Below, piece by piece: positions 1-64,000 of a stretch of DNA of 64,000 nucleotides (positions are counted from its first letter, which is position 1; every line of letters begins with the position of its first letter). The stretch covers positions 310,001 to 374,000 of the forward strand of contig NIVC01000629.1 in the NCBI GenBank assembly GCA_002269645.1. Direction: 5' to 3'. The translations under genes were made by a program, and so were the position numbers. The notes under the pieces were generated by a model that made no database searches, was not told the DNA's origin, and saw nothing but the letters and a program-made list of their open reading frames with translations. This DNA is from Macrostomum lignano (taxonomy: Eukaryota).

Positions 1-789
1 TGCAAAAAATGCTTACCTTGACCCCGGGGAGTCGTATGAGAGTTCGCACGAAAGTTCTCGAAAGTATAAAGTACATTTAACTACTATTAATTGAAGCTGT
101 TCAGCTGTTTCACTCGTACTACCTGATGACTCATTTGTTATTTTCAAGTAGAGACAGTTTTTGCAAGTAGTTTTTACGTGTACATTTTACACTTTGTATA
201 CATTTAATACAAGTACAATAATACACATGCGTTCATTATTAGCTGCGCGTAGACTATACTAAGCTGCATGTAAATTTTCGTGTAAAATATAAAACAGTGC
301 CGTCTAACTCCGGTTTAACAGTAAACAAATTAAAACACAAACAGCCACTTTGCCTGTCTCTCCCTCCGTGGCTCTAATATTAGAATCCCATGTACGCAAA
401 TATGAAAAATTCCAATGGGGTTCCCATTAGTCACCGACTTTACTGTATGGTTGCAGCCCAGGTTTAACCAATGCAATCCTTTATCGAGGAAGCCATGACG
501 AAATAGGAGTTATTTCTTCTGCGGCCCAGCCTCTTCGATGAAGCATCGCCAATCCAGCAAATCTTTTAACAAAAACGGCTTCAGCGATTTGCCGCCGCAT
601 TCCGCATGCAACAGCTGGCCTGCCAGTCAGGGATGCACTGGAGGCGCAAAACTGATCGAAATCACCTAAGTATGTCAAATTCCCAACTAAGGCTTCAATG
701 CTTTTATTGTAGCTTAAAAATAGTTACTGTATATAACTATCTCACTGCCCAGGCTCAAAATTCCTTTGTAGTCCACTGTTTACATGTAG

Positions 790-1435
790 ATTCAAAATCT
801 CTGTTTAGATCAGAAATGGCACTGTTTAGATCAGAAATCCCAGTGTTTGGATCCGAAATCCCAGTGTTTAGATCCGAAATCCCAGTGTTTACATCCAAAA
901 TATCACTGTTTAGATTCAAAATCTCACTGTTTAGATTCAAAATCTCACTGTTTAGATTCAAAATCTCACTGTTTAGATTCAAAATCTCACTGTTTAGATC
1001 CAAAATCTCACTAATTAGATCCGAAATCTCACTGATTAGATTCAAAATCTCACTGTTTAGATTTAAAATCTCACTGATTAGATCCAAAATCTCACTGATT
1101 AGATCCGAAATCCCAGTGTTTACATCCGAAATCTCACTGATTAGATAAAAAATCTCACTGTTTAGATTCAAAATCTCACTGTTTAGATTCTAAATCTGAC
1201 TATTTGGATCCAAAATCCCCGTGTTTAGATCTGAAATTTCACTGTTTAGATTCAAAATCCCACTTTAGATCCAAAATCTCACTGATTAGATTCAAAATCT
1301 CACTGATTAGATTCAAAATCCCACTTTAGATCCAAAATCTCACTGATTAGATTCAAAATCCCACTTTAGATCCAAAATCTCACTGTTTAGATCCGAACTG
1401 TCACTGTTAAGATACAAAATCTCACTTTGAAGCTT
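790..1435. repeat. Minisatellite, 21-bp unit (TTTAGATTCAAAATCTCACTG)
   Basis: About 30 diverged tandem copies; explains ORFs 606..1148 and 755..1171. Confidence 0.95.
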
Positions 1436-1700
1436 CAAAATCTCGCCAAAGCGACTTGATAGCAGCTACCAGCAGTGCCAAAAAAGCTTGAAATGCGCAC
1501 AAAATCTGGCTGACAGTACTTTAAGGAACTATTTTTTCCCGGCAAAACCGACGCATTTTCAACGAGTTTCGGCACAATTTATTTCTAATATTTTTATAGT
1601 CTATTATAATTGCGTATTGGCTAAGCGCCTGCATGGCAGATGACATAACCGAGATTGAAGTTTTGTTACAAGTAGCAGTTTCACATATCGAATTGAGCCT

Positions 1701-2790
1701 TTAGACTGGCATGAAAATTGAGGGTAGCGAGTTTGCAACAGCAGCAAGCGGTGCTATGGGGATTAGAGAAACGATGCGAAAAAACGACAAAAAATGCAAC
1801 CAAAATTCTCTGCTCAAAGGCAATTCAGCCGGTGCCAGTAAAGCACGGTACACCGTGCAGGTGACACGGCACTGCTCCTGCCAAGCATTACGGAGGAACA
1901 GAGATTGCAGCATTGGGCAATTCCTCGGCAGTATCAACTGCTTGGATACTCTATCCAACTGATCCCACATCGGAATCCACTGATCCCACTCTCGGATCCC
2001 ACTAATCCCACACTCGGATCCCACTGATCTCATACTCGGATCCCACTGATCCCATACTCGGATCCCACTAATCCCACACTCGGATCCCACTGATCTCATA
2101 CTCGGATCCCACTGATCCCATACTCGGATCCCACTGATCCCATACTCGGATCCCACTGATCCCACACTCGGATCCCACTGATCTCATACTCGGAGTCCAC
2201 TGATCCCACACTCGGATCCCACTGATCCCACACTCGGATCCCACTGATCCCACACTCGGATCCCACACTCGGATCCCACTGATCCCACACTCGGATCCCA
2301 CTGATCCCACACTCGGATCACACTGATCCCACACTCGGATCCCACTGATCCCACACTCGGATCCCACTGATCCCACACTCGGAGCCAGTAACCTGAGTGC
2401 AGTATCGCGCACAGGCTTGTGCAGAAAATCCACAGCAGAAATCCATGAACAAAATTTAAACAACTGAAAGAGCAAAAGCATAAAATAGAAAGATATTTTT
2501 GTCTATGAATATTTGAATTTTTAATATCTGATTATGATATTCCAGCACAAAGGGGTGAATGAATTCAACAAATATATAAAAATGGTGCATTATAAAGTAT
2601 TTACAGATTTTACACAGCTAAAGAGCTGACGAAGAAAATCTACAGGACTGTGGAACATATGCTCATACTTATACATAGTATGAAAAGAACAAATATTTAT
2701 CATCTTTTTAATTGAATGGTTTTCAATATATAAACAATTGAGTAAAAAATATTGTTTATAAGAATGCCGCGGTGCTGACTGCAGGTCCAT
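1701..2790 (-). CDS. Putative small spliced gene of unknown product (candidate exons 2605-2790, 2393-2463, 1701-1950; about 169 aa)
   Basis: ATG at 2790. Donors at 2604 and 2392 and acceptors at 2464 (TTTGCTCTTTCAG) and 1951 join in frame, and the second intron is filled by a minisatellite like true introns here. No recognisable homology; plus-strand readings are also open. Confidence 0.25.
1960..2385. repeat. Minisatellite, 22-bp unit (CCACTGATCCCACACTCGGATC)
   Basis: About 19 tandem copies; reverse-complement relative of the 4250-5050 array. Confidence 0.95.
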
Positions 2791-3169
2791 GCACCTCTCG
2801 ACGCACTGGCCGGCTGTGGACAAATGGACAAAGGAAAAATATGACTAAGTACGAGTAAAACCGTATAAATTATTTTGCAGATTTTGTACTACTAACGCCA
2901 AGTCCAAGTAGTATATACAAGTAAATTTGCGAAACTACCAATCTAGCTATAATTACCTGTGCTTACCTGTGGTCCGTTAATCCATCCTAAAAGCTCTATG
3001 ACGTTTGTTAATCTATCCTAAAGATTTCAAGAGGTCGCTAATTCGTTCGGTAGTTTTCAAGGGCTCGATAATTCATTCTGAGGATTTTGGGACTCGGTAA
3101 TCCATTCTGGGGGTTTGGGGGATTATTAATCCACCCTGTAGGTCTCAGAAGGTCGCTAATCCCGCTGTA

Positions 3170-3662
3170 GGTTTCAAGTAGGAAACTCTGTAGGTTTTAA
3201 GGGGTCGCTAATCCCCTCTGTAGGCTTCAAGGGGTCACTAATCCCCGCTGTAGGTTTCAAGGGGTCACTAATCCCCTCTGTAGGCTTCAAGGGGTCGCTA
3301 ATCCCCTCTGTAGGCTTCAAGGGGTCACTTATCCCCTCTGTAGGCTTCAAGGGGTCGCTAATCCCCTCTGTAGGCTTCAAGGGGTCACTAATCCCCGCTG
3401 TAGGTTTCAAGGGGTCACTAATCCCCTCTGTAGGCTTCAAGGGGTCGCTAATCCCCTCTGTAGGCTTCAAGGGGTCACTAATCCCCTCTGTAGGCTTCAA
3501 GGGGTCGCTAATCCCCTCTGTAGGCTTCAAGGGGTCACTAATCCCCTCTGTAGGCTTCAAGGGGTCGCTAATCCCCTCTGTAGGCTTCAAGGGGTCACTA
3601 ATCCCCTCTGTAGGCTTCAAGGGGTCACTAATCCCCTCTGTAGGCTTCAAGTGGTCACTAAT
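3170..3662. repeat. Minisatellite, 30-bp unit (ATCCCCTCTGTAGGCTTCAAGGGGTCACTA)
   Basis: About 16 near-identical copies; degenerate copies extend left to about 3000. Confidence 0.95.
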
Positions 3663-3709
3663 CCACTTTGATGATCTGAGGTGGCGTCTAGAATCGTTAG
3701 AAAACCTTT

Positions 3710-3937
3710 CTCAACTAAGCATCGCGACATCAAAAGCCCCCGGGTAACCATGAACCCTCAACTAAGCATCGCGACATCAAAAGCCCCCGGATAACCATGA
3801 ACCCTCAACTAAGCATCGCGACATCAAAAGCCCCCGGATAACCATGAACCCTCAACTAAGCATCGCGACATCAAAAGCCCCCGGATAACCATGAACCCTC
3901 AACTAAGCATCGCGACATCAAAAGCCCCCGGATAACT
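3710..3937. repeat. Tandem repeat, 47-bp unit, about 5 copies
   Basis: TCAACTAAGC recurs at 3711, 3758, 3805, 3852, 3899. Confidence 0.95.
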
Positions 3938-3971
3938 AAGCCAGACTCAGGACGCACCTTCCGACGCAAGG

Positions 3972-4244
3972 CTACAAGGCGTCGGCTGGGCCGGCAGCCC
4001 ACTCCCGATAGCGCAGCAGATCCGGCCCGGCTGACACGATGGAGGACAGGGGCGAATGGAACATGCCAGGCTGACTGGTGCTCGATAGCACAGCCCGGTG
4101 CAGCTGCAGGTAGGCAAACTCGAACGCCTGCTTCACCTGCAAGGCGCCATAGGATGACCGGCCAATGTCGTTGCCAGGCGTCAGGGGATCCTCGATGCAC
4201 AGCACCGATGGCCTGGCTGAGTGGATTGCACCGTCCAGTTGCAC
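3972..4244 (-). CDS. TENT4: TENT4/PAPD5-7 (Trf4-like) poly(A) polymerase, coding exon 4 (PAP-associated domain, stop TAG 3972-3974)
   Basis: RPSVLCIEDPLTPGNDIGRSSYGALQVKQAFEFAY matches the PAPD5/7 motif IEDPxxPxNDxGRSSYG; acceptor CCCGCAG at 4245-4246, phase 0. Confidence 0.93.
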   Translation of the reverse strand: MQLDGAIHSARPSVLCIEDPLTPGNDIGRSSYGALQVKQAFEFAYLQLHRAVLSSTSQPGMFHSPLSSIVSAGPDLLRYREWAAGPADAL

Positions 4245-4249
4245 CTGCG

Positions 4250-5307
<1,058 letters not shown>

Positions 5308-5369
5308 CTATGAGGAATGCGTGAGTGTTGGCTTGAGGATATTTGACAGATATGCGAACAGACTAATAC

Positions 5370-5990
<621 letters not shown>

Positions 5991-6004
5991 TTAAACAATA
6001 AAGA

Positions 6005-6428
6005 GGGATTAGGAAGCTACAGATCGGTTAGAAGGCAGACTAGGAAGGATTAGGAAGCTGCAGAATGGGATTAGGAAGCTACTGAATGGGATTAGGAAGC
6101 TGCAGAATGGGATTAGGAAGCTACTGAATGGGATTAGGAAGCTGCAGAATGGGATTAGGAAGCTGCAGAATGGGATTAGGAAGCTGCTGAATGGGATTAG
6201 GAAACTACAGAATGGGATTAGGAAACTACAGAATGGGATTAGGAAACTACAGAATGGGATTAGGAAACTACAGAATGGGATTAGGAAACTACAGAATGGG
6301 ATTAGGAAACTACAGAATGGGATTAGGAAACTACAGAATGGAATTAGGAAACTACAGAATGGAATTAGGAAGCTGCAGAATGGGATTAGGAAGCTGCAGA
6401 ATGGGATTAGGAAGCTACAGATGGGATT
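6005..6428. repeat. Intronic minisatellite, 21-bp unit (AATGGGATTAGGAAACTACAG)
   Basis: About 19 copies in TENT4 intron 5913-6571. Confidence 0.95.
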
Positions 6429-6571
6429 AAGAGTTCTGATAAGAATGGTGGGTTGAGAGATTCAGTAAATTGCTTAGATAAAGCTGGACTCGGATGAAAG
6501 ATTATCTAATTCTAAAACCGATCAGCCAATCTATTTCAGAAAGGATATTGATTGTCCAGTCCCGGACTCGC

Positions 6572-7009
6572 CTGTACGTCAGTAGCGCAGCCCTCTTCCC
6601 TGAGCGCCCTCTCCAGCGCTCTCAGCGGCAGCGCCTCCCAGCGGCCGAACAGCACCAAGTCGATGTCGGAGGTGGGCAAGTACAGGCCGGTTCGCGAGCT
6701 GCCGAACACCTCCAGCCGGGCGTCGGGCCACAGGCGCAGCACGAGGGCCCGCAGGCGGTCAACAACTCGGCACCGGATCGCCGCCTCGGCCGGGGTCGGC
6801 GCCACCCACTGGTTGAACAGTAGAAGCTCCTCGTGCAGGCCGACGACGCCCGGGCTCAAGCGTCGGGGCCGCCGCCCGTCGGGCCCGAGAAGCCACGGCG
6901 GCAGTGGCAGCGGCTGGTGCTGCTGGATGCTGAAGTAACGCCTGTGCTGATTGGAGTAGCGACGCGACCGGGCGTGAGTCTTGGCCAGCCGCTGCTGCTG
7001 CTGGTTCAT
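6572..7009 (-). CDS. TENT4: TENT4 coding exon 1 (nucleotidyltransferase GS-x-DxD motif)
   Basis: GLHEELLLFNQWVAPTPAE...VFGSSRTGLYLPTSDIDLV; ATG at 7009; ends CAG|GCGAGT (GC donor). A further upstream coding exon is not excluded (acceptor at 7039-7040). Confidence 0.92.
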
Positions 7010-7625
7010 CTTTGGCAGGCTTATTATCTTCTGCTGCACTAATTTGCTATAAAAGTAGCAGAGGGACTGCGTGCTGCATCTATCAAAACAGAGTCACAAG
7101 CCAGTCAAAAAAGTTTATCTAGCCAATTTAAAACTATAAATAAGCTGAATGCTTTGACTTATAGGCTTATCATCTTAAAATATTTAATATATGTAAATTG
7201 TTTACATGCTATTTTTGTAATAGGTTGTCAAAATGAAATAGGAAAAGTTATTTGTATAGGATTTGTAGTGATCCGCTAGTTGGTGTTAGGCGTCCCACTC
7301 TGTTAGCAGCTACCCTTGCCCTCGCCCTCGCCCTGGGTTGCTGTCTGCCGCTGGGCAGCTTCCCGCTTCCCTCCTCTTGGCTGTCTGTTGCTGCCCCTCC
7401 CTTTCTTCTGCCCGTGTTGCCCTGCGTTTCTCAGCCCGCGACTTCTCTGTTGCGGGCTGTCCTTGTTTCGTCATTCTCTGTCTCCCTGTCTTGTGAGCTA
7501 GTCACATGACAGTTTCTGCGTTCTCTGAGTCTTAAAGTGCAGTAAACATGTTTACTGCACTTGCTGGCCCTGTTTACCGGGAGAGTCACATGCTTTCGGC
7601 CCCCTCCCTTTTCTAAGGAGAGGAG

Positions 7626-7830
7626 TGACTCATGTTGCTAAAAATAGCAACTGAGTCACAGCCATGTGCACTCTGTCGGGAGACCCTCAAGTGACGTCAG
7701 TTCTAAAAATAGAACAAGTCACGAGGTCTTCCGCGCGCTTGTACCCTGCCCGAGACTCTCGAGTGACGTCAGTTCTAAAAATAGAACAAGTCACGAGGTC
7801 TTGTGCGCGGGTGTTTTCCGGCTATAAATA
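7626..7830 (+). promoter_or_regulatory. LTR U3 enhancer/promoter: AP-1 x2, CRE x2, MEF2 x3, 72-bp-period direct repeat, TATA box
   Basis: TGACTCA 7626, TGAGTCA 7652; TGACGTCA 7692 and 7764; CTAAAAATAG 7638, 7703, 7775; TATAAATA 7823-7830. Function inferred from motif consensus only. Confidence 0.6.
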
Positions 7831-8285
7831 GGACCCCTCTCCCCTTGTTTCCGTCAAGGAGTTTTCAGCTTTGTGTCAGTTTTTGCTTGGTGTCTGTTCT
7901 GTCCAACCTCAAGTTCCACTACGTCCTGAGTGTTCGAGTCTTTGCGTACATTGATTCTGTTCCTATTGATCCAACCGAAACCCGACCAAGTCAACCCAAG
8001 TTTACGAGAGGCTAACTCAGCCCTCCCTCTACTATCCTAGCCCAGTAGGAACTGCTGACGAGATGCCCTATTTGTTGCGCTTTAAATCTGCACGCTGTGC
8101 TATGTTCGTTGACTTCATTTTTTCGTTCCGACAGGAAGCTCACCTCACCGAAGGCCGAGACCTGAAGGAACTGGTGGCAACACTACCTACGCTACTGAGA
8201 TTTGAGAGAACTTCCCTCTGAAGAGGTACAAGACTTAAGGTAATCTTAAGTGCCTAAACCGGGAAGAAACCCCATTGTACTTCAC

Positions 8286-8305
8286 TGGTGGCAGCGGTGG
8301 GATTC
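8286..8305 (+). other. Primer-binding site complementary to the 3' end of tRNA-Leu
   Basis: TGGTGGCAGCGGTGGGATTC is the reverse complement of GAAUCCCACCGCUGCCA-CCA, the metazoan tRNA-Leu(AAG/TAG) 3' end as recalled. Confidence 0.85.
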
Positions 8306-9115
8306 AAAGACCTACCAGGCCACCCCGAGAAAAACCATTGTACTTCAGATTTATAAAAATGGAATTTCAATAAAGGGTGCAGGACTAGCAAATACAAGCT
8401 TTATTGAAGAGACTCAGGGAGCCACTAATAGCCTTATCCCTATACAGCAATGTGCCATTGTTTAAAATGCCTAGCTAGATCTAAAACCCTAATGATCTCT
8501 TATTTAAGACTGCCAATGTCTATAAATACAATAAAGCTGCAACAGACTAATAAAAAGAACATACAGTTCATTTTACAAGATAATGGACACTCATTTTTGC
8601 TTAGTAAAATTAGCTAAAACTAGCACATTAAGTCCCCTATAGTGGGTATTCAATTTCAAAATTCAGACATAAAAGTATTAAAAACATTTTTTTATTTACT
8701 CATTTCCAAAATAAATCTTTAATGTTTAAATTTTTATATAAGCACATTAAGCCCCCTATGATGGCATTCAAATTCAAAATTAAAACAATGAAAGCATTAA
8801 AAAATGTTTCTTAAATATTTGACAAATTTCCTATTGCAATTGATATAAATTTTATATACCTATTTGCCAACTGAATCTGAATTAATTAGGCCCATTAACT
8901 ACTGCCACCATTTGCAATTGCACCACTTTCTTTGTGTTATAAATTAATACAAACAAGATTAAAGCAATTTAGATAGTTGATAAAAAGGCACATTGCATTT
9001 CAGGCTAGGCCTAGCTTTATAATCCAACTCTCTTTCATCAATTGTCTATAAGACTAGTAAATAATAAAATTCAATTATTTGATCAACACTATAAATTGCA
9101 AGTCTGCCAGGGTGC

Positions 9116-9164
9116 TAGTCACTTTGTCAACTAGTGTTTTGTCAAATGGTTGACAAAGTGACTA
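9116..9164. repeat. Perfect 16-bp inverted repeat with 17-nt loop
   Basis: TAGTCACTTTGTCAAC (9116-9131) / GTTGACAAAGTGACTA (9149-9164). Confidence 0.9.
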
Positions 9165-9211
9165 CTTGCATTTAGCAGGGTTAGCAGTATTAGCTATTGA
9201 CAAAATCACCA

Positions 9212-9485
9212 AATTTAAAGGTCTTATTGATTGGTCAATCAATGAAATGACCAAGACCAATGGCTCACTCTCACCTGTCTCCAGTTGACAAGATGTAACT
9301 AATTTAAAGGTCTTATTGATTGGTCAATCAATGAAATGACCAAGACCAATGGCTCACTCTCACCTGTCACTAGTTGACAAGATGTAACTAATTTAAAGGT
9401 CTTATTGATTGGTCAATCAATGAAATGACCAAGACCAATGGCTCACTCTCACCTGTCACCAGTTGACAAAATGAAACTAATTTAG
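9212..9485. repeat. Tandem repeat, 89-bp unit x3, each with palindrome ATTGATTGGTCAATCAAT
   Basis: Unit starts at 9212, 9301, 9390. Confidence 0.92.
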
Positions 9486-10666
9486 AATTACGGTTACTTG
9501 ATTTCAAATGCATTGAGAATTATTTCTAAACTCTTGATTTGTAAATTTTAACATTATAATTTACTAATTAATTATTTAGCTATTTTTTATTTGCTTATCA
9601 TTTCTTGTAAAAATACCATTTCCTTTGTTGTAATTCAATATAATTAAATTGTACATTCAAATGTACATTTATATTGGTGCAATTTTGAGAGTTGGTTTAA
9701 CAGAACAATTCTTGGCACAGATACAGCTATGAACATATCATATATACACAATACTGCATTGCATAATATATGTACATGTATATAAATGCACAGTTGACAA
9801 AGTAACTACCATTTTAAACTGTTTGCCATGGGATAGCTAGGCCCATGCAAAGGATGATAAAACTCCTTATATTATAGGCCTAGCTTTATTTAGAATATAT
9901 ATTCTATATTGGAAGTGCTTAACCCTACAGTCCTATACAAATAATTCCAATTTTATCCACACAGATCCATGTCAATAATTTCTAGCTTATCCCCTCAGCA
10001 GCTTATTGGAATAAAGAACCTTAAAATGAATCTGTTCAAAACCATCTATTTGTTTTCACTGTTTTACAAATCTTCCAAGTAAACTACTGAATACTGAATA
10101 GTATTGAATACTTTATTAAAACTTTTTTTGTCATTAAAAGGGTTAATTTTAAATATTTGCTTAGCTGCCAGCTTTGCTTACAATAACCAAATAGACCCTA
10201 AGATCAAGGTGAATGAGACTTGCAAAATTCAAAATTCAAAATGTAATAATAATAAGTAGGCCTATAATAATACTAATACTAATAATAATGACAATATCAA
10301 TTTATCTTCAATACACAAAAATAAACACAAACAACTGTACAATCTTATCTTATCTATGGCCTGGGGATAAGCTGAAAATTATTGATACAGATCCATGTAG
10401 ATCAGTGTTGCCACTACAGCAACCAAAGAAATTATCGCAGGATAAGAAAAAAATCGCAGGAACAAATTTCTTATTTGTCATAGAGAAAAAGGCGCCAGTA
10501 TGCAAAAACAACTTTCTTTTTTAGCTTTCCATTTCTAATTCCATCTTCTATTTGACTAAAAAAACTACTACAATTTGCAATAACTGCATGCAACTCTCAT
10601 TTACGCCAAATCAGTGAAGTAGTCATACAACACAAGCATTTTCTTAAGGGAAGACAGGCATACATA

Positions 10667-11289
10667 CACTCAGCAATAGTCAAAACCGCCACCCTACCGA
10701 GAGGAGACTTCTCTCTCATAACTGCAAGTGACGTAACTTGCGCCTTGGCATGGCTAAAGCTGGGTGAGAGTGAATTCCAGGGTGAGAGTACAAAAGGGAC
10801 TAGGGTTGGGGTTGGGGGTGCAACATTCAATTCACTGTACACGTGACAATGGTCAGGCATATGACAGACGCTGAACGATGGCGCGCTGTTGGCATGCTAG
10901 AAGCTGGTGCATCCATCAGTACAGTTGCTCGCCAATTTGGCCAATCACGTTCAACAATTTGAGCGCTGTTAATGAAGTCCCAAGAGACTGGTAGTGGTTA
11001 GCACGTAGCCATAGGCAGCCAGCGCCATGATCTCCGTGGCTCAACAGCCAGGGCAAATCGACATCTGCTGCAGATTGTTAGGCGAACTCCAACTGTGCCA
11101 ACCACCCTGCTCCGTCTAATGTGGGGTGAAAGAAGCAGATGGGGCATCCCCTGCATCCCCTGATTGCCCTCTCCTGCATTCACTCACACCCAGCTTTAGC
11201 CACGCCGTGGTGCAAGTTACGTCACTTGCAGTTGAGGTGAGAGAGAAGTTGCCTCTCGGTAGGGTGGTGGTTTTGACTGTTGCTGAGTG
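10667..11289 (+). mobile_element. Internally deleted Tc1-like transposon, about 110-bp TIRs, TA TSD
   Basis: TA|CACTCAGCAATAGTCAAAACC ... GGTTTTGACTGTTGCTGAGTG|TA; carries a transposase 5' remnant. Confidence 0.9.
10849..11140 (+). pseudogene. Tc1 transposase N-terminal HTH pseudogene
   Basis: MVRHMTDAERWRAVGMLEAGASISTVARQFGQSRSTI*ALLMKSQETGSG*...RHLLQIVRRTP resembles the Tc1 paired-like HTH; two in-frame stops (first at 10960-10962); no DDE domain. Confidence 0.85.
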
Positions 11290-13688
11290 TATAATATAGA
11301 TTATTGATGTTCATTATGGAACCGACCCGAGCAACCAACTAAAACGCAAGACGCTACCTACGACTGCTGATGAGTAATAACAATTTTACAACTAAATTTT
11401 GTGCTATATTCCAGTTGTCTGAATCTGTTTTCAATTCTATATAGCTGAAATGAATTCTTTTAATATTTTAATTGTTGATCAATGTTGGTTATTGTAGGGG
11501 AAGAAATACTTTTATATGAATCTTTGTTTGGCTAGTCAAACGTTAGTCAGGCAAAACTGCAGGCTCTTCAGTGGATGTTCATTTTTTCTTTGGAACCTTT
11601 GGCAGGACAGATCGAGCGCCGAACTCTGGCTGTCTTTTTTGCCGAGCTGTTTTGTCAACAGCTTTCTTCAGTGCTCACTCAACTGTAGTATGCTCAATCT
11701 CCTTTTGCCAAGCTTCAAAACTGGAGGCTTGCACAGCCTCACACTATATTGATGACATTCATGACATTTAAATTGAGCACAAAATGAAACACAGTACTTG
11801 AAAAAAAGTTGGAAGGACTAGTGTCCACTAAAAATTGCAGGAAATGAGTAAAATAGACGAACTTATTGCTGAGCGATTAAAAATCACTGAGCGATAAAAA
11901 ATTGCAGTGGTGGCAACTAATGTAGATAAAATTGGAATTATCAACATGGCCTATAGACTTAAATGGTAGCAGCTATTTCAATAAGCTGCCAGGGGATAAG
12001 CTAGAAATTATTGACATGGATCCATGTGGATAAAATTGGAACTAGGCCTATTGACATGGGACTATGGGGATAAGCACTTTCTTATACATTGGCCAAGAAA
12101 AAGCTTGAATTCTTGAACTGAACAATTAAATTACTAGGCCCCTAAATTGAATGCCTAATAAAAGCATTATAAAATCTCATTTTTCAAATATTTGACCTAC
12201 TAAATTCTTTATCAAAAAGTTCTTTATGATTGCCAAAGAATTATAATTTTTCAAAGTTAATTTAAAATAGGCCTAGCTAGATAATTTTCAGAAAATCAAA
12301 GACATAGATAGTGACAAACAGCACAAAATTAAATATATAGATCTGCTCAAATTCTACTAAAAAATATGTAAAAAATTTGAGAGATTTTGAGTCTTTTTAC
12401 TAACTATAGTATTAGTATTATTATATAAATAGATACCACCAATAGACCATTTTTAGTAATACCAATAGTTTCATTTTTAGCTTTTACCTTGAAACTTTAT
12501 CAAAAGAACAATAAATATATTTTTTTATTGAATGGGTTAGGTTTTATTTCCATAGAATTAAATATACTAATGAAACATCAACATGAAAGCAATAGGCCTA
12601 ATCACTCAAAATAGGGGGGCCTAGTGATGTTTTGGATTGGGTGCCAACCCCAATGCAATACATTGCATATGCTGATATGCATATAATCTATAATGTTATA
12701 CACACAATTCTTTGTTTAATATTTTTGGTCTACAAAAGGGAACTGGTTACTTCGGTGACAAGAGTATGGTGCGTACATTGTTTAAAGAACTAACTTATAA
12801 AGTCCGATCGACCGAATTCGAAATCTCGATTGAAAATGAAACGCAATTCAATTTTGCGCCAAAAGAGGCATTGTTAAACGATTATTAAGCACTCAAAGGC
12901 CAAAAGGCATACAATGCTTCAGTTTCCATAACCACGTAGTGCCACCCGTTGAAGGTGCCGCCGGCGTCTGGATGACGACCGAATGCTTAAGAGACTAGCT
13001 GCATTATGATTACCTAGCAGTTGAGGATTGCCATACAACTCGACAAGCTTGAGACGTAAGGCTCGATCCAGTCCGGAGGGGCTGGGGACTTGATTTTTGT
13101 TTGAGGAGAAGGTACGAAATGAAAAGTAAGCTTAATGTTCTTGAATTTCATTTGCCTGCGTTGCTCCTCCGTTCCGGTGCAGCAAAAATTGTCAGAAAGA
13201 GACTTCCCTTTAATTATAACATGTAGTTCGACGCCATCGACGGGCGGAAAATGGCTTGCATTGGTACATGCATGTACTGTACATGTATTCCAACTGATTT
13301 ATTAGTAGAAAATCCAAACAAATTAAGTTACCAAAGAAAAATTGTAAGTCAAATTTCTATGAAAACAAGAATATAGTAAGTGTTGTGTATGCGGCTTGCA
13401 CGCCGCCTAGAGTTCTTCTTGCGTTCTGATTGGCTGGGGTTTGTCTGTCTGCCCAGACCGGCCTAGGCCGGGTGGGGGGTTTGATGTTTGCTGAATCATG
13501 CTGGTTAGTAGTTTAACTATAATATAAGTAAGTGCGCACCGACCTTCCAAGCCTTTGTGACTTTTTCTACCCTACAATCGCTTCTCGCATCAATTATTCA
13601 TTTGGCCACGCTGCCTCAATGTACAACAGTAAGTGCGAGCGTATATTACATTTTCTGTCACAACTGTCATGCAATGATGGACTTGACT

Positions 13689-13867
13689 CAGTAGCGGATT
13701 TAGAGGGGGGTGGGCGCACAGGGCGCGCCCCGTTGAGTTTGATTTTTTTGATTTTTTATATGGAAAATACACATTATCATGTACATATACTTGTACATGA
13801 TATGAATATATATGTAGCTTAGTAGTCTGCGCCCCCCCCCGTTCAAAATTTTCTGGATCCGCTACTG
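13689..13867. mobile_element. hAT-type MITE (179 bp), 8-bp TSD ACTTGACT
   Basis: TIR CAGTAGCGGAT ... ATCCGCTACTG; TSD at 13681-13688 and 13868-13875. Confidence 0.9.
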
Positions 13868-14310
13868 ACTTGACTCTGGATGTATACATGTACATGCTTA
13901 CATCTTGTTGTTGTTTATCATCCAATCAAGGACGACAACTTGATGCAACTTAATTGATGCCATCATTGACTATATTTACATGTAACTGCCACTGTAATGG
14001 GCCAAGGACCACTTTAGCATATAACAGCGTATCTTTTATCTCCACGGTGTATTTTTTCCAGGAAATTGGCCTCCAAAAATTACACGATCTTTGACTTTTA
14101 TCTTACATCCTGTTATACTACTTTTAAATTGAACGGTATTATACACACAATATGTTTTCAATAATTTTTTTATCAAAGACATGCAATAATCAACTCAAGA
14201 ACTACTAGCAGTATCGCTGATAGCAGCACATATAGATTGCTGCGATGGTGATATGGATTTTAACTATGAACTATTACGCATGCGATTGAACTATCTATGG
14301 TCATAATTCT

Positions 14311-14683
14311 GCTTCTTCATATTCGGGTCACGGACATTGTAGCTAGACGTAGCTAATAGGACCGGGTGCCTAGCACCATGCAGCCGGGGCGCTGACTCCG
14401 CGCGGGCGGACAGTAGACGACGGAATCCAATTTGCGGCCTGCGGCGGGTGGCCAGAGAGCGTGGGGACCCGAGTCCCGGTGCGCAGGGCTCCTCCGCAGA
14501 CCGACTTACGCTGTAAAAACCGCCATCCACCGCCAACCCAGCAGTAGGGGACAACTCTCCCAGGCGGCATTACCCGGAGGTGAGACCAATTCGTCACCCC
14601 GTCGGTGACAGGGACGCACGAAGCTCCTGCCACATTGGTGGGGTATCCAGGGGCGCGACGTGGACGCTGGTCTCATGCCACCC
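14311..14683 (-). mobile_element. 373-bp non-autonomous non-LTR retroposon (SIDE/SINE-like, possibly RTE-dependent), 14-bp TSD
   Basis: ATGGTCATAATTCT at 14297-14310 and 14684-14697; GC-rich insert in AT-rich flank; minus-strand 3' end GAAGAAGC; 5' end is a ribozyme fold. Confidence 0.85.
14582..14683 (-). ncRNA. HDV-like (CPEB3-type) self-cleaving ribozyme
   Basis: Minus strand: P1 GGGUGGC / GCCCCU (14654-14649, one bulge, G1.U wobble); P2 GAGACCA / UGGUCUC; P3 GCG / CGC; L3 UCCACGU; P1.1 CC / GG; branched P4; J4/2 CGAAU with catalytic C at 14593. Folded by eye only. Confidence 0.82.
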
Positions 14684-14746
14684 ATGGTCATAATTCTCGA
14701 AGACCCAGCAGTTACTAAAGAGCTGGGAGCACGAGGGAAAATGGAA

Positions 14747-14990
14747 TCCATATACTAAAAATGAAAATCTTGTTTGTTTGTTTGTACGAAATCAATTATC
14801 TCCCAAAAGGCTCAACCGATTTTGTTCGAATTTGCACTGTTTGTTCGAGCGGAGCGAGACAAGGGCTCCTACGATAACGAATTATTTCCGCTCCTTTTTG
14901 TTAACACAAATATACGATCAGACGGAACGAACTGTCTTACCAATATACATCACGTGGTCCTTGAATCAATAAAGAGATAATTAGCGTAAA
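14747..14990 (+). mobile_element. Helitron-like non-autonomous element, 5' portion
   Basis: A|TCCATATACTAAAAATGAAA followed by (TGTT)n and ATCTCCCAAAAGGCTCAACCGATTTTG resembles invertebrate non-autonomous Helitron 5' ends as recalled; no 3' hairpin/CTAG identified. Confidence 0.5.
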
Positions 14991-15244
14991 ACAATTTTGG
15001 TTGTTCACATTGCATTGTTCCTCATTATAATTGGAATTTTTTAGAATTGGCACGGGACCCATGAGAATGATGCCACTAAATTATGCAAAATGAGCATGCA
15101 ATGCACATGTACATTACATGTCAATGACTACGCTCGTACTTAGAAAGAACGATGGAATACATGTAAGTCCTCCTTAGTACATGTACATATATGAAGGTGA
15201 TAGAAAAGCTTCGTACATGTCACGACTTAGTGTGACTGCGGGCC

Positions 15245-15525
15245 AGAGGAGGGGAGAGAGGAGAAGGAATAGAGAATAGCAGAGACGAAAGATAAAAGAT
15301 AGGAAAAAAGAGGCGAGCGCGAGAAGAGAGGAGACGAGAGGTTAGAAGAAATGGGAGAGAAGAGAGGAGAGAGGTTAGATGAAATAGAAGAGGAGAAAGG
15401 AGAGAAGGGGGAGAAGAGAGGAGAGGTTAGATGAAATAGGAGAGGAGAAAAAGAGAAGGGAGAGGAGAGAGGAACGAAGAGAGGAGAGAGGTTAGAAGAG
15501 AAGAGAATGAGCGGAAGAGAGAAGA
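15245..15525. repeat. GA-rich polypurine low-complexity tract
   Basis: AGAGAGGAGAGAGGTTAGA-type degenerate units. Confidence 0.85.
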
Positions 15526-16300
15526 GAGAAGAGACACAAACCTTTAAGGGGCCGGATTGCTATTGTGAAATTTCAATGGAGCCAAAGAGAGTTTTAAAGA
15601 GAGGCTTTGCTGGGGCCTGCTGGAGTCTGCCGACCCGCGGCTTGGTGCTTCAATTAAGTGACAGCGGGGCATATCTGCAAAAAAATCAACGCGTTTAGGC
15701 ACGTTCTCTTCGCCAAGATGTAGCGGATACAAGTTGTTTGATCACGAAACTTGTAAATCAAATTTGATTCCTTTGTACATTGGTTATGCGATTTGGTGGC
15801 TCAGTTAGTGGCAGTGTAAATGAGCCTTTTGCAAAGCTTTCTGATACGGGGCTTAGGCAACATTGTGAGTATGCGTTACTGCAGCGCAACATAACATGCA
15901 TGTGCGATCTTTGCGCCTTCTATATCTAAACCAGAAAATCCTTGCGTCAAGACTTATAGAATGCATCATAGTTGGCTATTCTTGCCAGAATTTTTTTCTT
16001 TCATCTCAAAGAAGCAAAGGAAGCGGCAAGACTAACTACACGAAATAAATAGCGCCTGCTCAGCAAGCCTACAAAGTGACTGCCGTTTTGGGCCCATCTG
16101 GTTTGCAGCAGCTTTCCAGCGCTTATTTTCTGTTAAATTTGGCTGATAATTGCTTGGGGGACAGCGGACACAAAAAACACTACCGTTGCTGCTCAGAAAT
16201 ATGCTCTCCGCGGATAGAATAAGCAGTCTTTGATCGACTATTTATCCGTGCAGATTTTGTTTGATTTCTGCCATTCGCAGCTTTTTTCCAGCGAGCTATA

Positions 16301-17448
16301 ATGGGTCTACGACGTTTGCCAGCCGACGTTTGCCAGCTGACGTTTGCCTGTGGGACATTTGCCAGCCGACGTTTGCCAGCCGACGTTTGCCTGCGGGACA
16401 TTTGCCAGCCGACGTTTGCCAGCCAAAGTTTGCCTGCGGGACGTTTGCCAGCCGGACATTTGCAGGCGGCAATTTGTTTAAGGAAGTACGCCCTCTCTAG
16501 GCTTACATGTACTTGCATTTGAAAACTGTGGACACAGCACTAATCAAATTTCACCTCGCTCCCTACTACTGCTATTAAATATACAGGTTACTAACAAACT
16601 ACTGTTCAGGCTTGTTGAAGTTATTGCTCTTGTCTGCCTAAATATAAAGGTAAAAATACAAAATAGGAGTTTCCATCGTCCCGGTTGATGTCTATGTATG
16701 CCATGGAACGCCCCTTTCCATCTCAGTGGCCAAACAAGCTAAGTGTTTACAAGCTAAATGGGAAAAGACTGAGACATCCATAATGGTATTGGCTTAGTCT
16801 CGCCTATATATACTTAACTCAAAAGCCAAACTCTGCTTAACGGAGATTGGCCATGACAGCGTACACTTGACAAGCTGCATTGGAATTAATTCGCTTAATT
16901 TTGGATCTCCAAATGAACTGGGAAATATATAAGCCAGAATTATCGTTCAGCAGGTCTTTTATTTGCCCAAAACTTGACTCGCTGGAGATTCCCGTTTAAA
17001 TTTGCGTGTCTTCATTCGCAAATCAAAAATCAAACGTCTCAAACTGGGAAAAGCGATACAAAGCTGTCAGAAGTAAACTTTATAATATTTTCACATTCAA
17101 AGAAATTGTTGTTAAACTAGGATACTAGATTGATGAACTGCATAATTTGTATAGATTTTGTTTTCGAACTTCTATACATGCGAATAACCGTCAAAAAGTT
17201 GGACTGAAAAACCGGGTTTTTTTCAACCCGCTAAACTGCGAATATTTCAGTATCAACTTTTTCACTCACTGACTTAATGTTGGCTGGCAAAGGTCAGCTG
17301 GCAAACATCGGCTGGCAAACGTCGGCCGGCAAACGTCCCGCAGGCAAACGTCGGCTGGCAAACGTCCCACAGGCAAACGTCGGCTGGCAAACGTCCGGCA
17401 GGCAAACGTCGGCTGGCAAACGTCCGGCAGGCAAACGTCGCTATCCAT
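16301..17448. mobile_element. Foldback-like element: inverted arrays of 14-15-bp GACGTTTGCCAGCC subrepeats (16310-16465 and 17281-17440) around a 0.8-kb spacer
   Basis: Left array reads GACGTTTGCC, right array GGCAAACGTC; outer ends ATGG...CCAT; no clean TSD seen. Confidence 0.6.
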
Positions 17449-18063
17449 AGACATCGCTTTGAGATGTGTTTTAGCTGTATTTGCCGTGGGTTACTGCGAC
17501 TCAAATAATGGACAGTTGAATGAGTGCTTACGATCGAGCGTATAAAATACCTGTAACTACGGTTAAAAAGCTATAGTCTTTGTCATGTAATCTGTAAGTA
17601 CGGTAATGGATAAATCAGTAGTACAGTGCATGGATTATCGCTCTGTGTTGTGCTTGGTTTCATAAATTGAAAGCAATATGGGGAGTCGGAATGATCAGTC
17701 AGTTAGGTACAAATGAACCTGTTTCTTAGGATAGGTAAAATTAATTGACACCATACATGAACTGCTCATTCGTAAGAGATATTGCGATGAGGACCTATTT
17801 GAATTGATCAAAACTATTGACATCTGCGGATATGAAGACAAGCTGAACCTGTTAATAAAGGCGCTGTACATTAAAGTACACCGCTATTGGGGGCATAGCA
17901 GGCCGTCTACTCAGTGTAGCTCGGAGTTGGCCGTTCGTTCCTTATGCTTTTCTTTGTTGATATAAATAGCATTTATCTACCTTATCATGGTAGAGCGAGC
18001 CGCAGTTCCTGAACCAGCACTGCGGCTTAGAATGAAAGAGTCCAGTTACTTGCAGTAATGCAG

Positions 18064-18489
18064 TTACTTAAGTCCAAACGGCATCCTCCGTCTGATTTTC
18101 CTCTTTTTCCGTTGCTGCTTTTTATTGCCCCGCTTCTTCGACCCGCCGCCAGCTTGGTTGGCTGACGCGGTGGCGGTGGCAGCTGCTGCGTGAGCGGCTG
18201 CGGCCAACCGCCTGTGAATCTGTGAGTCCACCAGAGCGCCTGTGAAGGCCCGGCCTCGCCAGGTCACGGTGACAACCAGGGGGCAACCGCTGTCGCCACG
18301 CTGAGCATCCAGCCAGATTACGCCTTGCAGATGCACTCGGGTACCAGAAGGCCGCGGAGTCGCTTCGTCGTGGATTTCTGCCGGCTCGTCTGGTAGGCTG
18401 GAGCTGGTTGGTGTGGCGTCCTGTTGCGGATTGACGCTGTCGACACAAAGACTTCTTGACTGCTGCTGCCACTGTTCGTTTTGCACCGT
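18064..18489 (-). CDS. Short scribbler/ZNF608-like paralog, exon 2 (conserved sbb domain + basic NLS-like tail, stop at 18064)
   Basis: PSGTRVHLQGVIWLDAQ...LVVTVTWRGRAFTGALVDS matches the ZNF608/609/sbb domain; acceptor TATTTCCAG at 18490-18491, phase 0. Confidence 0.8.
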   Translation of the reverse strand, partial: TVQNEQWQQQSRSLCVDSVNPQQDATPTSSSLPDEPAEIHDEATPRPSGTRVHLQGVIWLDAQRGDSGCPLVVTVTWRGRAFTGALVDSQIHRRLAAAAHAAAATATASANQAGGGSKKRGNKKQQRKKRKIRRRMPFGLK

Positions 18490-18889
18490 CTGGAAATATT
18501 TTGGGATTTGAAAAGCCTACAGGTTATTGCAGTGCACTGAATTTGGGTCAGAACGAGCGCATCAATCTACTCATAGGACTGGGAAGATTAGATTGCTCAA
18601 GGACCACTAGAAGTAACGGTAACTTCTACCTTAGTGCGTCCAAAAAGTTCTTAGACACCCCTCCTATCTCTGCATCCGTTCAATCGATTTTTATAAAAAT
18701 TTACCCAAACCTGGGCTTATATCTAATGAGTTCAGTGCTAAAGTTTCAGCTTAATCGGGTTGACAGAGCAAAAGCAATCGATCATTTACTAAGGGTGTCT
18801 AAGAACTTTTTGGACGCACTAAGGTAGGGGTATTTGAAATTTCTACTGTTGAAGTTCTATAAACACTAGAGATTCAAAGTGGAGTATGG

Positions 18890-19080
18890 AAGTAGATACC
18901 CAGTGAGCAGTGTGTGGGCTGGAAGTAGATACCCAGTGAGCAGTGTGTGGGCGGGAAGTAGATACCCAGTGAGCAGTGTGTGGGCAGGAAGTAGATACCC
19001 GGTGAGCAGTGTGTGGGTGGGGGTCGTAGATACCCAGTGAGCAGTGTGTGGGCGGGGATTTTAGATGCCCAGTGAGCAGA
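18890..19080. repeat. Intronic minisatellite, 33-bp unit (AGTAGATACCCAGTGAGCAGTGTGTGGGCGGGA)
   Basis: About 5-6 copies in intron 18490-19160. Confidence 0.9.
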
Positions 19081-19160
19081 GGAGTAGAATTGGGACCTGT
19101 ACCCAATTCCCTAAAAGGTCCGGCATGTCGCAGTCCAGCGCGGGAGTCATAATTAATTAC

Positions 19161-19316
19161 CTCGAAAGTTTCCCCAGGACAGCCGCACTCGTCCACTCCG
19201 CGGCCACTTCCTCCGCGTCCTTCACCGCCGCTATCATCATGGCCGGCGACCTTGAACTCGTGCTGATTGTCGAAAATCGATAAAAGGGACTTTCGAATTC
19301 GTATCTTCAACGGCAT
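19161..19316 (-). CDS. Short scribbler/ZNF608-like paralog, exon 1
   Basis: MPLKIRIRK parallels LRMKIKRK of the full gene; donor GAG|GTAATT at 19160; 156 nt, joins exon 2 in frame (193 aa total). Confidence 0.7.
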
Positions 19317-19883
19317 GCCGCGGCGATTCTAGCAAATCTAGCAACGAGTCCTGGTGGGGATGGTGAGAGCTGGGGTTAGCCTGTTTAATTCCTGCCTGGC
19401 CTCTGGCTGTGACAATCCTAGAAAAGAGGGGTTTGAGAGAGCAAGACAGACAGCTACGAGCAATCATGCATAGCCCAGGATGGGGCAGAAAAGCCACGCC
19501 AAGATCGAACCAATGGCGGATGGATTTGAGAAAGAGGCCTGAACTAGCAAACATCCCTCACCCCGCTCAGGACAGAAGAGTTGAGCTGAGAACATGAAGT
19601 GTGGAAAAAATAACTGGGTGCAGGGCCAGCCAGCATCTGATGGGGAGGAGCAAAATATGCATGCAACAGAGCGCAATAGCAAATTTAAGTCAGTTACTTC
19701 TTTTCAGCCACCGCAGGAGGGACCACAGTTTGTATTTTCATTCCGATTGTTCGTCAGAATAAACACACAGGCTGCATCTTCTCCCGATAAGAAGGAAACA
19801 ATCTTGGAAACAATACTATGTTACTAACATCGAGAGCATGCTCTCTTAGTGCTTGGAAATTTATTGGCGTTGTTTGGTTAGGC

Positions 19884-19937
19884 CTATTTATAGAATTGTC
19901 TGTTTCTGGACAGTGTGACGTCAGTTTCTATTTTTAG
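19884..19937. promoter_or_regulatory. MEF2-CRE-MEF2 motif cluster about 0.6 kb upstream of the short paralog
   Basis: CTATTTATAG 19884-19893, TGACGTCA 19916-19923, CTATTTTTAG 19928-19937. Confidence 0.4.
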
Positions 19938-20432
19938 GCACCCATTTAATCAATAGACGGCAATCAATTCGTTGATAACACCACAGTGGAGCGCTTTAAC
20001 AAATTAGAGAATTCTACTTTGGGATATGCAGTTATAGAATATAAAGTCCCGAACCCGCTTAACTGATTTTTTAAAACTGAATAAATACAAAAGCCGCAAT
20101 TCCTACTTACAAGTAGCGCAGAGCAAACGTTTCGAACAGATAATATGCTTGTATTATGCCGATTATTTCAAACAATTCGCTGGCATAAATATTTTACAAG
20201 GAAATGCCTGCAGCCAGGGCTGGAGAGCTGCATCGAGAGCAATCAAGTGAATCCCTGGAGGCTTTTGTAGGCCAGCAGTGCTCGATCCACCGCATGCAGC
20301 ATTGACCCGGATTCGTAATCTTACGAGTCTCCCATATCCTCTGATGAATCGCGTCGTATTTTAGCGAATACCCGCGCGCCTGTTGCGTAACACCAGCCCA
20401 CCAAACAGCATCTCCGCAATCTCCCGGCCGCT

Positions 20433-20930
20433 CGCTCATTCATGTTCACTCAGTCACTCTTTACTCCCACCTCTTCATTCATGTTCACTCATTCAATCTT
20501 CACTCCCACCTCTTCATTCATGTTCACTCAGTCACTCTTTACTCCCGTCTCTTCATTCATGTTCACTCAGTCACTCTTCACTCCCACCTCTTCATTCATG
20601 TTCACTCAGTCACTCTTCACTCCCACCTCTTCATTCATGTTCACTCAGTCACTCTTCACTCCTACCTCTTCATTCATGTTCACTCAGTCACTCTTTACTC
20701 CCGTCTCTTCATTCATGTTCACTCAGTCACTCTTCACTCCCGTCTCTTCATTTATGTTCACTCAGTCACTCTTCACTCCTACCTCTTCATTCATGTTCAC
20801 TCAGTCACTCTTTACTCCCACCTCTTCATTCATGTTCACTCAGTCACTCTTTACTCCCGTCTCTTCATTCATGTTCACTCAGTCACTCTTTACTCCCGTC
20901 TCTTCATTCATGTTCACTCAGTCACTCTTT
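20433..20930. repeat. Minisatellite, 39-bp unit (TCATTCATGTTCACTCAGTCACTCTTYACTCCCRYCTCT)
   Basis: About 13 copies. Confidence 0.95.
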
Positions 20931-21554
20931 ACAAATTCATTCTTCCTATCCTACCAGTTTCTATCAATCACTCCATACGCGATTTCCTACGTTTCCACTT
21001 GTAGTTTGTAATCATAATTTATTTCGTCAATAAAACGCAGGCGATGTTTTGCTTCCCTGGTTTTTCGTTCTTCCTTGTATCAAGTAGGGCTTCAAGCACC
21101 GGCATGGGGTGCCTGCCGGTCTTACAGAGGCCACACAGGGCGGCCTGCAGCCATGCAATGAGGCGCTGCACTCGCTATTCGACCGGCATAGGGATCCCGG
21201 ACAGGGAAGGGGGCAAAGTGGGGAGAATCCGGGAGGGGAAGACAGACTTGGGAGGTTGGGGCGAGTATGGCGGAGGAGAGCGAAGGATTGGAGGAGCTTA
21301 TCTACCCGTTCCGCAGCAGATGCCGAGGTGCTCGGAGGGCGCTGGTTGAGGCCGCTGAAAGCAGATCGCTAGAATGTCTTTAAATGATGAAGCCGGGTTC
21401 CATCCACTCGGATTTCGATGACGAGGCCCTGCATTTGCCAGTGAGGTCAGCAACTGATTTTTCTCTCAGCGAGCATCTGAGTCGAATTTGATATCCTGAA
21501 AATGATTAGGAATCGGCGTAGTGACTGACAACTTGAGCAGAAAGAAGAGCTTGA

Positions 21555-22100
<546 letters not shown>

Positions 22101-22829
22101 GAAAAATAATGAGTGACACCCGTAATGATCACAAGAAGCCCCGTCAAAGCTCTGAGAGTGCTGCACCCATCGCGAACAAGCACCCATAAGCAGTGGCGAA
22201 TGAGTTAAATAAGCAGAAAAGAGGATAAAAGACTCTTGCGTTTTCCCGTTTCCACCCACCTCCGCTGCTCCCTATTCCCCTGAACTGATTCGCAGATCCT
22301 CTTGCATCCTCTCGGCCTATTTTTCACCGAGAGACCCGCAACAGTCTGGGGATAATCAATCTTAGTTACCGGGGCAGTCCCCGCTTCCCTGCTTTCGGAC
22401 CCTGAGCTGCCCCTCTTTTTCCCCTTGCTCCCCTCGCCCCAATCTCCCCACCATCCCCTCCGCGTCCCTCACCCCGTCAGGGCCTTCCGCTTCCTTCTCT
22501 TTTCGTTCGCGGCCTTCTCATTAATACGCATGGCCTGTCTTCAACTCCCCTCCATCCCCGGACCCCCGCTGTGCCGCGCTGCTCTGAGAGAGCCGCCAAC
22601 CCCAACCGGACCCTGCTGGAGTCGGCTTGAGAAACTTTCTCCATCCCCCCCCCCCAATTGCCGACGCTCCGTCTCTTTTATTCTGTCCGATTTTTGTATT
22701 CTTGCGTCTCTCGCCGTCTCAGTGATATCACCGCCTCTCTGTCTGCGGCTACTTTCATCTCTCTCATCTCACCGATTCTTTAATTTCTAGGCGTCTCCTT
22801 CTCTCGCGTTCTCTCCTTTTACAACTTTG

Positions 22830-23340
22830 TTTCCTACTCTACTTCTCTTTACTTCTACTCTACTTCTCTCTCCCTCTACTCTACTTCCCTCTCTCCCTCT
22901 GCTCTACTTCTCTCTCCCTCTACTCTACTTCCCTCTCTCCCTCTGCTCTACTTCTCTCTCCCTCAACTTTTTCCTTTCCCACACTCCACTCCCCTTTTCT
23001 CTCCCTCTACTCTACTTCTCTCTCCCTCTACTCTACTTCTCTCTCCCTCTACTCTACTTCTCTCTCCCTCTACTCTACTTCTCTCTCCCTCTACTCTACT
23101 TCTCTCTCCCTCTACTCTACTTCTCTCTCCCTCTACTCTACTTCTCTCTCCCTCTACTCTACTTCTCTCTCCCTCTACTTTACTTCTCTCTCCCCCTATT
23201 CTACTTCTCTCTCCCTCTGCTCTACTTCTCTCTCCCCCTACTCTACTTTTCTCCCCGTCTACTTTTCCTTTCCCACCCTCCATTCCCCTTCTCTCTCCCT
23301 GTACTCCCTTTTTCTCTCCCTCTACTCTCCCTGTCTTCTA
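22830..23340. repeat. Pyrimidine-rich minisatellite, 21-bp unit (CTACTTCTCTCTCCCTCTACT)
   Basis: Direct inspection. Confidence 0.92.
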
Positions 23341-23934
23341 CAATTCGAACTAAATTTCGCGCCTCAATACAACAGTTGCAATGCAGGTAACCTGTGCTGT
23401 GTCTTACAATGCCTACGATTTACAAAAAATACAAATTTCAGCGGCAGAAATCTATTAGCACAGCCTGGCAAACCGCCCCTGATCCCCACTTGGTGTTTTC
23501 CACAGTTGTTCCCTAATAGCGCCCCAATAACCTGCCTCTCTGTCCCGCGCCAACCCCGCCTCGCTTCTTTAAACACCGGAAGAAAAGGGAGCCCGTTCGC
23601 TTTGGGGGGGGGTTGGCGATTCTTTTAGTAATGGAAGAGAGGAACTGGAAAACGGAGTGATCCCCATGCTGCCCATGAACCGTAATCTTAGCCTGATCCC
23701 TATCGCTCTTTCAAGCCAGCCAGTTCCTAACCCAGCCCGCCCTCCAACTCTTTAATCCACTTTGCATTCAGCAGCAGACCTGGCTCTCCCATATGGCTGG
23801 CAGAAACTCCACCCCAACTCCCCTCTCAGCTGATAGGCAATACCAAAATACTGGGCACAACTGGGCTTGTGGGAGTCCATCTGCTGTCCTATAGACGCGT
23901 GTCAATAAGTGTGCTGCAACCGCTACAACTGTTT

Positions 23935-24150
23935 TGCATCCTAACACCCTCACACCCTCACATCCTAACACCCTCACATCCTCGCATCCTAACACCCTCA
24001 CATCCTCACATCCTAACACCCTCACACCCTCACATCCTAACACCCTCACATCCTCGCATCCTAACACCCTCACATCCTCACATCCTAACACCCTCACACC
24101 CTCACATCCTCACATCCTAACACCCTCACATCCTCACATCCTCACATCCT
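23935..24150. repeat. Minisatellite, 24-bp unit (CATCCTAACACCCTCACAYCCTCA)
   Basis: About 9 copies. Confidence 0.92.
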
Positions 24151-24224
24151 AACACACTCTATACATTAATTGTAGCATTCTAATCTATAAATATTTCTAT
24201 TAGGTATTAGTTCCTACTGTCTGT

Positions 24225-25475
24225 CCCAGTGTCTGTCTCAGTGTCTGTCTCAGTGTCTGTCTCAGTGCCTGTCTCAGTGTCTGTCCCAGTGTCTGTCCCA
24301 GTGTCTGTCTCAGTGCCTGTCTCATGTCTGTCTCAGTGTCTGTCCCAGTGTCTGTCTCAGTGTCTGTCTCAGTGTCTGTCTCAGCGTCTGTCTCAGTGTC
24401 TGTCTCAGTGTATGTCCCAGTGTCTGTCTCAGTGTCTGTCTCAGTGTCTGTCTCAGTGTGTGTCTCAGTGTGTGTCTCAGTGTGTGTCTCAGTGTCTGTC
24501 TCAATGTCTGTCTCAGTGCCTGTCTCATGTCTGTCTCAGTGTCTGTCCCAGTGTCTGTCTCAGTGTCTGTCCCAGTGTCTGTCTCAGTGCCTGTCTCATG
24601 TCTGTCTCAGTGTCTGTCTCAGTGTCTGTCTCAGTGTCTGTCTCAGTGTCTGTCCCAGTGTCTGTCCCAGTGTCTGTCCCAGTGTCTGTCCCAGTGTGTG
24701 TCTCAGTGTCTGTCTCAGTGTCTGTCTCAGTGTCTGTTTCAGTGTCTGTCTCAGTGTCTGTCTCAGTGTCTGTCTCAGTGTCTGTCTCAGTGTCTGTCTC
24801 AGTGTCTGTCCCAGCGTCTGTCTCAGTGTCTGTCCCAGTGGCTGTCTAAGTGCCTGTCTCAGTGTCTGTCCCAGTGTCTGTCTCAGTGTATGTCCCAGTG
24901 TCTGTCCCAGTGTCTGTCTCAGTGCCTGTCTCATGTCTGTCTCAGTGTATGTCCCAGTGTCTGTCTCAGTGTATGTCCCAGTGTCTGTCCCAGTGTCTGT
25001 CTCAGTGTATGTCTCAGTGTCTGTCCCAGTGTCTGTCTCAGTGCCTGTCTCGTGTCTGTCTCAGTGTCTGTCCCAGTGTCTGTCTCAGTGTCTGTCTCAG
25101 TGTCTGTCTCAGTGTCTGTCTCAGTGTCTGTCCCAGTGTCTGTCTCAGTGTCTGTCCCAGTGTCTGTCCCAGTGTCTGTCCCAGTGTCTGTCCCAGTGTC
25201 TGTCCCAGTGTCTGTCCCAGTGTCTGTCTCAGTGCCTGTCTCAGTGTCTGTCTCAGTGTCTGTCTCAGTTTCTGTCTCAGTGTCTGTCTCAGTGTCTGTC
25301 TCAGTGTCTGCCTCAGTGTCTGTCCCAGTGTCTGTCTCAGTGTCTGTCCCAGTGTCTGTCCCAGTGTCTGCCTCAGTGTCTGTCCCAGTGTCTGTCTCAG
25401 TGCCTGTCTCATGTCTGTCTCAGTGTCTGTCCCAGTGTATGTCTCAGTGTCTGTCTCAGTGTATGTCTCAGTGTC
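24225..25475. repeat. 12-bp satellite (TGTCTGTCTCAG)n, plus orientation
   Basis: About 100 copies; same family as 30895-32237 in opposite orientation. Confidence 0.95.
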
Positions 25476-26014
25476 TAAGTGTCTTTGTGTCCGCCCGTCC
25501 ATCTGTCTGTCCCCCTGTCCCCAGTCGATCCCATGCAGTTCCTATGCAACACCTACCTTTATCCCATCAATTGCTTTCATCATTCCCCAGGCAGTCAGGC
25601 CGTCAGTACGCCAGGCACGCGGCCCACAGAAGAGCTGCGACCACCCCCTGCTTTTCCTCTCCTCTGGACCGGCGCACCAGCACTGGTTTATCCCAGGATG
25701 GGGTCTTCAGACCTCGAAGCGCATCTTCTTCAAGTATTCCTTTGCTTAACTTTTCCCTCCAGGATTTTCTGCCCTCCAGCCGTGGCCGCCGCGTCTTTAA
25801 TACACCCCACGAACCGCAGCCTGAGAAAGCAACCAGAGCGGCAGGCATGAACTGGGGGACCGGCACTGCACGGGCCTGGTGAGTGGCCCCACAAGGAGAC
25901 AGGAAAAAATAAAGCTCTGCTCTCCAAGCGGTGAAGCTGATACTGAGATTCTTTAATATTTTCGTACGTGCAGTGTGGAAATAACTCAATGAGATGATCA
26001 GATCCCGATGGGAT

Positions 26015-26745
26015 GAGCACCTGTGGGAACACGGGATCAGATCCCGATAGGATGAGCATCTGTGGGAACACGGGATCAGATCCCGATAGGATGAGCATCT
26101 GTGGGAACACGGGATCAGATCCCGATAGGATGAGCATCTGTGGGAACACGGGATCAGATCCCGATAGGATGAGCATCTGTGGGAACACGGGATCAGATCC
26201 CGATAGGATGAGCATCTGTGGGAACACGGGATCAGATCCCGATGGGATGAGCATCTGTGGGAACACGGGATCAGATCCCGACAGGATGAGCATCTGTGGG
26301 AACACGGGATCAGATGCCGATAGGATGAGCACCTGTGGGAACACGGGATCAGATCCCGATAGGATGAGCACCTGTGTGAACACGGGATCAGATCCCGATA
26401 GGATGAGCACCTGTGTGAACACGGGATCAGATCCCGATGGGATGAGCACCTGTGGGAACACGGGATCAGATCCCGATGGGATGAGCACCTGTGGGAACAC
26501 GGGATCAGATCCCGATAGGATGAGCACCTGTGGGAACACGGGATCAGATCCCGATGGGATGAGCACCTGTGGGAACACGGGATCAGATCCCGATAGGATG
26601 AGCACCTGTGGGAACACGGGATCAGATCCCGATGGGATGAGCACCTGTGGGAACACGGGATCAGATCCCGATGGGATGAGCACCTGTGGGAACACGGGAT
26701 CAGATCCCGATAGGATGAGCACCTGTAGGAACACGGGATCAGATC
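26015..26745. repeat. Minisatellite, 39-bp unit (ATGAGCACCTGTGGGAACACGGGATCAGATCCCGATAGG), about 19 copies
   Basis: Direct inspection; explains three overlapping pseudo-ORFs. Confidence 0.96.
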
Positions 26746-27261
26746 CCAGTACTGCATTCTGGAGCAGGGATTAGAGACACACGAGTAAAACACCAACACA
26801 GAAAACAGAAAACCAAATTCAGTAATGAGTCACACATTACAATTGTCAAACAAGTGGGTAGTCAGTTATTAATTTCAAATATTTTTACACAGCTTGTTGA
26901 CAGTAGAGCAGCAGACACGGAAGAAAAGAAGCAACAAATAAAGCAGATTAGAATTGTTTGTTTTAATATGCAACACAAATATTTGTACAAACCAAAAGTG
27001 TCTGAGTAATATGGTTATAGCAATAGTAATAATAATAGAATACTAATATCAAGTGCGTGAAAGTGTCTAACTAAAATCAGTGCTCATTTATTATGATAAA
27101 GTTTTATTGGGGCCAATCGGGCAGCGGGACATCACTGCCGCTCTCACGCACTCGGACCGCTGACTCGCACAGCTCGCTGAGTCATCCTTGGTTGAGTTCA
27201 GGTTGAGCAGCAGCTGAGATTGCCGTCCTCACTGCCGATTGGGGGGCCGCGCGTGCAAGCC

Positions 27262-27287
27262 TCACTTTGGAATGGGTGGGAAGGCCG
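27262..27287 (-). CDS. Probable terminal coding exon of the scribbler/ZNF608 homolog (AAFPPIPK*)
   Basis: Acceptor TCTCATTTCAG at 27288-27289 in the required phase 1; AATAAA on minus at 27103-27108 and 27087-27092. Additional exons in 27700-28140 are possible. Confidence 0.4.
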
Positions 27288-27334
27288 CTGAAATGAGATC
27301 GCCGGGTGGCTTGTCAGCTGTCAGCTTCATCCTA

Positions 27335-27690
27335 TGTATATTCCCACTCTAGCTATCTCGTTTCTCTTATATCTATTTCCTTATCTCTATTCTCACCCTA
27401 TCTATCTCATTTCTCTAATCTCTATTCCCTTATCTCTATTCTCACCCTATCTATCTCATTTCTCTAATCTCTTATATCTATTCCCTTATCTCTATTCTCA
27501 CCCTATATATCTCATTTTTCTTATCTCCATTCTCACCCTATCTATCTCCTTTCTCCTATCTCTATTCTCACCCTATATCTATCTCATCTCATTTTTCTTA
27601 TATCTATTCTCAACGTATCTCATCTCCTTTCTCCTATCTCTATTCACACCCTATCTATCTCATTTCTCCAATCCATCTCATTTCTTGATC
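27335..27690. repeat. Degenerate CT/TA-rich low-complexity array
   Basis: CTATCTATCTCATTTCTC-type units. Confidence 0.85.
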
Positions 27691-28515
27691 TACCCTCATC
27701 ACATGGACTCCATCAAAGTCTCAAGGAAGTGGCCAATAGCGGAGCTCATCCTAAAGCGGCATGATAAGCCATCGAAGATGTCAAAACTGCTCTCATACAG
27801 GGGGGAGAGGGGACACCGGGCGGTGACCTCGAAGTCAAGTGGCCCCGCGGCAGCCGGGGTTTGCCACTCGCATGCCCGGCTCCCGACCGCCTCCTCCCTC
27901 ACATCCGGCCGCTCGCCCAGACACTGAGGCAGGCCGTCTGGAGGCTGGGTCGGGGCTGAGGCCCAACCAAATATAAGATGCAGACGGAGGAACTGAGAAC
28001 AAGGCGGAAGCCCTCGCCGCGTTTGAGAGGGAGAGAGGGAAATCCCATTGAGGACTGATGCAGCTGCATCGATGCGGCTCTCGGGAGTCTGGGTGATGCA
28101 GAAGAGGCGATGTGGGAGGATGAAGAGGCCTCTGCAAAAACTAGAAAGGGGAGGAGGGAGCCAGCAGCTTGCCGGGCAATCATGCGAGCATTAGGGGAGA
28201 GACGGAGAGGGAGAGGTCTAAGAAGGCCTGCCATGCCCCCCCCCCTAATCTCAGAGCGCTGAGCCGGAGTGAGGAGCGGAGAATGGGAAGCCTTGATGCC
28301 ACCTCACACTCCCACTGTGACACGCATCCCAAAACCGCAGCAATGCCTTACACAGAGGCAGTTGCAGCGCATTCAGTGAGAAGGCCTGTGTTTGTGTTTG
28401 CCGGGAGAAGTGATGAGGGAGCCCCGCTTCTGCAATGGAAACTAAACAAGCAATCAATATCTCACAGAGTGAGTGAGAGCTGGGGATGAGCGCTGCGGGT
28501 GGTTCGGCTGCTTAA

Positions 28516-28584
<69 letters not shown>

Positions 28585-28589
28585 CTCAC

Positions 28590-28991
28590 CGTGGTGAAAC
28601 CCGCCAACAAAGCCAGCAAACGGGTCGGCTGGGTACGGGGCTGGCGGGGGACCAGGCGGCAGAAACTGCGGCGGCGGCGGCTGCGGAGCCCCACTGCCCG
28701 TGCTGGCCGAGGAGCCGCCACCAATGGGAAATCCGGTCCCCGCGGAGGAAGAGACGGCGGCAGCGGCAGCCGCGGCCGCGGCGAAGGCGGCCTCCATAAA
28801 GCGGAGCTGCTCGAGCTCGTACAGCTTTCTGGGGTCGGCGGGAGGCCAGTAGAGCTGATGGGGCGGGAGCGGCTGCTGCGGCTGCGGCGGCTGAGGAAGG
28901 AGGCTGGCCACAGATGTTGGTGGGGGATCAGCCTTTGGCGACTGTGGAGGCGGCGGGGGCGGCGGGGGTGCCACGGTAGTTCCGATGCACG

Positions 28992-29074
<83 letters not shown>

Positions 29075-29657
29075 GGATTCTTGGACCCGCCGGCCTCCCG
29101 CTGCTGCTGCTGACGCTTCGCTGCAGCCGAAACCGCTGGCTTCCGCTGCTCGGGGACTTTGAACACGGGGTGCGGATCGGCGCCCCCCTGAGGACTCGAC
29201 GATGCCGTCGACGGCGTCTGCGGATCTGCAAGCGGTTGCGGAGGTGGCGGTGGCGGGCGCCTGCGTTCCGAGTGACAGTCGTTGTGGTGCCACTTCATGG
29301 CCAGCTCGTTGATGAATCGCTTGGAGCAGTCGGGATGAGGACAAGAGACTGGGAGAAGCTGCTGCTTGGTGGCAGCGCGGCTGTGCTGTGGCTGCTGCTG
29401 CGGCTGCGAGCGCCTCCGGTTGATGATGGCCCCGTTGGAGGCGGCGGCGGCCGCTGCTGCGGCTCGACGCTTTCGTCCAGTTGACGGAGGTGAAGATCGG
29501 TGAGTCTTCTGCTGCTGCTCTGCCTGCTGCTCCTGGCACTCCTGCTGCTGTTGCTGCTGTGCGCTTGGCTCAGAAGAGACCAGGTCGCGCTGAGACGAGT
29601 CTAGCAGGGTGCCAACGTAGGTTCGACCGCGCCAGGTGACGTTAACGACTAGCATGC
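28590..29657 (-). CDS. ZNF608: Scribbler/brakeless (ZNF608/609) homolog, exon 3: second half of conserved domain, C2H2 finger (29272-29343), polyQ/polyP
   Basis: GMLVVNVTWRGRTYVGTLLDS and CPHPDCSKRFINELAMKWHHNDCH; acceptor at 29658-29659, donor G|GTGAGA at 28588-28589; 1068 nt, phase 1/1. Confidence 0.9.
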
Positions 29658-29667
29658 CTGCAGTGCC

Positions 29668-30308
29668 AGATGCGAGATGAGTATGGGTGAGATGAGTATG
29701 GGTGAGATGAGTATGGGTGAGGTGAGTATGGGTGAGATGAGTATGGTGAGGTGAGCATGGGTGAGATGAGTATGGGTGAGGTGAGTATGGGTGAGATGAG
29801 TATGGTGAGGTGAGCATGGGTGAGATGAGTATGGGTGAGGTGAGTATGGGTGAGATGAGTATGGTGAGGTGAGCATGGGTGAGATGAGTATGGGTGAGAT
29901 GAATGGGGTGAGATGAGTGTGGTGAGATGAGTGGGGTGAGATGAATGGGGTGAGATGAGTGGGGTGAGATGAGTGGGGTGAGATGAGTGGGGTGAGATGA
30001 GTGGGGTGAGATGAGTGGGGTGAGATGAATGGGGTGAGATGAGTGGGGTGAGATGAGTGGGGTGAGATGAATGGGGTGAGATGAGTGGGGTGAGATGAGT
30101 GGGTTGAGATGAATGGGGTGAGATGAGTGGGGTGAGATGAGTGGGTTGAGATGAGTGAGATGAGTGGGGTGAGATGAGTGGGGTGAGATGAGTGGGGTTG
30201 AGATGAGTGGGGTGAGATGAGTGGGGTGAGATGAGTGGGGTGAGATGAGTGGGGTTGAGATGAGTGGGGTGAGATGAGTGGGGTGAGATGAGTGAGATGA
30301 GATGAGTC
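29668..30308. repeat. Intronic 15-20-bp array (GGGTGAGATGAGT core)
   Basis: Begins immediately upstream of the exon 3 acceptor. Confidence 0.93.
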
Positions 30309-30894
30309 AATGGTGATGGCCGATCAGGGGCCAGAGGAAATCGAGTTATTCAACCAGAATCGCCTAGCCGGCCACATGGGCCTCAGCGGCAGGGTTGCAA
30401 GATCGGCAAGCAGCGCAAAGAGCCCCCCCCCGGCTGACAGCGCATTCGATATCAGACTAATCTGTGCCCCGGTGCACCGATCGATAAGAGGGCCTGCGCA
30501 CCCACCAGTGCTGTCAATGTGGAAACCATGTTTTAACTCCTTAACTTGCTTCAACTACCGCCCGGTGTGTTATCGCGGCCAGGCAGCAACCCCCTCCGCC
30601 TCCCGCCTCTGCAGGAGGTCGTAAATAATTAATTAGGGCGCGCTGAGCCGACAACAGATTAAGATGCAGACAGCGACGAGAGGGAGGAAGTTAGGGAGGT
30701 AGCCAGGGCCTCTCAAGCAGGTATTGGTGGAGGCGCAAGTGCTTGCTAAACGAATTTGCTGCGCCGTCGGCCGGTTGGTGAAATTGCATTTGGATTGACT
30801 TTTAGCGCTTACCAGTGCGCAAGATCAGAGCTGGATTCAAATTATTGCCTGCCAGCTTAGTTTAGTTTAGAGAGGAAAGGAGATTAATGATACT

Positions 30895-32237
30895 CTGGCA
30901 GACACTGAGACAGACACTGAGACAGACACTGAGACAGACACTGAGACAGACACTGAGACAGACACTGAGACAGACACTGAGACAGACACTGAGACACACA
31001 CTGAGACAGACACTGGGACAGACACTGAGACAGACACTGAGACAGACACTGAGACAGACACTGAGGCAGACACTGGGACAGACACTGAAACAGACACTGA
31101 AACAGACACTGAGACAGACACTGAGACAGACACTGAGACAGACACTGAGACAGACACTGAAACAGACACTGAAACAGACACTGAGACACACACTGAGACA
31201 GACACTGAGACAGACACTGAAACACACACTGAGACAGACACTGAGACAGACACTGAGACAGACACTGAGACAGACACTGAGACAGACACTGAGACAGACA
31301 CTGAGACAGACACTGAGACACACACTGAGACAGACACTGAGACAGACACTGAGACAGACACTGAGACAGACACTGAGACAGACACTGAAACAGACACTGA
31401 GACAGACACTGAAACAGACACTGAAACAGACACTGAGACAGACACTGAGACAGACACTGAGACAGACACTGAGACAGACACTGAGACAGACACTGAGACA
31501 GACACTGAGGCAGACACTGAGACAGACACTGAGGCAGACACTGAGACAGACACTGAGACAGACACTGAGGCAGACACTGAGGCAGACACTGAGACAGACA
31601 CTGAGGCAGACACTGAGACAGACACTGAGACAGACACTGAGACAGACACTGAGACAGACACTGAGACAGACACTGAGGCAGACACTGACAGACACTGAGA
31701 CAGACACTGGGACAGACACTGGGACAGACACTGAGGCAGACACTGAGACAGACACTGAGACAGACACTGAGGCAGACACTGAGACAGACACTGAGACAGA
31801 CACTGAGGCAGACACTGAGGCAGACACTGACAGACACTGAGACAGACACTGGGACAGACACTGAGACAGACACTGAGACAGACACTGAGACAGACACTGG
31901 GACAGACACTGAGACAGACACTGAGACAGACACTGAGACAGACACTGAGACAGACACTGGGACAGACACTGGGACAGACACTGAGACAGACACTGAGACA
32001 GACACTGAGACAGACACTGAGACAGACACTGGGACAGACACTGAGACAGACACTGAGACAGACACTGAGACAGACACAGGGACAGACACTGAGACAGACA
32101 CAGGGACAGACACTGAGACAGACACTGGGACAGACACTGAGACAGACACTGAGACAGACACTGAGACAGACATTGAGACAGACACTGGGACAGACACTGA
32201 GACAGACACTGAGACAGACACTGAGGCAGACACTGAG
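30895..32237. repeat. 12-bp satellite (CAGACACTGAGA)n, minus orientation of the 24225-25475 family
   Basis: About 110 copies. Confidence 0.95.
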
Positions 32238-32695
32238 AGAAAAGTAGCGCAGCAGCAGCAGCCATACCGGGCGCTAACGGGGGGACTGCATGGGCATTTG
32301 AAGTGGGCATTGAAGAAGACAGTTGCCGCGGTCCTTGAAAGGGAAGAGAGAAGGCCCGAGGCTCGCTGCCCACTTTCCAGTCGCCGTCACCCAGTCGGAA
32401 TCTGAGGCCAAACCTGCCCGTCCCCGCCCCGGGTGTCCGATATTCTCGGCCATCGGCCGGTCAGCTGTTTGGATCTGATTCCTTCCCTTGCTGCGCCGGT
32501 GCCTCACTCTCGCTCCCAGTCTCCTCTCTTCCCCTCCCTTCACTCATTTCTCTCTATCCCTCGCCTGGTCTAAGTTGGGAATAATATACACACACTGCTG
32601 ACTGGAGTGGGCCCAGTTTAGATGAGCTCCACTAATCCTTTCCAGCAAATAATTTGAAACAGTCTTAACAGTTATTGTTAGTCACCACAGCTTAC

Positions 32696-32858
32696 CTGAG
32701 CCGGTCTCCAGCCATACAATGCCGTCAAGGTTAATATTGGTGCCTGGATCGCACGGGCCGAGGCACTCGGGCTCAATGTTGGTAGCCTTAGTTGTGCCCG
32801 ATGCTGCACTGACGGAGGCTGCTGGGTTGGCGGCGGCCTTCTTCATCTTTTTATTAGC
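32696..32858 (-). CDS. ZNF608: Scribbler/ZNF608 homolog, exon 2: first half of conserved domain
   Basis: [29 protein letters not shown]; acceptor TTCCTTTTCAG at 32859-32860 (alternative in-frame AG at 32934-32935); donor G|GTAAGC at 32694-32695; joins exon 3 in frame. Confidence 0.9.
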
Positions 32859-32944
32859 CTGAAAAGGAATTTTAGCAGTAGTGAGTGCTGCATGCATGAC
32901 TGCAGGTGTGTTCGCTGCTGAGCTTGTTCTTAACTGGTAATGCA

Positions 32945-33765
32945 GCTTTGCTGTAGCTATATTACAGCATTACTGTATTTACTGTAGCTGCATTACAGCC
33001 TTACTGTATTTACTGTAGCTATATTACAGCATTACTGTATTTACTGTAGCTATATTACAGCATTACTGTATTTACTGTAGCTATATTACAGCATTACTGT
33101 ATTTACTGTAGCTATATTACAGCCTTACTGTATTTGCTGTAGCTATATTACAGCCTTACTGTATTTACTGTAGCTATATTACAGCATTACTGTATTTACT
33201 GTAGCTGCATTACAGCCTTACTATATTTGCTGTAGCTGCATTACAGCCTTACTGTATTTACTGTAGCTATATTACAGCATTACTGTATTTACTGTAGCTG
33301 CATTACAGCCTTACTATATTTGCTGTAGCTGCATTACAGCCTTACTGTATTTACTGTAGCTATATTACAGCCTTACTGTATTTACTGTAGCTATATTACA
33401 GCCTTCTGTATTTACTGTAGCTGCATTACAGCCTTACTGTATTTACTGTAGCTATATTACAGCCTTACTGTATTTACTGTAGCTATACTACAGCATTACT
33501 GTATTTGCTGTAGCTATATTACAGCCTTACTATATTTGCTGTAGCTGCATTACAGCCTTACTGTATTTACTGTAGCTATATTACAGCCTTACTGTATTTA
33601 CTGTAGCTATATTACAGCCTTCTGTATTTACTGTAGCTGCATTACAGCCTTACTGTATTTACTGTAGCTATATTACAGCCTTACTGTATTTACTGTAGCT
33701 ATATTACAGCCTTCTGTATTTACTGTAGCTGCATTATAGCCTTACTGTATTTACTGTAGCTATGA
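32945..33765. repeat. Intronic minisatellite, 31-bp unit (TTACTGTATTTACTGTAGCTATATTACAGCC)
   Basis: About 26 copies; internal CTGTA/TACAG hairpin. Confidence 0.95.
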
Positions 33766-35564
33766 AAGCAATAATGGTAATGAGTTTGAAATGACGAATA
33801 ATGTAAGCTCGTCAGCTTTTAACAAATTCTCCGGAATGAATCCCGTTACATCTGGGGAGTTTCGAGTTCAAAAATATTCAAAGCCACTGATGCGGTACAG
33901 CTAACTGCCTGCCGATAGACCAATAGCGGCACTGAGCTGTGCTCAAGGGGAGGATATCAATTGCAGCACTTCCTGTTGTTTAAAGCCATACGTAGTCCTC
34001 TCTAAATGCCTGTTTAAAACCACGCGTAGTCCTCTCTACGCTCGTAAATGCCGACCCTGCTCTCCGGCTGTCATCAGAGCGGTCCCAGTCAGAGAAAGAG
34101 AATGCGACAAGTGCCATGGATGATTGCTTGAGAATAGAGTGAAAAACAGGTACGTATCAACCTGAATTACAATTCCCCAAGTCTAATTCCCCGGCCTAAG
34201 GGACTTGCTATCCAAAGACGACGATATTCTATAGAAACCTGGACTAGATGGAAGACAGACAGCCCAACTGCGATCCTGATTTACGCAAGTGGAAAATTGA
34301 AGCGCACGGAGAGGCTGCGGTACTGCATGAGGTGATTTTATTAACGGGTGTTTGCCCCTCCAATTTTTCACTTCCACGGGCACTGGCTTCCAGTCCAGAC
34401 AATCAGAGCTCCTTGGCTGGCTTATACGGCCCCCTCTACATGTATACAACGGCCGAGTTTCGACATTTGGGTCTTCCAATGTCCTGAAAACTTATTGTGC
34501 TGGACTAAAACTAGCAGGTAGGCTGGCAAGTGTTCATGTGTAGCTCTGGCTAATAAATGAAACGAATATTGAACTGGAAATTGAAACTGAAAGAAGTAAA
34601 ATAATAGCTGTGCCAGGAACACCCCATAGAAACCTCCAGAGCCGCCTCCCTCGGGGAGGGGGGGGGGACGACACAAATGCTAGTCCCTTGATACTAAACT
34701 TTCCTGATCCGTGTTCTTTATCTTGCATTGAATGCAAACAGAATCCCCCCAGCGCATAGATATGACTGCGGCCTGGCCCGAGTGACAGCAGCGCGGAACT
34801 CGTCTGAGCAGTCAGCCCTCTCAAGCTTCAAAATGGGAAGAATGGGATTATAGAGCTCGCTATAGCGCGTGTATGTGTGGTTAGGGGAAGTGGGGAAATT
34901 GAGGGTGCAGGGGAAGACTTGCCCGGGGGAAAGGGCCGGGTGAATAGGGAAGAGAGACAGATGAGGAAGGGACGAGAGTGAGATCTTGCGTGGCGTGTGA
35001 AGTCTCTGGCGGGGACGACTGCTGGCCTCTCTGCTTTATAATACATAACACACACACACTGGGCCCAGTGAGCAGTAGGGAGCTCTTTCATCATCCATAT
35101 ATACATAATCTGCAATAGGCAGCAGCCTGAGCGAAGTGTTAGTGTGTTGAGCATTCCCTATCCCTTACCGCCACTCCCCAGCCAGCCAGCACAACAAAAA
35201 TTGTTCCCGGGATCTGATCCCGGGAGGTGGCAGGCCGGGCGTTGAAGGGCAAATTGCCTAATCTCCCAGCTCCCCAGATGATGGCAGGGCGATAATCTGC
35301 ATTCCTCAATCTGCTCAGCCACCACTGAGCTGTAGCTGAGCTGGGAGGGTTGGGGAAGGCAGTGACCAGACAGCAGGGGGAGCGAGAGTCAATCGGGATG
35401 GGAGAATGACTGTGGGCTGTTACCAGCCAACCATATTTATTAATTGCCTCTGCATTTTCTAGTCCAACAATTCAAGAAGGTGAGTTGAGAGCATTGCTGC
35501 GATTCAGGTTTTATATTTTGTTGGCAACACTTAAACTCCTTCACATTCCTTCGCAATTAATGTC

Positions 35565-36050
35565 ATTTGATGAGATGAGAGTGACTTTGATGAGATGAGT
35601 GTGGTTTTGATGAGATGAGTGTGGTTTTGATGAAATGGGTGTGGTTTTGATGAGATGGGTGTGGTTTTGATGAGATGAGTGTGGTTTTGATGAGATGAGT
35701 GTGGTTTTCATGAGATGAGTGTGGTTTTGATGAGATGAGTGTGGTTTTCATGAGATGAGTGTGGTTTTCATGAGATGAGTGTGGTTTTCATGAGATGAGT
35801 GTGGTTTTCATGAGATGAGTGTGGTTTTGATGAGATGAGTGTGGTTTTCATGAGATGAGTGTGGTTTTCATGAGATGAGTGTGACTTTGATACGATAAGT
35901 ACACCTTGATGAGATAAGTGGCCCCTTGATACGATTAATGGCCCCTTGATGTGATGAGTGGCCCCTTGATGTGATGAGTGGCTCCTTGATGTGATGAGTG
36001 GCCCCTTGATGTGATGAGTGGCCCCTTGATGTGATGAGTGGCAATTGGAT
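35565..36050. repeat. Two adjacent 20-bp arrays (GATGAGATGAGTGTGGTTTT, then GATGTGATGAGTGGCCCCTT)
   Basis: Direct inspection. Confidence 0.92.
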
Positions 36051-36158
36051 CCTGTTGCAGATGCTGGACACATGCCAGCGGTCCTTACAGGCTAATATTG
36101 CAGTCTTGCTTAATCAAATACCAGCTCGCACTCAGAGAATACTGAATCGTTTCCTCAC

Positions 36159-36226
36159 CTCGGACGGCTTGCCACCGCCGCTGCTCTTTCGTTTGTTCGA
36201 CTGAGCTGAGGCTGAGGTTCTGCTAG

Positions 36227-36282
<56 letters not shown>

Positions 36283-36617
36283 TTGTTGTTGTTGTTCGTT
36301 TTGTCAAGTTTGGCGCCTTGTAATTCTTCTGGCGCTGGAGTCGACTCCGACGGATGGGGCAGCGGCGGCGGCGGCGGCGGCGGTGGCGATTCGGGAGACG
36401 CCGGGGGTGTCAGCGGGGCGGAGTCCTCGCTGATGATTGCGGCGGCGGCGGCGGTCTGTTTCGGAGTGGCAGCTATCGATGCTTCCGAGCCACTGCGAAG
36501 GTCGCCAGCCGTCTCCAGGTCCTGACTGTCCTCTTGCTGCTGCGGCAGCACCTCGCAAGTCTTGGATTTCCGTTTGATCTTCATTCTGAGAGCGGGGGAG
36601 TCCTTGTCTGTAGCCAT
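36159..36617 (-). CDS. ZNF608: Scribbler/ZNF608 homolog, exon 1 (LRMKIKRK motif, low-complexity N-terminus)
   Basis: ATG at 36617 with acceptor 10 nt upstream; donor GAG|GTGAGG at 36157-36158, phase 0 matches exon 2. Further upstream exons are possible. Confidence 0.7.
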
Positions 36618-37384
36618 GCTCTGCCGGCTGTGTGTTTAAAACTAGACGCTGATTTTATCGCACAGATTGACAGGCGGGTGAAATTTATTAATATGCAATC
36701 GCCAGCGCTGGGCCAGCGAGCTTGCAGTGGGGGGGGGGGCGGCGGCACAAGTGGAGCGGCAATCACACAAAGGCCAGGACAGAGAGACTGTGAGAATTGC
36801 GGCCCCGCAGTTTTGGCTTGTGTGGCTTGAGTGAATGAGAGTGGCAGTGGGGTGGGGGGCGGTCGAAAGGAAAAGGTTGGCAAGATGATCGGTAGAGGGT
36901 TGAGCTGCAACAGCAAATACGATTAGGGCACTGGAGTTTTTACTGCAAAGAGAGGCCACAAATGAGGGCGTGGTGGTGAAGGAAGGCTGTCTGCCAAGGC
37001 TGGCCCGCGGTTGGCTGAGTCGTGACGAACCAATCGAAAGCGTCCAGGGTCTTGGTGGGGAGGGGTGGGAGAGTCAAAGCTGCAAGCGGTCAGGAAAGGA
37101 AGAGCCACAATCCAGCGTATGATATTATTGATTCACTAATAAAGTGGCCAGCAAATCTTCGTGACTGACTGAGGGGCCGGCAGTTCTGCTTTGGTTAGCC
37201 TAATTCGACTGGCTTTTAGTAGAGTAAAATGTTGATCAGCTACACTTAGCTCGCAGAGTCAGCTGGTAAAATGTTTAGCACTTATAGATTATTAAGTCGG
37301 TGGAGACTTAGTGTAGTTTGACTGGTTCTTATTAACTGAAGGCCTTGGGAAACCGAAATCATAATCACAAATTAATAAAACCTT

Positions 37385-39395
37385 ACGTCCTTCAGTGGGC
37401 GTCAGTACACCCCTCCGTCCTTCAGAAGGCGTCAGTACACCCCTCTGTCCTTCAGTGGGCGTCAGTACATCCCTCCGTCTTTCAGTGGGCGCCAGTACAC
37501 CCCTCCGTCCTTCAGAAGGCGTCAGTACACCCTCCGTCCTTCAGAAGGCGTCAGTATACCCTCCGTCCTTCAGAAGGCGTCAGTACACCCTCCGTCCTTC
37601 AGAAAGCGTCAGTACACCACTCCGTCCTTCAGAAGGCGTCAGTACACCCCTCCGTCCTTCAGAAGGCGTCAGTACACCACTCCGTCCTTCAGTGGGCGCC
37701 AGTACACCCCTCCGTCCTTCAAAAGGCGTCAGTACACCCTCCGTCCTTCAGAAGGCGTCAGTACACCACTCCGTCCTTCAGTGGGCGCCAGTACACCACT
37801 CCGTCCTTCAGTGGGCGTCAGTACACCCCTCCGTCCTTCAGTGTGCGTCAGTACACCACTCCGTCCTTCAGTGGGCGCCAGTACACCCTCCATCATTCAG
37901 TGGGCGCCAGTATACCCTCCATCATTCAGTGGGCGCCAGTATACCCTCCATCATTCAGTGGGCGCCAGTATACCCTCCATCATTCAGTGGGCGCCAGTAT
38001 ACCCTCCATGATTCAGTGGGCGCCAGTATACCCTCCATCATTCAGTGGGCGCCAGTATACCCTTCATCATTCAGTGAGAGCCAGTACACCCCTCCATCAG
38101 TCAGTGAGAGCCAGTACACCCCCATCAGTCAGTGGGAGCCAGTACACCCCCATCAGTCAGTGGGAGCCAGTACACCCCCATCAGTCAGTGGGAGCCAGTA
38201 CACCCCCATCAGTCAGTGGGAGCCAGTACACCCCCATCAGTCAGTGGGAGCCAGTACACCCCCATCAGTCAGTGAGAGCCAGTACACCCCCATCAGTCAG
38301 TGGGAGCCAGTACACCCCCATCAGTCAGTGGGAGCCAGTACACCTCTCCATCAGTCAGTGAGAGCCAGTACACCTCTCCATCAGTCAGTGGGAGCCAGTA
38401 CACCTCTCCATCAGTCAGTGAGAGCCAGTACACCTCTCCATCAGTCAGTGGGAGCCAGTACACCTCTCCATCAGTCAGTGGGAGCCAGTACACCTCTCTA
38501 TCAGTCAGTGGGAGCCAGTACACCTCTCCATCAGTCAGTGGGAGCCAGTACACCTCTCCATCAGTCAGTGGGAGCCAGTACACCTCTCCATCAGTCAGTG
38601 AGAGCCAGTACACCCCCATCAGTCAGTGAGAGCCAGTACACCCCCATCAGTCAGTGGGAGCCAGTACACCCCCATCAGTCAGTGAGAGCCAGTACACCCC
38701 CATCAGTCAGTGGGAGCCAGTACACCCCCATCAGTCAGTGGGAGCCAGTACACCTCTCCATCAGTCAGTGAGAGCCAGTACACCTCTCCATCAGTCAGTG
38801 GGAGCCAGTACACCTCTCCATCAGTCAGTGAGAGCCAGTACACCTCTCCATCAGTCAGTGAGAGCCAGTACACCCCCATCAGTCAGTGAGAGCCAGTACA
38901 CCCCCATCAGTCAGTGGGAGCCAGTACACCTCTCCATCAGTCAGTGGGAGCCAGTACACCTCTCCATCAGTCAGTGAGAGCCAGTACACCTCTCCATCAG
39001 TCAGTGAGAGCCAGTACACCTCTCCATCAGTCAGTGGGAGCCAGTACACCTCTCCATCAGTCAGTGGGAGCCAGTACACCTCTCCATCAGTCAGTGGGAG
39101 CCAGTACACCTCTCCATCAGTCAGTGGGAGCCAGTACACCTCTCCATCAGTCAGTGGGAGCCAGTACACCCCCATCAGTCAGTGGGAGCCAGTACACCTC
39201 TCCATCAGTCAGTGGGAGCCAGTACACCTCTCCATCAGTCAGTGGGAGCCAGTACACCTCTCCATCAGTCAGTGGGAGCCAGTACACCCCATCAGTCAGT
39301 GGGAGCCAGTACACCCCTCCATCAGTCAGTGGGAGCCAGTACACCTCTCCATCAGTCAGTGGGAGCCAGTACACCTCTCCATCAGTCAGTGGCGC
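37385..39395. repeat. 2-kb minisatellite, 27-30-bp unit with a sequence gradient
   Basis: CCGTCCTTCAGAAGGCGTCAGTACACCC drifts to CCATCAGTCAGTGGGAGCCAGTACACCTCT. Confidence 0.95.
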
Positions 39396-40049
39396 CAGTG
39401 CCTCCTCCCCATTATGAATATGCTATATTTTTAATTGCCCAGAGCAGACCCGATTGCAGCAGACTACACCGAAGTTTGCAGAGAAACTCTGCAGCAAATA
39501 AACTTTCCCAAGAAATCTTATTTTCCAACAAGTTTCAAAGCATTCTCCTGCCAAGCTCAAGTTCACGCAGACAGCTTGTATATGCGGCAGTGAGGCAGAG
39601 TCCCAGCCACTTGAATGGCGTGCTGGCGAGGCCCGAACAGCTATCTGCATTGTGCAAACACAGTATATTGGGCTTCTATTTCTGTGTTCTTATCTGCCCG
39701 GCTCTGTCTATTTCTTTATTCGATTTTCTGTTCTCTGCACAATGCGCTGCAGTCCAGCAGTGCCTGACACCTTGAAGAGCGCGTTGAGTGACTATAGAGT
39801 GAGGTGGCGGCTGCCGAATGAGAAAAATAAGTGGCTTCAGCACAAACTGCCAGCAGCAGCAAAGTCTGCAGAGTGCAAAGAACAAATTGGACTGTCTGAG
39901 AGCCAGGTGCTGCTAGCTCAAGGCTTGAGGCAGAGGCCTTTTCAACATTCGTTCAATGACAAGTTGGAACCCTTAATTAAACTAATTAAAATGCAACTTC
40001 TTAATCCGCTTTTGCCCAGGCTCTCGATTTATATTTATCGCGCTAGATC

Positions 40050-40640
40050 TCTCCCCATCTCCCCACTCTCTTCTCATCTCCCCACTCTCTCCCCATCTCC
40101 CCACTCTCTCCCCATCTCCCCACTCTCGCCCCATCTCCCCACTCTCTCCCACCCTCTCTTCCACTCTCTCCCACTCTCTCTCACCCTCTCTCACCCTCTC
40201 ACACTCTCTCCCACTCTCTCCCCATCTCCCCACTCTCTCCCACCCTCTCTTCCACTCTCTCCCACTCTCTCTCACCCTCTCTCACCCTCTCACACTCTCT
40301 CCCACTCTCTCCCACTCTCTCCCCATCTCCCCACTCTCTCCCACCCTCTCTTATATTCTCTCCCACCCTCTCCCCATCTCCCCACTCTCCCTCACCCTCT
40401 CCCACCCTCTCTTCCACTCTCTCCCACTCTCTCTCACCCTCTCTCACCCTCTCACACTCTCTCCCACCCTCTCCCGCTCTCCCACTCTCTCTCACCCTCT
40501 CTCACCCTCTCACACTCTCTCCCACCCTCTCCCGCTCTCCCACTCTCTTTCACCCTCTCCCGCCCTCTTCCACCGTCGTTCACTCTCTCCCACCCTATCC
40601 CACCCTATCCCACTCTCACCCCCCCTCTCCCACTCTTTCC
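40050..40640. repeat. CT-rich polypyrimidine low-complexity array (CCCACTCTCT variants)
   Basis: Direct inspection. Confidence 0.9.
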
Positions 40641-41243
40641 CACTCTCTCCCACCCTTGCAGATTTGCAATTAAAAATCATTGGCTACCCGTCTTCATCGT
40701 GTGACCTCACGTTCTAGGATTAGTGGATCAGCAGGAAACCTGGTGTGGCAGCGAACTACCCAGGTCCAAACCATTAATTGTAATCCAAAAAGAAGCCAAA
40801 TATGAATAGAACAAAATCAGTGACCGATCACCCACCCCGCAAACATTGAGCATTTTCCCTGCTTAAGAACAGAGTAGCTTCTTAGCTTGTTGGCAGTTGC
40901 AGAAGATAATTATCGCGGGTCGTCATCGCGATCTAGGCGGGATTCAGAGGACAGAAGTTGGCAGCAGGGAGGCAGCCACCCCCCCCCCCCCAGCGCAGGC
41001 GGCCATTTGTTGTCGCCTTTCATTTGCTATCCCATATTTGCCGGCGTCCCGACATGGGCGCGGCGCGCAGGCACGCGACAACTGTCACCGGAGCCGCGTG
41101 CCCCGCGTGTTTACTCAGGAGGCACCGCCGGCGCCCGGGGGGGGGGGGGTAAGCAAAATGGGAGGAGTCTTAAAGAGAGTTCCCGGCTAAACCTTGGAGT
41201 CCCAGAGCTAGAATCTGGTTCGCACTCGGTTTTCAGACAACTA

Positions 41244-42112
41244 CACCTTTTTACTTTCTATTTTGAAAAATCTGCACTCAATATTGACATCTTTGCATTC
41301 AATTTTGACACTGTGTTACAAAACAGTGCCTTTATCTCGCCGTCTATGGAACAAAGCTTGCATATGCGCATCCACTTTTGACAGAGTGCATCCAGAAGTG
41401 ACAGATTGCAGTAGCACACATTGAAAACAACCTTAGTTAACCGTATAAATACAGTAGCTAATCAGTTTGCCAAGTCGTATTACGTTCTGTATGGCATGTC
41501 CGCGAGTCAACGCCTAAGTTAGCGACGACGACAGGAGGCGGTTAACGACTTTTTTACCTGGCTCGTGCCTTGGGGATCAAAAGAACCACAGCGTATGCCG
41601 TTGGTAGAAGTGGACGAATAAAAAAGCTGCCAAATGGAGATCAGATTAGAGTTCAAATCAGGACATGCTGGCGGTTTCATGAAGAACCTCGATTGAGACA
41701 AATCCCAATATTGCTCTGGCCGGGACCTGGGATCAGCGAACACTCGCCGGGGCGATTGGCCAGGGCGAACTCTCACCGGATCAGTCAGGGCGCGTAGGCC
41801 CCGCTAGGGTTGGGATCGGATCTTTAATTGTCACTTCTGGGTGCACTCTGTCAAAAGTGGATGCGCATATGCAAGCTTTGTTCCATAGACGGCGAGATAA
41901 AGGCACTGTTTTGTAACACAGTGTCAAAATTGCTTGCAAATTGTTAATTAAGGTTGAAGTTTGTCATTTTTCGGTTGAAATTCATCATTATTGCAATTGA
42001 GTTTGTCAAAATAGGTTGAACATTTCTACAAGCAATGCCACAGACTGTCAAAATTGAATGCAAAGATGTCAATATTGAGTGCAGATTTTTCAAAATAGAA
42101 AGTAGAAAGGTG
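41244..42112 (+). mobile_element. IS630-Tc1-mariner-derived non-autonomous element, long TIRs, TA TSD, degraded HTH transposase remnant
   Basis: TA|CACCTTT...AAAGGTG|TA; arms 41244-41403 and 41829-42112; internal frameshifted MSASQRLS*RRRQEAVNDF/LARALGIKRTTAYAVGRSGRIKKLPNG (HTH-like). Confidence 0.8.
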
Positions 42113-42734
42113 TAGCGAAGCGTACATGTCCTATCGCCAGTAGAACGCCACAGACAATGGTGGACCTGACGTCGAAGAAAGTTGCGATGCAGATTTTTGT
42201 CTGTGCGGCCAGGCTGCATAAAGATTGGGGGAAGAGAGTTAGCAATCCAAGTTCCGGTTCTCGGGTCTCCCTGGCTGAACCCGCCGCCGCCTTCATTTGT
42301 CCCAGCAGAGAGCTTTTCCCCTCGGCTTTTCTAACTCCCCACCCTCCCCAGCTGCATGCTTCCTTGTCTTCCCAAACCCCTGGGGGCCGTCGGGTGAAGT
42401 CAGATTTCGTTAACTTGCGGATTTTGTTGGGCTATCAGGCTAAATCTGTGTCCCACGGTCAGTGACGTCATGCCCTGCGAATGGACGATGGGCAAAGCTG
42501 ATAGTGTAGGGATGGGTCTGTGGAATCAGTGCTGATTGAACACATTGCCGCGTCAGCCTGTTTGTCATCCCACTAAGCAGGCCAGATTCCGAACTCTTAC
42601 AGAGGCGGGCTTAGCAACTGCTGAAGGCAGGCTCAGTCCGGTGCCCTCTGGTTCTCCATTTCACTTTACTTGGGGATTTCAATGGGATTTTATTCAGTTC
42701 AAATTGTCCTTACCCATTTCCCAATAGGTACTTT

Positions 42735-42970
42735 GGGATTTTACAGTTGGGATTTTACAGTTGGGATTTTACAGTTGGGAGTTTACAGATGGGATTTTAC
42801 ATTTGGGATTATAAAGTTGGGATTTTACAGTTGGGAGTTTACAGATGGGATTTTACAGTTGGGATTATAAAGCTGGGATTTTACAGTTGGGATTATAAAG
42901 CTGGGATTTTACAGTTGGGATTTTACAGTTGGGATTATAAAGTTGGGATTTTACAGTTGGGATTTTACTG
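42735..42970. repeat. 14-15-bp array (TTGGGATTTTACAG)
   Basis: About 16 copies. Confidence 0.92.
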
Positions 42971-43419
42971 TTGAAATTTAGAATACCTTTTAATGATTTC
43001 TAGAAAAATGTTATGCTTTATGCATTTTACGAAACAGAGTTTAAAAATATTTACCAGCGAGATTTAATGCTCTTAAGCAAGTTGTTTTTGCTAGTTAATG
43101 TGTTCCCTAATATCTACCATGTCAGACGTTAATTTTATGCCCACCAAAGCAGAGACAAACTAGCCCAGCGGATGAAGCAAGTCCAGCCTCACTCTCTGAA
43201 GTTCTTTCTCTCCATTTTCTTTCTTCATCCTCCTAAGCCAGCAATCGATAAAGGCTAGAGATGAGGCCACCGGAGAGCGAGGACCTGCAGGGACTGATTG
43301 AGGACGAACTGCAGTCAGGCTTTTTTGGGCTCACAGCCACCGCACAGGGAGCGAGCAGCGAGGTTTGGCTGGCAATTTGAAGGACAGGTCGAACTGCTGG
43401 TGGGGAGCGGCTGGAGACT

Positions 43420-43830
43420 GAGTGACTCACTGAGTGAGTGAGCCATAACTGATGAGTGAGTGAGTGAGTGAGCCATAACTGATGAGTGAGTGAGTGAGCC
43501 ATAACTGATGAGTGAGTGAGTGAGCCATAACTGATGAGTGAGTGAGTGAGCCATATATAATGAGTGAGTGACTGAGCCATAACTGATGAGTGAGTGAGTG
43601 AGCCATAACTGGTGAGTGAGTGAGTAAGTAAGTAAGTGAGTGAGTGGGTGAGTGAGTGAGTGAGTAAGTAAGTAAGTGAGTGAGTGGGTGAGTGAGTGAG
43701 TGAGTGAGTGAGTGAGTGAGTGAGTGAGTGAGTGAGTGAGTGAGTGAGTGAGTGAGTGAGTGAGTGAGTGAGTGAGTGAGTGAGTGACTGAGTGAGTGAG
43801 TGAGTGAGTGAACGAGTGAGTGAGTGAGTG
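43420..43830. repeat. (GAGT)n microsatellite with GCCATAACTGAT-interrupted higher units
   Basis: Direct inspection. Confidence 0.92.
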
Positions 43831-44271
43831 AGCCAGCCATAACCAAGCCGTACTGGGACAATAACCGATGGGGATAAAAGAAATCTATCAATGCCGCACA
43901 GCATATAGAAAAGCAGAAACTGAACGAGAGAGGCGAGGCAGAAATGGGAGAAGTGGAAGCGAGACGGTCTGTGGGGAGAATTGGGCCCAAATATCAGCCA
44001 GTGTTTACTGCCTCTATTCCCAATTCACCGCCCGCAGCCTCTTTCCGGTTGAGCTTCCTCACCAAGCTTCATGAGCAGCTTGAGCCCAACTTCTGAGCAC
44101 GCAGTCTGCGCCGCTCTCAGCCATCCACTCTTTGCAGCCCTCAGCAGACGAACCCACCGGGCAAAACCTCAGTGCAACAAACAGCCCGCTATGAAAGTTT
44201 GCTGCGATTGTTCAGAAAAAATAGCAATGAGAAAATAGAAACCCTTAAGTTATTTCCTTTTGCGGGGCAAC

Positions 44272-44878
44272 TGACCCCTCTAGAACTATCCGGGGCAACT
44301 GACCCCTCTAGAACTATCCGGGGCAACTGACCCCTCTAGAACTATCCGGGGCAACTGACCCCTCTAGAACTATCCGGGGCAACTGACCCCTCTAGAACTA
44401 TCCGGGGCAACTGACCCCTCTAAAACTATCTGGGGCAACTGACCCCCTATAAGTATCTGAGGGGCAACTGACCCCTCTAGAACTATCCGGGGCAACTGAC
44501 CCCTCTAAAACTATCTGGGGCAACTGACCCCCTATAAGTATCTGAGGGGCAACTGACCCCTCTAAAACTATCTGGGGCAACTGACCCCCTATAAGTATCT
44601 GAGGGGCAACTGATCCCTCTAGAACTATCCGGGGCAACTGACCCCTCTAAAACTATCTGGGGCAACTGACCCCCTATAAGTATCTGAGGGGCAACTGACC
44701 CCTCTAGAACTATCCGGGGCAACTGACCCCTCTAGAACTATCCGGGGCAACTGACCCCTCTAGAACTATCAGGGGCAACTGACCCCTCTAGAACTATCTG
44801 AGGGGCAACTGACCCCTTATAAGTATCTGAGGGGCAACTGACCCCCCTTATAAGTATCTGAGGGGCAACTGACCCAAC
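44272..44878. repeat. Minisatellite, 28-bp unit (GGGGCAACTGACCCCTCTAGAACTATCC)
   Basis: About 21 copies, two alternating variants. Confidence 0.95.
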
Positions 44879-45574
44879 CTCAAGAGTCAGAAGCAGTCGA
44901 CTTCATTACCCCAGCCCTGTGAAAGTGTTTAGCAAGTTGTAAAAGGAACGCTTGTACTCAAGCATTAGTCGCATAACTGTTAACAATAGTAAGACTCAAG
45001 AACCTTGACAGCTGAGTGAGGCAAAGGCAATTTGAGAGCAACAGAAAGAAACGAAGGAGGACGAGTAAAAAAGTAAAGAAAAGTTGCTCTGGTTGCAAAC
45101 AGCCAAAGCCAATTTCAGCACGAGTGGCTCGCTTTCGCAATTGTCTAAAGCTAAAAGGCCTCCCTAGCCTCCAAGGCTCGCGCAGTGCATGTGCGACAGG
45201 CAGCCTCGCTGCTTAATCAAACAGGACTGGTTAACAAGCTTTTCCGAAGCACCGCGTGGGGCCCCGACATCTCAGCTTCTCTCTCTGTCCCCACCTTCCC
45301 CGCTTTGGCCCAGCTGTGAGGGCGCACTGGAATGCAGACCATATAAGCTATTAAATGCGGGGCCAGGGGGGAATGAGAGAAAACAGTTTCTTCAATTGCT
45401 TGCCAGCTCTCTCTCATTCTAAGCCTGTCTGCAGCACCACTGGGGCAGACGGAGTGTGCGGATTTAGCGGGTATACGGACTGCTGGCAGATAAGATATGC
45501 CATGGGGTGTTTACGGCCTTGACCAGAGTACAGGGCTGTCACTTCACAGTTCCTAGCTGGTCTGCTGTATGTGG

Positions 45575-48500
45575 TCTGGTGTGTGCGTGACCCATGTGGT
45601 CTGGTGAGTGTGTGACCCATGTGATTTGGTGAGTGTGTGACCCATGTGGTCTGGTGAGTGTGTGACCCCTGGTGAGTGTGAGACCCATGTGGTCTGGTGA
45701 GTGTGTGACCCCTGGTTAGTGTGTGAGTGACCCATGTGGTCTGGTGAGTGTGTGACCCCTGTGGTCTGGTGAGTGTGTGGCCCATGTGATTTGGTGAGTG
45801 TGTGACCCATGTGGTCTGGTGAGTGTGTGACCCCTGGTTAGTGTGTGACCCATGTGGTCTCGTGAGTGTGTGACCCCTGGTTAGTGTGTGAGTGACCCAT
45901 GTGGTCTGGTGAGTGTGTGGCTCATGTGGTCTGGTGAGTGTGTGACCCCTGGTTAGTGTGTGACCCATGTGGTCTCGTGAGTGTGTGACCCCTGGTTAGT
46001 GTGTGAGTGACCCATGTGGTCTGGTGATTGTGTGACCCATGTGGTCTGGTGAGTGTGTGACCCCTGTGGTCTGGTGAGTGTGTGGCCCATGTGATTTGGT
46101 GAGTGTGTGACCCATGTGGTCTGGTGAGTGTGTGACCCCTGGTTAGTGTGTGACCCATGTGGTCTCGTGAGTGTGTGACCCCTGGTTAGTGTGTGAGTGA
46201 CCCATGTGGTCTGGTGAGTGTGTGACCCATGTGGTCTGGTGAGTGTGTGGCCCATGTGATTTGGTGAGTGTGTGACCCATGTGGTCTGGTGAGTGTGTGA
46301 CCCCTGGTTAGTGTGTGACCCATGTGGTCTCGTGAGTGTGTGACCCCTGGTTAGTGTGTGAGTGACCCATGTGGTCTGGTGAGTGTGTGACCCATGTGGT
46401 CTGGTGAGTGTGTGACCCATGTGGTCTGGTGAGTGTGTGGCCTATGTGGTCTGGTGAGTGTGTGACCCATGTGGTCTGGTGAGTGTGTGACCCATGTGGT
46501 GTGGTGAGTGTGAGACCCATGTGGTCTGGTGAGTGTGTGACCCCTGGTTAGTGTCTGACCCATGTGGTCTCGTGAGTGTGTGACCCCTGGTTAGTGTGTG
46601 TGTGACCCATGTGGTCTGGTGAGTGTGTGACCCATGTGGTCTGGTGAGTGTGTGACCCATGTGGTCTGGTGAGTGTGTGGCCTATGTGGTCTGGTGAGTG
46701 AGTGACCCATGTGGTCTGGTGAGTGTGTGACCCATGTGGTCTGGTGAGTGTGTGACCCATGTGGTCTGGTGAGTGTGTGGCCTATGTGGTCTGGTGAGTG
46801 AGTGACCCATGTGGTCTGGTGAGTGTGTGACCCATGTGGTCTGGTGAGTGTGTGACCCATGTGGTCTGGTGAGTGTGTGACCCCTGGTGAGTGTGAGACC
46901 CATGTGGTCTGGTGAGTGTCACCCCTGGTGAGTGTGAGACCCATGTGGTCTGGTGAGTGTCACCCCTGGTGAGTGTGAGACCCATGTGGTCTGGTGAGTG
47001 TGCGACCCATGTGGTCTGGTGAGTGTGTGGCCTATGTGATCTGGTGAGTGTGTGACCCATGTGGTCTGGTGAGTGTGTGGCCTATGTGGTCTGGTGAGTG
47101 TGTGGCCTATGTGGTCTGGTGAGTGTGTGACCCCTGGTGAGTGTGAGACCCATGTGGTCTGGTGAGTGTGTGACCCCTGGTGAGTGTGAGAACCATGTGG
47201 TCTGGTGAGTGTGCGACCCATGTGGTCTGGTGAGTGTGAGACCCATGTGGTCTGGTGAGTGTGTGACCCCTGGTGAGTGTGAGAACCATGTGGTCTGGTG
47301 AGTGTGCGACCCATGTGGTCTGGTGAGTGTGAGACCCATGTGGTCTGGTGAGTGTGTGGCCTATGTGGTCTGGTGAGTGTGTGGCCTATGTGGTCTGGTG
47401 AGTGTGTGGCCTATGTGGTCTGGTGAGTGTGTGGCCTATGTGGTCTGGTGAGTGTGTGACCCATGTGGTCTGGTGAGTGTGTGACCCATGTGGTCTGGTG
47501 AGTGTGTGACCCATGTGGTCTGGTGAGTGTGTGGCCTATGTGGTCTGGTGAGTGTGTGACCCATGTGGTCTGGTGAGTGTGTGACCCATGTGGTCTGGTG
47601 AGTGTGTGACCCTTGTGGTCTGGTGAGTTTGTGACCCATGTGGTCTGGTGAGTGTGTGACCCATGTGGTCTGGTGAGTGTGTGACCCATGTGGTCTGGTG
47701 AGTGTGTGGCCTATGTGGTCTGGTGAGTGTGTGACCCATGTGGTCTGGTGAGTGTGTGACCCATGTGGTCTGGTGAGTGTGTGACCCTTGTGGTCTGGTG
47801 AGTGTGTGACCCATGTGGTCTGGTGAGTGAGTGACCTATGTGGTCTGGTGAGTGTGTGACCCATGTGGTCTGGTGAGTGAGTGACCCATGTGGTCTGGTG
47901 AGTGTGTGACCCATGTGGTCTGGTGAGTGAGTGACCCATGTGGTCTGGTGAGTGTGTGACCCCTGGTGAGTGTGAGACCCATGTGGTCTCGTGAGTGTGT
48001 GACCCCTGGTTAGTGTGTGAGTGACCCATGTGGTCTGGTGAGTGCGTGACCCATGTGGTCTGGTGAGTGTGTGACCCATGTGATTTGGTGAGTGTGTGAC
48101 CCATGTGGTCTGGTGAGTGTGTGACCCCTGTGGTCTAATGAGTGTGTGGCCCATGTGATTTGGTGAGTGTGTGACCCATGTGGTCTGGTGAGTGTGTGAC
48201 CCCTGGTTAGTGTGTGACCCATGTGGTCTCGTGAGTGTGTGACCCCTGGTTAGTGTGTGAGTGACCCATGTGGTCTGGTGAGTGTGTGGCTCATGTGGTC
48301 TGGTGAGTGTGTGGCCCATGTGATTTGGTGAGTGTGTGACCCATGTGGTCTGGTGAGTGTGTGACCCCTGGTTAGTGTGTGACCCATGTGGTCTCGTGAG
48401 TGTGTGACCCCTGGTTAGTGTGTGAGTGACCCATGTGGTCTGGTGAGTGTGTGACCCATGTGGTCTGGTGAGTGTGTGACCCATGTGGTCTGGTGAGTGT

Positions 48501-51243
48501 GTGGCCTATGTGGTCTGGTGAGTGTGTGACCCATGTGGTCTGGTGAGTGTTTGACCCATGTGGTCTGGTGAGTGTGAGACCCATGTGGTCTGGTGAGTGT
48601 GTGACCCCTGGTTAGTGTGTGACCCATGTGGTCTCGTGAGTGTGTGACCCCTGGTTAGTGTGTGAGTGACCCATGTGGTCTGGTGAGTGTGTGACCCATG
48701 TGGTCTGGTGAGTGTGTGACCCATGTGGTCTGGTGAGTGTGTGGCCTATGTGGTCTGGTGAGTGTGTGACCCATGTGGTCTGGTGAGTGTTTGACCCATG
48801 TGGTCTGGTGAGTGTGAGACCCATGTGGTCTGGTGAGTGTGTGACCCCTGGTTAGTGTGTGACCCATGTGGTCTCGTGAGTGTGTGACCCCTGGTTAGTG
48901 TGTGAGTGACCCATGTGGTCTGGTGAGTGTGTGACCCCTGGTGAGTGTGAGACCCATGTGGTCTGGTGAGTGTCACCCCTGGTGAGTGTGAGACCCATGT
49001 GGTCTGGTGAGTGTGTGACCCATGTGGTCTGGTGAGTGTGTGGCCTATGTGGTCTGGTGAGTGAGTGACCCATGTGGTCTGGTGAGTGTGTGACCCATGT
49101 GGTCTGGTGAGTGTGTGACCCATGTGGTCTGGTGAGTGTGTGGCCTATGTGGTCTGGTGAGTGAGTGACCCATGTGGTCTGGTGAGTGTGTGACCCATGT
49201 GGTCTGGTGAGTGTGTGACCCATGTGGTCTGGTGAGTGTGTGACCCCTGGTGAGTGTGAGACCCATGTGGTCTGGTGAGTGTGTGACCCCTGATGAGTGT
49301 GAGAACCATGTGGTCTGGTGAGTGTGAGACCCATGTGGTCTGGTGAGTGTGCGACCCATGTGGTCTGGTGAGTGTGTGGCCTATGTGGTCTGGTGAGTGT
49401 GTGGCCTATGTGGTCTGGTGAGTGTGTGGCCTATGTGGTCTGGTGAGTGTGTGGCCTATGTGGTCTGGTGAGTGTGTGGCCCCTGGTGAGTGTGTGACCC
49501 ATGTGGTCTGGTGAGTGTGTGACCCATGTGGTCTGGTGAGTGTGTGACCCATGTGGTCTGGTGAGTGTGTGGCCTATGTGGTTTGGTGAGTGTGTGACCC
49601 ATGTGGTCTGGTGAGTGTGTGACCCATGTGGTCTGGTGAGTGTGTGACCCTTGTGGTCTGGTGAGTTTGTGACCCATGTGGTCTGGTGAGTGTGTGACCC
49701 ATGTGGTCTGGTGAGTGTGTGACCCATGTGGTCTGGTGAGTGTGTGGCCTATGTGGTCTGGTGAGTGTGTGACCCATGTGGTCTGGTGAGTGTGTGACCC
49801 ATGTGGTCTGGTGAGTGTGTGACCCTTGTGGTCTGGTGAGTGTGTGACCCATGTGGTCTGGTGAGTGAGTGACCTATGTGGTCTGGTGAGTGTGTGACCC
49901 ATGTGGTCTGGTGAGTGAGTGACCCATGTGGTCTGGTGAGTGTGTGACCCATGTGGTCTGGTGAGTGAGTGACATATGTGGTCTGGTGAGTGTGTGACCC
50001 CTGGTGAGTGTGTGACCCATGTGGTCTGGTGAGTGTGTGACCCCTGGTTAGTGTGTGAGTGACCCATGTGGTCTGGTGAGTGTGTGACCCCTGTGGTCTG
50101 GTGAGTGTGCGACCCATGTGGTCTGGTGAGTGTGTGAACCATGTGGTCTGGTGAGTGTGTGACCCATGTGGTCTGGTGAGTGTGTGACCCCTGGTGAGTG
50201 TGTGACCCCTGGTGAGTGTGAGACCCATGTGGTCTGGTGAGTGTGTGACCCCTGGTGAGTGTGAGACCCATGTGGTCTGGTGAGTGTGTGACCCCTGGTG
50301 AGTGTGAGACCCATGTGGTCTGGTCAGTGTGTGACCCTTGGTGAGTGTGAGACCCATGTGGTCTGGTGAGTGTGCGACCCATGTGGTCTGGTGAGTGTGT
50401 GGCCTATGTGGTCTGGTGAGTGTGTGGCCTATGTGGTCTGGTGAGTGTGTGGCCCCTGGTGAGTGTGTGACCCATGTGGTCTGGTGAGTGTGTGACCCAT
50501 GTGGTCTGGTGAGTGTGTGACCCATGTGGTCTGGTGAGTGTGAGACCCATGTGGTCTGGTGAGTGTGTGACCCCTGGTTAGTGTGTGACCCATGTGGTCT
50601 CGTGAGTGTGTGACCCCTGGTTAGTGTGTGAGTGACCCATGTGGTCTGGTGAGTGTGTGACCCATGTGGTCTGGTGAGTGTGTGACCCATGTGGTCTGGT
50701 GAGTGTGTGACCCATGTGGTCTGGTGAGTGTGTGGCCTATGTGGTCTGGTGAGTGAGTGACCCATGTGGTCTGGTGAGTGTGTGACCCATGTGGTCTGGT
50801 GAGTGTGTGACCCATGTGGTCTGGTGAGTGTGTGGCCTATGTGGTCTGGTGAGTGAGTGACCCATGTGGTCTGGTGAGTGTGTGACCCATGTGGTCTGGT
50901 GAGTGTGTGACCCATGTGGTCTGGTGAGTGTGTGACCCCTGGTGAGTGTGAGACCCATGTGGTCTGGTGAGTGTCACCCCTGGTGAGTGTGAGACCCATG
51001 TGGTCTGGTGAGTGTCACCCCTGGTGAGTGTGAGAACCATGTGGTCTGGTGAGTGTGTGACCCATGTGGTCTGGTGAGTGTGTGACCCCTGGTTAGTGTG
51101 TGACCCATGTGGTCTGGTGAGTGTGTGACCCATGTGGTCTGTTGAGTGTGTGACCCATGTGGTCTGGTGAGTGAGTGACCCATGTGGTCTGGTGAGTGAG
51201 TGACCCATGTGGTCTGGTGAGTGAGTGACCCATGTGGTCTGGT
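45575..51243. repeat. 5.7-kb satellite, 25-bp unit (CCCATGTGGTCTGGTGAGTGTGTGA) with shorter variants and higher-order duplications
   Basis: Roughly 230 units; source of all GHTLTRPHGSHTHQTT pseudo-ORFs. Confidence 0.97.
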
Positions 51244-51247
51244 CCGT

Positions 51248-51547
51248 GGCCTACTCAGCGCCTGATGCCCATGGCCTACTCAGTGCCTGATGCCCATGGC
51301 CTACTCAGTGCCTGATGCCCATGGCTTACTCAGTGTCTGATGCCCATGGCCTACTCAGTGCCTGATGCCCATGGCCTACTCAGTGCCTGATGCCCATGGC
51401 TTACTCAGTGCCTGATGCCCATGGCCTACTCAGTGCCTGATGCCCATGGCTTACTCAGTGTCTGATGCCCATGGCCTACTCAGTGCCTGATGCCCATGGC
51501 CTACTCAGTGCCTGATGCCCATGGCCTACTCAGTGCCTGATGCCCAT
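51248..51547. repeat. Minisatellite, 25-bp unit (GGCCTACTCAGTGCCTGATGCCCAT), about 12 copies
   Basis: Abuts the 5.7-kb satellite. Confidence 0.95.
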
Positions 51548-52289
51548 GACAGTGTTTGATGTCAAATGAAAATTCGCAATCAGACAACAGCAACCCGAAT
51601 CCGAGTTTCATTTATGGTTCCGAAGGGAAGGAAAAGTGCTGTAGACAAAAATTGCATTATAAATTTATTAATATAGTAAAGTGAACATAAAAATGACAAA
51701 GTTGAACGCATAAAACACACACTTAGACAACAGTCGCACAGTATAAGCTGAGTTAGTATCAAATAGTTAACAAAAGCAATTGGAAAGAGCTGATGCTCAG
51801 TATAAACTGTGTCATGTGTAAGCTTTTTTATTGTGCCTCAGGAAAGAAAAACTCGAAACAGAAGAAGACTATGCCAAAAAAAGAAATCAAGCTAATCGCA
51901 AACTACTGTCAGTAGCCTATTGCACAATATTTCCGTGAATTGTTGTAAATAATAGCAGAGTATTAAATTGAAAAATTAAGACTAATAAAGCTAAGAAACA
52001 GAGCTATGCATGTGTATAATACAGGGACAGATTAAGCAATACCTATATAACTGCATAGCAAAAGGATTGAATCCAATCATAAGCGAGAGAGACAGACAGT
52101 CTATCCTATCTGTAATTACAGCATATTGTGGAGTAGGACAGGTCAAAACAGGGAAGGCCTGAGTCAAAACAACAAAAATCAATAGATAACTTGATTATTA
52201 GTATAATTAACAGCAGTTAAAGACAGTTTGACATGTCAAAAACGATTTTGAGTGGCAATGCCACGCCAAGTGAAAGTGAGAGAGGCCTT

Positions 52290-53250
52290 TGTCAGGGTCA
52301 CTATCAGAGGGGGGCAATGTCAGGGGGCAATGTCAGGAGGGGGCAATGTCAGGAGGGGGCAATGTCAGGGTCACTATCAGAGGGGGCAATGTCAGGAGGA
52401 GGCAATGTCAGGAGGGGGCAATGTCAGGAGGACGCACTGTCAGGGGGCAATGCAAGGAGGGGGCAATGTCAGGGTCACTATCAGAGGGGGCAATGTCAGG
52501 AGGAGGCAATGTCAGGAGGGGGCAATGTCAGGAGGGGGCACTGTCAGGGGGCAATGCAAGGAGGGGGCAATGTCAGGAGGGGCAATGTCAGGAGGGGGCA
52601 ATGTCAGGAGGGGGCAATGTCAGGGTCACTATCAGAGGGGGCAATGTCAGGAGGAGGCAATGTCAGGAGGGGGCAATGTCAGGAGGGGGCACTGTCAGGG
52701 GCAATGCCAGGAGGGGCAATGCAAGGAGGGGGCAATGTCAGGGTCAATATCAGAGGGGGCAATGTCAGGGTCACTATCAGAGGGGGGCAATGTCAGGGTC
52801 ACTATCAGAGGGGGGCAATGTCAGGGTCACTATCAGAGGGGGCAATGTCAGGAGGGGGCAATGTCAGGAGGGGGCACTGTCAGGGGCAATGCCAGGAGGG
52901 GCAATGCAAGGAGGGGGCAATGTCAGGGTCAATATCAGAGGGGGCAATGTCAGGGTCACTATCAGAGGGGGGCAATGTCAGGGTCACTATCAGAGGGGGG
53001 CAATGTCAGGGTCACTATCAGAGGGGGCAATGTCAGGAGGGGGCAATGTCAGGAGGGGGCACTGTCAGGGGCAATGCAAGGAGGAGGCAATGCAAGGAGG
53101 GGGCAATGTCAGGAGGGGGCAATGTCAGGAGGGGGCAATGTCAGGAGGGGGCACTGTCAGGGGCAATGCAAGGAGGGGGCAATGCAAGGAGGGGGCAATG
53201 TCAGGAGGAGGGGGCAATGTCAGGAGGGGGCACTGTCAGGGGCAATGCCA
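52290..53250. repeat. G-rich composite array (GGAGGGGGCAATGTCA / GGGTCACTATCAGAGGGGGCAATGTCA)
   Basis: Starts within a few nt of the NOSTRIN-like stop codon. Confidence 0.95.
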
Positions 53251-53251
53251 A

Positions 53252-54064
53252 TCAGAAGTCCTCGGCATAGGAGCCGGGAAAGATGCCCCTGTTGCCGGCG
53301 GAGTCCTCGCCGAGCCACCAGCCGTCGGCGCACTTCTCCAGCACGCTGACGACGTCGCCCTCGCGCAGGCTGAGCTCGTCATCGCCTGTGGCTGGATAGT
53401 CGAACAGGGCGCGGGCCCAGCCGCAAACTCGAACAGCTGCGTCCGCTGCATCAACCGACTCAGCTTCAGCTGCCGATTCTGACTCCGGCTCCTCAGCCGT
53501 GGTGCTCAGCTGAGTCGGGTGCGGGGGCGGCAGCGGAGCGCGCTGGCGCCGGGCGGAGGTCGGTGGCGCGGTGTCCGAAGCTTGGCACTGCGGCAAGTCC
53601 AGCTGTGCGTAGGTCGGATCGTCCAGATCGTCAGCGCTGTCGGTCAGGTGTCGGCCATTCAACAGTCCGCCGGATGCGGCCTCTCGACTGACATCGTCAG
53701 CACCGTAGTCGCGAAGGTCCGGCAGAGCGGCCGCGCCGGCGGAGGCGGCCGTGGCGTGGCCGGCTGCAGTGGAGGAGTTGTTGGAAGAATCAGCTGACTG
53801 AGCAGAGGAGGCGCGGCGCAGGGCTGGCGCCAGCCGGAGCACCGTCTGCGGCATGCCCAGGCGGTCCTTGCTGCGCTCCAGACAGTGCGCCAGGCTGAAC
53901 ACCGGCCTGCAGGGCGGCGGCGACCCGGCCAGGGCGTGCAGCGCCAGCTCCTGCTTGTAGCGGGAGGCCTCCAGGAACAGCAGGGTGGAGCTGATGCTGG
54001 CCAGCTTGGAGGCGGCCTCGTGCTGCGATGCTGCCTCGGCGAAGCCCGGACTGCTGCTGTACAC
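53252..54064 (-). CDS. NOSTRIN: NOSTRIN-like F-BAR protein, exon 6 (HR1 C-terminal half, linker, SH3, stop TGA 53252-53254)
   Basis: ARALFDYPATGDDELSLREGDVVSVLEKCADGWWLGEDSAGNRGIFPGSY is a canonical SH3; acceptor at 54065-54066, phase 0. Confidence 0.92.
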   Translation of the reverse strand: MYSSSPGFAEAASQHEAASKLASISSTLLFLEASRYKQELALHALAGSPPPCRPVFSLAHCLERSKDRLGMPQTVLRLAPALRRASSAQSADSSNNSSTAAGHATAASAGAAALPDLRDYGADDVSREAASGGLLNGRHLTDSADDLDDPTYAQLDLPQCQASDTAPPTSARRQRAPLPPPHPTQLSTTAEEPESESAAEAESVDAADAAVRVCGWARALFDYPATGDDELSLREGDVVSVLEKCADGWWLGEDSAGNRGIFPGSYAEDF

Positions 54065-54339
54065 CTGCGGAGAGTGGCGCCGGGTTGATTATAGTAGTAA
54101 TTCGCTTTAATGGCTACTTCCAGTAGGAAAATGCCAGCAAAAATTAAGAAAGCCAGTCACATATTCAAATTAGTGTATCGCCAGCCACAGATATTATCGA
54201 TTCACATTAATTTTGATGAAAAGCCATTGATATTATCGTTTTACGTTAATATTAAAAGCATTAATATTACCTATTTACTTTAACTTGGATAGAACCATCA
54301 ATATCAGTGTTTTAGTTGTCCCTGACCATTAATATTATA

Positions 54340-54930
54340 ACTTTATTATCAATATTATCAATTTACGTTAACTTTGATAAATCCATTAATATTATCGATT
54401 TACGTTAACTTTGATAAAACCATTAATATTATCGATTTACGTTAACTTTGATAAAACCATTAATATTATCGATTTACGCTAACTTTGATAAAACCATTAA
54501 TATTATCGATTTACGCTAACTTTGATAAAACCATTAATATTATCGATTTACGCTAACTTTGATAAAACCATTAATATTATCGATTTACGTTAACTTTGAT
54601 AAAACCATTAATATTATCGATTTACGTTAACTTTGATAAAACCATTAATATTATCGATTTACGCTAACTTTGATAAAACCATTAATATTATCGATTTACG
54701 CTAACTTTGATAAAACCATTAATATTATCGATTTACGTTAACTTTGATAAAACCATTAATATTATCGATTTACGTTAACTCTGATAAAACCATTAATATT
54801 ATCGATTTACGCTAACTCTGATAAAACCATTAATATTATCGATTTACGTTAACTTTGATAAAAACATTAATATTATCGATTTACGTTAACTTTGATAAAA
54901 CCATTAATATTATCGATTTACGTTAACTTC
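54340..54930. repeat. Intronic AT-rich minisatellite, 37-bp unit (TTATCGATTTACGTTAACTTTGATAAAACCATTAATA)
   Basis: About 15 copies. Confidence 0.95.
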
Positions 54931-55001
54931 AAAAGCAACCAAGATAAACAATAGAATCGATAAAAAATAACACAATAAATATCGAAAGCAGACCCGCTCA
55001 C

Positions 55002-55358
55002 CTGAATCAACTTTTCCACTCCCTCTCTGCCCTTAATCTCCCGCTCAATGTCAGCGCAGATCATGGCAGTGTAGGACCTCAGCGCGGTCTCCCTGCGGCA
55101 GCGGTCCATCGGATTATTTAAATCTTCGGCGTAGCTCTCGAACAGCAGCTGCTCGCTGGCCTGCAGCAGGGCGCCGCGCTGCTCAACCACGGTGCCAATG
55201 TCAGCCTCGATGTCTGCGCCCGAGAGGCAGCGGTGCAGTCGGCCGCTGAGCTGGGCGTAGGCCGGCGCCAGCTGGTCCACCCGGCGCTGGTAGCGCTCCA
55301 GCATCTCGTGCGTCTGGCGCAGTCGGTCAGTTTCCAGAGCCTGCAGCTGCTCCGAGCC
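55002..55358 (-). CDS. NOSTRIN: NOSTRIN-like exon 5 (F-BAR end, HR1 start)
   Basis: GSEQLQALETDRL...EQLLFESYAEDLNNPMDRCRRETAL...DIEREIKGREGVEKLIQ; acceptor 55359-55360, donor CAG|GTGAGC; 357 nt. Confidence 0.9.
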
Positions 55359-55529
55359 CTGGGGGGGGGGAAATGGGGATATTTGGCGTCCACTGACTTT
55401 TCTTCAGTTGATTTAACACCTAACATTTCTAACATTTCTAAGGGGATCGTCACATGAACCTAGCGTGATCTGCAGATAGTCAAATTATCCTTGAGATCTC
55501 CAGACTCTTGATGATTCTATTAAATTGTA

Positions 55530-55960
55530 AGTGGTCACGTGACGTGTCGATTTAATTGTAATTAAAAGTGGTCACGTGACCCCTGTTGATTCGACTCGAC
55601 TTCTAAAAGTGGTCACGTGACCCCTGTTGATTCAATTCAATTTCTTAAAGTGGTCACGTGACCCCTGTCGATTCGATTCTATTTCTTAAAGTGGTTACGT
55701 GACCCCTGTCGATTCGATTCCATTCAATTTCTAAAAGTGATCACGTGACCCCTGTTGATTCGATTCCATTCAATTTCTAAAAGTGGTCACGTGACCCCTG
55801 TTGATTCGATTCCATTCAATTTCTAAAAGTGATCACGTGACCCCTGTTGATTCGATTCCATTCAATTTCTAAAAGTGGTCACGTGACCCCTGTCGATTCG
55901 ATCCCATTCAATTTCTAAAAGTGGTTACGTGACCCCTGTCAATTCAGTTTCTAAAGGTCA
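55530..55960. repeat. Intronic 40-46-bp array carrying the palindrome GTCACGTGAC
   Basis: About 10 units; perfect palindrome e.g. at 55534, 55571, 55612, 55653. Confidence 0.93.
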
Positions 55961-56136
55961 TGTGACCTTAATTGGTTCGTTTTGCAACGGGGTCGCGTGA
56001 CCCATTTAAATTTTGATTCTCCAAGGTCACTTGACTAATCTAGATTGGATTTATTTTAAGGGTCACACAGCTCTATGCAAACGGCCCCCATAAAAAACCA
56101 AGGCACGCAGGTAAGTATAAATAAGTCTCGGCTCAC

Positions 56137-56253
56137 CTTAGCAACGGTGCTCTCCCAGTCGAGTCTGGCCAGCTCGGCTCGCAGACAGGCGTCATAATAA
56201 TCCTTGTCGCATTTGGACATGCTCGCCTGGCATGCGCGACACTTCTTCTCTTG
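56137..56253 (-). CDS. NOSTRIN: NOSTRIN-like exon 4
   Basis: QEKKCRACQASMSKCDKDYYDACLRAELARLDWESTVAK; 117 nt, phase 0/0. Confidence 0.88.
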
Positions 56254-56295
56254 CTGTACGGATTGGGCGACATAGGGATTTAGCATTGGCAACAT

Positions 56296-56690
56296 CGGTT
56301 TTGGAATCGGGATCAGGGGATTTAGAATCGGGATCAGGGGATTTAGAATCGGGATCTGGGGATTTATAATCGGGATCTGGGGATTTAGAATCGGGATCTG
56401 GGAATTTAGAATCGGGATCAGGGGATTTAGAATCGGGATCGGGGGATTTAGAATCGGGATCGGGGGATTTAGAATCGGGATCAGAGGATTTAGAATCGGG
56501 ATCAGGGGATTTAGAATCGGGATCGGGGGATTTAGAATCGGGATCAGGGGGTTTAGAATCGGGATCTGGGGATTTAGAATCGGGATCAGGGGGTTTAGAA
56601 TCGGGATCTGGGGATTTAGAATCGGGATCAGGGGATTTAGAATCGGGATCAGGGGATTTAGAATCGGGATCAGGGGATTTAGAATCGGGA
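56296..56690. repeat. Intronic minisatellite, 21-bp unit (GGGATCAGGGGATTTAGAATC)
   Basis: About 18 copies. Confidence 0.95.
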
Positions 56691-56719
56691 TGGGACAATG
56701 GAATTACAGATCAACCAAC

Positions 56720-57068
56720 CTTAGATGCGTCCTTATCAGCCTTGGCGTCCCCGTTGCTGCTGCCTCCGCCGCCGCTTCCTTTCTTGCCAATCTGTGCATC
56801 CGACAAAGAGTCCCAAGCCTTCTCGGCCTCCTTAGCCGAACAGTAGGCCTTCTTCTTCGCCGTAGCCTCCTCCGCCCTCTTCTCCAACAGGGTCCGGATG
56901 GATTTCTCCACCTGCACTTCGATGGGCTTGCGCGACTTGTGAAACGATTCATTTAGCTCTCGCATTGGCTTGGTGACCTCGTCTGACAAGTTGGCGGCGA
57001 ATTCCTGCCGGATCTCCGCCTCGCGCTTGATCGACTCGCCGATGGAGCCCCAGGATGCGGCCACGGTG
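56720..57068 (-). CDS. NOSTRIN: NOSTRIN-like exon 3 (F-BAR core)
   Basis: TVAASWGSIGESIKREAEIRQEFAANLSDEVTKPMREL...; acceptor 57069-57070 phase 2, donor AAG|GTTGGT. Confidence 0.9.
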
Positions 57069-57114
57069 CTGCGGGAATTGCGGTCGATTCCATTTTGTTA
57101 GAATGCTTGGAATT

Positions 57115-57390
57115 TTGACATGGATTACATGATCCTGAACATGGATTACATGATCCTGAACATGGATTACATGATCCTGAACATGGATTACATGATCCTG
57201 AACATGGATTACATGATCCTAAACATAGATTACATGATCCTGAACATGGATTACATGATCCTGAACATGGATTACATGATCTTGAATAGGGATTACATGA
57301 GTTTGAATAGGGATTACATGAGTTTGAATATGGATCACATGATTCTGAATCGGGGATTAAATGATTCTGAATCTTGGTGTACATGATCTG
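57115..57390. repeat. Intronic minisatellite, 21-bp unit (GGATTACATGATCCTGAACAT)
   Basis: About 12 copies. Confidence 0.93.
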
Positions 57391-57969
57391 GAATCCGGAT
57401 GAAATGATAAACATGATGCAGTCTCTCGAATTAAATCAAATTAACAGCATCAAAATGCAAAAGCCCCATCAATAAGGCTGGTTTCACACAGACAGACTTA
57501 CAGCAATTACAGACGCAGTTTCTAGGGAAAATTTATGCAGGAGTTGGGATCTTGCTCTAGGTCTGCACAGGGCGGCGCACAGGGAAGTGCAAGAAGCAAC
57601 TAATCAATCGATAGGCTCGCTGCACTCCCGCCAGCCTCTTCCTTCTGCCCTCGCGCCATTTCGTCCCTCATCAGGAGCGAGCATACTAAACCCTCTACTA
57701 ATATATATTACACTATTATATATTATATACTCAAGTTCGGTCCGAAACTCTTCATCGCAGATGCCAGAGGGAAGAAGCAGATGAGCTGGACTTTAAAGCA
57801 ATCAAAATAAGCCGCTATCTGCCTGCGCATTCCCTATTAGGTTGCAGCAGCCTCCGCAGCTCCATCTCATTTAAGAGACCGATTCGGACTAAGCTATGGA
57901 ACACAATCTATAAGACTAAGACGAAGAAAACTGTAGCAAGGAAATAGAGGTGAGATAAAGGAGTAAAGA

Positions 57970-58735
57970 TAAAGAGAAGGGAGAAGGGAGAGAGGGAAGG
58001 GAGAAGGAAGGGAGAAGGGAGAAGGGAGAAGGGAGAAGGCAAAGGAGAAGGGAAGGGAGAAGGGAGAAGGGAAGGGAGAAGGGAGAAGGCAAAGGAGAAG
58101 GGAAGGGAGAAGGGAGAAGGGAAGGGAGAAGAGAGAAGGCAAGGGAGAAGGGAAGGGAGAAGGGAGAAGGCAAGGGAGAAGGGAAGGGAGAAGGGAGAAG
58201 GCAAAGGAGAAGGGAAGGGAGAAGGGAGAAGGGAAGAGAGAAGAGAGAAGGCAAGGGAGAAGGGAAGGGAGAAGGGAGAAGGCAAGGGAGAAGGGAAGGG
58301 AGAAGGGAGAAGGCAAAGGAGAAGGGAAGGGAGAAGGGAGAAGGGAAGAGAGAAGAGAGAAGGCAAGGGAGAAGGGAAGGGAGAAGGGAGAAGGCAAGGG
58401 AGAAGGGAAGGGAGAAGGGAGAAGGCAAAGGAGAAGGGAAGGGAGAAGGGAGAAGGGAAGAGAGAAGAGAGAAGGCAAAGGAGAAGGGAAGGGAGAAGGG
58501 AGAAGGGAAGGGAGAAGAGAGAAGGCAAGGGAGAAGGGAAGGGAGAAGGGAGAAGGCAAGGGAGAAGGGAAGGGAGAAGGGAGAAGGCAAAGGAGAAGGG
58601 AAGGGAGAAGGGAGAAGGGAAGAGAGAAGGCAAGGGAGAAGGGAAGGGAGAAGGGAGAAGGCAAGGGAGAAGGGAAGGGAGAAGGGAGAAGGCAAAGGAG
58701 AAGGGAAGGGAGAAGGGAGAAGAGAAGGAAGAAAG
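57970..58735. repeat. Intronic polypurine array (GGGAGAAGGGAA variants)
   Basis: About 760 bp, almost purely A/G. Confidence 0.95.
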
Positions 58736-58816
58736 GGAGAAAAACCAAAAGCCAAGAAGCTTCAGAGACCAGAGCATACAAGCATGCCACTCTGTCACAC
58801 ATTAAATGCGGCTCAC

Positions 58817-58983
58817 CCAGCGCAGGTTGCAGCCACCTTGGCCATTCGCTGGCTAATTTTAACCAGACTCCGCGCATAGTGGTGCTCCAGTTCGCACCTC
58901 TCAACCAGGATGGCCGAGAGCTCCTTGCACAGGTCATTGCCCTGCTTGATGTAGCGCTTCAGCTCGTCAAAGCCGTTCGTGCC
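58817..58983 (-). CDS. NOSTRIN: NOSTRIN-like exon 2 (FCH domain)
   Basis: GTNGFDELKRYIKQGNDLCKELSAILVERCELEHHYARSL; acceptor 58984-58985, donor GG|GTGAGC; 167 nt. Missed by the ORF track in this frame. Confidence 0.92.
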
Positions 58984-59059
58984 CTGCAGTTGAGGATGAG
59001 TCGGCTCTCAAGGAGATTCTCGGATACTGGGCAATTGGATCTCTACCTGTCCTAAACTA

Positions 59060-59270
59060 TGCTATGTCAAATCTCAAAATCTCACTCTTGATTGTATCAA
59101 ATCTCTAAATCTCACTATTGATTGTATCAAATCTCAAAATCTCACTCTTTAACTGTGTCAAATCTCAAAATCTCACTCTTGACTGTGTCAAATCTCAAAA
59201 TCTCACTCTTGACTGTGTCAAATCTCAAAATCTCACTCTTGACTGTATCAAATCTCAAAATCTCATTCTT
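59060..59270. repeat. Intronic minisatellite, 30-bp unit (TCAAATCTCAAAATCTCACTCTTGACTGTG)
   Basis: About 6 copies; shares CAAAATCTCACT with the 790-1435 array. Confidence 0.9.
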
Positions 59271-60164
59271 GGCTATACCGAATATGCCCAATATCGAAAT
59301 CAAGCTGACAATCCGCACTATTTATTGCAAATCTACCAAATGGACAAGGACAATAAACTGCATACTATTTCTGTACAAGAATTTCCCGCTATAACTCCAC
59401 AGCAAACCAATATATAGGTAAAACAGAAGTCTGCAAATAAAAAGCTTTATGACTCAGGGCGACATTTCCATATCTCTGCCAGACGCCCCGTCTATCCGCT
59501 AACCGCTTGTGTTGCATTTCCTAAGAAGACCTACAAAATGCAAATAAGCCGATGTGGTATTTAAGCATTACTAAGCAGTGTCTTAACTATTCTCCCCCTT
59601 TCTCTAATCCCAACGCTGACGGGCCAGGACCTTCTTTTGCTTTCAACTTTGCTGGCTAAAAATAGACTGATGCACCTGATACTGACGCACGATTGGCAGA
59701 GATGCCTGACTGGCTCCCGTTTAAAGCATTTAAAGCAGTTCCTACGGGGGTCGGCAAGCTCTATCTCTATCCAGCCCTGTTGAAGGCTTGTGTCTCTTCT
59801 CAGATCTAGTCTCTAGTATTTAGTCTCTCCTCTCTTCCATCTCCTCTCACCCCTCATCTAGCAAGATTCTCTAATCTTCAAGCCAATGCGGGCAACTGAA
59901 GCTTTTGAATTATAAAATACAAGCACGCTCTTTTTTAATTAAGTTGGTTGTTCTATAACCACCGATATGAAATCTTATGCATTATAATGTATATAACTGC
60001 CGATCGCTCGCTTCACTGAACGCACAGTCTAAAAACGAATCGGTTTGCTTTCCTTAATCGATTTTTCGCCCCAGCGCAGAGTGGAGGGGAGACTGCAAGC
60101 AATCGGCCGGGGAAATCCTTTTAAAGTGCAAAGCAGTTGCATGTTGTGGCATCCAATGTATTGT

Positions 60165-60226
60165 GTCTATCTACCTACCTACCTACCAACCTAACTACCT
60201 ATACCTATCTATCCATCTATCTATCC

Positions 60227-60317
<91 letters not shown>

Positions 60318-60367
60318 CTATCTATCTACATATCTATCCATCTATCTATCTATCTACATATCTATCC

Positions 60368-60428
<61 letters not shown>

Positions 60429-60434
60429 GCTATC

Positions 60435-60499
<65 letters not shown>

Positions 60500-60509
60500 G
60501 CTAGCTATC

Positions 60510-60578
<69 letters not shown>

Positions 60579-60584
60579 GCTATC

Positions 60585-60681
<97 letters not shown>

Positions 60682-60688
60682 ATATATA

Positions 60689-60723
<35 letters not shown>

Positions 60724-60754
60724 ATATATATATCTATCTATCTATCTATCTATC

Positions 60755-60805
<51 letters not shown>

Positions 60806-60870
60806 CATCTATCTATCTACATATTCATCTATCTATCTATCAATTTATTTATTTATCTATTTATCAACCT
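60165..60870. repeat. (TATC)n microsatellite, interrupted
   Basis: Direct inspection. Confidence 0.97.
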
Positions 60871-60909
60871 GTGTATCTATCTGCCCACCTACATGTCAGA
60901 CATAGAGCC

Positions 60910-61250
60910 TCACCATTTGCACATAGTACATGTTCTCACCTTCCGCACATAGTACATATTCTCACCTTCCGCACATAGCACATATTCTCACCTTCCGCAC
61001 ATAGTACATGTTCTCACCTTCCGCACATAGTACATATTCTCACCTTCCGCACATAGCACATATTCTCACCTTCCGCACATAGTACATGTTCTCACCTTCC
61101 GCACATAGTACATGTTCTCACCTTCCGCACATAGTACATATTCTCACCATCCGCACATAGTACATATTCTCACCTTCCGCACATAGCACATATTCTCACC
61201 TTCCGCACATAGTACATGTTCTCACCTTCCGCACATAGTACATGTTCTCA
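60910..61250. repeat. 26-bp array that overlaps and duplicates the NOSTRIN-like exon 1 donor
   Basis: Plus unit GTTCTCACCTTCCGCACATAGTACAT; about 12 copies. Confidence 0.93.
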
Positions 61251-61450
61251 TCCATGCTGGGCAGGCCAGGCGACATGCTGGCAGACAGGAATTTGAACGG
61301 ATTGGTCAGCCGAGAGGCCGCAGGCGACAAAGAAGAGACGGACGGCGATGGAGAAGAACTGGACGCTGCGTTAATTGCAGGCGAAGACGCGGGGCTGGCG
61401 CCGCTGCCAGTGGAGGACAAGTTCAGCGACCGGCGCTTGGGCGAATGCAT
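61226..61450 (-). CDS. NOSTRIN: Probable NOSTRIN-like exon 1 (Ser-rich N-terminus)
   Basis: ATG at 61450; donor AAG|GTGAGA at 61224-61225 (or TAT|GTGCGG 9 nt earlier), both phase 0, giving MDENMYY(VRK)|GTNGF; total CDS 2028 nt. Confidence 0.65.
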
Positions 61451-62699
61451 ATAAGAGTGCTGGGCTAACAAGATGAAGCGATGGAGGGAGATGCAGCAGA
61501 AAATATTGGAGAAAGTCAGACAGCTTAGCTGCTTGACTAGATTATAGATGGCAGCATTGCAGGTGGAGCAGGAAGTTTTTCAAGTAATAAAACCAGCTAT
61601 GGTTAGACTGCATTTGGGAACTAGCTGGGTCATTAGATCCAGGTATAATGATCATATGGCTAAAATTAATAATGCAAAGCATTAAAATATTATCTAGAAC
61701 AAGCTTAATATAGCAGTTGAATGAATATACTTTTATTTAAAGTTTATAAACATTGAATTTGAGATAAAGTCTGTTACATACATATCTAAAATTTAAAGTT
61801 TTATGTTTATATAAATATAAACTAATATATATACATGATGGTTCTATTTAAACAATTAAATTAATACAAATTTAAGGAAAATATGAAATAAAATAAAATA
61901 TATATATATACCATACTAAAATTGGGTTATCTAAGTCCTAAATATTATACAAGAAGAGAAGTCATAGATATGGTTACAAGAATACATAATTCCCATATCT
62001 AGTAATATTGACCACTGAATAACTAAGACTTAAAAGGCTATCAGGGACTTAAGCAGTAGAGATTATTAGACTTCTTAAACTTGAGGAATGTAAAATACTT
62101 TTGATTTTCCTATTTTTCTGAAACTTTTGCCAGAGTCTTAAAAGGTATCCAAAATGATAATAAAGCAAAAAACTTCCAAAAATTACCTTTATAGGTAATA
62201 CAAGCTCAAATTTTTAATCTTCTTTGTTATTAATGATAATTTGATACAAACAGTTTTGCAAAATTGTATCAAATTTGGAATTTGGAAAATGAACTTTTTT
62301 AGAATCTTAACTTTTCAACTTTTATATTTTCAAAAATCTAATTAATTTTTTTTGAAACAAAATCTAAAGTATTTGAATATTAATTATAATAAACAGAGTG
62401 TCCATTTTAGGTTTTATTTACTCAATTTGTTATAGAACAGCAATAGTGCCACATAAGTTTAGTGCTTTTGAAAAATGCTAATTACTGGTTTGACAATGGC
62501 ACTTGCCCTTTGCCTCCTGCTTTTGATTTGCTGTCATTCTCTCATCATTGTGACTAAGAGAGCCCTCCCTAGCTATATATTCTTTATTTGTTAGGCACTA
62601 GGCACAGGGCAAGGAGGGCACAGATACCTTTAAAAGCTGCTAATTAGGGACTAAATCAGAAAAAGCACTAAAAATTACCATATAGACTCATTTTCTGGG

Positions 62700-63151
62700 G
62701 CATAGTCAGGAAAGTAGCCTTTGCCATGGAAAATTCCGGCACACACAAGGGGTCCTTGGCGAACTTAGTGCACAATCATGGTATACACTGAGGTCCCTGG
62801 TGCATGCGACACACAATCATGGTGCACACAGAGGTCCCTAGCGCATGTGGCGCATAATTGCACTGATTGCAGTGCATGCGGCATATAATTGCAATGTATA
62901 CGATGTATAAGGTCCTTGACATATGCGGTGCTGTGCACAACTTTGGTGCATAAAGAATTAGAATATAATCTTTATTAGCATAAAACTTGCGTAGCATATG
63001 GAGTCTGCATGAATTCTAAGAATATTGTAAATTTGTTGTAAAATACATAAAATAAGGGCATAGACATATCACACAGATGGCACATAGACAGCGCACAGAT
63101 CGTCCCAAAAAATTTATTCTAGCATACACTGTGCCACCTTCCTGACTATGC
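62700..63151. mobile_element. Possible MITE with 13-bp TIR
   Basis: GCATAGTCAGGAA (62700-62712) / TTCCTGACTATGC (63139-63151), flanked by TGGG on both sides; superfamily not assigned. Confidence 0.4.
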
Positions 63152-64000
63152 TGGGGGGGGGGGGCACATGCCCCTGGTGCAGCAAGCTCCCGCTGCCCAT
63201 GCTTCTATAATACATAGCCTATATATGGGGCTAGGCAGTATGCCTAGTAGGTATCTATATTATCATGTAGTTTATAAAGCATCCAATAGGCAATAATAGG
63301 CATATTTTATTTAAAATGGAACTCTAGCTATCCAATAACAAGATAGCTAAGCTAAGAACCAGAATCCAGACCAAAGCATAAAAGTCAAAAGAGATACGAA
63401 GTAAGAATAACTTAAAATGTCTATTGGCCATTTTGGGTCTTGGGATTGGAATTTTGCCATATTTTGTTCCACTTCTACCTAACTGTTGTCAAGACTCAAA
63501 ATTGACGATGTAGAAATTAGAATTGATATTCATCCCTTGATTCCTAACCCTTGGCCTTAATGACATACTTATTAAGTGGGTTAGGCCCTACAAAATTAAT
63601 AAAAATTTGATAAACCTCAGAAAAAAATAAAAAGAAAGCGACATCACAAGACTTGAAATATTACAAAGGTAAGGTCATGTCATGCTGAGTCATGCGTGAC
63701 GCACAATTACTAATAGCAAAATGTAAAGGCTAGCGCTGTTGGTGGAATTGCTGTTATATTTTTCGTTATGACTAATAGATTATTGTTGTTGACACATGTT
63801 CGACGCAATCCTGGAATAAAGCTATTCAAATATAAAGTTGACGATTAACAAACTTTTTCGCAAGACTTCGCTATTCTTAGTTAATAATATTAAATATAAA
63901 AATTATATTTCCATTAAGTAACTCAAAATTATTTAATTGAAAAGCCTTGTTTGCTAATTGTTTAATGTTTGGAAATAATTCTGTTATAAAATTCGTGATA

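What the first reader, a model, noticed from the sequence alone, without database searches (positions are those of the whole stretch)
14297..14697. Ribozyme-headed mini-retroposon: HDV/CPEB3-like ribozyme begins exactly at the 5' TSD boundary of a 373-bp insertion
Seen: all nested double-pseudoknot elements are present on the minus strand (P1, P1.1, P2 7/7 bp, P3, L3 UCCACGU, J4/2 CGAAU). The predicted cleavage site (5' of G1, 14683) coincides to the nucleotide with the element end defined independently by a 14-bp TSD. The core GCG-UCCACGU-CGC-GCCCCU closely resembles the CPEB3 ribozyme core as I recall it. P4 is expanded into a multi-hairpin domain. The other 270 nt are non-coding and end in a GAAGAAG tail. 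Established: HDV-like ribozymes process the 5' ends of R2, RTE and L1Tc non-LTR elements, and short internally deleted R2 derivatives (SIDEs) keep the ribozyme and 3' end. Inference: this is a full-length copy of a non-autonomous, ribozyme-processed family with no evident Pol III promoter, probably mobilised by an RTE-like partner and possibly undescribed in this lineage.
Basis: partly seen in the sequence, partly recalled or inferred. Interest (0 to 1): 0.85.

Follow-up and report, generated by a model that had tools for sequence, protein, structure and literature searches.

The report
Ribozyme-headed short retroposon in a flatworm
A 373-bp insertion flanked by a 14-bp target-site duplication starts, to within one base, at the predicted cut site of an HDV-like self-cleaving ribozyme, so it is very probably a small non-coding retroposon that trims its own RNA 5' end: a clean new example of a known kind, in a Macrostomum-like flatworm genome.

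Summary
Window 14683..14311 (minus strand) is a 373-bp, 64% GC insertion in 36-38% GC DNA. It is bounded by an exact 14-bp direct repeat. Its first 103 nt contain every element of the HDV-like double pseudoknot, with the catalytic C at 14593.

The fold motif alone is not rare: about 0.5 chance hits per shuffled window. Its position is. None of 5000 shuffles of the element put a predicted cut site at element nt 1-2.

Three findings are new.
- A second, independent copy with the same 5' start is embedded in a Macrostomum lignano gene model.
- Metagenome contigs hold a separate high-copy family of about 0.85 kb. It has the same ribozyme core, P2 covariation, copies that start at P1 directly after their TSDs, and a 3' hairpin plus GAAGA-type tail like the window element.
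- There is no Pol III head and no coding capacity.

I read it as a ribozyme-processed non-autonomous LINE derivative, like R2 SIDEs, NARTc and bipartite non-autonomous LINEs. The partner LINE, the copy number, the exact cleavage register (±1 nt; P1 has a bulge or mismatch) and catalytic activity remain untested. It is a new member of a known kind, of moderate interest.

The parts
14684..14697 (-). 5' copy of the target-site duplication, AGAATTATGACCAT
   Evidence: Exact 14-mer present only twice in the window (0.02 expected by chance).
14311..14683 (-). The whole 373-bp non-coding retroposon (nt 1 = 14683)
   Evidence: 63.8% GC against 36-38% in the flanks. Single copy in the window. No terminal inverted repeats. 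Bounded by the TSD.
14581..14683 (-). HDV-like ribozyme domain (nt 1-103)
   Evidence: RF00094 aligns over its full length at 22 bits. It is the only descriptor hit in the window. In 5000 shuffles none placed G1 at nt 1-2.
14677..14683 (-). P1 5' strand, GGGUGGC. The predicted cleavage is 5' of G14683 (register A), or 5' of G14682 (register B).
   Evidence: Register A (U4 bulged) scores -8.4 kcal/mol and register B (U4xC33 mismatch) -5.1 kcal/mol, each with P3. Sister-family copies start at GGUGGC.
14668..14674 (-). P2 5' strand, GAGACCA
   Evidence: Pairs 7/7 with 14582-14588. It is also present in the MFE fold.
14655..14667 (-). P3 (GCG/CGC) enclosing L3 UCCACGU. C21 and C22 of L3 form P1.1.
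   Evidence: the only hit of model R1 in the window. Identical to the sister-family core.
14647..14654 (-). P1 3' strand GCCCCU followed by the P1.1 GG
   Evidence: Read from the sequence. The sister family has GCCACUGG here.
14595..14645 (-). P4, one long irregular hairpin
   Evidence: The unconstrained fold of nt 38-90 closes 39-44 with 84-89, -23.4 kcal/mol.
14589..14594 (-). J4/2, ACGAAU, with the putative catalytic C at 14593
   Evidence: Aligned to the catalytic-C position of RF00094.
14582..14588 (-). P2 3' strand, UGGUCUC
   Evidence: Complementary to 14668-14674.
14356..14580 (-). Non-coding GC-rich body, predicted to form a long imperfect hairpin
   Evidence: Whole-element fold z = -1.98. 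Nt 135-284 are shared with the second copy, P0003.
14340..14355 (-). 3' stem-loop, UAGCUA-CGUC-UAGCUA
   Evidence: Present in the MFE fold. Matches in position the GGCAGC-TTAATT-GCTGCC hairpin of the sister family.
14311..14320 (-). 3' tail, AUGAAGAAGC
   Evidence: The sister family ends ...GCATG + (GAAGA)n-like tails. The TSD begins AGAA, so there is possible microhomology at the priming site.
14297..14310 (-). 3' copy of the target-site duplication

Best explanation
This is a short, non-coding, non-LTR retroposon: an internally deleted ('bipartite') LINE derivative or a SINE-like element without a Pol III head.

Proposed mechanism:
- The element has no promoter of its own and is transcribed as part of a longer host or read-through transcript.
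- Its first ~103 nt fold into an HDV-like double pseudoknot.
- C14593 catalyses cleavage at the 5' edge of P1, 5' of G14683 or one base further in. This releases an RNA whose 5' end is exactly the element's 5' end.
- A 3' stem-loop plus a short purine-rich tail (GAAGAAG) is recognised in trans by the reverse transcriptase of an unidentified partner LINE.
- Target-primed reverse transcription at a staggered nick then makes the 14-bp duplication.

Shown: the boundaries, the fold elements, a second copy, and the same architecture in a high-copy sister family with covariation.

Inferred: catalysis, co-transcription, mobilisation in trans, and the identity of the partner.
For: - **Insertion:** an exact 14-bp TSD and a sharp GC step at both edges, with no terminal inverted repeats.
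- **Fold:** all HDV elements are present in the canonical order.
- **Position:** the predicted cut site coincides with the TSD edge. In 5000 shuffles of the element, 0 reproduce this.
- **Second copy:** in a Macrostomum lignano UniRef gene model, aa 271-291 equal element nt 1-63 at 100% and aa 297-346 equal nt 135-284 at 92%. The rest of that protein is absent from the window.
- **Sister family:** about 45 metagenome copies begin at GGTGGC with unrelated upstream DNA.
  - In the alignment of 36 intact copies, 93% of structure cells are paired, against 30-47% in the slid controls.
  - Two P2 pairs covary: UA 18 / GC 16 and AU 25 / GC 9.
  - Four of six complete copies have 11-13-bp TSDs directly abutting G1.
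  - The 3' end is a hairpin plus a (GAAGA)n-like tail.
- **No Pol III head, no coding:**
- **Precedent:** ribozymes at LINE 5' ends and bipartite non-autonomous LINEs that keep them (PMC5786205, PMC3414825, PMC3185411).
Against: - Rfam gathering scores are not reached: 22 against 50 bits for HDV and 11.6 against 35 for CPEB3.
- The fold motif alone is not rare: 0.5 per shuffled window.
- MFE stability of the ribozyme segment is unremarkable, z = -0.6.
- P1 carries a bulge or mismatch. Such defects have been linked to loss of in vitro cleavage in other HDV-like ribozymes (PMC3774820).
- Only two copies are known, and the second is known only as a translation.
- No partner LINE was found.
- The covariation comes from the sister family, not from this family. 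That family was found by seeding with an 18-mer from this ribozyme, so core identity is partly built in.
Confidence: 0.78

Rival explanations
1. This is a one-off dead copy. A full-length autonomous LINE with a 5' ribozyme suffered an internal deletion, during or after insertion. The 373 bp is a relic, not a member of a propagating non-autonomous family.
For: Only one DNA copy is in hand, and it is single-copy in the window. Internally deleted LINE copies are common. The partner is unknown.
Against: The second copy, at a different locus, has the same junction of head and body: nt 1-63, then nt 120-284 in the same order. A private deletion would not be shared. The sister family shows that short ribozyme-headed elements do amplify to high copy number.
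Confidence: 0.12
2. The fold is a chance resemblance. This is a GC-rich TSD-flanked insertion of some other kind, and its 5' end merely happens to satisfy a degenerate HDV descriptor.
For: The descriptor hits 0.53 times per shuffled window. Rfam scores are below threshold. Folding energy is unremarkable.
Against: None of 5000 shuffles placed a hit at element nt 1-2. The core is shared over 31 nt at 90% with a family whose fold shows compensatory changes and whose copies start at P1. The catalytic C, L3 and J4/2 match the HDV and CPEB3 consensus.
Confidence: 0.06
3. This is a conventional Pol III SINE (tRNA-, 7SL- or 5S-derived head) and the ribozyme-like fold is irrelevant.
For: The size (373 bp) and the TSD fit a SINE.
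Against: ARAGORN finds no tRNA. No tRNA, 7SL or 5S match appears at E <= 10 in the 501-nt Rfam search. There is no A-box or B-box match.
Confidence: 0.02
4. This is a host-domesticated regulatory ribozyme, like the one in the CPEB3 intron, acting on a host transcript. The TENT4-like exon lies 7.3 kb downstream on the same strand.
For: Same strand as the TENT4-like exon at 6536-7039. The core resembles CPEB3.
Against: The intact TSD and tail indicate a recent insertion. A second copy sits in an unrelated gene. There is no evidence of conservation at this locus.
Confidence: 0.02

Closest known systems
R2 SIDEs (short internally deleted R2 elements, Drosophila; PMC3414825)
   Same: Non-coding elements that keep the parent's 5' HDV-like ribozyme and its 3' RT-binding end. 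The 5' end is defined by self-cleavage of a co-transcript.
   Different: SIDEs insert at the R2 site of 28S rDNA. This element sits in AT-rich unique DNA with a 14-bp TSD, which points to an APE-type, not site-specific, partner. No R2 homology was shown.
NARTc / RIME / SIDER with the L1Tc-ingi Pr77 ribozyme (trypanosomatids; PMC3185411, PMC3383444, PMC4035085)
   Same: A short non-autonomous partner of a LINE that shares its first ~77 nt, which encode an HDV-like ribozyme at the very 5' end.
   Different: Pr77 is also an internal promoter, and those elements end in poly(A). Here no promoter is evident and the tail is GAAGAAG. The host phylum is different.
Bipartite non-autonomous LINEs of the RTE clade, and RTE 5' HDV-like ribozymes such as drz-Agam-2 (Ruminski 2011 as cited in PMC5786205)
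   Same: The 5' LINE end, including a ribozyme, is joined to the 3' LINE end. There is no Pol III head, and the tails are short simple repeats rather than poly(A).
   Different: The RTE affiliation is not demonstrated here. No partner sequence is available.
Mammalian CPEB3 ribozyme (Rfam RF00622)
   Same: Near-identical P3/L3/P1' core (GCG-UYCACGU-CGC-G.CCCCUG) and a CGAAU J4/2.
   Different: CPEB3 is a single conserved intronic locus in mammals, 68 nt long with a short P4. The Rfam score here is 11.6 against 35 bits. This one heads a mobile element.
Ribozyme-bearing retroelements of Schistosoma mansoni: twister-variant-headed LINEs and the hammerhead Sm-alpha SINE (PMC8501958)
   Same: Flatworm retroposons that use a small self-cleaving ribozyme for RNA processing.
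   Different: The ribozyme class differs: twister or hammerhead there, HDV-like here.

Membership tests
HDV-like self-cleaving ribozyme (structural class) | Nested double pseudoknot with P1, P2, P3, P1.1 and P4 in the canonical 5'-3' order | tested here: met
   All helices are present at the stated positions. RF00094 aligns end to end.
HDV-like self-cleaving ribozyme (structural class) | Contiguous 6-7-bp P1 closed by a G1.U wobble at the cleavage site | tested here: inconclusive
   A G.U closing pair is present. P1 needs either a bulged U4 (register A, 6 bp) or a U4xC33 mismatch (register B, 5 bp). P1 defects have been linked to lost in vitro activity (PMC3774820).
HDV-like self-cleaving ribozyme (structural class) | Catalytic C in J4/2 just 5' of the P2 3' strand | tested here: met
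   C14593 lies in GACGAAU and aligns to the model's catalytic C.
HDV-like self-cleaving ribozyme (structural class) | Rfam RF00094 gathering score | tested here: not met
   22 bits against 50. This is a weak negative: the same library also misses the covariation-supported sister ribozymes entirely.
HDV-like self-cleaving ribozyme (structural class) | Compensatory base changes among homologues | tested here: inconclusive
   No second DNA copy of this family is available. The sister family shows two covarying P2 pairs. P2 also differs in a compensatory way between the two families: GAGACCA/UGGUCUC against GUGACA/UGUCAC.
HDV-like self-cleaving ribozyme (structural class) | Mg2+-dependent site-specific self-cleavage, abolished by mutating the catalytic C | not testable with these tools
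   Needs a wet-lab assay.
CPEB3 ribozyme (RF00622) | Rfam gathering score, and location in the CPEB3 intron of mammals | tested here: not met
   11.6 against 35 bits, a partial match to model positions 16-43. The host is a flatworm-like genome.
Non-autonomous LINE derivative (SIDE / bipartite non-autonomous LINE) | TSD-flanked, no TIRs, no coding capacity | tested here: met
Non-autonomous LINE derivative (SIDE / bipartite non-autonomous LINE) | Several dispersed copies with the same short structure | tested here: inconclusive
   Two loci are known: the window, and the copy inside P0003. The genome was not searchable.
Non-autonomous LINE derivative (SIDE / bipartite non-autonomous LINE) | 5' and 3' ends shared with an autonomous LINE of the same genome | not testable with these tools
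   No eukaryotic genome collection was available. The window holds no other sequence similar to the element.
R2 SIDE | Insertion at the R2 site of 28S rDNA | tested here: not met
   The target is AGAATTATGACCAT, in 36-38% GC DNA outside tandem arrays, and the Rfam scan found no rRNA in the window.
Pol III SINE | tRNA-, 7SL- or 5S-derived head with A/B boxes | tested here: not met

The most novel reading that the evidence does not exclude
The window element and the ~0.85-kb metagenome family may be two members of a so far undescribed, widely distributed class. Its members would be promoter-less, HDV-ribozyme-headed, SINE-like retroposons with a 3' hairpin and (GAAGA)n-type tails, mobilised by one LINE lineage in several invertebrate groups. 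Their P3/L3/P1' core is almost the same as that of the mammalian CPEB3 ribozyme. Such elements would then be a concrete candidate for the kind of retroposon from which CPEB3-type ribozymes were domesticated.
Probability: 0.3. Interest if true: 0.6.

Novelty: new member of a known kind. Interest (0 to 1): 0.45.

Why it matters
- It is an unusually clean, nucleotide-resolved case. The end of a mobile element defined by its target-site duplication coincides with the predicted cut site of a self-cleaving ribozyme.
- In the held literature, S. mansoni LINEs had no ribozyme association before twister variants were reported (PMC8501958).
- The one literature search for Macrostomum plus ribozyme returned two papers. 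The one listed is unrelated by title, and neither was opened.
- With the sister family found here, the case suggests that short ribozyme-headed retroposons are more widespread than the few described examples: R2 SIDEs, NARTc and RTE bipartites.
- Covariance-model annotation misses these ribozymes.
- The element gives a compact substrate (about 105 nt) for testing how P1 defects and long P4 or J1/2 inserts affect HDV-like catalysis.
- An exonised copy in M. lignano lacks the 3' half of the ribozyme. This hints that a ribozyme-dead state may be needed for such a copy to survive inside an mRNA.

Tried and rejected
- **Rfam at gathering thresholds over the whole window:** no match.
- **Exact look-up of ten window ORFs in the protein collection:** none present. 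The encoding contig of P0003 is not on record, so the DNA of the second copy could not be fetched.
- **18-mer core scan of bacterial/archaeal genomes and viral contigs:** hits lie in GC-rich prokaryotic or viral sequence and share little or nothing with the element beyond the seed. I treat them as chance and discarded them.
- **Covariance model R1 built from the sister family:** it recovers only the P3/L3 hairpin in the window (10.8 bits, E = 0.11). It cannot bridge the 48-nt J1/2 insert, so it gives no formal proof that the two families are homologous.
- **MFE z-scores:** uninformative for a pseudoknot.
- **Search for the partner LINE:** no similar sequence in the window. Ten long window ORFs scanned against Pfam gave no reverse-transcriptase match. 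One sister-family locus (L044) holds an RT C-terminus that looks RTE/CR1-like by eye (no Pfam scan was run on it), but its 3' end is unrelated to the family.
- **Species confirmation:** the TENT4-like exon found no M. lignano protein. The SH3 exon hit only an M. lignano protein, at 52% identity. 'M. lignano or a close relative' therefore remains an inference.
- **Profile-free scan of 1.84 billion representatives with the element ORF:** only P0003 is a real hit.
- **DNA-transposon reading:** rejected. There are no TIRs, and by general knowledge a 14-bp TSD is too long for one.

Full report
**Anatomy**

On the minus strand the window reads ...TCG-AGAATTATGACCAT-[GGGTGGCATGAGACCAGCGTCCACGTCGCGCCCCTGG ... 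ATGAAGAAGC]-AGAATTATGACCAT-AGATAG. The 14-mer occurs only at these two places; 0.02 matches are expected by chance. Among 14-mers that occur exactly twice, 100-2000 bp apart, only this pair and one other lie outside the window's many tandem arrays. The 373 bp between the copies is 63.8% GC, and the flanks are 35.8% and 38.0%. The element has no terminal inverted repeats and occurs once in the window. This is the signature of a retroposon insertion with a 14-bp target-site duplication.

**The ribozyme fold**

Numbering starts at G14683 = nt 1.
- P1: G1-C7 with G30-U35.
- P2: G10-A16 with U96-C102, 7/7 pairs, with a possible U9-A103.
- P3: G17-G19 with C27-C29.
- L3: UCCACGU.
- P1.1: C21-C22 with G36-G37.
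- P4: nt 39-89. On its own it folds into one long irregular hairpin that closes 39-44 with 84-89 at -23.4 kcal/mol. It is not a multi-hairpin domain.
- J4/2: GACGAAU, with C91 = 14593.

The Rfam HDV model (RF00094) aligns over its whole length at 14685..14581(-). It puts G1 at 14683 and the catalytic C at 14593. It scores only 22 bits against a gathering score of 50. The CPEB3 model matches 28 nt of the core at 11.6 bits. No family reaches its gathering score anywhere in the window.

P1 is imperfect. Register A (G1.U35, U4 bulged, six pairs) is 3.3 kcal/mol better than register B (G2.U35, U4xC33 mismatch, G1 unpaired).

**Is it more than chance?**

A deliberately permissive descriptor finds only this site in the real window. 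It requires:
- a 3-bp GC-rich P3 and a 7-nt L3;
- a 2-bp GC P1.1;
- a 6-7-bp P1, with one bulge or mismatch allowed and a G at +1;
- an adjacent P2 of at least 5 bp;
- C-N-R-A before the P2 3' strand.

It also gives 0.53 hits per block-wise dinucleotide shuffle of the window, or 0.12 with P2 of at least 7 bp. The motif alone therefore proves nothing. The MFE z-score of the segment is only -0.6.

What matters is position. In 5000 dinucleotide shuffles of the element inside its real flanks, 43 had any hit and none had its G1 at element nt 1 or 2.

**A second copy**

A six-frame pseudo-protein of the element found one significant protein among 5.8 billion clusters. It is a UniRef gene model of Macrostomum lignano, a WD-repeat protein of 428 aa.
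- Residues 271-291 (GWHETSVHVAPLDTPPMWQEL) are the frame-1 translation of element nt 1-63, at 100% identity.
- Residues 297-346 are nt 135-284, at 92%.
- The rest of the protein is absent from the window.

So a second, diverged copy sits in another gene, with the same 5' start (GGN-TGG-CAY) and the same body. The peptide junction fits nt 64 joined to nt 120. That copy therefore lacks nt 65-119: the 3' half of P4, J4/2 and the P2 3' strand. I infer that only a ribozyme-dead copy could persist inside an mRNA. A word-index-free scan of 1.84 billion representatives found nothing further.

The only hit for an SH3 exon of the window is also an M. lignano protein, at 52% identity. M. lignano is reported to be unusually rich in simple and tandem repeats (PMC5730564), like this window. 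The source is probably M. lignano or a relative, but this is not proven: the TENT4-like exon found no M. lignano protein.

**A sister family**

I scanned metagenome contigs for the 18-mer CAGCGTCCACGTCGCGCC. Besides chance hits in GC-rich bacteria, about 60 loci from a few JGI samples carry a repeat that matches element nt 15-45 at about 90%.
- About 45 copies with intact 5' sequence begin at GGTGGCGAAAGTAC, with unrelated upstream DNA.
- They fold into an HDV-like pseudoknot: P1 GGUGGC/GCCACU, a 48-nt J1/2 with its own hairpin, P2, the identical P3/L3, P1.1 and P4.
- Over 36 distinct copies, 93% of cells are paired, against 30-47% when partners are slid.
- Two P2 pairs covary: UA 18 / GC 16 and AU 25 / GC 9.
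- Complete copies are about 0.85 kb.
- They end in a hairpin (GGCAGC-TTAATT-GCTGCC), then TGCCCYGCATG, then a (GAAGA)n-like tail.
- Four of six complete copies have 11-13-bp TSDs that abut G1 directly.

This is the same design as the window element, which has a ribozyme head, the 3' hairpin UAGCUA-CGUC-UAGCUA, the tail AUGAAGAAGC, and a TSD that begins AGAA.

Three caveats apply. The family was found with a seed taken from this ribozyme. A covariance model built from it recovers only P3/L3 in the window (10.8 bits, E = 0.11). Its host organism is unknown. Rfam does not detect this family at all, so the sub-threshold Rfam score of the window ribozyme is weak negative evidence.

**Cleavage register**

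Sister-family copies start at GGUGGC, a 6-bp P1. The window element and the M. lignano copy both have one more G. There are two readings.
- The family uses a 7-nt 5' strand with U4 bulged. Cleavage is then 5' of G14683, exactly at the TSD edge.
- The consensus has A33, giving a perfect GGUGGC/GCCACU, and G14683 is an untemplated addition.

In the sister family the base before GGTGGC varies. In the second copy nt 33 is a silent third codon position, so it cannot decide between the readings. I give the site as 14683/14682.

**What it is not**

- Not a Pol III SINE: no tRNA, no tRNA, 7SL or 5S similarity at E <= 10, and no A or B boxes.
- Not protein-coding.
- Not an R2 SIDE: the target is unique AT-rich DNA, not 28S rDNA.
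- Not a member of the CPEB3 family by Rfam's criterion.

**Mechanism and comparison**

The best reading is a ribozyme-processed non-autonomous LINE derivative. A read-through transcript is cut by the 5' ribozyme. The 3' hairpin and tail recruit a partner reverse transcriptase, and target-primed reverse transcription makes the TSD.

This is how R2 SIDEs (PMC3414825), NARTc and RIME with the L1Tc ribozyme (PMC3185411, PMC3383444) and bipartite non-autonomous LINEs (PMC5786205) are understood to work. [quoted passage not shown] It lists RTE, Ingi and R2 as the clades that generate bipartite non-autonomous elements.

The element lies on the same strand as a TENT4-like exon 7.3 kb downstream, which is compatible with co-transcription but does not show it.

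**Verdict**

The element is a new member of a known kind. Two held papers contain both Macrostomum and ribozyme; the one listed is a flatworm-transcriptome study of ciliate parasites and neither was opened, so I found no sign of a prior description. Interest is moderate.

Noticed in passing
window 1-64000; for example 45569-51243, 37392-39399, 24218-25476, 30899-32238: The window is dominated by minisatellite arrays: 104 TRF rows, with units of 4-185 bp and arrays up to 5.7 kb. This matches the repeat-rich genome reported for Macrostomum lignano.
   Followed up: partly
window 16310-16463 vs 17282-17440; 24218-25476 vs 30899-32238; 1953-2383 vs 4251-5034: Several arrays come in inverted pairs whose units are exact (or 86%) reverse complements of each other. 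These are foldback-like arrangements of tandem repeats, 0.8-5.4 kb apart.
   Followed up: partly
window 6536-7039 (-): An exon encodes a TENT4/PAPD5-like nucleotidyltransferase palm domain (Pfam PF01909 and PF22600). The nearest database proteins are only 61% and 46% identical.
   Followed up: partly
window 53252-54064 (-): An exon carries an SH3 domain. Its only significant database hit is an M. lignano F-BAR protein at 52% identity.
   Followed up: partly
window 9006-9020 and 9875-9889: This is the only other two-copy 14-mer direct repeat (100-2000 bp apart) outside tandem arrays: AGGCCTAGCTTTAT. It flanks an ~855-bp AT-rich stretch that contains a 3 x 89-bp tandem repeat. It may be another insertion.
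   Followed up: no
L001-L120, for example L023, L030, L066, L101 (metagenome contigs Ga0209149, Ga0209339, JGI24668 and others): A high-copy ~0.85-kb non-coding retroposon family. It has an HDV-like ribozyme head with a 48-nt J1/2 hairpin insert and P2 covariation. It also has a 3' hairpin, (GAAGA)n-like tails and 8-13-bp TSDs. The host organism is unknown, and Rfam does not detect the ribozyme.
   Followed up: yes
L053 ~475-560; L044 1-633: L053 carries a different repeat with the same CAGCGTCCACGTCGCGCCACT core, possibly a third ribozyme family. L044 holds the C-terminus of a LINE reverse transcriptase that looks RTE/CR1-like by eye (not scanned against Pfam), next to a family copy but not sharing its 3' end.
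   Followed up: no
P0003 residues 271-346 (Macrostomum lignano UniRef gene model): A copy of the element is annotated as coding sequence inside a WD-repeat gene model. It appears to lack element nt 65-119, the 3' half of the ribozyme.
   Followed up: partly
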